Assembly (NCBI GenBank): GCA_029717555.1
Contig: JAMDHS010000001.1
Span: forward strand, 558,001-622,000
Direction of reading: 5' to 3'
Source of the DNA: Peribolospora baueri
Lineage: Eukaryota
DNA length: 64,000 nt
Shown: one piece after another, positions 1-64,000 of the stretch
Numbering within the stretch: position 1 is the first letter of the stretch
Layout of the letters: the number at the start of each line of letters is the position of its first letter
Position numbers and translations under genes: made by a program
The notes under the pieces: model-generated
The model's database searches: none
Told to the model about the DNA's origin: nothing
What the model saw: only the letters and a program-made list of their open reading frames with translations

Positions 1-582
1 TCCTCGTGTCCACGAGCGGAGGTAAGAAAGCAACAGCAAGAAGCAAGCAAGAATCAAGAAGCAACAACGACAAGACCGCTCCCGCCTGCCCGCGCCCGCG
101 CCCAGCCAGCCAGCCGACGGACGCTTTCATGCGCCCACGCACGGCCAAGCGCGGCTGTAGGCGGCCGTCGAGGGAACGCTCCGTCGTCGGCCGGAGAGAC
201 GGAAAGGCGGTCGACGCCCGTGCACGTGCGAGCACGTGAGCGAAGCCATCGACGACGGAAATGGGAACGGCTTGGACTCAACTCGGTCCAAGGCAGCTGC
301 CCCATCCCATTCATCCAATCCATCTCCCGTCAGAGCCAAATTAAGATATCATTGCAACCAACGCTCATCCCGGACGAAGCGGGGGAGATCATGAGGGGTA
401 GAGGGGGGTGATCAGAAACATAGAAAAAGAGCCAGACAGACAGACAGGTAGGCGGTGACGAGAAAAAAAAAACAAAAATCGAGGCAAAAAGGCGGGGGCA
501 CATAACGATGTAGAGGCAAGCAGAAGAGAGACACCACAAGCCGCAGGGGGTGCTAGATAATTACAGAAAGATCGGTCGAAAA

Positions 583-3500
583 TCAAGTCCCACTCTCTAC
601 AATGGCCACCAGCAGCAACGTCGAGAGCTTGGCCATGGTCATCCGCTTCGACTCCTGTTCGCGAAAAGAGGAAGGGCAAGATGGCGAAGGGGAAGCGTGA
701 GCGCTGCTTATCACAAGCCGCACATCGACAACGACATCACTCACCTTCAAGGGCGTGAAAGCGCCGCAATCGATCAGACTCCTATAGCCGCTCTCGTCCA
801 GATAGGCTGCCGGCCCACCACGCTTGCTTGTCTCCAAAGCTTGTGCTGCGAAGACGGGTTCGGCCGCCGCCGTATGAGCAATGAATTGCACAGCCTCGAG
901 GATGTCCGTCGATGGACAGTTCAAGAAGATGTCCCTCATCTTCGGAATCAGCGATTCATACCTGCGATGAAAAATGCCCGGGGATGAGTGTAAGCGACGA
1001 GAAAGAGCCGTTATCCACGCGCCACATAAAAGGTATCAATACCCACAGGATTGACACGATCGTAGGCACTTGCTGAGCGGCGTCTGCCAGGAAGCCGAAC
1101 AAAAGCAAACGTTCCGCATCGTTCTCCGCGTGCTGAAGGAGCGACGCCACGAGTGTGACCACCAGCAGGCTCAGCTTGTTCTCCGGCGCCTCCAAGTGCC
1201 GGTAGAGCGCGCTGAAACCACGCGTTCTAGCTTCTACGGCCTGCTCGCACACCACTTCGTCTGTGCCCGCCATGCGAAGAAGGCTACCAAAGTCCTCAGG
1301 TTTCGTGGAGATGGGCAGAAGCGCCACGAAAAAGCCGAGCTGGGGAGCACTGATCCTGCCGTCTTTCGATCTCACCGTGCCGTCTACCTCGACGGCCGAA
1401 TATTGGAGGAGACTACGGAGCAGATTAGCGGTCACGTCCTTGGTCGTAGGGTGCCGCAAGCCCTTGATGAGTAGTGCCGCCATACCGAACGAGAAGTTGA
1501 TCTCAAAGTCGACACCTGTCTCTTCGTCCAGCGCCGTGGCCGCCTCCTGAAAGTCCACCCGCGCGTCGAGCAAGAAGTCGATCATATCGGCCTTGCCTTC
1601 TTCGGCGGGCAGGTTGCGCTCGTGCAGCGTAGTAACCGTCGCCTGGAGCAATTCGACACCGACCTTGAAAAGCGGAACGTGCCCGTACTGGATCACCGCA
1701 ACGCCTAGCCAAAACATCTGCGGCAGGTAGCGTGAACGATCCGGCAGGATCTTGACGATCTTGGACAGGCAGGTTACGATGCTGATCATCGGTCCGTCAT
1801 TGCCAGCGTTTGCCCACTCGCTGATGCTGCCCCGGAGCGACATCAGAACTTGATACAGCAGGTCATCGTCGATCTCTCCCTTTGCAAGGCAGCCCAAGAG
1901 AAGGAACGCCCGGGTCTGTATGATGGGGTTGTACTGGAACGCCGTACTCGTGACCAGGCTGGTCAGACGCGCCCGCCAGCTGTTTGCAGTGTCTTTAGAA
2001 GTCAAAAGTAATAATTTAGTGAAATTCCTTCGACGCGAGCTCAACGCCATAACCGGGCGAACTCACCAACTGTTGGAGCGGCGATCTCGGCGATCTCGTA
2101 CAAGACATGGGCCAGCTCCTCGATCGAGTCGTTGGCGAGACTCTCGTGAACAATATCGTCGGAGTTGTTATCAAAGGCGCTGATCGGCCCTTCCGGAAGA
2201 CCAAAGAGCTTGGCAAAGTGACCGTCTGCGAATTTATTCAGCAGGGGTCGCAGCTTCTGCGTCGCTTCTTGATCTCCGGTATCCGCATCTTTACTGGAGT
2301 CCCTCGCGTCCCTGGCGTCGTCGGTGCAGAGAGAGTGGATCATGTTGATGGCCGTTCCGTAGATGGAGCTCCGCGTTTGGTCGTGACCGTTGGCAGCAAG
2401 TAGAAGGATGACGTGCAACAACTCAGGGAGGTAGAGGAGAACCTCCAGCCGACTGGTGAAGGACAGCATCATATTCATGCGCACCAACGTCGCAATCTCC
2501 TTCCAAGCCGGGTTCTCATGTAGCTGCGGCACCATCGGGTTTTGAGCGGTCTTTGCGATGGCCTGGGGAGTCGGATCCAAAGACCATTCATTGCCAATCA
2601 GCGGCGAGCTCCGACTGCACTCACGACCAAGCTACTTACGCGTCGCAGCCGAGCCAAAAGCTTGCCTCGCAGATTGATCGATGCAAAAGACACCATCGTG
2701 TCGAGAATCGCCTCGAAGCGCGGCGAGCTGAGCCCCGAGTCCATCGCGGCCTCGGCAAAGACCTCCAGGAAGAGTGGGATGAGATTGTCGAGCTTGCTCA
2801 TCTGAGCCCAGACCGCGCGTTGCATGGTGGCGTAGATCTGAGGAAAATGGTGAACAAATTCAGTTTTCATCCTGGTCCGAAGACCTCGACGTAGAAAGGT
2901 AACATACCTCGGGCTGTTTGGTGGTGATGTTAAGGAGGTTGCCGATAATCTCTTTGATGCGCTTCTGGTATTCCTCCTGCTGCTCCCTTACCGTATGAGT
3001 GAATATGACCAAGTTGGTCAACCACGGAGACATGTAGTGAAGGCAGACGGCCTTTTGGGACGTGGAAGCCTTTTCAAATCCCTCAAAGAAGGACAGCAAG
3101 AACTCGAGCGTGACTCCCGGAACTGCGGCTGCAAAGTCTTTGCTGAGTTCTGTGACAAAGGCGATGGTATTTGCAGGCAAAGCCAGACCTTTCACGCTCA
3201 GAAGGCGCTTCTTCGCGTTGCTGGCTCCGAAGTTGAACGACGTGCTGAGAGCGCAGAGCAGATCATAGGCTGAGAGCCGCAGGCCGTAGTCGTCGCTGGT
3301 GATATTGAGCATGGCCATGTTGAGCAGCGTGCCAGGCACATCGCTGGGAAGCAATGTCCGGTCAGCTGACTTGCTCGTCCGGAAGCGTTGCATTCTGGCT
3401 TTAGCTTGGCGGAGAGCCTGCACGATCTCCATCCTGTCTTTGCTGTTGAACAGGAAAGACATCGTTCCGCCCCTACAAGTGACGAAGAAAGTGTTGTCAT

Positions 3501-6500
3501 CGCCACGGACGGACACGTGCCGCACGTCGTCTACATCCGCAAGATGGAAGACGTCATGAGTGTAGGCGGACGCTCCGGACAGAATCTCCTGCTTCTTGAG
3601 CGCCAAGATCTGCAGATAATCTCCCCCAATACGGAAGCTGACAGGAATGAGCTGGCGATAGTACCAGACCATGGTGACTGATGTGAACTCGAGCTCGATG
3701 GGCGCCGTAGCGATGGAGACTGCGCCAAGAGAAAAAAATCGAATCAATAGCCGCTCCACTCCACAAAAAGGCGGACAACTCACTCGTTGACGATGGAAGC
3801 GCGATGTTGCGACGCTCCACATACGTTTCCAGCTCGGCCAGTGAGTTGACGAAAATCTGCTTTCGGATAAACTCGCGGCTCTCTTTTTCCTTGGCTTTCC
3901 AACCGCTGTACATCGGCCGGAAATATTGCCTCGTCGCCGTGTTCGCGCTGAGGTTGATGCAGTGAACCAGATTGTCGCAGATCTCTTGCGGTACGACGGA
4001 AATGAAATAGCCAAGCCACTGTATGGGTGTTTGGTGATCTGGGCTCATGAGCGTCCAGTCACAGACAAGATCGAATTGCTTGGTTGTGAACTGGTCGACC
4101 ATCTGAAGAGGAGGAAAGTAAATGAAGTTAATCTGTGCCAAACGCACTGTACATGCACCTGCCGAGCCAACCTAGGCAACCGCACCTTGAAGATGTAGAC
4201 CAGCAGACCCTCGAAGTTCATGGTCTCCGCCCGCATATTTCGAGCGGCGTAATAGAGCACTGGGCGCCCCTCTTTGGAGGGAGGGCCTTCGTACAGGACG
4301 GCTTTGTAGGCTTCTTCGTTAACACTTCGGCCCGCATTCCGGCGGATTAGGTGCAGATAGGCCTCCTTCCCCTCTGCAGAGCCCAGCGAAAGTCCTACGT
4401 CATTTAGCGAGTCGCCCATCTCTGCCAGCGCGGCACAAAGCGTCTCGTACGTCCGTTTCCCTTCGCCCAATGAGCCGTCGACGTTTTTGCTGCTGGTCGA
4501 CTGTTCACGGCGGATGAGCTCGGTGCCGATCTTGTCGATGTTCTCGAAAAGGAATTTTTGCAGCGATCTCTGGTCCGTCTCGTCGATACCATAGCCGTAC
4601 GGTTGAATGCCGTAGCCGAGTGGCTCGTCGGCAGCAAGCACGCGCTGAGGATCGGGAGGATTGTCGGACACTTGGTCGAGGAACATGGTAATCTTCCACA
4701 CGTTCAACTTGAGAAAATCATTCAGGCCGGTCATGAAGGGCTCTTTGTGGCTAGGGAAGAGGTTGTTGCTGGCAAGCGTTTGCAATATTTTGCTGATGAG
4801 CAGCAAGCCGCGCCGGAGCTCCTTGTTGGTCACGGGAATGTTGATATCGATGATTTGGGGGGCAACAACGGCCGGGCTGATGAAACGCAGGAACATAAAT
4901 CCGCCAACGCCTTGGTAGCGAGAGAGGGGGAAGCGCTCGTCCATCAACATGCGGATATGCCGGCAAAGTTGACGCAGGACTCTGGAAAAGACGTGATCCA
5001 ATCAGCCGGAATGCACGAAAGACATCACACAACGCACGGAAAACGTGAAGGGTCTTCAACTCACGCAGGGACTCGTGGTGCCGAGGAGCAGATAACGTCA
5101 ATAAACGCTTGGGCCATTTCCTCCAGATGCTGCTGGTTCACAGCAGCCGAGTCGCTGGACCCAAGCTTGCCGGCATCGATCTCGAAGGACCACTTCGACG
5201 CTTTCACAGTCATCTCCTGGATCAAAGGTAACAGGATCGAACGGAGATACTCGTAGCCGTGCGTCCTTGCGAACACAGAGAGCAGGTGCGTCCTGACCGA
5301 GTTGCTCCTGAATACGAGTTCCTCCGACGTCGTGTTCGCCACCTCTTCGTCCAACGCCAACTTGAGGAACTTCATAACCCCACCCCGACAGTCGAAGATG
5401 CTAAGTAGCACCACGTCCATCGGTTCGACATCCCAGCCCCGGCAGATGTTGCAGATCGACAGAGCCAGCTGCATGTCCGGATCGCCAACCAGCTCCACTA
5501 GCCGGGTCTGCTTTGTCGAGACGGAAAGGCGTTCCAGATCGTCGAAAGCCGTGCCTTGGTTCAAGACGTTTGTCATAATCTGCATGAATGCCGTGCGAAT
5601 CTTTGGGTCGTCATTATAGGCCATGGAGAGGGAGTGTTGAAGGCCAGCTTCAATGTTGGAGGCGAGCAGGTTAGACAGGGCAACGATGGCATACTCCTTG
5701 AGCGGCTCGATATCCTTCAGCTCATCTCTCTAAAAATGCGATATAAAGAAGAACTAGATTGTCAGCCATCCTTTCTATATACCAATCTTCCCATTGTAGA
5801 ACGATACCAGAAGACGTACCCTCGTAATCGTAGATCGTGGATCCCTCCTGGCCCTGTTAGCGCACTCGGCCGACTCGAGAGCTCGAGCGCGGTTGAGGAT
5901 CTTGATAAAGTACTGGAAGTAAAGCGTGAAATGTCTCGCCTTTGCCCACTCGACCTTGTCGTCGAAGAGCAATGCATCCTCAGAAAGGAGTAAAGGCAGT
6001 TTGTCGAGAAGCATCGAAATTGCCTTCAGACAGGCAACGTCCAGCTCCCGTTGAAACTTCTCTGCCGTCTTGGATGCGTCCTCTGCCTGAAAACACAAGG
6101 CAGAATAACAGCTATTGAACTCACCGGCCGGCACAACAGAGAACGTGGCAACTACCACGAATCAGTGCTCACCAGATCTGATGTCCAGGTTACGAGCGCC
6201 TGGTAGAGGCGATTGCGCACGCGGACCTCGTTGGAGAAGGCAAAATAGTCCTTCTTGACCATGAGCGTCTCGCACAGGTGGCACATGGAGATCTTGACCC
6301 GGAGCGCGGGCTGACTCGCACCGAGGGCGTTGACGTATTCGACATAGAGCACCATGAGGGAGCCAATGTCCACCAGCCGGGCGACCTCAGAAGGCTCGTC
6401 CATACGCTTGAGCACTAGCTGGACGACACCGATCGACTGTTCGACGAAAACGGTGTGTATATCTGCAAGCTTCGGCATGCCAGTCGACTTGTCGAAGAAG

Positions 6501-9500
6501 TTGCTCAAGACGGCGTGCACTTGTCGAAAGAGGATACCGTTCAAAGCCAGGTTGAGGTCGAGACCGAGGATCTCCTTGACCTTTTCGCGCACCCAGACCG
6601 AGTCCGACACGAGGAGATCGACCATCTCTTGCATAAAGTTCTCGATGTTTGGCATAGGGTCTTCCTGCTTGGACAAATGTGCCGGAAAATAGGCTGAAGA
6701 GAAAGCATCGGGGAGCTGATCCTGCCGTTCGACACAAGAGCCTCCCAGAGCGGCCAGGAATCCTGCGAAATTGTGCCACCGAGCCGCCTTTTCTTGCTGC
6801 AAAACCGGCGGGGTTGGGAAGCAGAAGGGAGACAGACGGCGAGTCAGCGAGATGGGCAAGATGGATCCGTGAGCACCAGAGCGGCTCAGCGTCAGAACTC
6901 ACCGATTCGGCTCGACTCGTGTCGTTCGTCATTGGCAGCACGACCACCGGCTTGAGTCTGCTCCATCGCGCATACGCCTCGGTCCACGCGGCCAAACTTG
7001 CCGCAGACGGTACCGCGAGGTTCCTGAGAAGCGAGCGTACCCGCCTCTGCTGGGCAATGCGACCCGTGACAACTCCCGATCCATCGGCGAGCTCCTTGAA
7101 GAACGCCCTATACTCGTTCACGGGTTGAGGGGTGAAGCGCGGCTCGAATTCGCGATTGTTTCCATGGATGCCGAAACACTGCATAGCCGCGGCGCAGACC
7201 TCGGTGTCCGCCGAGCAGATGGTCAAGAACAGTGCTATCTCGATAGCCACCGTGGCGCTGTGCACTTCGGATCGCGGAGGGTTGAAGGGCGCCTCTTCGT
7301 TTTCGCTCTGAAATGCGATAGGGGAAACAGGCCCTGCATCAGCGTTGCGTGGTCACGAAAGGCTGAGCCTCTTTACCCACCTCGATCATGAGGCCCATAT
7401 CAATCCATTCGTTGATCCGCGACAAAATCTGCTCCAGGAGCTCCAGTCCTTGCCGTTCGCCCTCAGCATCGTTGTGCGCATCGAAAAGTTGTCTCGCAGC
7501 GCAAGTGGCCATTAAAGGCCTACCAGCCCGGACAAGAAGAATTACGAGGCAAGACGACATGATCAGACGCAGGCAAGTTAGAAAGATCACGATCCCAAAA
7601 ATAGAAACCAACTGCGCTCACCCGAGTATAATGCTGGACTGAACGGCGCTCCGGAAGACCCTGGCCTCCTCGTCCGACGTGGGCTTGGGACCATAAACCT
7701 TGCTGAGCATCCTCAGCGCCGCAGTGTGAAAGGCTGCGCCGAGCGGCAAACTAAGGAGGTGAACTACGGTGTAAAGCAAGCTGAGCATCGTGTCTTCCTC
7801 CATCGCGACCTTGAGCGCCTTTGTCGGCTCCATGCCAGAGAGACCAGTGTTGGCCGTGAGCGTCCTCAGCAGTGAGTTGCGATCCGTGGACACGCTGGTG
7901 AAGGCGCCGCTAATATTGAGACTCCAGAGGACGATGATGGCCTGAAGGAGCTCGGATCGGCCGCTGAAATCGTCGGAGAGACGCCTGACAGGGGTTGGGG
8001 TTGGAGTCGCAGCCGTGCCCGAGGTGGTGCCCGTTCCCTTCAAAGTGCGCTTTCCGAACGAGCTGGTGGCGGCAGCTAATTCGCTTTCTTGCTGCTGCTG
8101 ATATATCTGTTGTTTCAGCTGTTTCTGCAGCTGTTGCTCCATTCTATAAGTGAGCTCCTTGAAAGTCATGCGAAGCCATTTGCCGATCCGGGGGAAGATC
8201 AGGTCGGGCTCCGGATACCAATGCATTCGCTTTCCCTCCCGGACGAGGACGATGCATGCTTTGACCAGCGCAAGTTTGAAAGCGAGCGGACTCCCTTCGG
8301 ACGTGCAGACGGGCACGATTCCCTTGAGGACCTTGTGCGGATCCAGGCGGTACAGCGCGACGAGGAGGTCGACCATGAGCGCCACGTCAACCTGGCCTGT
8401 GGCCGCATTGATGAACGGCCGCGAAGGCTCGAAGAGCTTTTCCTTCAGCTCGTCATCAATGTCGGGCACGAGTAGACGCAAGCCCGTCTCGGAGGGAGGC
8501 GTATAAGTGGCCGCCTTGCAGATATCTACGTAACAGAGTGCCGCAAGGTCGGACAGTTTGCTTGGTCGGAGCGCCTTCCTCAAGGACTCAAGAAAGTTAA
8601 TCTGTTTTGGAAGGGGAAGAGAAGTAAGGCAAGAACGATATGATGAGCACCATCCTTGTCAAACACCAAATCGCGCGCGCCTTCATCGTTTGCTAGATAG
8701 AGGCCGTCGCGTCGACCACACACCTTCTTCCCCAAACCCCCGTTCCTCCTCGCCGCCTCACCAACGGCCGCTTGGTTCATCGCGTCCGGGCACAATATGA
8801 CCAGGGCGGTCATCATGGGCCAAAGAGAGGTCCTGCGCTTGGTGCTGTCAGTCACGTTATTGACGTGGTCGAACAGCATCTCCGGTCGTGCCTCGAGCCC
8901 GCGGTTGGAGAGGACGAGGGACGCGAATTCGGAGGGATAGTACTGGATCCAGTTCCAGACCGCGCGGCGTAGGACGATGGCTGTTGCGACTTGAGCGGAG
9001 CGCTTGAGGTGAAGGAAGGAGATACAGAGTTCCTGAAGGATGCCACCGAGCCTGTTCTTGTTCAGATCGCTGCACTCTATCAGCCTCAGCTCCGCCACGT
9101 CCGCATTCTCATCCGGCGTCTGATTGAGTTGAGTGAGCTTGCTCCTGATGCGAGCAAAGACGACGGTCCAGTTGCTCGCGCTCAGGTAGAAGACGACCAT
9201 GCCGGCGTAGCGATAGATGGAGGCGATGACGATGGGCAGAGAGTCCCCGCTGTTGCTCTCGCCGTGAGAAGCCGTAGACAGAGGGAAGACTTTCGCGACG
9301 GGAGCGAAGGACGGGAGCGTCTCGAGCCTGCGTTTACGCACTTCGCCCGCATCTCTGCCATGATCTCCGCTGGGGTAGCCGAGGGCAAACGGAGACATGG
9401 TGGGAGGATAGGAGGTATAGAGCGTAAAGAGTCCTTTACCGGTGGACAGAGCGGAGGACGGCACGGAATGATGCGCCCAGAAATCCGCGCCGGAGGACAA

Positions 9501-11915
9501 GTTGCGACCCGTCCCTTGGGACGAGTCAGCGCCGCTCACCCCTGTCGTCGAAAGGCCCCCGGCCCCGACACCCGAGGTTCCAGATCCCGAACCGGAGCTA
9601 GTGGCCGCCATCCAAGCGTCCTCTCGCGCGGACATTTGCCTCAGGTAGGATGTCATAACGCTAAGCGTCTGTTTAGCCAACGTTTCGTCCAATGGAGGCG
9701 GATCATCCCAGCCGCGAGGGAGGAGAGGGCCACCATCAGGCGTGCCTGAACGAGCCGCATCGTCGCCTTGGCCGGCAGCAGCATGCCGCCGATGAGGCTT
9801 TGCCGGATCGTGAGTGGGATCGTCGCCGTGGGATTCGCACTTCCAATGATGGATCATGGAGGCGGCAAGGACCTTGATCATGAAGAGCTGTGACTGTAGT
9901 ACGTCGAGCGGAAGCGACTCATCCACCCGACTGCCCTCCTTGTCGCGGCCCTGGTACAAAAGAGAGATCGAATAAGACGAAGAAAACGGGGTTAGCGCAG
10001 CGCTCATGGACCGGCCGCAGGACGACGCAACGTGGCGCGCGCGCTCACCCGATTCAGACCATCCAAAGCAGTCACTAGCTCCCGAACGACGGGCGTCAAT
10101 TTCCATCGCGCAAGGTCGACCAGTGAAGCCACAGTGGCCCGCGTGAGCTCCTCCGTCTCCAACGAGGACAACCGTCGTCCAGAGTTGCACGGCAACTGCA
10201 GGCGGGAAGGGTTAAGGAGGTACCAAGCCATTGGAATCAATTAAACCAACCGAAATCCGCCAACGCCCTCCCTCTCCGCTTCTATTCCACCTGACCGCGT
10301 CGCAGCGAAACGCGACACCGGCCACACCACTCACCCTATTCACGAGCCTTTGCACCAAGCTAGAGATCAACAACGAGCTGGCGCCGTTGAGGTTCGCTCC
10401 CGCTGCAACACCTCCGTAGAGACTTCCGGCCCCGGCGACGCCGGTCAGTATCGCTCCGTCCGACCCCCATCCAGGCGCGCGGGTAGGCCCCCCGCCGCCA
10501 AGGGGAGCATAGATGCCGTATCCGTAGGAGGAGGAAGAGGGCGGGGGACCGCCTACGCCGATGGTACCGGGGAGACTGGTCACGCTGTCGCTGCCATGCG
10601 AGACACCGCCGGCTAGCCCGGCACCTGCTCCTCCGCCCCCGCCACTTCCGCTTCCGCTCCCGCTGCCTCCCCCACCGCCACCGGCGATCGAAGTACTAGA
10701 CCCGTACCCTGTAGGTGTACCCCCCGGTCCTCCCAACGCTGCGTTGATGGAGGTGGACGAGTGGGAGGGGTTGTGTGCGTGCGACGCAGATGCCGATGCC
10801 GAAGCGGCCGAGGAAGGAGAAACCCCTGCGCTGTTTGGCCCCGCCGAGGTGCTGGTGGTGTAACCGTGGGCGGAGGCGGAAGCGGGCAGGCCGTGAGTGT
10901 CGCGATAGAGGTAGGCAGAAGCATTGACGTTGGAAAAGGAGTGGCCATGTGCGCTGGTGGAGCTCGAGCTCGTTCGGCCCACGTAGCCAGTCGTCGAGGG
11001 CTCTCGAGGGGCACCTCCACCGCCTGCGCCGCCCGCAGACGCTGCTGAACCGCTAACAGGGGAATACATCTTTCCACTCTGAGAAGGCGGAGCGAAGCTC
11101 CGATCGAGAATTCGCTCTCGCTCGGGAGTAGGGGTATAAGCCTGAGTGGAATAAGGATAATTGGTCGAGAACGCCCCGGAAAAGCTGTTGGAGCTCGCCT
11201 TGTGTCGGAGGGACGGGTTTGAAGAGGAAGAGGACGAAGCGATGGCTCCGACAGGAGAGCCTGTGCGGGCGGTGGCAGCAGCGGAGGCAGGGGAAGAAGC
11301 TCCTGCTATACCTCCGCCACCCTTCAGCGCGCCGGCCGTTTGGACCGGCGAGTTGAGGGCGGAGGACTGCGCACTGAAGGGGGCGGATATGTTGGACGTG
11401 CCGCCAAAAGGTGCGGCAGAGGAGGAAAAGAGGGAGGAGAGGGAAGAGGAGGACTCGTTACGTGCCCTTCCGAGGTAATCGTGCTGCTGCTGCTGCTGTG
11501 GTCTGGGCTGGAGGGGCCCAAACGAACCAGAGCCGGACTCGTGGCCGGCGTTATCGAGAAGAGAAGATACGGTAGGCAGATATGGTTTTCCGTCGTCGTC
11601 CTTAATCGTTTCCTTTTCCCTCTCTCTGCTCCTATCCTTGTCCCGATCCTTTTCCTTTTCCTTGTCTTTGACGCCGGGAACGAACCTGCCTAAGCTTGAG
11701 AAAAGACCCCCGCCCGAGCCGCCGTGTCCAGAGCTACTTCCGGTAGTGACGCTGCCCGAGGTGGACTCCTTGTGGGCGTGAGAGTAAGGGTTGTGGGAAA
11801 GCGAGGCTGAGTGAGAATGAGAGAAGACGGAGGAGGAGGAAATGGACTCTGCGGGAGACCTGGGCGAGGCGATCGAGCTGACAGACGGTTCTCGGGGTCG
11901 TCCGCCGGTGGGCAT
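583..11915 (-). CDS. IRA2: Neurofibromin/IRA-type Ras GTPase-activating protein, multi-exon (RasGAP + Sec14/CRAL-TRIO + PH-like domains, long low-complexity N-terminus)
   Basis: Chain of minus-strand exons with NF1-like segments: YLSASNWTVVFARIRSKL, NLLASNIEAGLQHSLSMAY, LVFRSNS, RasGAP signature GGFMFLRFISPAVVAP, RRGLLLISKILQTLASN, DVPGTLLNMAMLN, YNPIIQTRAFLLLGCL, FEINFSFGMAALLIKGLRHP. Last exon ESKRMTMAKLSTLLLVAIVESGT* ends at 583. Start at 11915 is assumed from the longest ORF. Confidence 0.93.
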
Positions 11916-12850
11916 ATGCGAGACGGCCGTGAGGGACGGGTGGGGGAGGGCGTATAAAGACGGGCGAACGGAAATCCAACCAAGTGCGGCGGATGGACGG
12001 TAAAAGTAGAAAAGAGCACCGGGGGATCAGATGTCGGCGGTGTGACGATGGAACCGAAGCCGTCCGTGCCGGAAATGAGAGCAGGAGCAAGAGCAAGAAG
12101 GGGAGAGAGGAAGACTGGGGGTACGCTGGGTGCTGTTACTGCCAAACTGTTAAATTGAAAGCTTTTGTTCGCGGCGGTCGGCGTTCGTTATGACGTTGCT
12201 GGAGTTATGTACGATTGTGTGGATTTTCTGACGTGGATCGACGGGGCGACGACCGCGTCCTTGGCCGGTCGAGATGGGCGGCCTTTGGCGGAGGTGGGCG
12301 ATGACGGACGCTGTCGCGGACAGACCGTCTGTCTACGGACGGGCAGAGAAGGAAAGGAGGGAGGGGGGAGGGAAAGAGGGAAAGACGAAAGGAGGGGGAA
12401 AGACGAAAGGAAAGAGGATGGTGGTGGAAGTCAAGGCGTGGACGGCGACGAGACGAGAAGACAACGGCGGTGGATCCTCGACGTCGGCGGCTGGCCAGCG
12501 TCGAGCCAAGGCACGGGCCGCCGATAGCCGAGGCGACAATATACTTGTACCCGAGTACAGGTACACCAATATACTTGTCACGTTCAAGTATATATATTCT
12601 GCACGTCGCCTTGCGCAAGGACAGTCAGCGATCGAGTACAAACGACATGATGCCGAAGGACAGACGAGCCAGGCGCTGTATCTCCCTGAGACCATAACCA
12701 CGATGATACCCGCGTTCACAAGACGAAACGACCGAGAGAGCTGAGAGAGCGAGCAAGCGAGAAAAAACCGCGCCCCCGCTTATATCGGCCCTCATAGTCC
12801 CGCATCTGCCGCGCCGTCCCGAGAGAATCTGGACGCCAGGACACGTTGCA

Positions 12851-15800
12851 TCATTGCCTGGCGAGCCACCGCACCGCGCGCCTATCGTCTTTGACCAGCG
12901 GCAAGACTTTTCGCTTGACCTCGGCGTTGTGCTCGACCACCCACTTGCTCTCTTCGGGCGAGAGCAGCGACCAGTCGATCAAAGCGGTGTCGACAGGCAC
13001 CTGCGTGATGCGCTCGAACCCCAGCCAGTTCTTGTCGCCCCAGTCGACTCGCGTAGATACTTGCTTAACGGCAATCAGGCTCTCCGTCTGAACGGAGATT
13101 GGATCGGCAAAACACGCATCACGAGTCCACTCAGTCAGCTCGACTTGGGTCGGGGCCACAAAAGCATCGGTGACGGAGCGCTTACCCTGATGCCAAAGTG
13201 ACCTTCCAAGTAGAAGCCTGGCTCGTTGGTGATGACTGAACGACCGGGTCGCGAGTCGGACCCAAGACACGAGAACGCATCAGGGGGAAGACGAGGCGAC
13301 TTTGAGCAAGCTCACAAAGTTTCTCAGCGAAGTCCCTTCTTTATTGAACATAAGCAGGACCAACCGTGTCCTTCCTTCAAAATGATGGGCTTCGAAGGGA
13401 TAGAAGACCCGAAGCCGGTGCCGCCTTCGTGTACGGTCGAATACGAGCCTTACAGTCCGACCCGTTCCGATGCAATGACCGTGGCCAAGGGCATGAGCAT
13501 TCCAAGTTCCGTTTCACTTCGCCAGCCAGCTCGTCAGACGCCCACGCACGGAGTGCGGCACTCACCGACGCCGTGACCGAGACCGTGCAGGAAATTCATG
13601 CCGTCTCTCCAGAGTCGGTTGCGCGAGAGCCTTCGTCATTAGACGGGAGGGGACGACCGACCGGAAGCACGTAAATGAGCCAAACTTTTCAACCATGTGA
13701 GCAGTGCGGGGTCACGAAGGGACAGGAGAGACGTATGGAAAGCATGGAAGAAAATGATTCTCACACGTCTAGCTGAGCACCGGCGGTACCCTCAGGAAAG
13801 ATGGCAGTGTCGATAGCGATGCTGTGCCGAGGTGAAGCGAGTCACAGAGAGGCCGCACATGAGCACTGGCGGCGCCTTCGTCACCAGCCCGTTGACCCTG
13901 CAGGGTCGAAAAGACATCGATTGGTCCAGCACCCACTGTCCCTGCAAGACCCTCGTATAAGCCCTCTTCTGCTCCTTGCTAGGTCTCCCAAAGTGCATCG
14001 TGCGCGTCGTATCGATCGTGCCGTCGAGGTATTGGACACCACAATCGCACACGTACGGAGTGTGGCGCGAGATGATAGCGCTTTCTGAGGCTGTTGGCTC
14101 GTAGTGCGGCAGGGCTTTGTGAGGGTTGGGGCGAGAGATGGGTGTTGAGACGAATGGTGAGCGGGACAAGAAGCCAGAAGGCACGAGTCCGACTGAGGTC
14201 GTTGAGGTGCGCTCGTGCTCACCAGCGTTAGGCCCCGTTGCGCTGATAGGCTCATAGCTGTGGCCGCGAAACTCCTTTCCTCCATGCTTCTCTCGAATCC
14301 GATATAGCTCGACCGCCGCGTCCCACTCTGACACCTCGGCCTTCTTGATCCGCACAGACTCGTCGAGCCACGCGGCCCATCGCACCCACGATGCCCCGTC
14401 GCGAAGGTAAGCCGCCTTGAAACCTTCGAGTTCCGTCGAGTTCTTAATCGCTTTGGCGTCTGTGATCGGACTTGAGGGGAGGACACAGACGTTCTCCTAT
14501 TGGACGGAGACGTCAGCCACGAGTAGGCCAAACGTGAGCACCAGTGCTATCCTGAGCTCGCCGGACTTCGAAATGAATCAGCCAAGAAAGACTCGCCTCT
14601 CCGGCAGCCTGCACGACGGCCCAGCTGACTCTCCCATCAACGACGAGCTTTGCCTCATCGGCCTGCCTCCAAACTTTCTCCCTAAGACAATCCCACACCT
14701 CCTCATACTCCCTCAATTCTACCCCCAGTTCCTCGTTCAAATAGCTTCTGGCCTCCTCCCCGATAAGGTCTCCGCGAACGAAGAGGATGGCGCGCGAAGG
14801 GGAGAGAACGAAGTAACCCGGGAAGAGTGGGTTGTACGGGATGCTATTCCCTCGCAAGTTGAGCAACCACGCCAGCTCGTCCAAGGCGCTCACGAAGTAG
14901 GCTGAAGTTTCCGGACAGGTGTCCGGCAAGTGGGAGAGGAAGTGGCGCAAATTGACCAGCTTCTGTGACGCGTGCAGGCCCGCGTACTTGAATGGGTGTA
15001 CCACGACTGGCTCCCTGGACTCGGTTGGCTTGTTATGCCAAACTTCGTCCACGAGGTTGATGGAAGGAGCAACCAGCTTCGCTTGGCGAGCAGTTAGCGA
15101 GGCGGACAGGCGTTTAGCCAGACCTGCGGGGCATATCGGGGGGGAAGAGAAGTGAATAAATATAGAGAGGATCGAATGTGGACAACACGTATGGGACGGA
15201 AGACGTCTAGTCAAGAGCGCCCGTTCAATCAGACAGATGAGGGCCAAAATGAGCTCACCATAGTCGCATAACCTAGCGTCTATGCCAACTTTGGTCCCTT
15301 TTCCGATACCCATGTCCTGCGCGTTCTGAGTGGCAATCCAAGCGTCCCAGTTCACCACGCCCCGCGCCCCGACCTTGTGCAGCGTCCACTCTGGGCCGAG
15401 CTGTTTCTCGGCTTGAATGTGATAGCGACCGTCGACAAAGAGATGCGCCGAGGGCTTTTCAGGAATAGCAAAAATGACGGCCGTCCCAGCTGAGCCATTA
15501 AAGCTATGGAGAAAGCGGGTAAGCCAAGAGCATATAGAGACGATATCAAAGGGGATACACACCCAGAGATGAAATGCCTCCTTTTGTCGGATTCGGCTGT
15601 GTACTCGCTACCGTGAGCATCTTCGCTAGGGACGATGCTGTCCGCGAGTAAACAAGATAAACGTAATCTGAGCTCTTGCATGGAGGTCTTATCGCAGGCC
15701 ATGTGCAGCATCACACTCACTAAACGTCCACGCCCTCCTTTCTCATCACCCCCCTTAACTCTTCGAGCCTTCCAGTGGTATCTTCCGGGACATCGCTTCC

Positions 15801-16001
15801 AACATAACAGACTTTCTCCAAGATTTCAGCCTCCGTTCCTTTGCACGGCGCTTTCGCTGCGAGAGTACGTTCGCTCAGCTGAGAGGCCGTGTCCGAGGCG
15901 GCCAGTTTGGTCTCGAGATGTGGGCCTCCTGGCTGGATGATTCGGTCAGAGCTGTTGGCGTGCTTGGAGAAGAGAGAGCGCAGAGGTGAGAGACAGCTCA
16001 T
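12851..16001 (-). CDS. Xaa-Pro aminopeptidase (aminopeptidase P, M24B), multi-exon
   Basis: Motifs IVPSEDAHGSEY, FNGSAGTAV, FVDGRYHIQAEKQL, LDELAWLLNLRG, DCGVQYLDGTIDTTRT, HGLGHGVG, VHEG, TNEPGFY and GFERITQVP; stop at 12851. Start codon uncertain. Confidence 0.92.
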
Positions 16002-17354
16002 CGTGATGAATGGGATTAGCGAGCGAGAAGCGGTGAAGGAGGACGAAGGTGGTAGGATAGAAAGGCTCCGAGGAGTTGATGCCCACCCGTTATCGTGCGG
16101 ACAACGCCGATGAAGGCCGAACGCCGGCTTTCTTCCGTCTGGGGGAATATGACTTGGCTGGACGTTCGACCAGCAGCCGTCCAGAGGACATCCGTGTGTA
16201 TCGCACGGTCCAAATCGCCATCCAGCATGGTCCAGTTTGTTTAAGGACAGGCACAGCGAGAAGCGGGGCTCAGTCGCCTTTCATCTTCGTTGTGCAGACA
16301 AGGTATCGATCGCACAGCATTCCATCCACTCGTTGTCACAGAGAAAGATCCCAGCGCCTAGAGCGGATTGGGAAAGATGGGGATGTTGGAAGCAGGTAAA
16401 CGCCGAGGTCAGGGAAAGGGAGTGGAGATGTTCAAAGGAATGCAGCGGATGAGCAGGACCTTGCGTACTGGCCGTCAGAGCATCCAAGTAGCACACGGGG
16501 CCATCACCTCGTACAAAGTCGCCTTTCCTTGACTGTTGTCGTGGACTGTCAGCTAGCCGCTCATTCCCCTGCCGTTACCGCTCCCCTCCCCCCGGCGACC
16601 ATCGCGAGAAGGATGTCGACGTCATCAACCGGTGACAAGCGCAGCGGATCACCAAAGCAGGCCGGGCGATGCGGTGGGATGAGTGAAGACGGATGCGGTC
16701 TGTCACGTTTGCGTTATCATGTAATTAGATATGCGTGAAGGTGGTGGGAGCGACGTTGCACATGAAGGTCACCCTAAGGTGCAAATAGGACAGATACGGG
16801 CGAGCACACCGCATCTTGTAGGCACCGCACCAGACCCCATCCAGATAACGGTAAGCGACGAGGACTCGACCAATGGGATGTCTGCAGATATGAGCAAAGT
16901 AATCCATAGACGCTACGTCCAAAGAGAAAATAACTCTGGAGAACTGCGACGACCAAGGAAGAAGGCATAAATGTAATGCAGTCGGACGCAGGCTGTGCGA
17001 TCCTACGCTTGCTCATGTCGTACTCTTCAGAGATGACGAGGAGGACGGAAGATGTAGCATAGACCCAGGAGCGATGGTCAACTGCCACAAGTAGCAAAAG
17101 GACTTGTCACTCATCTCGGACCACCAAGGTCTGCGATGTGACTGGTTGCGGGTCAGTGAAAGGCGCTGGTGTAGGACGAGCGAGAGGTTGCGCATTTGAA
17201 CGAAACGCTCATCGGGATCACGTGGAGGAAGAACCCAGCACGCCTGTCCGATCACCGCAGCCGCAGCCAGCGTTTCCGCAACTGTCTGCGCTCGCCTCAC
17301 CTTCGATAGCACGTCTGCTGTTGGCTTCGTCGTTCCATCCTCATCCTCGGCGCC

Positions 17355-18237
17355 ATGTCTTCGGTGAGTCTGGTCGATTTCTGGCTCCCAGGTGGCGTGT
17401 TTCAGTGACGGATTATAGCGAGTGCGATATGGTCGGCACTCACGCATCCTTTTGTTTTTTCTTACGTGACCCTCGTCGCTCCTTTCGCGCCTATCTTGCG
17501 ACCGCGCCCTCTCTTGCCCCTTTTCTTCGCCCCCACGCCCATAGATCCAGCCGGTGAACCCGAAGCCTTTCCTACAATCCCAGACGGGGAAACAGGTGTT
17601 GGTGCGTCTGAAGTGGGGGATGGAGTACAAGGGCTTTTTGGTCAGCACGGACAACTACATGAACCTCCAGGTAAGTTCCCGAGTCTACTCTGGACGCGCA
17701 CACAACATTGGCCAGGCGCGTTCCAGCCTCGAAGTCCGGCTCTCCAGCGCGAGCGTTTGTGGGCCGATGAGGCCATGCTCTATGATTTGGCGGGCTGGAT
17801 GGCACGACCATTGCCTGGCCAGCGAGCGTGTAGGCGGAATGACCTTCCCCTGCTAGGATGCGCCCCTCTCTTATTGCTCGGACTCGCCCTCTGGCTCGCA
17901 TGAACCTTTCCGCTCTGATGTTCTCTTGAGCGTTCATCCACTGACCTTTACCTCCGTTTTTCTTCCTGCTTGACATGGGCGCTTATTGTAGCTGGCGAAC
18001 ACGGAGGAGTTCCTGGAAGGCAAGTCGCAAGGCCTCCTGGGAGAAGTTTTCATTCGGTGAGCTCTTTTGGATTCTGTGACATTCGTGGTCGTGATTGCCC
18101 TTGTCCTGCGCGCTATCGGCGTCGCTAACGACGCCTCCGTCTGCCTCTTCGGTCTTTCTGATCACCGGCCTGTTTTGGTTCTCGCGCTCAGATGCAACAA
18201 CGTGCTCTACGTCCGGGAACTCGGCGAGGAAGCCTGA
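17355..18237 (+). CDS. SMX3: Small nuclear ribonucleoprotein SmF, 4 exons (17355-17363, 17545-17670, 17992-18056, 18192-18237)
   Basis: Manual splicing gives [81 protein letters not shown], with GT-AG introns in consistent phase. Confidence 0.95.
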
Positions 18238-18631
18238 TGATGACATTCCCTTTCGCTCTGGTATTAAATCGCTGAGAGCGGGAACGCATCGCAGCGGTCG
18301 GGACCGTCTAAGACTACTGTCAAGCCTGCTATCTGGTCATGCAGTCGAGTGTCGAGTCTGATGGTCCCTCCGATGGGATCTGCGCACGACGGGGCGTCGC
18401 CTGGGCAGGTGGAAGGAAGAAGAGGCACGAGCCTGTTTGTACTTATACGTTCGCAGGAGACCGGCCCGAGCGAGTCGTGGGATCGGATCATGCACGCGGG
18501 AGTCTGAAAGCACCATAGATTCCTGCAGAGCGCCCGTGACGTATTTTTTCCCCTTCTTCCGTGGACGCTCGAAGCGACGACGGTGGCTCCGTCCCTGGAG
18601 CGCTCTCGGTACGCACGTCTACGGGCGCGCT

Positions 18632-20265
18632 TCAAGAGAGCTGAGCCCCGAGCAAGGACATGACCTCGTCCTCGTCCATCTTTGCTCCGCTCTTCGCTGA
18701 GGCGTCGACGTCCTTGAGGAGGCCTCGCAGGGAGACGTCGTAGACGACCTCCTCGACCTTTTTGATGTCGTACTGGAAGGGGCGATAGAAGGATGGGTGT
18801 CAGCTGGGGAGGGGGCGCGAGAACATGCGGTGCGCCTGCCTACCTTGAGCGAGTCGAAGCTGTCAAGTGACGGTCGTGAGGATCATCGAGATTCGTCGGC
18901 AAAGCATTACGAAAGGAAGGATGGCGGGGGGCCGAAGGTCCACATCACACGCACCGTTTTCGCAGGCTGTCGTTCTTGAGGTTGAGGAGTTGGAAGCCGG
19001 CGTGAAGGTCCTTGACGAAAGACGCGATGCGAAGAGGGGAATCGAAATCTCCTGGGAAATGGAAAGGGCCAGGTGGTGAGTCCGCTGCAGGCCCTGAGGG
19101 TCTACGACGTCCTAGCGCATCGACACGACGTCGACGTTTGGGACACCCACCGAGAGTGACGCTGTTCACGGCGAGGCGCGAGAGCTCGTTGACGAGGGAG
19201 ATGAGACCCTGGAGATACTCCTCCGTCGACACGACGAAGCGACTCTGCCATTCGGGACGGACTGCGTCCGCCCATTTCGAGAGACGTCGCGGTCATTTGT
19301 CAATCGATGAGCCAAAATGGAGCGAGGAGGACTAACGAAGCGGCAGAGACGTTCTCACCGCCTAACACTTCGGACACCTGCTCCTTGCTCAAGAGGCCGC
19401 CCGTGCCCAAGTAGAAGCTAAAGCTGGCCGCGAAGATGGCCGAGGTGACTGCCTGAGACCAGATTTGATTCCACTGGAGCCGAGGCGAGGCATTGAGGCG
19501 ATGACGATGACGATGGCGAAGGAGAAGAATCGAGGCGTGACGGAGGATGAGTGATTTTCGGTCCCAAGTCTAGCGTACATGCGGCACCGTTCCGCACGCC
19601 AGGTCCGGCGCCGCCGATACGGCTTCGAAAGAGCCTCCTCGAGCCGGGGGGGCCGGGCGGACCCACCTTCCAGTACTCATTTTCGGGAATCAGCTCGGCC
19701 AGAGGCGTGATACCGCCGCGGATGGAAGAGAAGCCGGACGTCGCTTGTCGAACGAGATCGGGGACTGCGACGAGGGGAGCGGAGATGCGAAGGCGTCAGA
19801 TAAAAGTCAGGCCGCTCAACGCAAGGACGCCAGGCAGACCAATCGACGCTACCGCTTCCCTCCAGTTCCCCCCCCCCCTTCCATCTAAACCGGAGCAGAC
19901 GCCCACCTCGTGCGCTAGGCGTAGAATGTGCCCGATTGAGCGTGGCGAGAACCGACCGTGTGGCTTTGTCGAGCTCTTTCGTCCCCTCGCGGATTCGCTT
20001 GACGGCGGGCGGGCGGGCGGGCAGACGGTAGACGGTAGACGGGGGATTGTGAGTACGGTGGAAAGCATGAGAAGGGAAAGAAATGGCGAATGAGCGCGAG
20101 AAAAGCGGCCGAGCGAGGGAGCGAAGCCAAAGCCGAGCCAAGCCACGCCGGCCTGGGAGGCCTTCGTCCGGCCGGCCCACTCACCTCCCTAAGAGCCTGC
20201 TCCTCCTCCATCTGCCCCAAGAGGGGGGAAAAATCGACTTCGAGCATCGTCGGCGGGGTCGTCAT
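18632..20265 (-). CDS. TSN1: Translin, multi-exon, including a 16-nt micro-exon (18844-18859)
   Basis: EEEQALRE...IRE, STEEYLQGLISLVNELSRLAVNSVTLGD, FVKDLHAGFQLLNLKNDSLRKR|FDSLK|YDIKKVEEVVYDVSLRGL; stop at 18632. Confidence 0.94.
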
Positions 20266-20575
20266 GATGTACCAAGTTGTTGTCGATGGATGAAGCACGA
20301 CGGAAGAAAAATGGACGCAGAGCGACGGTCGACGCGAAGGATCGACGACCACTTATGCAAGCGATCCGTCTCATCTACGCGGCGCGCCTGCGAACCCCCT
20401 TCCTCCATCGCCAGGTATACCAAACCTCGTCGGACTCCTCTTTCTTCTTATTTTGAATACAAGTTACGATATCAAACATGAACGATGTAACAGGCGGAGG
20501 GGAAAGCCATGTTTGACTGCCAAACGCGACCGGCCAGCGCCGTACGCAAGGCCGGTGATGATCGATCATTCCACG

Positions 20576-21691
20576 CTACCTCGGCGGCGGTGGGAACTTG
20601 CCCAAGAGGCGCTTCCGAGGCTTCTCCACGGCCTCCCAGACCGCACTGAGGGAGAAACCTGCTATCACTTCGTCGCCACCTAGTGCCGCGGTGGGACGGG
20701 GACAGAAAAAGAGTGGATGAGGAGAAAGACGGTGTGGATCCGGTGAGCAATACGTCCCTCCCGGACTAGATCATCCCCGTTCGCAATGCCATCAAACGAC
20801 GGCCGCGCCTCACCCTCAGCACCATCTTGCCAAACAAAGTTTGCAAACTCGTCGAGGTCCATCTGGAAGGGCGGATAACCCTTCCTGTCCCAAGCCAACT
20901 CCGGCTGGTTGTGCTCATCGTGGAGCTCGGACATGATGAGCGGAGGCACAATCTCTGTCACACGTGCCTGCGGGCCCGCGGGGTCTGATTCGGTGGCCAG
21001 TTGGAGTTGTCTGCGGAGGGCGAGAGTGAAGTGGTGGACGGCCGCTTTTGTGGCGCAGTAGTCTTGAGTACGAAGAGAGAGAAGAGTGGTGAGCATTTGT
21101 CGTCTACGTCCTCCGCCATGCTCACCGAATCCCATCTCGCCGGCAGACAACTCGACTTCACCAAGCCAGAGTCGCTCGACCTGAACAAGGTGGACCTGGA
21201 GGTGAGCAGAAATGCATGGGAGTAGTGCATCGATCCTCCTGTGCACGTATGCCCTCTTCTTTCTGTGTTTTTGCCACTCGCTCGGCACGCCTCTTTCTCC
21301 CACCGACAAACTCAAGTGGAAGACCAACTACCAGTCCATCCTCCACCAGGTAAAGTACAGCTTGACGCACCTCAACCGCATCCGAGACGCCGGCAGAGTG
21401 GCCCACCTCGTCACCGTTACCAGTAGTTTGAGCCTTGTGCCCCAGCCGAGAATGCCTGGTGAGTCGCCCTTGCTTTCCCTTCCGACATTTTGTACGTAGA
21501 ATACACACCTCTGATGTCCGCCGTTGAGAATGATAGCGTCGCAAACGGCATCCTCGCCATCGTCGCCGACAAAGGCGCGCATAGCCTTGGCGACACTGTC
21601 CTCCAAAGCGTCCAAATCGGTCATATCAAACCGCACCGTCCTCACCCTATCCCTACCCCACTTATCTTCGATCTCCTTCAGCCGCTCCGTC
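20576..21691 (-). pseudogene. Short-chain dehydrogenase/reductase (DltE-like), 5'-truncated, with two internal exons inverted onto the + strand
   Basis: Minus exon ~21691-21509 (TERLKEIEDKWGRDRVRTVRFDMTDLD...AIILNGGHQR); plus exons 21147-21201 (QLDFTKPESLDLNKVDLE) and 21317-21458 (WKTNYQS...VTVTSSLSLVPQPRMP); minus exon from 21062 (DYCATKAAVHHFTLALRRQL...EIVPPLIMSELHD); probable last exon GDEVIAGF...FPPPPR* ending at 20576. No N-terminal GxxxGxG exon found. Confidence 0.85.
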
Positions 21692-21723
21692 AGGCACAGA
21701 GCTGCGGCGGGCTTAATTAAGCG

Positions 21724-21896
21724 GCCAAAATTTTTCTTCTTGCGCCCTTCGCCGGCGCGGCTTTTTTTGGGGGGCGTGTTTAGACACCACCCCTGCCGAG
21801 CACTACCCTAATGTCGTGTGACACATTACCGAGTGGAGCCAGAATTTTTCTTGCGCCCTTCGGTATCGCCGGCGCGGCTTTTTTTGGGGGCGCGTT
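21724..21896. repeat. Two ~57-59 bp imperfect direct repeats (21724-21780, 21838-21896), each with an internal GCGCC/GGCGC hairpin; transposon-subterminal-like
   Basis: gccaaaatttttcttcttgcgcccttcgccggcgcggctttttttggggggcgtgtt versus gccagaatttttcttgcgcccttcggtatcgccggcgcggctttttttgggggcgcgtt. Confidence 0.85.
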
Positions 21897-22008
21897 AATG
21901 CTGGAACGAAAATGGACTAAAGAACGAGGGGCCGGAGGGGCCGGGTTAGGGTTCACGTCATCCCCAAGAACGCTCACTCACGCCATCCGCCGCCGCCGCC
22001 GCCCGCGG

Positions 22009-22016
22009 GTATAAAG
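22009..22016 (+). promoter_or_regulatory. Probable TATA box of the secreted-protein gene
   Basis: GTATAAAG about 190 bp upstream of the ATG at 22204, followed by a pyrimidine-rich leader. Confidence 0.55.
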
Positions 22017-22203
22017 GGAAGACTGAGAGCCTCAGCAACTTTCTTTGAATCTTCGTCCCACACCGTTCCTTTCACCTTCTACCGAGCTGGGCTCGTTTCT
22101 CATTGTGGTCTTTCAGCTGGTCTGCTTCACCAGTTTTTTTCCTTCGGGACATCGTCTACCGTCTATCGAACCCTTAATCTCCGTGACGCCCCTTCTGTTG
22201 ATC

Positions 22204-22903
22204 ATGGCCACCTTCAGGAAGGTCGCGTTGGTCATTGCGGCCGCGGCAGTCGCGCTTGTCGCCCTCCCTCAGAGTCCTGCCAAAGCCCTCACCATCCCGG
22301 CTGACGTTCGGTATGAGCGTGCCCTTGCTCAGGACGGCGTCGTTGGCGTGCGTGCCGTGGCCGAGACGGACAATCTCCCCGCGTACATGCCTCGCTTCTT
22401 AGTCGAGGTGAGTTAAGGCGCATCGCTTTCGTCATTGAGACCGTCCGTCACGTCCGACGGTACGACTGGGCTCATTCGTCGGACATGTCCGCATTCTGCA
22501 CACTGCTTTCTTTCATCAGGATAATGTCATGGAGAAGAGAGGGTCCTACCCATCGTCTCCAGAGGTGGACGGCTTCGTCGAGGAGAAGCGCTGGCTCAAC
22601 GACATGAACAGCGCGCACGGTGGGGACAGGCTCATCGGCCGCAATCCTCCTTCGAGCGGAAGTCCAGCAGTAAAATCCTTGAAGGGGAACTTGCAGAAGG
22701 ATGACTGGACGAAGAAGCAGAAGGATGACTGGACGAAGAAGAAGGATCTCCTGACGAAGGAGAAGGATCGCACATACCACGCTTGGTGGAGTGAACAGAA
22801 GAACCCGAACAAAAACTATGACAGCATTGATGCAGCTAATAAGGCAATGGTAAATGCTAAAAATAGGCTTATCGCTCATTTGAGGAAGAAGCCCTCGAAG
22901 TGA
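22204..22903 (+). CDS. Orphan secreted protein, 195 aa, 2 exons (22204-22407, 22520-22903), with signal peptide, two KR sites and an internal KDDWTKK repeat
   Basis: MATFRKVALVIAAAAVALVALPQSPAKA signal-like N-terminus; phase-0 intron GTGAGT...CATCAG; EKR|GSYPSSPEVDGFVEEKR|WLNDMN...; basic C-terminus ending RKKPSK*. Confidence 0.8.
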
Positions 22904-24353
22904 ATACAATTCACCCACAGTAGCTATGGTGATCGACGCCACGGGTTATGAACTCTCTGAGCTGTGTTGAATCCTCCAAAAGTGGGGCCTTCACCTAGGT
23001 GGGTTAGACGACTCGCTTGTTATTGGAATCGTCGGCAGCGTGTTCCGACTGGAGCTCACACTCATCGTGCATTTGCGTTCGCATGACAACCCCCCATCAG
23101 ATCCTTGAACGACGTTATCCTGCTGGACGGGGGGGACCATGGCGAGTGTGCGCGGAGGACGCTCGTAAAGTCTCGATTGAAAATACACTGGTGATACCAC
23201 TTTTTATCATCTTGAACTTCGATCGTTATAATATCAATCATCACTATAGCTCATTAGAACGAAAGGACGGAAGGATGGACGTCTGATTAAAGAAAGTTAG
23301 CTGCGGTGGTGGTGGTTGAGATCGAACCCGAACTTCCTTCGCCGCTTCCCTGCGACGACGATGGTGAGAAGAGAGGGCGCTGGCTGGCAAGGTCTTATCT
23401 ATCACTCCCAACTGTTTTCGTCTAGCGGGCCGTCGACTACTGAGTGGGTTCTGCTCCGTCGTTCTCAAACTGTCTAATCCCTTGATGAGAGGATGGCGTT
23501 TCGTTTCTTTCTTTCTTTCTTCCGAGAGGCACCCGATCGATCCGTTTTCGCTGGCTCCATCGCATGGTTTTCTTTCTTTTTCTTAGTCTATATATATACC
23601 CAAGTCTTCGTCGGGGGCCACCGGCCCGGCCGCTCACGGTTCGGACGAGGAGTGAGAGAGAAAAGCCGTTCGCTCGTTCGTTCGTTCTCTATCGGGAGTA
23701 GAGGGAGCCGGCTGGAGCGAGTGGATTGGCAGGTCGACGAGTGTTGAGGAAGAAGGAGCGAGAGGAGTGTCTGGTCTGGTCTGTTCTGGTCTGGTCTGGC
23801 CTAGCCTTGCTGATCTGGCTGATCTGGCCGATACCCCGGCGAAAGCGGCGGGCGGCGGCGTAAGTGGTGGGCTTCTGGGCCGCTCTTTCCTGTTCGTTTT
23901 AGTGCCTCCACCCGGGCGGGCTATGGCTATGGATGGGACCAAGCAAGACTAAAGCGGTACCGCGGCGAAAGAAAAAGCATGGGCTCGCTGACCACATGCA
24001 CCGACTCAGCCTGCTCGCCCGCCCGATAGCCAGCCGGGTATCCGCCCAAAAGCCAGCCAAGCCAGCCAAGCCAGCCAGGCAGCCAGCCCACCGCCAGCTT
24101 CGGCCTCTTGAGGTGGGTGATCCGAGCCGAGGGGCTGCGATGTAACGGAAGGCCCGCGTGCCCGGTCTGCCCGCCTGGCCTTTTTCATCCTCGTCCTTAC
24201 CCCCTTCTGGTATCTTCAACGTGAACGAACGGGTGGAGACCTGGAGGCCAAGACGCCGTGATTTTCGATCGATCGATCGATCGGTCGAATTTGCCTGTCT
24301 GCCTGCGTGATTGGACTGACTTGACCGAAGTGAATTGGATTGACTGGGAACAT

Positions 24354-24400
24354 ACAGATAGACAGATAGACAGATAGACAGACAGATAGAAAGATAGACA
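24354..24400. repeat. (GATA/GACA)n compound microsatellite within a simple-repeat-rich intergenic region
   Basis: acagatagacagatagacagatagacagacagatagaaagatagaca; nearby (GATC)n, (CTGGT)n and (GCCA)n runs. Confidence 0.85.
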
Positions 24401-25433
24401 GGTAGATTGCTCGCCAGCTCCCTCGCTCCCCATCTCTCCCTCTCTCCGTCCGCCACTCGTTCTCGTTCGTCCCCAAGGACCGCGGCGCCCGCTTCCTGCT
24501 CAGCCGTTAGCAAGGGGAAGGGGAAGGGGACCGTGAAGTGACGTAGGTCATCTTGGGACAGGCAGGCAGGCAGGAAAGGACACTGGAGAGAAGGTCTAGT
24601 TTCAAGTTTGGACATGGACATGGACATGCCGCCGTGGCGTTTCGCACGCCATATACGTCAGACGGATGTCGAGTGACGCGGCGATGCTGATATGGGCCAT
24701 TCGCGTTTTACTACTACTCTGTACAGACAGACGACAGACAGGACCGGACTACGGTCGGGTGGGCGGTGGTCGGTCATCGGCCGTTCTCGACGAAGCGACA
24801 CGAGATGGACGACGACGACGACGGTCGGTCCCTCATTTTTTTTCAAGCGTGAAAGGGAAGATGGGGGGATGGACGACAGTCGTTCTTAGGTGATCTCCTC
24901 CACGTCTCTCTCCACTTTGAGGGCAAGCATGTGGCCCTTCCACCCATCGTCCATATACGTAAGTACTCGCTCTCGCGTGGCTCTCGACGTGCTCGCCTAG
25001 GTCTGTCTGTCTTCCACGCGTCGGTTGTGGTAGTCGGTCGTCGGTGGGGCCGTGCCGTGCATGGATATGATATGGATGGGCGCCGACGCGTGAAGCGCTG
25101 CGGACGGCAACCTCAGACGACATGATCAGGACAAACATGGCCGTGCGCGCCGACGCTCCCCGTCGGCACGTGACCCGGAAGCTTTGAAGCGAACGACGAG
25201 GGCAAGGGCAGATGGATGAGGCATTTCCACCACGCGGTGCTCCGCATGGACGAGCGTCAGTCCAGTCGCCCTCTCCATCTCAATCTCACTGGGACGCCAT
25301 TCGCAGAGGCAGCGAGTGAGTGCTTGGCATGCGCGATACCCAAATACATTATTAGCCAGTCATGGAGCCAGACCACGACCTCGAGTCGGTCCGTCATGAT
25401 GAACAACCACCTCCCTTCTTCGTTCACACCACC

Positions 25434-28400
25434 ATGTCCGAGCGCGAAGAGTCTGTTCGAAAGCTCACCCGCCTCGGTGCAACTCTCCTCGCCGGTCACC
25501 AACAAGACCAAGCAGCGAGAGCGAGAGGCCCAACAGACGTCACTGCCCTCCTCCAATCCCGCTTGAGCCGATTCAGAGACGGCCTCGCAGACCTCTCTCC
25601 CGCCCCATGGGTCCCCATCTACCTCACCCCCTGTCTCCGCTCCACCTCTTTCCAAACCATCGGCGCCGCTTGGGCCGACGATGAAGGGGGCGGTCGGGAC
25701 TTGCCGACAGAACAAGAACTGCCCGTCGAGGGCGAGGGCGGTCGAGACGACGAGGATCGCGCAAAGCGCGCCACCGCCACTGCCGCCCTGGCCGTACTGC
25801 AGAGCGTACACGCCGCTCTCACTGCCCCCGTTCGACCGTCGTCTACCTCGGTCTCGACGACCGAAGAACCTCAACCGGAGGGGGGCCGCGCGGCGTCATC
25901 CAGGGAGCCCATCCCTCCTCCCACCGACCTTCTCTTTACCGACGACTTGGCCACCCTCGACACCCTCGCCGGCGTCGCCGTCCGATGGGGCCTCCAGCCG
26001 CGAATAAACGCTTTCGATTGTGCTGTCTCTCGCACTGTAAGAGACGCGGCGACGGCGGCGGCGGCGGCGGAGGGGGAGGAGAAGGAGGAGGCCGAGGCCG
26101 AGGCCGAGGAAAAGGTGACCGAAGCGTGGAAGGACCTAGCCGAGTACTTTAGCCGCTTCAGAACGCTTCTAGGTCTTCGCCGGAGGCTGTCCGATACGGG
26201 AGAGAGACGAACGGGTGGAGCCGAGACGCCGAGCCCGACCTCGCCTTCATCTATCCCTTCCTCCCTCGCTCTCACCTCCCCTCTCCCAGCCATCCTCCGA
26301 GACGCACATTCCGCCGACGTCGTCGCCGCTCTCGTTCGCCTCGTCTTTTGGCGTCCCGCTCGCGGCCGAAAGGTCAAACACGTCGGTCCTTCGTCTTCGT
26401 CTTCGCCTTCGCCAGCTGAGCAGGAAGGGTTCGAGAACAAGAGGAAGACGGCGGGGAGCGAGTTGAAGTCGGTCTTGAAGACGTGAGCGCCCACACTGCC
26501 TGCCTTGTTTCGTCCCCGTCCACCGCCGCTCACCGGTCTTTCTTTCTTTTTGTCGGCGGCACAGCCTCCCAGCCCCCGAAGCGTTCCGCGCGCTCTCCTT
26601 TCTCCTCCGCCCGTCCTCCTCCCGGACAGAAGGAACGACGGCATCTCCTCCGCAAGCCACGTCGCTGCCCCCATCCGGCATCTTCTCTCTCGAGGACGAA
26701 GAAAGCAGACCTCGCACGTCTCCTTCTTCTTCTTCTTCTTCCACGACTCCGACGCCCGCCTTTGTACGCACGGCCGCGCTGCGCCTCCTGACCGCTCAAC
26801 TGCTCAGGCCGGACGGCGTGGCAGGTCTCGTTGAGAGCGTCCTGGGCGGAGGCCCAGGCGAGTCTGGCGGCGCGCGGGATGAGCAGGGCATCGCTACTTC
26901 TGACACGGGCGTTGGAGGTGGGTGGCGTCGGGTACCGCGTCGCGTCGCGTCGCAAAACCGACCTTTGATCTGATCCTCTGATGCCTCTATTATTAGCTTC
27001 CGCTGCCAAACTGGACCATATCGCTCGGCTGCTAGGGACCCCGCCGAAGGAGATGGAGAAGGCGGTGAGCCCCCCCCCCTCTTTCCCTTCGCCGTCGGTT
27101 CCGTTAAGACGCTCTTCTTGTCGTCTGGTCGATAACTGGGCTGATTTCTTTTACCTTGTCTAACCTCCGACCCCACGACCCAGGAGTACTTCTCCACCAT
27201 CCTACCACGCATCCTAGCCCTCATCGACCCGCCCCCTCCCGCTGCCCCGACCTTGCCCGTTACGCCCCATATACACCGCATCGCGGCGGTTTATGCGCTC
27301 TCATACATCGTCGAGCGACATGGTCCTCTCGTTCGCCGGGTGCTATGGGACATCGTTTGGGGCCCATTCGAGCCCGTCGTGGATCGCAGCGTCCGGCTGG
27401 CCGCCCGCCGCGCCTCGCGAGCAGCCGAGGATCAGCACGGATCCGAGTCCGACGCGGACGACGTGCTCGTTGTGACGCCCCATCTCGTCCAGCGCGCCGT
27501 ACGCCTCCTCCGTTCCATCCTCATCTACGCCTCGCCCGGCATGGGTCCGCCTTTGCTTTCCTACTTCGTCCGACCGATCCTTCCCCAGCTGTTCTCGCTG
27601 TACGAGTATCTCGACCTGACGCCAGAAGACGACGGCGGCGGCGGCAGAAAGCATGCGAAGAGACGCGTACTGATCGTGGAACAAGTAGAGCCTCCGACGG
27701 GCGGTGCCGGCACCGCGACAGAACCCAAACCCACCGGTCGCCTCAAGCTCAAGGAGGACGTGCGAGAACTGCTGCGGACGTACACCCGCCTCTCTTCCCG
27801 GACTGACGCGGAAGGGGCGTGGTTCGACGTCGTGGTTAGGCTTGGTCTTAGGCCTACGGAAGGTGGGCCAGGTATTGGGGAGAGCGAGTGGGGACGCCGG
27901 GTAGGGGAGGAGATGGACAAAGAGATGGGCGTGCTTGGGGAAGCGCCTCATGAGGCGGACCACGACCACGACTGGGGGCTTTACTGGACCGACATCGACG
28001 GCGACGTTGGCGTATGCTACGGACGGTGAGAGACGGGAACTCTTGGCGTGTGTGTGGTCGGGCACCGCGCGTTCTCATCGATGGAGTCGGTTTGGATTTT
28101 TTCCTTCTTCTTCAGAGCCACACCTCGTACACCCGCCTCGGCTCAAGACCTCCTGAACCTCCTCTCGCCGTTAGCCACCTCAGGATCGGCCTTCGAGGAA
28201 CCGCCGCTATCTGACATTTCTAACATCCCCGACTTGCGCGGATTCCTGCCGTTGTCGTCACCCGACCCGCCAGTCTTCGCGGCCGTGCTGAAGGAGTCGC
28301 AAAGAGAGGATGTCTCTGGTGGTGTCTTTATACGATTGTTGGAGGAGTATCAGACGACCGCGCAAGCGATGACTGAGGACCGGTGAGTCTTTCCTTTTCG

Positions 28401-30448
28401 AACCCGCTCTTTTCGTTCAACAGCCTTGCCAGATGATCTGACGAGACCTCCCTTTCGGTTTCTTTTTTTGGTTTTTGGCACACAGAAACCTACTCATCTT
28501 ACAGCTTGTTCTCCAGCTCCTCGCCATCGTCGGTCCATCTGCCATCGCGGACGAACCAGAAAAGGTGTTGTCGTTTGTCAATTTTGTCCTCGACCGTCAT
28601 GTGTCCGGGACGGAATTGCAGAGGTCGTCCCGACTTGGCCAACTCATCAGCGAGGTGGAGCCAACAGAGATTGCTCTGAGCAGCTCTGCAGACGCCGGTA
28701 TCGCGACGGCAGGTGTCGAACGTCTGGGAGCGTCTGCGTCTTTTGGAGACGAAGAAGCAGCGAGCGGAGAAGAGATGGTCCGCACCGCGCTCAGTCTACT
28801 TTTGTCCGTTCTCGAGGGACGACCGGAACTTTCGACATCGAGTCTTCCCTTGCTGGCCGTCGTCTCGTCCAAACTTCCCGCCCTGTCCTCTTCGCCTACG
28901 TTTTCCACCGACGTGCGGCAGCTCGCCAGGGAGGCGTCCCTCGTATTGACATCGCGCTCCGCTGCAGAGGCCGCGCCCGGGAGCGGGGGCGGGCGCGGGT
29001 CCGAGGGCGACGACGAAAGCAGAAAGCGAGAACGGGCGATGGTGATCTACCGCGAAGCATTGCGGCTGTTACAAGATCCCATCATCCCCGTCCGAGCACA
29101 CGGTATCCACCTTCTCCGAGCACTGCTCGCTAGACCACCGCCTCCGGCGCGACTGTCGCCAAGCGAGATTGGACCGACGTCCTTTGGTCAACCCGCTCGT
29201 CGGCCGCCCGCTCGACGACCGGGCGGCCGACGAGCGGAGGAGGAGGACGAACGGCCTCTGCTCGCTTCTGAGCCGGCCTTATCCCCTAGCCTCCTCGACC
29301 TGTTCATCAAGACCATCGCCGACGATGAGAGCTATCTATACCTCAACGCGATCAAGGGACTGGCGGATATGGGCGACTTGTCGGGAGAGGAAGGGAAGAA
29401 GGTCGTCCGTGAGCTCGTGCGTATATATACGGGACGGCGGGACAATGGTGCCACTGGCTTCTCGGATCCCCTGGAGAGGGCGGAGGTGGACAAACGGCTG
29501 AGGGTTGGTGAAGCGTTGGCGGAGGTTATCAAGCGCAACGAAGAGTCGTTGAGCGTATACAGTGAGCAGACGACGGACGGCACGACATGCACATTTGGAG
29601 CGCGGACAGTATACGAAACGCTCACTTGTATCGTCTCTCTCTCCATAGCACCCCTCCTTATCCCTCCGCTCATGGCCGTCGTGCGCCAGTCTACCCTACC
29701 GGTCGTACTGCGCTCCTCGGCTCTCACCCTCCTCGCAACGTGTCTGGAAGCCTCACCTGTCGCAGTTTCTCGGTACGTGGACGAGCTCGTCGACGTTTGC
29801 ATCACTTTGCTGGTCGTCGAGGGCGTGACGCGGCCAGTGCGTCGCGGTCGCAGCAAGGATGCAGAAGGGCCGCGAGGTGAGAAGCCTGAGTCGACGGGTT
29901 ATCAAGCGTCCAGAGGGACGACGTCGAATACGGCAAGCGAGAAGGCGAGTGACGCCGGACGGTCCGAAGCGAGGGCTGCGGAGGAGGCGAAGGAGGACCT
30001 GCTTTCGGAACTCACGCCGGCAGAGGTGGAACGACTACGCGTGGCGGAGGCGGAGGAAGAGGCGCCGACGACGACGAGCGCCAAGCGACAGCCGACGCTG
30101 CGACGCGGCGCTTTACTCTTCCTCACCGTGCTCCTTCGGGCCGCCAAGGAGCTTTTGGAGGGGACTGGCGAGAGGGGAGGAGAGCTGGGGCTAGGTGGGC
30201 TGAGGTTGCCCGGCGGCCGTTTCCTGCCCCTGGACCCTGAGAGACGCACCAGCACTACGGAGGGTGGAGCGGGACGGGAACGAAGGATGATACTGTTCCC
30301 GCTCGACCGGGTGGAGCGCACAAAGGAGCTGATGGGCTATCTGGAGGCGATGGACGAAGACGGCGTCGTCAGGGTCCAAGCTGCCGAAGTGAGGCGGGAG
30401 CTCGAAGAATGGCACCTCGTCGTCCTGCATGCCGGTCTCTCTCTGTGA
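25434..30448 (+). CDS. RTP1: RNA polymerase II assembly/import factor Rtp1 (TANGO6 family), multi-exon
   Basis: C-terminal motifs YREALRLLQDPIIPVRAHGIHLLRALL, DDESYLYLNAIKGL, DKRLRVGEAL, LRSSALTLL, LRRGALLFL and DEDGVVRVQA. ATG at 25434 (MSEREESVRKL) is inferred. Confidence 0.85.
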
Positions 30449-30708
30449 CGTGACACCGGGGGTGGGGGGGGGGGGTGGAGGGGGGTTCGCACGCACACAC
30501 ACGTAAACGCAACGCTTCCTTCCACTTGTACAATATTGATCCAGACTCGAAACTGGCATCTCGAGCCTAGCCTTTATCCTCTCCGTTCTAGCCGCCCGTC
30601 CCTCTCTCTTCGCCATACAATCGTCAAAATCCGGTCCAGGTTTATATTCTCCCCCACCCCGCCGCCACGCTTGGTCGGGGTCGGTCGCTACAAAGAAACA
30701 CTAGGACT

Positions 30709-31994
30709 TCACGGCACCACCACCTCGCCTTCCACCGCCCTCTTCTCAAGCCCAAGCTGTCCGAGGACGGTGTCGTATCGTTCCACGCTCTTTCGCTTGA
30801 GGTATCGGAGGATTTTAGCACGCTTGTGGACGAGGTGTCGAAGGGCGCGGCGATTGTGGTGATCGTGTCGGGCGTTGGTGAGGTGGGAGTGGAGGTTGTG
30901 GATCCGGTAGGTGAGGATTGCGGCTGTGGAGCGGAATGGAAAGAGGAGGGAGGGGCGCGGTCAGAGAGAAAAACTTGGATCGGTGCGCTCACGCTCCTCG
31001 CAGGGTTAGCGCGAGACGAAGCGGAGCAGCATCTCATGGCGAAGAGACCGAGAGGGTGAACATATGTGAGGAAACGCACCTTGTACCTCGGGACTACCCG
31101 TGTCGACGACGCGAGCCTCGGCATCTGCGGCCTCCTCCTCCGCCCTTTGCCTTCCAAAAGCGTCGATGATCCTCCTCTTGTTCTCCACGGCGATGCCCTT
31201 GGAGCTGGCGTTCCTGAGGTCCACGATCCGTCCCAGCAGCTCCGCGTTGCCGTACTGCTCGTCCTGGATAGCCTTGATCTCCGCGTCCACGGCGTCTCCG
31301 TCGTAGATCGAGGGCGTGAGATGACTGGACGACGACGAGGACGCTGATGATGTTGTTGATGTTGATGATGAAGTACCCTCCGATTCGGAGCCAGGGAGCC
31401 TACCGCCGGCCTGCTTGACACGGGTCTCGATGTTGATGGCGGGCAGGCGCTTGAAGAGCAGCTCTCGATCTTCGGCGGTGAGACCAAAGTTGACGAGCTC
31501 GGGCCCGCCGGCGGCGTCCGCAGACGGGGAGGAAGAAGAGGAAGGGGATGGGTTCTGGAGCCGCCAGACGTGTTCCTTGTCGAGGAGGACGGACTTGAGC
31601 TTGCTCTCCGTCCACAGGCCCTCATTCCTCGATCCGTAGCCGAGGACCGGGTCAGGCTTGGTGATCTCGAGGGAAGCGGCCACGCGGCGACGTCTTTCGA
31701 GGTTCTGCTTCTTCTTCATCCGGGTCAGACGTTTCTTTCGGGACTCGTTGGCTGGGGCGGAGGAGTGGAAGGGAGAGGCGAGGAGCATCGGGCTGGCGGT
31801 GAGAGGCGTCGTGAGCCAAGCGGTGAGGGACGGCCGGGCTGAAGGGCGGTGTGCGGAAGGGAGGGAGGGGAGAGTGTGAGCGTGCGGGCGAATGGAAAAC
31901 GCTGCTGCTCGGCGGAAGGGAAAGGCTCAGTTGACTACTTACCATTGGAGCCTGCGACGAGAGCGACAAGTCGAGATGATGATGAGGCAGCCAT
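30709..31994 (-). CDS. MRPS28: Mitochondrial ribosomal protein uS15m, 3 exons
   Basis: Presequence-like MAASSSSRLVALVAGSN|ARPSL...; S15 domain DTGSPEVQ|AAILTYRIHNLHSHL...HDHHNRRALRHLVHKRAKILRYLKRKSVERYDTVLGQLGL; stop at 30709. Confidence 0.92.
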
Positions 31995-32663
31995 GGCGAG
32001 GAGAGTGACGGGCCGGCGCTGACGGACGGACGGACGATAGGAACGAGGTCGAAGAGGAAGGCCAAACTTCGGGAGAGAGCAGTTGCGGCTGGAAGAAAGG
32101 GCAAGTCGCGGCGGAGATAGGCGGTCCAAGACGAGACGAGACGAACTCTCGGACGAGTCGAGAGAGAACGCGATTTCTTCGGGCACGGCAGACAGAGAGA
32201 ATGAATACCCATGACAGAGCGAGCTGAGTTGATTGACAGGCCAAGGCCGGGATAGAGGTAGGGACAGGCGAAAGGAGGAAGAAGTACGAAGACGTGGGCG
32301 AAAGGAGTGTGGTAGAGCCAAAATAGAAGAGGAACGAAAGAGCGGAAGATGCCGAGGCGCGCACCGACGCCGCCTCTCTACTACTAAGGGCTGGATTATG
32401 GGAGCGGGGACACGAGACGAGACGAGGCGAATCAAGTCAAAAAGTCGGATTCGATGGAGGAAAGGAAAGAAGGGATCGACTGATGACCATCGGCATCGAC
32501 CGACCGCCGCCTGCTCTGGGTCTAGGTGTTAGGTAAATTGATATGCGAGATTCTATTCGCTCTTCGCCGCCTCCTCAATCCATCGCCATCGCCATTACCA
32601 TCGCCACCGCCATCACCATCTCCGCCGCATTTCCTCAGCTCCGTCGAACGCGTTCCTCCGCGT

Positions 32664-35600
32664 TCACTGGGGGAAACCACCGGCGGGGATCTTGCGGCTT
32701 TTCTCCGAAGCGGTGCGGATGGCCCAGGTCTGTGATGGGCATGAAACGCGGTTTCTCAGCTTTCTCTTCTCCACTTGCTTTGGCCCGATCGGACCGAACG
32801 AAGGACGCAAACTCACGAGCTCATACGTCTTGACGGCGTCGAGGTAGCTGCTGAGGATGGGAGCGGTGCCCTCTCCGAGCTCAATGTTGTCGATGAGGTT
32901 GGAGATCTCGGAGAAGAAAGGGTCGTCGTTGGGGATCCGGATCACCTCCTCGTGGTCATCTCCCGGACGGCGCATGACGAGCATCGGGTGGTTGTAAGGG
33001 TCGACCAGGCGGAGCTGGTAGCCGTCGGCGTAGACCTCGAGCTCGGTCGAGTAGTTGGTGCCTAGCGATGAACGAAAAGAAAAGTCGTAAGCAAAGGTCG
33101 TGCGCACTGGCGAAAGACGCGGCCGCATCTGGTCTACACTTGCCTTGAAGGGCAACGGCGTGAGTCAACTGCCCGACCGCACCCGACATGTACTTCCTGC
33201 AGGGTTGAAAGGAGGCACCAGACAATGTCCATCGTCAGCTCCAATCGCCTTGGAGCTCCCGCCCCTCGGCGCCATCGCTTCTGCTCACCAGCTAGCGCCG
33301 GTGATCCTCGGGATCCTGTTTTCAGGTGCGACCTTGGACTCGTTGACGGGGATCTTGGAAAGCCTGCCAGGCTTCTCGTAGTACTCCACCGAGTGAGCCA
33401 AAACGCTGGAGATGTCGACCTGGAGGGAGAGTGACAGGAAGAAGAGTGAGCGCGAGGGCTTGAGAGGGAAAGAATGGCTGATCGACGCGACAGCACATTC
33501 CAAGTTTTCTGAACGACAACGGCAAAGAAGACACGTACCTCGCCACCGAAGTAACGCGACAGGTCACAGAAGTGCGTGGCCTGCTCAACGATGGCTGCAG
33601 ACGGGAGAGAAAGAGGGAGCGTATGGGCGGCTGAACATGCGCGGGGACAGGGACACGAAGGGACCGAACTCACGTCCGCACGTCTGCGACTTGTCCCACC
33701 AGTCGAGCTTGGCGGTGTGTTCGCTGACGAGATATAAAAGGAAATGGGGATATCTGATTAGACTCGACGCATAATAGTCGCCAGCGAAAGCGGACACGAC
33801 AAAGTGACAACGCACTACGCCATGATGTAACGAGCGTTGGTGGCCATCACGTTGAGGTTGTTCTCCTCGATGATCTGCCTGTGGTGGGAAGGAAAAGGCG
33901 AAGAGGGGTGAGTAGCCTATCGGACTAGGCGGAGTAGCGAATGAAGATATGGGCAAGTCGAGCTCACTTCATCTTCTGCACCACTGTCCGTCGGATGGAG
34001 CAGACAAGGTACGAAAATGAAACGGTCAGAACAAGCCGCTGCTGGCCGAGCTCAGTAACTTGGATGCGGTGCACTCACCCTTGAGATACCTGAGCATGTA
34101 ACCGACGCTGACGATGGTGCCCGTCTTCTCGAGCTCCTTAGCGACGATCATAGCCTGGTCGACGGGGCCGGTCGAGACGGGCTTCTCGATGAAGAGAGCG
34201 ACATTGGGGAATGCCTGCGTCAGCTTGCGCTCCAGGTCTCGGCCCGGCTGCTCGGTGCCGCGGTAAGCGGGCGGGGCGCCGACGATGACGACCCTGCAGG
34301 GGAGGGGAGAAAGACAAGGTAAAACGAAGACGGATGAGGGATGAGGGCGCCAAGGACGGCTCGAGGGCAAGGACATGGTAAACTAACTGCGGCTTCTCCT
34401 TCTCCGTGAGGCCCTCGAGGGCCTCCTTGAGGTCACGGAACTTCTTGGTGTCCTTGTAGGCGGAGTTTACGAAAGAGTTGCGCTTCTTGTGGAGCACGGA
34501 CTCGGAGCGCTCCAGAGAGGGGTCGACCAGGCCGACCACTTTGAGACGGGGGCCGAGCTTGCTGTGAAGGGTTGGAGGAAAGTGTGCGTAGGGAAGATGG
34601 GACAGCGTCGGTCAGCGGGGATGGGCAAAGGGAGCGGAGCTTGACGAAAAGACGACGGGAGATGTGGGGGATACGCACTGCTCGAGGCGGAAAGAGTGGT
34701 TCCAGGGACCTTCGTCCGAGCCTGCGCAGGTTGGAGGACAGGGTGGGACGAGAAGTTCGTTAGCCGCCGTCGACACACGATCGGCCGGGCCAGCAGCGCC
34801 GCGCACCGGTCCATGCGGACGTGAGAGGAAAAAGACGAGAGCTAGGGATGGACGTCTGTCACCATCGCTTTTGCTTTCATGTTCGCATTCCGGGCGACCG
34901 GGACGAGCAAGAGCATGAAAAGGCAAGGATGGGGGCGAGATGGAGCTCGATGGCGTCGTCGTCGCGGATCGTCGGCCGGCGATTAAGAGGCGTCACGCGG
35001 CTGACGACGCTGCGCCAAGCACGGCGGCGGAGATGCAGGCGCGCGGCAAACAACAAAAGGCTGCCGCGTCGATCCCCGCATGGAAAGAAAAGGAAGAAAG
35101 AATATGATGGGAGGAAGAAAAGATGGAGGAAGGAAGGCGGAAAGGAATTCCTGGGGAAAACAAACACAAACACTTCGCCATCGCGTCGGGAAGAGAAAAA
35201 GAAAAAAGAGAGACCAGAAGACAAGAGGAGAAGACAAGCCGCTTCGCTTCGCTCGGCCCCGCCCTTCCACCGTCCAGCAAATCCCCTCATTTACAGTCCC
35301 AGCCTCTCAAACGGAAACCAAAAACGAAAACGAAAAAAGGGCCAGCGCGCCCACGTCGCGTGCGCACTCACCAAAGTTGATGTTGCCCGCGCCGATGACG
35401 AGCACGTTAAAGTCCGGACCAGGGTCGGGGTGAGGCGCCTTGTGCATCTGCGTAGGCTCGGCGTTGGGAAGGGAAGTGTGGGCCGGGCCGCCGTAGAAGC
35501 CCGTACCGAGGCGGAAGGCGCGCTTCTGCTGAGCCGCCAACGGCGAGGGAGAGGCGGAGGCGGCGGCAGATCGGAGCGCAAGGCTAGACGGACGGCTTGC

Positions 35601-35678
35601 CGTGGAGAGGCACCGGCCGCTCAAGGCGGCGACGCTGCCCGTGCCCGTGGCGAGGCGGCGGGGGAGGGAGCTGAACAT
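32664..35678 (-). CDS. Gfo/Idh/MocA-family NAD(P)-dependent oxidoreductase, multi-exon
   Basis: VLVIGAGNINF|GSDEGPWNHSFRLE, ALFIEKPVS, VSVGYMLRYLK, WWDKSQTCG, IVEQATHFCDLSRYFGG, ELEVYADGYQLRLVDPYN, DAVKTYEL|TWAIRTASE; stop at 32664. Confidence 0.9.
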
Positions 35679-36943
35679 GGTGTGGACGGTGACGGGGGAT
35701 GGCGTGCGAGGACCGAGTCGGGAAAGGGCGACCGAGTGGGTCGGTCGGAGAAAGACAGCGAGGCGGGACGGCAGTGAGAAAGGAGGAGAAGGCTTAGAAG
35801 GCGCCTCTTTAAACGAGGACGAGGCGAGGAGGGAGGAGGGAGGAGGGAAGGATGGGGGATGGGGGCGTTATAGAGTACGTTCGGGGCGGAAGGAAGGCCG
35901 AGGGGGGTGAAGGAACGAAGGGCCCGCGGGAGGGTTGGCTGGGCCAGCCAGCGCGCGAAAACTACGGCGAGATGCCTCCGATCGACAACCACGAACCCTC
36001 GAAGACGACCTTATCGCTTTTCATATCCCCGCCCATTGAGCGCAAGACAATTTTAATAAACAACGGTAATGGCGACGAGCGCCCAACCCGGCCTCGGTCC
36101 CGCTCCGTTCGAAGGGGGTCTCATCAGGTCAGCCCGCGCGCTCCGAGGCGACCCAACCCCGGAGGCAAGAAGAAATTGGGCCAAGCAGGAGGGGAGGGTC
36201 GAACAAGAAAAAAGGCTCCACGGCGGTCCATCACTAACCTACTTTATCGATCGTCTCCCCCTCGTCGCCCGCGATGGGTCATCGGCCCGCGGCTGCGAGG
36301 GAAGCGCGGGGGTGGAAGAGAAAGAAGACGAGGGCGGAAGGACGCATGACGGGCGTATGTCTGTCTGTTTGTATGTGCTTATTGCCTATTTCTTTTTGTA
36401 CGACTTACGCCAAACTCCCACTGCCGACGAACCAGGGTGTTCCCCTCCGCCGGTGGATGCGAAAACGTGAGTGAAGAGGCCGGCGGGCGGGATGGAAAGG
36501 AAGGGTTTGAATTGGCTGCACACAGGGTAGTGGTTACGTCCAGCGCAGATAGAAAAAAGAAGAAAGAGAAAGAAAGAAAGAAAGAAAGGAAGAAAGGTGT
36601 AAAGTCCCACAGCCCGCCAGCGCGAGTCTCCTGGTCGAGCGTCGAGCGTGGAGGGTCAATCTATCTCCATGTCCGCAACACACTGAACGAGCCTAGCCAG
36701 AAGCTTTGGAGAGGAAAGAGAAGACAACGACGAAGAGCGCAGCGCGACCGCTCCCCTTCCGATACAGACAGACGACGAGCAAGCTGTCCATCTCCCCACG
36801 AAGCACTTGGGAGCGGTCCCGCTCATCGGACGCGCAGATGCGACCTGTCTGGGGTCGCCTGAGTTTCTCCTTCCTCGGGGACCGCCGCCAGTGAATCCCT
36901 CCACTGGCGGGCGAAAGAGAGCCAAGTGGGCTCCAAACAAGAC

Positions 36944-38382
36944 TTAGAACCCCTCCACGCTCCTCACATTCCTCCCTTCGTCGATCTCGATCCGCAGACC
37001 CCTCCCCCGCCATCGAGCCCCCTCGTCGTCCACGCCTGACGAGAACAGCTCGTAGCCTGGCATGTAGCGCGCCACGAAGGCGAAGACTTGCTGTGACGGT
37101 GCCGGATGAAAGAGAGGTGGTGGGCGGCAGAAAACGTGTCGTCAATGGGCGTCGCCGTCCGACGAAGTACACGAGCCAATCACCAAAAGACGAGACGGAA
37201 AGATGAAAGCGTTCCGCTCACCTCATCGGTCATCCCCGCCCCGTTCCTCTCTTTCATACACCGCTCTGCCTCAAGCCTCCAGTTGAACACGTCCTCCAAC
37301 CTTGAATGCTTGATCTGCACGAATGCGTCCAGATAGGGGTACCACGACTGCGCGTAGGAAGAGAGGGAGGTGTCTAGCGTGAGGAGGGAGGAAAGCGAGT
37401 GGTGGGCGAAGAACGGCGGTCGCGGAGGGGACGCGAGCGAGGACTTGAACGCGGTTTGAAAGGAAGAAGAGCCGAGCGTCGACACAGGCTCCGAGGACTC
37501 TTCATCAAGCGACCATCCTGCCCGTACTCTGGCCGCCCTCCACCGCCTACGAATCTCCCCCGTCCCGATTGGGGCAAAGCCGAGCGACCAGCCTTCGAAG
37601 AGGACGACGTCCAAGGGCGCGTCCACCCTCACCGTTTCCTTTGAGCGGTCGCCGTAGCCGCCGTGGGTGGATTTGTCAAAGATGGGCAGGTGGACCGTCG
37701 AAACCGTCTTGGCGTGTCCATCACTCGCCTTGGCAGCATCGGCAGCAAACGGCGGCTGTTCGTTGATCGCCTTGAGCCGAGAAAAAAGGATCGCTCCCAG
37801 GGCGAGATCGTGCGTACCTGGCTGGCCGCGGCCTTCGAGGAGGGAGTTGGACGGGTTGAGTGAGGCGACGCGCTTGAGGCCTTCGTACGGTAGGTAGAGG
37901 TCTGCGAGGGCAGCAGCAACAAGCAGGACGAAGATGAAATAGGACGTGCAAAATGGGACGAATGAAAATCGGTACGGGAGGCTCGACGAACCAACGAAGG
38001 CAACGGCTTACCATCCATGGACAACACTGCCAACTTGAGACCTCCGTTCTCCCTCTTGGCAAGATGCGCAGACAGGCGAGAGGAAAGCGTCGTCTTGCCT
38101 ACACCGGCGCCATGCAGGCGAAGAAAGATCTCAGTAATTCTTCTCCCAAGGCCACCACCTGCCCTTCATCGTGATCCTGCACTTGTTCAGCCAAGACATG
38201 TCCTGCCGATGATGACAGGCCTTTCAGGCGTAAAACTCACCGCTCCCCTGAGGACCCTGCAACCCGACGAACAAAGGCGGACCTCGCCCTGCACTGGCCC
38301 TAGACCTCCAGATTTTGTCCCTATGCACCTCCAGCTGTCTCGCAATGTGCTTGGCCACCAAGCGCACCTTGTAGGCACTCAT
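36944..38382 (-). CDS. TDA10: P-loop kinase, TDA10/D-glycerate 3-kinase-like, multi-exon
   Basis: Walker A motif FVGLQGPQGSG|KTT split by an intron; SMD|DLYLP, GRGQPGTHD, PIFDKSTHGGYGDR, VVLFEGWSLGF, WRLEAE, GMTDE, FVARYMPGY. Start codon uncertain (a 5' UTR intron is likely). Confidence 0.88.
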
Positions 38383-39333
38383 GTCCTCGTCCAATGTCTC
38401 TGCGGGCGAAGAGGAAAGCACTTCCCTTCAAGAGCTGCCCGCGGTCGCCGTTGTCGTCGTCCTCAGCGTCTTATCACTCACTTGGCGCAGATCAGCTGCG
38501 CAGGAAGGGTCGCGATCCAGGCGGGATCCAATGGGTGCTCGTGCGGATGAGTGGTGTTTCGGCGTTTGCTAGCGAAGGAGAGGAGGAGGATGGAGAGACA
38601 GGGAAAAAAAGAAAGAGCTGTGCGCGCGGCTTATGCGTGTATGTCTGTCGGTAGGGCTTTTGGATGACCGGTGGTGGTGATTGGGAGAGCTGGCGGGTAC
38701 CCACAAGTCAACCGTCCTTCCCGCGTGGGTATATCTCCAAGCACGGCACGTTTAGTGTGAGCTGCCAAACGGAACGCAGGTTCTTCGCCTTGGTTGCCTG
38801 TAACACTGCCCGCGGCCCGTCTCCACCAATTCGTTGCAAGGCTCACACAGCGTCGAAAGGCGAGTTCTGGCCTTCTGAGTCGTAAGTAGGTAGGCGTTGA
38901 AGTGATCCTCCTGATGCGGCCGGACTCGATCATTCGCTCCATCGCGGGCCGTGGGTATTCCAATCACGTGCCATGCGACCGCAGCCGGGTTTGCGCTTGC
39001 TGGCCCGGCGCGTGGCGGCGTCGTCGGTCTGGGAAAGCGGAGGGAGATCCACTTTAGACGGGGGGTGCACTCGTCCAGCACTGCATCTTCGTATTTCGAG
39101 CTCGAGATACTCGTCTGATTTCCTCCTCCTCACCGCTCCTCTCATCGTCGTCTTCCCAGCCCTCATCCGTCTCAGCTCATTTGTCGCTTAGATTCAACGC
39201 CGCCAATGTGAGTCCTCTTGACTGGCGCGATGGAATGTGATGAGATGGCAAACATACAGCGCGTTGAATTCACTCCTCGCTCCTCTCACACCCTCGTCAT
39301 TCGCCTCCTTCCCTGACCTTTACTTCTTCCTGA

Positions 39334-40671
<1,338 letters not shown>

Positions 40672-41278
40672 ATCTGTTCGTCGGTCAGTTCATTTGGCCA
40701 GGGTCGGGAGCCGGTCGTCGTTGGTCGGGGTAGCGTGTAGTTCACTTCTCCTCTGTCTTCATGTAGTAGTGTTTTATATGGCTCTCACTTCTGTGCCTCC
40801 TCCCCGTCCTTCTTTCGTGGTTCGTCCGTAAGCCCGCCCGTCCGCCCGTCTGTCTGTTTGTGTCACCTTTACCCCACCCCCTTCTTCCGCTTCTTCCTTC
40901 CGTCCAATCTTGACCATTTGACATTCTCAGATCGGTCCCGTTCGGGGTTTCGTCTCGTACACGTGCTACTGGTGTTTGCTCCTCTCTATGCGTCTGTCTG
41001 GGCGTTCACTCACTCTCCAGATGTAGAGGACCAAATAAGGGATGAGTGACTATTAGAGAGATACCTCGTCCTTAGAAAGGTCGTGACAGAAGAGGCGTAT
41101 TACTGCGACATCCTACGGCGATGTGCTGACATCAGATTCGCTTGTTCAGATTAACAGAGCCCTCGCATGCCGCAGTCTGGCCCTTCTTGCCGCAGCATAT
41201 CCACCGCTTCCTAAATTTCTTATGAGCACCAATTTGACGAATCCCAAGCTACCCCCATCCCCTCCCTCCCTCCTTTAC

Positions 41279-43213
41279 ATGGCAGCCGTCGCCTCGCCCC
41301 CGGCCGCCACCAGCGCCATGGGCGACTCTCCTTCACATACACAATCTGACTCATCTCTGCCCGCTGTGCACGCGCACAAGAAGCACAAGAAGCGCAGTTC
41401 CGCGGATCTCTCCGATGAGCAGCCTGCTTCCTCTTCATCGTCGAAGAAGGACAAGAAGGAAAAGAAGAAGAAGAGTCGCAGCTCCGATGCCAGCGGGGAC
41501 AGAATGGCAGAAGTGAGAGCGGTGGATAGAGCAGACGAGGGTGCGGGAAAGAGCGCGTCATCCGCCTCTTTGGCATTCCGGGTCATGTACCCTTTGATCA
41601 CGCTCACAATCCCACCGGTCTTCGCGAGCGACCCCGTGCGGGGCGTGAGGGAGACGCTGGACTCGCTAGTGATGCGGTAAGCCAGCATCCTTTAGTTTTT
41701 GTCTCGTCTCGTGCTTTTAATTCAATGCTCCTACAATACACCGGAGCGACGTTGGATGATCCTAAGTCTACCTCTTTTGAACCGCGACCCTCCTTTCCAG
41801 ATACCTCCCGGCACCTGTGTCAGGCATCCTTCTCACACACATGGAGCACTCCTTCATGTCCAATAATGCGGAGGTCATTGGAGACTGCCCCTTTGCCGTC
41901 GTCAAGGTCGGCTTTGAGGCTCTCGTCTGGCGGCCAAAGGTTGGCATGAAAATGGGTGAGCGTTCCATGCATACGTGTGCTTTCCCCAGCCTTCCAGCCG
42001 CCAATGCGTAGCTGATTGAGTTGGAGCTTTTTCCCTTTCTCCGACGATATGGCGGGGTTGGTTACAGATGGTCGGATATCCGTCTCATCACCAGACCATG
42101 TTGCCCTCCTCGTCCACTCCACCTTCAATGCCTCCATCCCGGCACACCACTTACCGAGCCAGGAGTACGAGTTCATTTGGGATGAGGAACGCGCAGGCGA
42201 TGCGGAAAGCGGAGCAGCGGAAGAAGAGGACAAGGCGAGTGTAGGTCCACATCGGTCGATGGGGTACTGGGTACGGAAGTCGGACGGAGCGCGATTAGGC
42301 GGGAAAGATGGACGATTGGAGTTTACCGTCGTCGGGTGAGTGTGGTCTCGGACTGTGTTCTCGGCGCTGTTGGCTCGTGGGGACGTTTGCGCTGATGACC
42401 GCTTGCCTGCCACTGTCGAATAGGATGACCATCGCGAATCACATGATCTCTCTCCACGGCTCACTACTCTCCGACCCCTTCTCCGTGCCATGGTCCCTCC
42501 GGGCTGAGGTCGCACCGCTCTCCACCACGGACGCCGCATCGTCCTCCCAAACGGGTGCGGCTTCTGCGTATGATGATGACGACGAGTCTGACGACGACGA
42601 CGACGACGACGCTACCGAAGGTCCGCGAAGTCGTAAGCCCTACGGTTCCCACGTCAAGTTCGATGACGACAACAACGACGACGGCGGGAACGATGGAGCT
42701 GCTGGTGTGGTGAACGAGAGCGTAAATCTGCCGGAGGTTGATGGTGCCATGGCAGAGGATGAGAATAGGAAGGAGAAGGACAAGGAGAAGCGGAGGGACA
42801 AGGAGAAGAGCAAGGAGAAGCGCAAGGACAAGGAGGGGGAGAAAGGCGAGTTAGCCGAGAAGGACAAGAAGACGAAGAGCAAAGAGGCGGAGAAGACGCC
42901 CAAGAGTACACTCAAGAAGCTTGCCACCTCCTTCTCAGACCGGGAAGCGGCGCTTCGGGGAACGCCGGTCAGTTCGCCGCGAGTGGTACGTTTCGCGGAC
43001 GAGGAAGAGGCGAAAGCTTCTATGGTGGCGGCCGCGAGGTCTCCTTCGACGACTGCTAGGGAGAAGGAAGGCAAGGAGAAAGAGAAGAAGAGCAAGAAGC
43101 GCAAGAAGGAGAGTTTGGATGGCGCGGCGGGCAAGAGCGACGACGACGGAGTTGGAAGCAGCGCGGCGAGTACGCGGAAGAGCTCAAAGAAGTCGCGCAA
43201 GGACAAGGTATAG
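41279..43213 (+). CDS. RPA43: RNA polymerase I subunit A43 with a K/E/D-rich C-terminal tail, multi-exon
   Basis: LTIPPVFASDPVRGVRETLDSLVMR|YLP, FEALVWRPKVGMKM, SSPDHVALLVHSTFNASIP, ANHMISLHGSLL. Start at 41279 or 41222. Confidence 0.88.
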
Positions 43214-43667
43214 GCGGATGGCTTGACCGAAGTTTCCCGCCCTCAGTCGGAATTGCCGGCGATGCTGGTACTATTCATGGCGACATATTTGGTCAACCGC
43301 GTCGCCTAATGATATCGCTTTTTTGGATGTCACCACCAAGACGTGCTTTTGCACTAGCTGGTGTCTACCTGCGGGGTAGCGTGGGTTTGCTCCTCCAGCA
43401 CTCTTTCCCTGTATTCCTAACTTCAGAATCGGCGGATGATTGCAAGAATGGCGCTCATTCGAATGCGTTCCTTGAACACGCCTTTGCTCCGTCATCTATG
43501 TATCAGAGGAAGATCATCCTATGCGAGCCAAATGCATCTTCGAAGTCTTGCTCCACTCCCCTCTCTTCTCGGTCGAGCTGCGACGCCGTTCCACTTGCCA
43601 GCGGACGACGCGAACGCCCCGAGGAATAGGGGAGAATCGAACCCGAAAGTCGAGCTAAAGCCGCGTA

Positions 43668-44373
43668 TTACGTCTTGAAAGATTCCTCAGTTGGAAGCGT
43701 GTCCTTTGGATGTTTTGAGGCGAAGTGACTTTCTAGGACCTTGTATCCCTGTGTTGCGAAGTGGGAGCGAGGAGACGCAGTGGGATGTGGCGAGTGTACC
43801 AGGTTGAGCGTAGCTTCCTCCTCCTCGACCGCATTGCCCCGCCATGTTCAGTCTAGACTGGAAGCGCTGGCGCGCCCACATCCCCGACCAACATACTCAC
43901 CGGCACCTGGAGCATGCACTGAGGGCAGGTGAATTTGAGACCTTGCTGTCGCGCCGTGCCCAGTTGAGAGCTTCCACCTGGCCCAGTGTAGGTTTCATGA
44001 TCATGGAAAGCGCAGAGAAGAGAGAAAGAACGAGTAAGGCGACGAAAGTGTGCTGTGTGCTGGTGCTAACGCACACAAGACGACAATTCAACGATGGAGA
44101 CTTGGACAAAGAAGGGCGTATTCTTCCACTTCGTTCAAAGCACGCACCTGCCGCTTTGGCTTGCTTGACCTGCGCCTTCGCGCTATTCGTCGACGCGGAG
44201 AAGGGAACGAGAGACAGCGCTCAGGGTCAGCTTGGGGTTCTGTTGCTCAGGCAGAGCATGGCTGCCTGCCTCTCTGCCCGTTATGCCCCTCCCCGGTCCA
44301 TTAGAGAAAACGCGAAAAATATTAACAGCGCGCGTACTCACCGTGCCTGCTCCTTGGCGTGCCCCCGGACCAT
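43668..44373 (-). CDS. ZNF706-like small zinc-finger protein (SERF/4F5-like N-terminus plus C2H2), 74 aa, 4 exons (44373-44342, 44182-44148, 43977-43901, 43748-43668)
   Basis: Manual splicing gives MVRGHAKEQARAKAQVKQAKAAGGSSQLGTARQQGLKFTCPQCMLQVPGYKVLESHFASKHPKDTLPTEESFKT*. All introns are GT-AG with matching phases; CxxC...HFxSKHP motif present. Confidence 0.92.
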
Positions 44374-44783
44374 GCTTGCACGACTTGTGAGAGGAAGGAC
44401 GACTTGGGGTAGGAAGGGATTGTCGAAACGCAGGTGTCCATCAATATATTGAAATCTCACAGCCAGGCTTGACCCGATTTGATCGAGTCGCCGCAGTCAG
44501 GGCGCGGGCGAGGTCCGGTCGGCCTCTCCGACGCGCATATGTTTGGATACGATCACCGTCTGATCTTTGTCCCTTCTTCACCCCTTCATTAGCTCCCTCC
44601 CTTTGGCTGTCATTTTCAACACTCTGAGAGCGAGACCAGACGAGAGGAGCCGAGGTCGACGCCACGTATCCCGACGAAGCACGGCTATCATAGCACGCCT
44701 CACAATCCCAAGCTCAAAGGGAATTCTCGTAGCGCGTGCAGATCGTCTAGGCCCCTGCCTCCCGCTTGCGACCCTAGTCGTCC

Positions 44784-47700
44784 ATGGCTGGCCTGGGTGT
44801 CAACCCCGGCCCCGTATTTCGTGATGTTCTTCCACCGGTCGTCCACGACGACGCCTCCGACACCCCCTCCCTTCCTCCCATCTCCCCCTCCCAGTCGCTG
44901 GCGGACCTAGAGTCGCATGTGCGCAGCTCAACGTCCATCGACGAGTTTACTCGGATTATTACCGAGTATCGTCTTACATCTCGAGCTGGCCATTGGAGGG
45001 GAGGCTCCTCCTCTTCCGAGTCTGCCTTCCGAAGCGATCGTGATCGCGGTGGGCGATTCGTCGGGTCGGGTCGGGGAAAGGTGGCCATATGGATGGTGGA
45101 CGAAGCGACAGGGTGCATTTGTTGTGAGAAGGAGGATTGTCAGGTTGGGCGAGAAGTGAAGGAGGAGTGGGCTGGGTTAGAGGCGGACCTAAGGCTCAGC
45201 GCTGGTGAGTGCTCAGACTTTTCCGAATCGTGTAAGCTTACTTGGTGTGGCTTCTAATGTTGTGGACGCAAGCATGGACGAGCGCTCTCGCCTCTGACTG
45301 AAAATCTTCGTTTACGTTTTGCTTTCCTAACCTCCTCTTCGCAGAGATCGGTCAGGCTCTCCTGCGGAAGGTGGACGTTTTGGAACGCAAAGGCGAGGAC
45401 GACCGTGAAAGCTTTGTACTGCAGGTGAGCCGGTGGCCGTCCTATGGTCGGGATGGAGAAAAAATATAGTAGAGATTGGCGTGTCTTACTCTTTCTTTTT
45501 CTTTGTCTGGTCAGCGAGACCAACTGATGTCTCGATTGACCGCGTCCATCAAAGAGCGCTCGCTTCTTGGCCGCGGCTTGACGCAGGCGAACCTCAACTT
45601 GGAGGCCGCAGAGTCATCGAACAGAGCCATTCTTCGAGAGCTGGACGACGTGAGGGGACAGGTGGCCCGGCTAATCACTTCTCAGGCCCGCTCCGTGGGC
45701 TTGGAAGGCAGGGGAGAGCGTCTGGCGCAGCAAGTGGAGGATCTTGAGCAGGAGCTTGAAGTGCAGAGGAAGCGCGTGACCGAGGCCGAGAGGCGGGAAA
45801 GGGGTGTGAAGGACAAGTGCGAGGAGCTTCAGGGTACTCTAGCGCGGCTGAGGTGGGAGAAGGAACAGGTGGTAATAGCAGCAGGTAAGGTGGATGAGGA
45901 GGTCATGGAGAAAGCGAAAGAGAGGATACGAAACTTCGCACAACCGGTGAGTATGACGAGCTCTTTCTGCATCTTGTGATATTCTCACTTCCATTCATTT
46001 TTCTTTGGCTCGCTCCTGCAGGTGACCGGCACACAACATGTCTCTCCCGAGATCGTTGAGCTTCTTGAGTCCCTCGTCGCAGACAATGAATCTCTACAAG
46101 CCTCCAAGGCCGAGATGGAGTCACTCCTCACCTCCACACGAGAGGAGCTCAAGACCCTTCGCGACGGGGCTTCAGAACTACTCCTCTCTGCAGCTGCGCG
46201 TGCGGAGACGAGCTTCGAGAATCAGACGACGCCGACGCTTTCGGAGGAGCTCTTTCCTCGCAGTCTCCCAAAGGCTTGGGTGGACAGTCCTCTAGGGAGC
46301 AGAGTTAGCAGTCCCACACCATCGTCTGGGCCGCTGGCGAGTTCTTCAACACCTGCACGATCCGTACAACGCACTGTTGAGACTCCGGTTACAGCCGCTC
46401 CTCCGCCTCCTTCGTCCCATTCGGCAAGCAGTGATAGGGAGAGTCGCGAGCCACATCCCGAGACGCGCACGGCCACCTTGCCCGTCCTCCTCGACTACTG
46501 TTCCAAGCTGTTCGCACGGTTGGCGAGCGCGGATCCGCCCACGATCGAGAAGAGACTGCAGAGACAGCGACTTGCAGGTGACGTTGGTCATCTGGCGAGA
46601 GTCACTATCAAAGGGTTGTTAAATGATGTGAGCCTTTGTGTTTTGCCAGTCCGTCTGCTGGCCCGAGAAGAGCCTCCGCTCATTGTTAACTCCGCCAACA
46701 TTTTGGCATACTGTGCTGTAGATTGATGGCCTCCGAGACCACTTCCGCAAAGTCCTGGAAAGCGAACGTTCTTCTCTTGCCAAGGATGGCTCGTCGCTTG
46801 GCTCTGCCGGCCTCGATGCCGCTGCCGGGGCCGTCGGGAACGAGTCTCTAGTGTCTCGAAAGGACTTTATATCGCTCGTCAAGCTCTTCCGCGACGTGTT
46901 CGCTGAGATGGCCAGGCTCCGTGGAGTAGTGAACGAAGTCGGGCTTCACCCCTCTTCGGCGGAGAAGATCCTTGAGGACTTTACTCGCGGTGGGACGGGT
47001 CAGCTGGCGCCGAAGGACGCGGACAAGGCGAGCGGGTGGATGGCTCCTCTGAGTCGACTATTGGGGAGCACTGCCGGACAGCAACCCAAAGGCCCGGAGA
47101 GTGGCAATGTTCAACAACGCTCTTCAATGGCGGGGAAAGCTGCCCCGTCTCTGTCCACGGCCCCCAGTTTTGAAAAGAGTTTCAGCGCCCCACAACGTCC
47201 GGGGATCAAAGCTGCGCCTGCTGCCATGTCCTCGACGGTCGCGGTGGAGATCAAGAGTGGCGCCGCGCGATCTTCGTCCTCTTCCTCGGCAGACGGAAGG
47301 CCAGGTTCAGGTGTGGGCACTGGTCAAGACCTGTCGGCCGTTCCCTTCTCGTCCGCTTCTCCGCCGTCTGTACGACGCAGCACGTTGACGCGCGCGCAGA
47401 GTCGCAATCTCCACGGCCTCTTTGCCGGCGCGGCCACTGGCGCCCCTCGTGGCCTGAAGGGTGGCATCCCGGATCAGTGGGAGATCATCGAGAATGATGT
47501 CGCCGGAGGTACGCCTCGATTGCGCACGACGCGGTCGGGGACCGATCGACCACGTGGAAGACCTTTCTCAACCGTGGACGATGCGGCGCTCGGTGGTGTG
47601 GGGAATGAGGGCGATGAAGACGACCAGGACGGCGATGGAACGGGTGATTTCCGCACCACGCTCCTCGAGCGCACCCTCCTCCCACGGGGTCTGTCCGACT

Positions 47701-48326
47701 CTTCTATCCGTTCTACTTTCCTCGCTCACGGACACGCGTCTCCTCTCAACCGCGTCGTCACGCCGGCTACGTTAGCGCTCAGCTCGCCTAGCAATGGAAC
47801 GGCCGCTGCTGGAGCAAGCGCCGCAGGGAGCTTTGCCGGCGCGAGTGGTCGGACGCCCGCTCCCAGTGCTAACGAGGGCGTGTTCGGCGGGATATCCGCT
47901 CGCATTCGAGGATTGCCGTTCGCGGGTTTGGGAGTGGGGATAGGAGGAGGCGGTGGAAGCGTTACGGGCAGTGCTAGCCCTTCCGCACCCGCTTCGCCTG
48001 ATCGCGACCGTCATTTTCATCCACCATCCGGAGGGCCTGGGAAGAACATCTATGGGCTGCCGGTGGGACCCGTTCCCTTGGGACGTGCGAAGAGCGTGTC
48101 GAACCGGGGTACATCGGCGAGAAATGCGGCGGCAGGGCCCTCATCTTCAAATCAGGGAGATGATGGATCGCGCTCCATGTCGACCAGCCAGGGGAACCGT
48201 GATGGGGGCGGAGGTAGACTGTGGAATGTCGTCGGCGGCCTCGCCAGCGCGGCTTTGCCGGACCAGGGAGGAAAGATCGGAAAAGGAAGCCGGAAGGGCG
48301 AGGGAATGGATGGCAAGTTCTTCTAG
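44784..48326 (+). CDS. Uncharacterised long coiled-coil protein with a Cys cluster, a CC1-box-like motif and a disordered C-terminus, multi-exon
   Basis: Spliced CICCEKEDC...LEADLRLSA|EIGQALLRK; heptad-rich segment 45513-45947; ESLVADNESL, LEKRL-like IEKRLQRQRLAGDVGHL, RKDFISLVKLFRDVFAEM, PRGLSDSSIRSTF. Confidence 0.78.
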
Positions 48327-48828
48327 TTCGTCGGTAATCAAGATAGTCTTTCCCTGCAGTACCCCCTTCGCCTTTCTCTCTCGTCTCTTACACTTTCGTT
48401 TTCGCTGCCCCAGTTAGTCTTACTGCTGCTCGTTTTGCTTTCATATGCCGCTCGCGCTGCATCGTTCCTTCCGTGATATGAATACCTCGGAATACCTTCG
48501 CCCTCACCGGTCGGTCAGGCAGTGATGCCCCGTCCTTGTACGTACGACCGAGATACCACCCTCCTCCCGTCGTCCCTCTTACTCCACATCCGTATGCACG
48601 TGTTATAACACCACTGCCGTTAGCGGGATCGGCCAGTTGTCCCGCCCCGTGCCTGTGGCGCAACAGGGAACGTACACGCGTACGAACGTGTTTGGTGTTC
48701 CTTCGGGCGCCATCATGGCCAAGGTCGTCCACCCATCCCTTCTCCCGCTACCTGTCTTGTCCGGATGCTCACCTTCTCTTGCTTTAGGACCCCAACTTAA
48801 ACGTCGTCAGGTCATCGAGCCCGCAAGA

Positions 48829-51138
48829 ATGGCGAGCTTGACGCATCGTGCGCGATCTGCCTTCTTGCGGGTCTACGTCGCCGTCATCTCCTTGACGCTC
48901 GTCTTCCGGCTCATCTACGCCAGTCCGCTGCAAACAGTTCTCCAAACCAGTGCCACCGCCACCACTGACCCTCTCAACCCCTACCCTAACAAGCCCAAAC
49001 TCACGTTCAACGCACAAGGCCAGTTCAAGCTTGCTGTCTTCACGGACTTGCATTTCGGAGAGCTTGAGGATGAAGAGGCGGGCCCGGCTCAGGATACGGC
49101 GTCTCAAGGTGTTATGAACTACGTCTTGGACACTGAGGCGCCGAATTTCGTGGTTTTCGACGGGGTGAGGTATCCGCTTGCTGTTTCGCTCCATAAGACG
49201 AGAGAGCGAGAAGCGGTGATCTTTGAAGCTTGGCCCCGTCGTCTCAATTTGTCGCGCATTAATGAATGCGACTTCGAGGCTCCTTCCTGTCAAGGCAAGG
49301 TGCTGATCGTCCTCTTCGATGTCTCCATTATCGCAGGACCAAGTATCCGGTGATCAGGCGCACATCAACAATGCGACCGTGTACATCACCGAAGCTCTGG
49401 AGCCCATCAGTGAGTTTGCCCTTCCCGCAGCCAAGAACGGCCTTCGAAGAAAGTTTGAATGCATCACTGGGCATTTGCGTTGATCCACTACCAGTGAACC
49501 GCTCCATCCCCTTCTCGAGCACCTATGGGAACCACGAGTGAGCACTTTTTGACCGTGGAATCCTTCAGGAAATATACGTCACTTATAAGAGACTCCTCTC
49601 TTTCTTCCCGTTCTTTCAACTCGGACCATCGTCTTCTTCCCGACACCCCCGTCCCCGTTCACAGCAACGACAGGTCTCTTACGCACCTCATCTCCATGCA
49701 GCATGAGCTCAACCTTACCAACCTCTCCTACACCCGTCCCGCTCCACCGGGCGTGGGAGGGAACGATACGATGGGATATGGGGTCGCGAACTACTGGGTG
49801 CCGGTGTTTGCAAATGAGGGAGGTGAGTTTGGGCTCGTTGGCATTGTGTCTTTTGAGGAAGTTTGTTCGGTGCCGCTCGTTCCTTCCGATACTAATATCT
49901 ATCACGAACCCATATTTCGTCACCTTCATTGGATTTATTGAACGGCCGTTCGACTCTTCCGCGATTTCAAAGATACAAAACCCGCCCTGCTGCTATGGTT
50001 CTTTGACAGCCGGTCTGGACGCACGTATGGCAACGCCTCCCAACAGATCGATGATTGGGTGGACCATTCCGTACCTCCGGTATGTCCTCAGTCAACTCTC
50101 CTATAACATTGTCTTTCCCTTGGTGGACAATCTGAAGGATATGGACTGGCTAGGCGACAACTTAGGAGATCTCACTTTTACATGTCTACCTGTCGGCCTG
50201 TTTGCCCAGTGGATCGAATCTGAGACGGCCACGATGGAGGCGAAGTGGGGCTCTCTTCCTCCTTCACTTGTCTTCGTTCACATCCCTCCGTGAGTGATTT
50301 TGCCCTCTTATGATCGAATTCGGTCGAACGAAGTAGTCCACACAGAGATGTAAAACGTCATTACCCCTCTTTGCATGGACACTGCAGACACGCCTTCCTA
50401 ACGGCTCAAACCACGAACCCAGTCAACACGACCATCGTTCCAGGCCTCGCACAGGACAACCTTACACAAGGAGGTATGCAGGACTTTGAAGCCGGGTCCG
50501 GCCAGCCAGTTTACCAGGGACAGGATCAGCCATTCATGAACACCGTTGTCGGAGGTAGCATCGGGAAGGCTGGGATAAGTAAGTGAAGAATTGGGACAGG
50601 TGCGGCAACGGACGAAAAACGCTGTGTTGCCTGCTAACACGGTCTCTCGTGCGTGGTTCACCATAGTCTCCTTTGTTTCCGGGCACGACCATGGAGACGC
50701 CGTAAGTGCCCCTAAATAGCCTTCTGCCCGATGTTTTCACAGTAGTGGCCAGTAGTTCTTGGATGGCTGACCACAGGGACGGATTGTCACGACGTTCGGT
50801 CCGATCAGTGGTGCGCTCCGACATCGTACAATTCCTCTCGTCTGATCCTCTGCTTCGCTAAACACACAGGTCACGGTGCGTTTCCCGTTCATCTCTCGGA
50901 GAAAGGTTGGAAAAGGAAGCGAGGAACGACGGCATTTACTGATTGTAGTTAAGCTACCTCTCCATTGGTTTCTCGCTCTGCGTCAGGTGGCTACACCGGG
51001 CCAAACTGGGGCTACGGCAGTCGGATCTTCTCTCTCTCCTTAGAGTCCCTCAGCAAAAAGACTCAGACCTGGGTCAGGATGGAGGACGGAGAAGTGAGAT
51101 ATAACGTCACTCTCGACGACAGTTACGGACATAGATAG
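48829..51138 (+). CDS. Calcineurin-like metallophosphoesterase (DCR2/purple acid phosphatase-like) with N-terminal signal/TM, many exons
   Basis: FKLAVFTDLHFGE, VVFDG|DQVSGD, YGNH, GVANYWVPV, LLWFFDSR, LVFVHIPP, SGHDHG, LCFAKHTG, GYGSRI, TWVRMEDG; stop at 51138. Confidence 0.88.
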
Positions 51139-51592
51139 AGTGTAAGGGCGGACGCGCGTGTGCATCCCGTCCACAATATACCATGGACACCAGTGGAGTT
51201 CGCGCGAAATTCACTATTTTGCACACTTCGGAAATGCTGTGAATAACAACCGGATGCCTGAGCAAAGAAGGAGAGCCTCGCCTTGCCTAGCTGACCCGGT
51301 CCATCATACGTTTTAATGTCGTATCACATCCTTCGAACCCATCTCGCCCCCTAGCAGAGGGCCGCTCTCCCGTCGATGATCGTGCTACAAAGGCGGATGA
51401 GAGCAAAGCATCAATGGAAGGGAAAAGTTGGTCCGTTTCGGATAGCTGGGATGCGAAGGGTGCCACCGAGGGAGGGTAGCTACATGGCAAGTGGTACAGA
51501 TCGCGACACAAGGCGAAGGGTGGAATAAGAAGTGGGAGAGGACGAACTGCTAGACGAAACAACCAAACCGAGTTGGCCCAGAACAGGAATCA

Positions 51593-51972
51593 TCATCGTG
51601 TGTTGATCGCCTCGAGCGCCTCGAGCGTCGTGACCGAGTTGCCGCGGATGACCTGTCGGTTGTTGTTCGGAATGAGGCAGTGCGTGGAGCATTAGCGAGA
51701 TGTGAACTCGGATGCGGCCCCTAGTAGTGCCCCTTCCACCAGCGCCTCTCCTGTTGCCTGACCTCTCTCTCCGGCGCCCGAGATCCACTCACCACCGTCC
51801 CACACTTCTTCTTCTCAGTCGGATCCGTCTCCTCGAGCGCCTCGTCAAGGACGAGGTTGAGGAAGATGTCAAAGCCTCGGAGCGTGCCGGATATTTTGCG
51901 TCCGCCCTGGACGTGCACAAACACGTGCTTGTCAAGGTATCGCTTGAGTTCGGGCTGCGATGCCTTGGACAT
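51593..51972 (-). CDS. SMX2: Small nuclear ribonucleoprotein SmG, 2 exons
   Basis: MSKASQPELKRYLDKHVFVHVQGGRKISGTLRGFDIFLNLVLDEALE...GTV|VIRGNSVTTLEALEAINTR*. Confidence 0.95.
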
Positions 51973-52192
51973 GGTCGTTGTGTGTGTGGATGGAGTCGTC
52001 GTTGTTAAAAGTGGACGTTTTCGACGACGCGATGAACAACGGCATGCGCAGACGAAGACTTCGATCACGTGATGCGATCGGCGGGCTTCCACGTATGTCG
52101 AAACTTCCATTCCCCACTTGCAACTCGCTGTGCATTCTCCTCCATTCCAGGTCCTTCGTCTTCGCCCCGAATCGGTTCCAGTATCGGACACA

Positions 52193-54137
52193 ATGTCTGC
52201 TTTCCCATCGACGGAAGGTGCTTCCAAAGCCGCCGATGAGATGGTACTCTCCAACGCAGGCGAGCAGAACGGTGTCGGAGAGGCCGCGCCTTCCAAACCC
52301 AAGCGAAAAGTGGTCGTCCAGGCTGATCCAGCCCACATTCGCATGGACGATCCGATACCAGCATTGCAGTCTGCAGGAGAGGGGAGCGACTGTGAGGACA
52401 GTGTAGATGGGAACGTAGAGGAGGCGGAAGAGGAGGCATCGGAGGAGACTATGTTGGCTGCGTTGCCGGATGATACAGACGTGAGCGATCGATTTGACCT
52501 GGGACCTCTCCGCGAGTGCGTTCGAGTCAAATGTTCCGCTCACACTTTGCGCACGTCTCGTATTTACTTTACTTTGTCCCCATCAGGAAATTGATTTAAG
52601 TCATTCACGCCTAAGCGGTTGCTCGCTCTCCAAACTGGGCCTCGCAAGGTTCGGCCCCTTCCTCCACCGCCTGGTCCTTCGTCAGAATGAGATCAACAAG
52701 GTACGCGTGGACGACTTTACGCCGCTGACGGAGCTGCGCGAGGTGGACTTTTACGACAACAACATAAAAAAGCTCGAGCCTGGCGGACTGGGAAAGCAGC
52801 ATTTGTTGGAGTGAGTTTTGAGGACTACTCAGTGGCTCAACGTCCATCGACGGCCGGCTTGCAACTATTCAGCTGGTAGCTAATATTGTCGCCTCCTTCT
52901 TTACCGCACTTCATCCTGGCCTTCGCAGGGTTCTTGATCTCTCTTTCAACGCGATCCGATCCCTTGACGGCTTGGCAGAGTTCCTCCATCCTACACTCTC
53001 TTCCGAATTGAGTCAACTACACACCTTGTACTTCGTCCAGAACAAGATCACCAGTATTTCTGGGCTGCAGACTCTCGGTGCTAGGTTGAGGAGCTTGGAG
53101 CTAGGAGGTAACCGGATTCGAGTGAGTGGTAGCAAGCTCGTTCCGAGCGAGAAGAGATCATAATTTGCTCCCAGCGATTTTGGCCACTCTGCTGAAATGC
53201 TTGTTCTCGTCGTACCTCCATTTCCCCCCCAACGCATCTCCGATTCAACAGGAGATCGAGGGTTTGGATGAACTAGTGAACCTTGAGGAGTTGTGGCTCG
53301 GCAAAAACAAGATTACAAAGCTCCAGGTCAGTCGAGTCCCTTCTCGCTCTCTCCTCGACTTGCACTCCTTGCACAGCTGACTTCTTTATACACGCCGTCG
53401 ATTTCTATACATAACCGACAGGGGCTTTCCAAGCTTTTCAGGTTGAAAATCCTGTCTATTCAGTCGAACCGTATCACCAAGATTGAGGGTCTGGACGAGT
53501 TGACATCGCTTGAGGAGTTGTACATGAGCCACAACGGTCTGACTAAAATCGAGGGATTGGACAAATGTGTGAGTTTCTATATGTCGGTCTTTTGTTCGTC
53601 ACCTTGCTGTCCTCCTGCCTCGTTCGAGATGTGCACCAGAAAGGTGATTGACTGCGATTCTTCTGGCCTCAGAAAAACTTGCGAGTTTTCGATGCCGCGG
53701 CGAACAAACTGGAGAAGATCGAGAACGTGTCCCATCTAAGCAAGTTAGAGGAGTTTTGGGTGAGTGCGACAGATGCGTAGACCGATCATTCAGCTTGCAT
53801 TGTGGATAGAAGCATTGATGCTTTTTTTTTCGCAGGTCAACGACAATTCCATTCCTGACCTCTCCGATCTAGAGTCTCAACTCGCGCACCTCCCCAAACT
53901 TGAGACCGTCTACCTGGATGGTAACCCTTTGCAGAGGAAGGAAGGTTCTTCATACAGACGAAAGGTCAAGCTCGCTTTGCCCCAAGTCAAGCAGATCGAT
54001 GCGACGTGAGTGTGTCCGCCTAGACTACGATGTTAAGCGTAAGGCAATCTGCGGGCGCCTGGGGACCTAACAAGGAATCTATCTGCCCTTCTGCCTCCAT
54101 TGTCGTTCTTGTTCCCCCTGACAGCTATATTCGATAA
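52193..54137 (+). CDS. SDS22: PP1 regulatory subunit Sds22 (leucine-rich repeat), multi-exon
   Basis: LPDDTD|EIDLSHSRL, LVLRQNEI, DFYDNNI, LDLSFNAI, LYFVQNKI, LELGGNRIR, LWLGKNKITK, LSIQSNRITK, TVYLDGNPLQ, YRRKVKLALPQVKQIDAT|YIR*. Confidence 0.95.
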
Positions 54138-54247
54138 ATGCGAACGCACTCAGTCTTGGCCGTCTTATCCTTCGAATTCGTTTCAAACCTGTATTCTATG
54201 TATCGGCATGCCCCAAGCGTTTGCGTACGTGCGCCCCAAGCTACAAG

Positions 54248-55437
54248 CTACTGCAGCATGACGCGAAAGGTGGCGCCGAGGAGACTAAGCATGTGTCCTC
54301 CAAGCGCGCCGAACACTGGCGGGAGAGGCCATGCCTGGCAAGAGGGACAGCGAGGGTGGACGAGGGATAAAAAACGGGTCGGTATCAGTGCCCCGGCTCA
54401 AGACCTTGAGACGCCCACCCTTCTGAAGAAGGAGAAGATACTCGCCTGCCAGTCTCGTTCCCAGTCCAAAGGTATTGCGAACGCTCCTGCCCATGCACCA
54501 ACCAGGGTGCCGACGGCGGTCCAAAGCAAGATCACCTCTTCTGGCGAAGTCGGGCTAGACGGATGGGGCAAAAAGACGGCGCGAAAGAGTTGAGAATGTC
54601 AAGATGAGCACCACGTATCAAGTGTTAACGGAGGATACTCACTTAAACGCGGAAAAGACCCTGTTCCACTGCCAGTGCTTGAGGCCCCAGAAGTGGGCGG
54701 GGACTAGCACGCCAAGCAGCGAGAGGTAGGACGCGAGCAGGAAGGTGTCGACGGTGCGGCTGGAGACGATGACAAGGGAGGCAAATGAGATAGAAACAAA
54801 TTAGGCCTGCCTATGATTGAGAGAGACTGGAGAGTAGTTCAATAAAGGTTGGCTCACTCACTCGGCATACGGGGCACCGAATAGGATCACGAGCAAGTGC
54901 AGTACGACAGCGCCAGCCAAGGTGACCAGCGCTGTGATAATGTGAGACTGTGCGCAAGAGGGTAGCGTTGATGGGACGAGGGTCAGTCACAAAGCTGCTT
55001 TCGATACATTAGATGCACGGTCAATGCGATGCCAAACGCACCTCAGCCCACTCATACAAGGTCTTAGCCTTCTTCCTCCCGCCGCTCGCGCCTTCAGACC
55101 CCTTCGCTTCGGCGCGCCACTTTCCCAACTCCCTCGCCCACCAAACCTGGACAGGAAGCGTACCAAGCAAAGCTGACGCGACCGTCTTGCGCGGGTTCTT
55201 GAAGATATTGGCGCCGTCCACGGAGGCAGAGGGGGATGATATGGGGGTGCGAGGGATGTAGAAGAGCGCAAAGGAAAGCAGGAGACACTCCACGCAGGCG
55301 AGAGAGGCCAGCTTCGTCCATTTTTGTGCAGCTTTGGCGTCCTTGATCGAGCTGGGCGAGGACGTCGGTGCTGATGAGAAGGAGGAGGAGAGGGCTCCGG
55401 ATGAGGCCTTCTTCTTCGCCTTTGATTTGGAGGGCAT
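54248..55437 (-). CDS. GPI11: GPI biosynthesis protein PIG-F/Gpi11, multi-exon, last intron GC-AG
   Basis: HLLVILFGAP and GTLVGAWAGAFAIPLDWERDWQ|AWPLPPVFGALGG (PIG-F signature); stop at 54248. Confidence 0.9.
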
Positions 55438-55678
55438 GGCGGCCTTGGTGTGACGACGGTGGTGGTGGCCAAGACCTGCTGCTCTCCAACGCCTGGCGCG
55501 GTCGCGGCGAATCGCGGGTCTGATCGCCGGTCCGAAGAACGTCCGGTCCCGACGGCGATGGCGACGAAACGCTCGCATCGTCTCCTCCAACCTCAAGCCG
55601 CTCTAGATCGACTACACTCGCCCTGTGTTCGTGGCACGAGGCGCTGGGCGGCGCACACGCTCAAGGGAGGACGAAAAG

Positions 55679-57845
55679 ATGCACGACTTTGTGTCACTCG
55701 TCCTGCGGCGGTACTTCGAGGCGACGGGATGGAATGAGCACAACTCGTATCTCAACCTCACCGCTTCTTCGCGAGGTGCGTCAAGCCGAGCTCGAACGGC
55801 TCGACTGCTGCTGTTGCCGTTGTCAGGCATGGATCTGACTCTTAATCGCATCATTGGCTCGTTACCCCTGCACTCAGCGATCCTCGACTTTTCCGTGCCT
55901 CCCGGCCTTAATTTGCGCATCTCCAAGTCTCCCACCCCCCCCTTCTTCACTTCCTACTCCCTTCGCGCCCTTCCGACACTTAGCGGCTCAGTTGGTTATA
56001 TCTTCACGTCATGCGACAATCCAGTGAATATTGGCGGTGCGAGTGGGAGCGTACGCCTCAAAGACGTGGTGGAGCGTTTCAGGACGTTCGATTTTCCTAA
56101 GCGACCCGAAGGCAAGGACGCCGTTTGGCAGGGTGGCCAGCGCGTAGATACCAGAGGTGATTATTGCCGCCTGTCTAACTGAAGAGGAGACGGTCGTTCT
56201 CCTTGAAACGCCATGAAGACGTCGTCTCCTGACCCGCTTGCTTACTTCGTCAGACTATCTCATGTACGGCTGTCTGTACATCCCCACCTCGCGACTGGAC
56301 GCTTTGTACACTACCCGGCTCTCAAGAACCTGGCAAGCCGTTGTCGCCGCCATCTCCGACCCACGCCCGCTTTCGTCTTCTTCCAGCTCAGGCGCGACGC
56401 CGACGTCCGGCGGTCCTCCAGCCCTCCCGGGGGCGAGTAATGTGACGATCAACCTGCAGAACGATACCGGTCGCTGCTGCACCGAGTATAGTTACAGCGC
56501 GGACGACGGCATGTGGGGCATTCGGACACTTTATAACTTTGGCTCCCCATCCTCTGAGAAGCCAGCGAGCGGTATGGGTTCAGCAGGCGTCAGTGGGAGC
56601 ACGGAGAAAGACGATGGGCGGCAGAAGAGGATTGATGAGGAAGAGGCTATTGAAGGCGGCTTAAGAGGCCATTTCAGTGCCGGTGCTGAGATGTACTTCA
56701 GTGCCAGAGAGAAGAGCGCTGGATGTGAGTGTCACTTCTGTCCCTGTAATGCACGAGTGCCCACGGCGAGAGCTCATGTTCCTTTCTTCACTTGCTGGCC
56801 TTGTCGTCATCTCAGTGTCCACCGGGGTCCGATTCACAACCCTTCCCGACCAGTCTCTTGTCTCTCCTTCCCTGGCTTCCTCGCCATACTCTCAGAATGT
56901 CCCTTATTACCCCTCTCAGCCACCGACGACCATCACCGCCACTTTCAATCCCATGATGGGGCACATCAGCACTGCCTACGCGGCCCGGATGAGTAGAAAT
57001 TTTTCGGTCTGCTCACGGTGAGTGTCATCAGGAGGTCCGGTGTTCTCAAGAAATTTTCTTCTCCCTAACCTATGATGCCGTCCTTCTATCCTCGCAGCTT
57101 CGACTTCAATATGTATTCTTACGACTCGGACATCACTCTCGGAGCTGAGTGGTGGATGCGCTCCAGACCGAGACCGCTCCACACTATCGCACCCCAGACG
57201 CGGGATCCATTTTACCAGGAAGCGTCATCCAAGCCAAAACCTGTACCAGCGCCGTCAGACCATGACGACACGACATCTTCCCAAAGCTCCTTATCGTCGG
57301 GCCTTCCGGAAGCAGACGTGACCGAGGCCTCGTCGAAAGCACACATGCTCAACGCCGGAAATCCCAATGGCCTCAACGCAGCATCTGGCTTTTCTGGTGA
57401 AGAGCGAGAAGAGCGAGAACTGAGTGCCCAGTGGAAGAGGAAGCCTGCCGCATGGTCTCTGAACAAGCGTGTCGGCGAGGAAGATGTGGACAGAATAGAC
57501 GGCGTGAGCTCGCCCGCCATTACGGCGCGGGAGGAAAAGGGGAGGGAGGAGGTTAAGCAGGATGAAGGTATCATTGGTGTGGTCAAGGCTCGGGTAGGGG
57601 CGAATGCAGTGAGTGACTCTCGATCATTGCTCCTTTTGGTAGCCCCCTTTTGGCTCCTAGCTCACCCATATAACCGCTGTATTCTCGTCACTTTGCGCTC
57701 CAAGGACGTCGCGTTGATGTGGGAAGGGAGGCTCTACAACTGCCTCGTTTCGCTTGGTGTCGTGGCCGACCTCGGCTCTCGACTTCGGCCCATCCGTGCC
57801 GTTGGATTGGATCTACAGTACTTTAGCTCGAGCGACGCTGAGTGA
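55679..57845 (+). CDS. MDM10: Mitochondrial distribution and morphology protein Mdm10 (ERMES/SAM beta-barrel), multi-exon
   Basis: MHDFVSLVLRRYFEATGWNEHNSYLNLT, ILDFSVPPGL, DYLMYGCLYIP, FSAGAEMYFS, STGVRFTTLP, NPMMGHISTAY, FDFNMYSYDSD, ALMWEGR, GLDLQYFS. Confidence 0.94.
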
Positions 57846-58389
57846 AAAGTGCAGGCGCGCCTCCATCGGCCTTTTACTAAAGCCAATTCGAATAGTGGTG
57901 CCGCCGGCGTCGCTGTAGTTGGCTACCTCCGAAGCTGCACCCAAGACAATGAAAACGGTCACATCAGTCATCGCACACTGCCACGCTCCCCGAAAATCTT
58001 CGAGCGCTTTCAATTCCGTAATAGTCAAAACACGTCTTGTCCGTCGGCATGCCAGGCTAGCTTATCTGATACCCGGAAGACTGCCACAAACGATCCCGAG
58101 CTCCCTCCGTCCTGCCCAATGTATGTAAAGAGGCAGCACATCACGTGGCGATAACGGCCTGCTACCATAGGCACAATGTTCAGCGCTATCGCCCTAGCAA
58201 CAACCCGCCGGCCCGCCGGCGTCGCTCTCGGCACCATGGCTGCACTGGCGGGCGATTTGCTCTTTACATATGCGAGAAAGCGGACGGGAGCTCTCATCGA
58301 GAGCCTCAGTGCGTCTAACATATATTTTGTGCCTCGCTCACCACCTCTGTCATCATCCCACCATTTTGCGACTCTGCCCCTTACCCAGT

Positions 58390-58690
58390 AAGAAGAGACG
58401 AGTTTTCAACGGGGAGGGAAGATAAAGCAGCAACAAGAAACGGGTCTTCAACAGGGAGGGAAGATAAAGCAGCGAGAAGAAAAGGGGCTTCAACAAGAAA
58501 GAAACCGGTCTTCAACAGGGAGGCGGATAAAACGGCAAGAAGAAACGGTCTTCAACGATGTCGTGCCACGTGGCAAAATGGAAAGGCGTGGACGGAGAAT
58601 AAGTGGAAGGGGATTAGCGAGTTGAAAAACAAGGAGGTTAATAATAAAGCAGTAAGCAGAGACAAGTCTTCAAAGGGGAGGGAGGATAAA
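58390..58690. repeat. Degenerate ~42-bp minisatellite (5-6 copies, core agaaacggtcttcaacagggagggaagataaagcagc)
   Basis: TTCAAC core recurs five times between 58405 and 58556, with a detached copy at ~58641-58690; no long open frame through the array. Confidence 0.85.
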
Positions 58691-59527
58691 CCGTTTGCTC
58701 TGGCCTCCATGGCCGTCTGCCCAATTGAATGGTGTTCTTAACTATTTTGCCTTCTTCGACGGCATGACGCTGGCAGGACTCGCCCCTTTTTCCGGAATGT
58801 TGCAGCTGGGCTGCTACGGGTTCTACATCATCAAGATCGCCCACGACGAGAGGAGCTTGGGCGGTCGAGCCCCGCAGGGGCTAAGGTTCAGGCAGCCGAC
58901 CGACTTGAAATGAAAGGGGCACAAATGGTCGGTTCCGAGGCGTTTCCTCGCAATTGCAATCGAAATCGCCTCTGCCATTTACAGATGCGCATTTTACTAC
59001 ACTATCTGTCAAAGATGTAGGACTGTTTTCTGACCATCTGTGATGGAGAAAAAATATTATCCTTCCCCGGCGATGCTCCAGGACGACCTGGCCTCGGCCA
59101 CAAAGCGGCATGCCTCTCCTTACCTCGTCTCTCTCGGTGTAAGCTCTGTGGATGAGTACGGTTGTTCTGGACACGGCCAAAGATGTGGCTTGCTCGTATT
59201 CTCTTCGCCTTGGGTCATCGAAGTGTGTCGAGTGCTTGAAATGTCCATCCATCCTCGTGTATGCGACGATTGACTGATAGATAAGACGTGGTCGGTCCGG
59301 AGCCCGTCTTGCGGAACCGATCCCGACTTGGGCGGATATCTGTCGGATATCTTCGGCCTTTGCACATCGGCGGGTCTGCTTGACTCAGGCGAACCGCCCA
59401 CACGCGACTACTCCACCTCCTCATCCTCGTCAGTGCTCGGCCACCGAACAGCAAGCGTGGGCGACGACTGTGCCCCCTGCTCTCCTGGCCTGGTCGAGAG
59501 CGGGCAAGTCGAGTTGCACTGTCAACC

Positions 59528-62516
59528 ATGGCCCTCAGCAGCTCGTTTTCCGACAACTCGGAGCAGGCTCCCCTCCTCTCCCGGTCCTCTTCCGCCACGA
59601 TCGTCGGGCCTCCACACAGCGATGCACATCCCTCTTACCAGTCCATTACCACGTCCGACGGAACCGTCACTCACGACGCACGCAGTGAAAATGGACATGA
59701 CGTGAACGCGTCGATAAATGCGGACAATGCGACGAAGCCAAAGGAGATGAAGGTGAAGGAGAGCCCGCCATGGAGCAAGCTGGTCCCCATTCTCGCCAGC
59801 CTTTGGATGGCCGTCTTCATGGGCGCGTTGGACGGTGAGTTGTCACGAATCGCGTGGCGCTCCTCCGCAGGCGGCCATGTAGTCCTCGAATCGTTCAAGC
59901 ATCGGAAAGTGAAAACAGACGTCCTTCGTGGATATCTAACTCGACCTGTCTGCGTCGTCAATCGCTCTACACCGTCAGGCACGATCGTCGCGACCCTCCT
60001 ATCCTCCATTTCGTCCTCCTTTGATGCCTCCAACCAATCCAGCTGGCTGGGCAGCTCCTACCTCCTCTCCGTTTGCTGCTTCACTCCGATCTACGGCCGG
60101 CTGAGCGACATCATTGGCCGGAGGTCGGCCATGCTCATTGCTCTTGGGTTTTTCATCGTGAGTGTGTTATGTCAAACATCTATGATAAGGAGTGCGAGTC
60201 GTGCTTGATGAACTTTTTTTTGACCTTTATGTGACGACGTTGAAACGCCTGTCTCTTTTCGCCGTCCCGTAGCTCGGAACCATCGCTTGCGGCTTGGCCC
60301 CGTCGATGCAAGCCCTCATTGCAGCTCGAGCGTTGGCAGGGTGAGAAGGAAGCACATCCCACTTTACCGGCTTCCATTTTTGAAAAGGCGTTCCTGACAC
60401 ATTTCTCCCGTCTGATTTGTGATCTCTCTCTTGTCCTCTCTTTCCCTCTCCGAAGCGTGGGCGGCGGCGGTATGATGACTTGCTCGTCCATCATCGTCAC
60501 CGACCTCATTCCCATCCGCAAGAGAGGCCTCTATCAGGGCATGGCCAACATCCTCTTCGGCGCTGGAGCCGGTCTGGGAGGACCGCTTGGCGGGTTCTTG
60601 AACGACACCAAGGGCTGGAGGTTTGCTTTCTTGGCCCAAGTGAGCAAACCACTCTCTTCCTCGCAAGGTCCAGTGAAAGGCCTTCGACAGTTGTAATCCT
60701 TCAGAATTCGAGCATATGCATCATTATCATCGTGCTCACCTTATTTCCGTGCATCTCCTGGAACCCTATGCAGGTCCCCTTCCTCATCCTCGCGTTCGTT
60801 TGCGTCTCTATCTTCGTCAACGTTCCTCTTCCAGAGTCTGGACAGACGCTCCGAGAGAAGCTCGTGAGTGCAGCTCGTGGCTTCATCGCCCATGAACCAA
60901 TCTTCTTTTTGGTTGCCTATTTGAATTTCGACCTGATCGAATTTGGTCTATCGCTTTTCTTTCGCTGGGATTCACGGTCGCACAGGCACGCATCGACTAC
61001 CTCGGCTCGCTTACGCTGGTCATCACAATTGCCTCGCTTCTCCTCTCTCTTTCCTTCCTCTCCTCCGAAGATATGCCCTTCACCCACCCGCTCGTGTGGG
61101 GTCTCTTCGTCAACTTCATTGTCTTCGCCATCGTTTTTGTAGCCGTCGAGATCTGGGTCGCAAAGGCGCCTGTCATGCCCATGAGACTGCTACGGCAGAG
61201 AACGCCGCTCTTCGTTTCGCTGAGCAACCTGACTTGTGTGAGTTGAAGCGCCACCGCGCTCCTTTTGGTGGAATTGTTTGCAGCCACCCAGCCTGTCTGC
61301 TCCGCAGTCGCTCATTCCTGCGTTTCACTCGTCTGTCACAGTCCGGCGGCGCCTTTGCGGTCCTTTATATGTACCCCATGTACTTCCAGGCCGTGCAACT
61401 CCAATCAGCAAAGGTAGCAGGTGCGCTAGTTTATTCGATCTATCCTAGCTCCCTTTGAAGGGCCTCGCAGTTGTCCTCTCGCAGAGCTTCGATCACCTCC
61501 TTATACCAGAATCCTCTCCATGGCAGGGTACCACCTGATCCCAAACTCAGTAGCGCTCTCGTTGGGCTCAGTGGGAGCAGGCCTCTGGATGCGTGCGACG
61601 GGCAAGTACTGGAACTTCAACGTCTTCTGCGCCATTCTTCCTGTCATCAGCTTCTCGTACATTTGCACGTGGGGGGAGAATGTACCCAAGATGCTCGAGT
61701 ACATCGCCATCGTGCCTGGCGGTTTTGGCGTCAGCAGCATCATCACGACCACCTTGAGTGAGCGACGCGCGCCTAACACGGTGGAAGAGGTTTTGGTAGG
61801 ATGTATCCGGGCTCATCATTGTCTTTTTGTCCATCCTCTTCGCACAGTCGCCCTTATCTCTGGCGTTTCGCGCTCCGATCTCGCCGTAGCCACTGGAGGT
61901 ACGTCACCGCTTTTCCTAAACATGGCTCCCGCACTTGTTCCCGTTGTCTTCACCGGAAAAATTGGCAGGCTTACAGGCTTTTTACCTTGTCGGAACCGCA
62001 TCCAGTGAGCTATCTGTTCCGCTCGACGGGTCAGGTCCTCGGCGTGGCCGTGTCCGGCACTCTCCTGCAGAGCCTGCTAACCTCGCAGCTCAAGGAACGC
62101 ATCACTGGCGAAGGTAGTAATGAGGTGCGTGACAGACCGGCTTTCTCCGCGATCCTACACTTTCGGTTTCCAGAGGGGATCGGATTAAATGGCCGTTGTT
62201 CCCCATTTTGTTGCACCACGCTGAATTCACTTGTTCACTGCCGCGCTTGCAGATCATCTCCGCGATACGACACAACGCTTCTATCGTGCCCACCCTTCCA
62301 TTGGAGCTTCGCAACGCTGCAGTGGAGTCGTACCGGCATGCGCTGCGCGCCGTGTTCATCTTCATCACCGCTGTCTACATTGTCACCTTCTTGCTCTGCC
62401 TTCCCATCGGCGAACACGATCTCGGCGGACTAGGGGACGAGAAGAAGGGCTGTGGAACGACGCGCGAGGAGGGTGAGCGGCCGGCTGAAGAAGGGGGGGG
62501 CGAGAGGGAGGCTTGA
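59528..62516 (+). CDS. Major facilitator superfamily transporter (DHA2/Vba-like), multi-exon
   Basis: FMGALDG|TIVAT, SWLGSSYLL, TPIYGRLSDIIGRR, TDLIPIRKRGLYQG, GLGGPLGG, GWRFAFLAQ|VP, SYLFRSTGQVLGVA. Confidence 0.92.
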
Positions 62517-62551
62517 ATAGACGAAGGTTTCACGTTTAGACGGACATCATG

Positions 62552-62553
<2 letters not shown>

Positions 62554-62594
<41 letters not shown>
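62554..62594. repeat. (TA)n microsatellite between convergent 3' ends
   Basis: About 20 perfect TA units. Confidence 0.95.
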
Positions 62595-62597
<3 letters not shown>

Positions 62598-62923
62598 GAC
62601 TTTGTCGTCCGTACTGGAAGGGCTCGGACGGGATGACGGAGGTTGAGGGCGACCAGCTCCCCACTTTGCTCCCTCTCCTTTAGTCCGTTTGGCCATCCAG
62701 CCCTTTTCTACTTGGATTCCGCATAGCTCTAAACCATCTCCCGGAAGGAACGAATGTAACGAGACGAGCAAGAGAAACGCGAGCGACTACGTTGTGTTTC
62801 CTTTCCATTCGGGCTCGGCCGGCCACGTCAACGGATCGTCTAAGGTCTATCCGAGAACCATGCCGAGAACCATGCAGACGGCAGTATGACACGCACGTTT
62901 GCGCCTATCAGAGCCGCTGCCAC

Positions 62924-64000
62924 TCAAACCGGATGGGCCTTTCCCTCCGGCGTGCGCGCGACCCAAGCTCCACCGCTCGTCACCTGCGCAATGATTTCCT
63001 CCACCCTCTCCTTCACGACCCTCTCGCATTCGTCCACCATCCCTCTCAGTACTTTCTCCTCGCCAAGGCTATCCTCCCCCTCCTCGTGGCCCACCAACAA
63101 ACCCTCCCACACCCTCTTCCTCCCCAAAATGGCCCAATTCTTGGTGCTCGGTATCCTCAGTGCTTCCTTCTCTGGCACATAGCCACATCGGAGGTGAAGG
63201 TTGGAGATGTAGGAGAGGTATGCGACGTTGCCTGACTGTACGGTCGTGGAGAGGAGGGTTGATGCTGGGCCACGAGAGAGGTGTTGGATGATCTCTGCTT
63301 CTCTCCTTTTCCTCCTTTCTTCCCACCCCGGGCGCCCTTCAAGTCCAGAGGGCACCACCATCAGCTGTGCCACCTCTGCATCGACGGCGCTCTGTTTCTT
63401 GGTCCTCCTGAACTTTCCATCTAGTTGCCACAGGCAACAGGGGATGTTGATAAATGATGCCCCAGGGATCTGGGCAGCCAATAGGGGGATCCAGGGCGTC
63501 AGTTCGTCTGCATGGTTGCCTATTAAGAAGGAGTTTGGTCGGAAAATGGGATCCCCGTCTGCCTGAGCGTTGCCATCATGGGAGCGTGCGGTGGGGTCAG
63601 AAGCGAGATTCGATGCTGAACGAGGACGTTGAGAGATGACCGGAGCCCTAGTGGGATCGAGGGAGCAGACCCTCAGATCTGCGACCGGCTGGAAGTTGGC
63701 CCAGCTCTTGCGCCCACGGAGGTCAAAGCCGTAGCCTTCATAGCCCTGTGGGGGCCAAAGATATGATCGCGTGCCAAACGAGACCATCAGTTGGGATATA
63801 CGCATAAGATCTTTCAAAAAACAAACTTAAGTGTGGACGGCTCCTTGTGATTCTATAATTCCGCCCGCTAGAAGCCAAGCTCACCTCGTTGTTGAGGATA
63901 TACACCAGCAGCCCGTTCCCACATCCGACGTCCACAAACCCACCCGGCGGTCTCGGCCAATCATTCCACTCTCCCGTTCCTTCTTCCCTTCCATCCTCGT
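62924..64000 (-). CDS. TRM44: tRNA(Ser) Um44 2'-O-methyltransferase, 3' part (runs off the window)
   Basis: GFVDVGCGNGLLVYILNNE|GYEGYGFDLRGRKSW, FLIGNHADELTPWIP, IPCC, EALRIPSTKNWAILGR. Confidence 0.92.

Follow-up and report, generated by a model that had tools for sequence, protein, structure and literature searches.

Exons on both strands of a short-chain dehydrogenase/reductase locus very probably reflect a fixed micro-inversion within a 5′-truncated pseudogene

How can successive exons of one gene lie on both strands of a short stretch of DNA and still join, split codon by split codon, into a single reading frame? The question is posed by positions 20576-21717 of the 64,000-nt stretch of DNA analysed here (the window), where an earlier note had described a short-chain dehydrogenase/reductase (SDR) gene with two internal exons inverted, preferring a recent intragenic inversion that killed the gene and naming an invertible exon cassette and inter-strand trans-splicing as alternatives. 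The GC content of the window is 52–64% (2-kb bins), its introns are short and of the GT...AG type, and the neighbours of the locus are intron-split housekeeping genes assigned by Pfam (RasGAP, M24 prolidase, two LSM, RTP1, Ras GTPase, MDM10 and an MFS transporter). On its GC richness, short introns and gene content, the window is probably fungal.

4048-5729, 13795-15607, 17545-17853, 28442-30445, 39731-40459, 51724-52539, 55607-57842 and 59384-60693: housekeeping genes

Judged by similarity of its predicted protein, the locus is the remnant of a classical SDR (adh_short, PF00106) gene on the minus strand. The window’s single exons are too short for direct assignment to a family, and the exon designated D below matched PF00106 in Pfam at E 0.01 with 15.7 bits (cut-off 26.6 bits). 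A word-index search with exon D among longer proteins returned no match at E <= 0.001; an exhaustive HMMER scan with the same exon returned 36 matches, the best full-length one being 55% identical, and all four of the full-length homologues scanned belonged to adh_short (E 4e-30 to 5e-34). Ten full-length homologues (256–334 aa) were used for tblastn and for a family profile, the latter being run against the stop-to-stop pieces of all six frames of the 64-kb window. By both approaches, the homologue residues, taken from N- to C-terminus, fall in turn on the minus, plus, plus, minus and minus strands of the window, as the profile matches and the tblastn segments of one homologue (P0007) illustrate:

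21807..21331, minus strand: profile positions 39-95, E 9e-7
20989..21222, plus strand: profile positions 92-114, E 5e-4
21206..21496, plus strand: profile positions 111-156, E 3.5e-8
21327..20683, minus strand: profile positions 154-233, E 3.7e-24
21720..21508, minus strand: P0007 residues 54-120, tblastn
21145-21213, plus strand: P0007 residues 120-142, tblastn
21323-21448, plus strand: P0007 residues 141-182, tblastn
21063..20809, minus strand: P0007 residues 186-268, tblastn

The remainder of the 64 kb held no other profile match better than E 5. Exon D was matched on the minus strand by all ten homologues in tblastn, and exon B and/or exon C was matched on the plus strand by at least seven of the ten (P0005, P0007, P0010, P0011, P0019, P0022 and P0033). 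On these alignments, a strand pattern that keeps the order of the family lies far beyond chance. The protein rebuilt across the strands is, as had been claimed, one open frame in which TNY, TSS and YxxxK (here YCATK) stand in register with the ten homologues; we take these motifs to be the SDR catalytic N, S and YxxxK. The joined pieces align to the family from the ‘ERL’ helix, which follows the second beta strand, to the C-terminus. The N-terminal glycine-rich cofactor-binding motif of SDRs is TGxxxGxG, which in the homologues reads GATSGIG. We speak of a remnant of a family member, and not of a working member, because profile positions 1-38 are unmatched and the gene is cut at 21691/21692.

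All exon and intron boundaries given by the earlier note within 20576-21717 are present in the sequence. Together with a revised last intron, they yield five surviving coding parts:

21509..21690, minus strand: exon A, first surviving coding part (TERLKEIEDKW...ILNGGHQ + AG; donor GTGTGT at 21508)
21147..21201, plus strand: exon B (A + QLDFTKPESLDLNKVDLE; cag acceptor, GTGAGC donor)
21317..21458, plus strand: exon C (WKTNY...PRMP, i.e. WKTNY...VTSSLSLVPQPRMP + G; aag acceptor, GTGAGT donor)
20814..21062, minus strand: exon D (after aag; AC + YCATKAAVHH...WQDGAEG)
20576..20679, minus strand: exon E (GDEVIAGFSLSAVWEAVEKPRKRLLGKFPPPPR + stop codon; preceded by the 134-nt intron 20813..20680)

Each part is backed by alignment to the family. 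Exon A is covered by minus-strand tblastn segments (21687/21720..21508) and by profile positions 39-95, exon B by a plus-strand tblastn segment (21145-21213) and profile positions 92-114, and exon C, which contains the conserved TNY and TSS motifs, by plus-strand tblastn segments (21308/21323-21451/21457) and profile positions 111-156 (E 3.5e-8). Exon D carries the YxxxK motif and a PPL..SELHD..NQPEL block and is matched most strongly (tblastn E down to 1e-21; profile positions 154-233, E 3.7e-24), its end having been set from the family alignment and the in-frame model. Exon E is placed by tblastn with P0005 (residues 251-277 on 20674..20594) and by the alignment, its profile match being weak (E 21). 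The last intron was re-placed at 20813..20680 (134 nt), outside the coordinates of the earlier note; with this intron removed, a C-terminal surplus of 20 residues in the family alignment is gone, and the revised model is in frame.

The codons split between the strands do read R and D as claimed, and the R aligns with the conserved QR of the family. When the block holding exons B and C is returned to its original orientation, the introns measure 61, 115, 73 and 134 nt. At the four affected junctions all eight splice signals are intact, with matching phases.

To place this arrangement against relatives, we turned to public sequencing runs containing the sequence of 20500-22000: four DNA runs of one study, two from organism A and two from organism B. 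Sampled words of this region were all present in the organism A runs, and 22% of them were present in the organism B runs. Contigs of all four runs were aligned to 19000-23500 (4.5 kb). The 61,357-nt contigs of organism A (runs X1 and X2; depth 113 and 91) showed 0 differences from the window over this stretch; these runs may be the window’s own source data, and their agreement is a test of the assembler and not of biology. The possibility that the real DNA is collinear and that the block was flipped by an assembler bears directly on this point, as the sole holders of the inverted form may be those same source data. We dismiss it as extremely unlikely, because a second, independent assembly of the two runs reproduced the inversion in the same contig at even depth with no competing contig, and because the inverted repeats at the junctions, 7 nt at most, fall short of the k-mer length that could mislead a graph assembler.

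Organism B is ~96–97% identical to the window where it aligns, and its contigs change strand within the gene. Record 13 (9353 nt, run X3) aligns on the plus strand at 19000-21089, on the minus strand at 21101-21486 and again on the plus strand at 21494-21691, and this pattern recurs in record 19 (3593 nt, run X4), so that the strand-change joints 21089/21486 and 21101/21494 are each seen in one contig in each of two runs. Similarity is high on both sides of the joints and between them: the left flank is ~96% identical (89 other letters and 67 gap letters in 2,090 nt), the segment at 21101-21486 has 10 other letters and 16 gap letters in 386 nt, and that at 21494-21691 has 6 other letters in 198 nt. 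Since 21101-21486 switches strand relative to both flanks, the gene is collinear in organism B; the comparison with the orthologous locus that the earlier note had called for thus bears out its reading. The organism B form is taken as ancestral because the whole protein family is collinear, and the window form would be the derived one, a polarity that rests on that collinearity. A wider search for close relatives of exon D in metagenomes gave 238 pattern matches, 0 of which were confirmed by tblastn.

21101..21493, plus strand: inverted block, ~393 nt (organism B alignment on the opposite strand at 21101-21486)

Within the inverted block lie exons B and C with the complete intron 2 between them, bordered by the 3′ part of old intron 1 next to exon B and the 5′ part of old intron 3 next to exon C. 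Exons B and C, intron 2 and their splice signals remain intact on the plus strand because the cuts fell inside two short introns. On that strand, an ATG at 21118 opens a frame that includes exon B and, via intron 2, also exon C and a short read-through tail (21118-21499); this is possibly a predicted ORF of ~88 residues created by the inversion.

The two breakpoints are confined by the organism B alignment to intervals of a few letters:

21090..21100: left breakpoint interval, in old intron 3, between organism B blocks ending at 21089 and starting at 21101
21487..21493: right breakpoint interval, in old intron 1, between organism B blocks ending at 21486 and starting at 21494

Both breaks are intronic, as had been proposed, and lie ~10 nt or less from the positions first suggested (21103 and 21487). 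Between the aligned blocks organism B has 19 and 3 nt and the window 11 and 7 nt, a difference of 4 nt, which means that a handful of letters disappeared or were added at the junctions. Either the flip was not perfectly clean or small indels came afterwards. No flanking inverted repeat of note was found: a comparison of the two 81-nt junction windows gave inverted matches of 7 nt at most (TCTACGT at 21103-21109 and ACGTAGA at 21494-21500), and no longer arms flank the inverted block. A short direct repeat (CATTTGT / CATTTTGT) lies directly left of each junction. We take neither the 7-nt match nor the direct repeat as evidence of mechanism, because an inverted match of at least 7 nt was reached by 60 of 300 shuffles. 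We infer that the inversion arose by breakage with end-joining or by a replication template switch, and not by recombination between repeats.

These junctions also bear on the proposal of an invertible on/off cassette, in which the block would flip to restore or break the frame. Yeast flip-flop switches, such as the mating-type switch of Ogataea polymorpha and the FLP/FRT system of the 2-micron plasmid, depend either on long inverted repeats or on a recombinase of their own that acts at specific target sites. The SDR locus resembles them in that the orientation of a segment decides whether a gene can be expressed, and differs in that neither long inverted repeats at the junctions nor, among 72 ORFs scanned, a recombinase was found. 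With both breaks intronic, flipping the block back would restore the exon order, and rare forms would be invisible in contigs, which drop rare variants. Nevertheless, we consider a cassette exceedingly improbable: the flanking inverted repeats do not exceed 7 nt, a length within reach of shuffled sequence as noted above; 0 recombinase or transposase domains were detected in 72 ORFs scanned (Pfam, E <= 1e-5), namely 71 of the 111 ORFs of at least 150 aa plus one of 103 aa, a scan that intron-split or distant genes would escape; the organism A contigs of both runs show the inverted form only; and a flipped-back gene would still be without its start codon and cofactor-binding motif.

This loss of the 5′ end, likewise reported in the earlier note, proved to be real and is located by two lines of evidence, the organism B alignment and the family profile, whose limits lie at most one or two bases apart:

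21691..21692: 5′ truncation and synteny break (organism B similarity ends at 21691; SDR similarity begins at 21690)

Past 21691 the organism B contigs (records 13 and 19) run on for 2.1–2.7 kb that are unlike the window, and the window sequence upstream of ‘TERLKE’ has no relation either to SDR proteins or to the corresponding sequence of organism B. Profile positions 1-38, which in the homologues include GATSGIG and a TGRR turn, found no match in the 64-kb window (best E 1.5), and there is no ATG in the open frame upstream of the homologous part. With the truncation, ~40–45 residues were lost from the N-terminus, and with them the start codon and the glycine-rich motif for cofactor binding.

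With the truncation placed so near to the inversion, the two lesions might be one complex event, through clustered breaks or replication template switching, which would be a variant of the pseudogene verdict. Three breakpoints relative to organism B (21100, 21493 and 21691) fall within ~600 bp, and a single event is therefore plausible; the unaligned junction letters (11 and 7 nt, against 19 and 3 in organism B) fit non-homologous or templated repair, and the direct repeat stands ahead of both inversion junctions. Against this, nothing dates the lesions to one moment, short repeats like those at the junctions are expected by chance, and the organism B comparison spans 4.5 kb, too little to gauge how dense rearrangements are in the background. 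We regard a single event as possible but doubtful.

The sequence to the right of the truncation has features of its own. An element of ~55 nt occurs twice just past the junction (21724-21779 and 21838-21890; 114–117 nt apart) and has a GC-rich hairpin (GCGCC...GGCGC) with T7 G5 behind it. The two copies share an identical 25-nt core that is found nowhere else in the window, and a paralogous 1227-nt contig of organism A also contains a 23-nt piece of the element (21851-21873). Apart from this local repeat, no further copies of the sequence right of the truncation were found in the window. An all-AT octamer, TTAATTAA, lies at 21713-21720 in otherwise GC-rich DNA, ~20 nt from the truncation junction, and 250 nt beyond it GGGTTAGGGTT (21943-21953) amounts to one and a half telomere-type units. 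The window contains no longer array of such units and no telomere repeat TTAGGGTTAGGG at up to 1 mismatch. Further on, a small gene on the plus strand (22206-22903) begins in the manner of a signal peptide (MATFRKVALVIAAAAV...) and carries a tandem repeat of 24 nt (22693-22741). The stretch 22049-22590 matches other contigs of both organisms at ~87%, which makes this gene a member of a multi-copy family; no closer organism B copy was found within the compared stretch, and its longest ORF matched no Pfam family.

What, then, could the SDR locus still encode? Exons B and C total 197 nt, so that a minus-strand transcript skipping the block (21509 joined to 21062) would be frameshifted and meet early stops. 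No enzyme would be made in cis because the gene has lost its start codon and cofactor-binding end and has its middle part encoded on the opposite strand; judged from the gene model, either lesion by itself abolishes the enzyme. The rebuilt remnant is nonetheless free of stops over 243 codons. Because its pieces still read as a single open frame, the inversion is recent. The open frame is little argument for function, as neutral simulations at 1%, 1.5% and 3% divergence (5,000 replicates) left 77%, 69% and 47% of sequences stop-free, respectively. The locus is in all likelihood a pseudogene.

Trans-splicing between the strands into one SDR message would keep the gene alive in spite of its arrangement. 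In Drosophila mod(mdg4) some exons lie on the opposite strand, and the SDR locus is like it in having the exons of one protein on both DNA strands. For mod(mdg4), the literature describes common 5′ exons that are trans-spliced to alternative 3′ exons with promoters of their own, and conserved intronic motifs that promote the reaction (PMC4387717, PMC6237743, PMC13490949). Relative to the system so described, the SDR locus differs in that two internal exons are affected, the 5′ end is missing and the arrangement is absent from organism B, the one relative compared. The intact splice signals and matching phases at the affected junctions speak for trans-splicing. They have to be set against a young event, with an ordinary collinear gene in a 96–97% identical relative; against a message that, even if correctly joined, would be without an in-frame start ATG and profile positions 1-38; against an intact frame that is expected by chance at this age, as in the neutral simulations; and against the need for two trans steps plus an upstream coding exon that was not found in the 64-kb window. 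We hold mod(mdg4)-like trans-splicing to be vanishingly unlikely. That the inverted exons are still used in some way, by low-frequency flip-back or by both-strand trans-splicing that yields a message for an N-terminally truncated SDR-like protein, perhaps starting in the newly adjoining upstream sequence, is likewise very unlikely.

The best explanation, and very probably the correct one, is a fixed micro-inversion in a 5′-truncated SDR pseudogene. In this scheme, a block of 393 nt (~21101-21493) would have flipped within a minus-strand SDR gene, with cuts in two short introns, and a second lesion would have cut the gene at 21691/21692; the outcome would be a fixed, non-programmed micro-inversion within a recently dead gene. 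The reading preferred in the earlier note, a recent intragenic inversion that killed a gene now missing its 5′ end, is thereby upheld by the collinearity of organism B, the intronic position of the breaks and the reality of the truncation.

Inversions of mesosynteny range from gene scale to chromosome scale and have their breaks between genes. Frequent intrachromosomal inversions are part of the mesosynteny that Hane et al. 2011 (PMC3219968) describe for filamentous ascomycetes, whose chromosome evolution bears inversions as a hallmark. The SDR locus would be comparable in that local gene content is kept and orientation changed in a fungal-looking chromosome; it differs from mesosynteny in being sub-genic, with both breaks in introns of one gene. 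At the other end of the size range, small inversions that separate close relatives are a well-documented phenomenon: Potapova et al. 2022 (PMC8755829) report 59 human-chimpanzee micro-inversions of 17–33 nt, all flanked by perfect or near-perfect inverted repeats, and discuss template switching and microhomology-mediated break-induced replication as their origin. Like a micro-inversion, the SDR block is a short stretch that, without having moved, reads as the reverse complement of its counterpart in a close relative, nothing more than a few junction letters having been gained or lost; with inversion-disrupted pseudogenes it shares that a gene is inactivated by the inversion of a short segment. 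It differs from the events of PMC8755829 in that it is 393 nt long, takes in two exons and is flanked by inverted repeats no longer than chance would give. Among the open-access literature matches listed, none was a comparable fungal intragenic-inversion pseudogene, which is not proof of absence in print. Measured against these sources, the SDR case adds a new example to a type of mutation already known, being larger than the PMC8755829 events and smaller than those of mesosynteny.

The locus thus offers a clean, sequence-resolved sub-genic inversion with both breaks in introns, dated against a 96–97% identical relative that keeps the ancestral order. Its use lies in the correction of annotation and in a data point on small-scale rearrangement of fungal genomes, with no new mechanism involved. 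Sub-genic inversions mislead gene predictors, which here would predict two or three separate, unrelated pieces divided between the strands, and in a young pseudogene such as this one an intact frame with perfect splice phases is no proof of function. If the three breakpoints do stem from one replication-based complex rearrangement, the locus would furthermore be a sequence-resolved fungal example of such an event.
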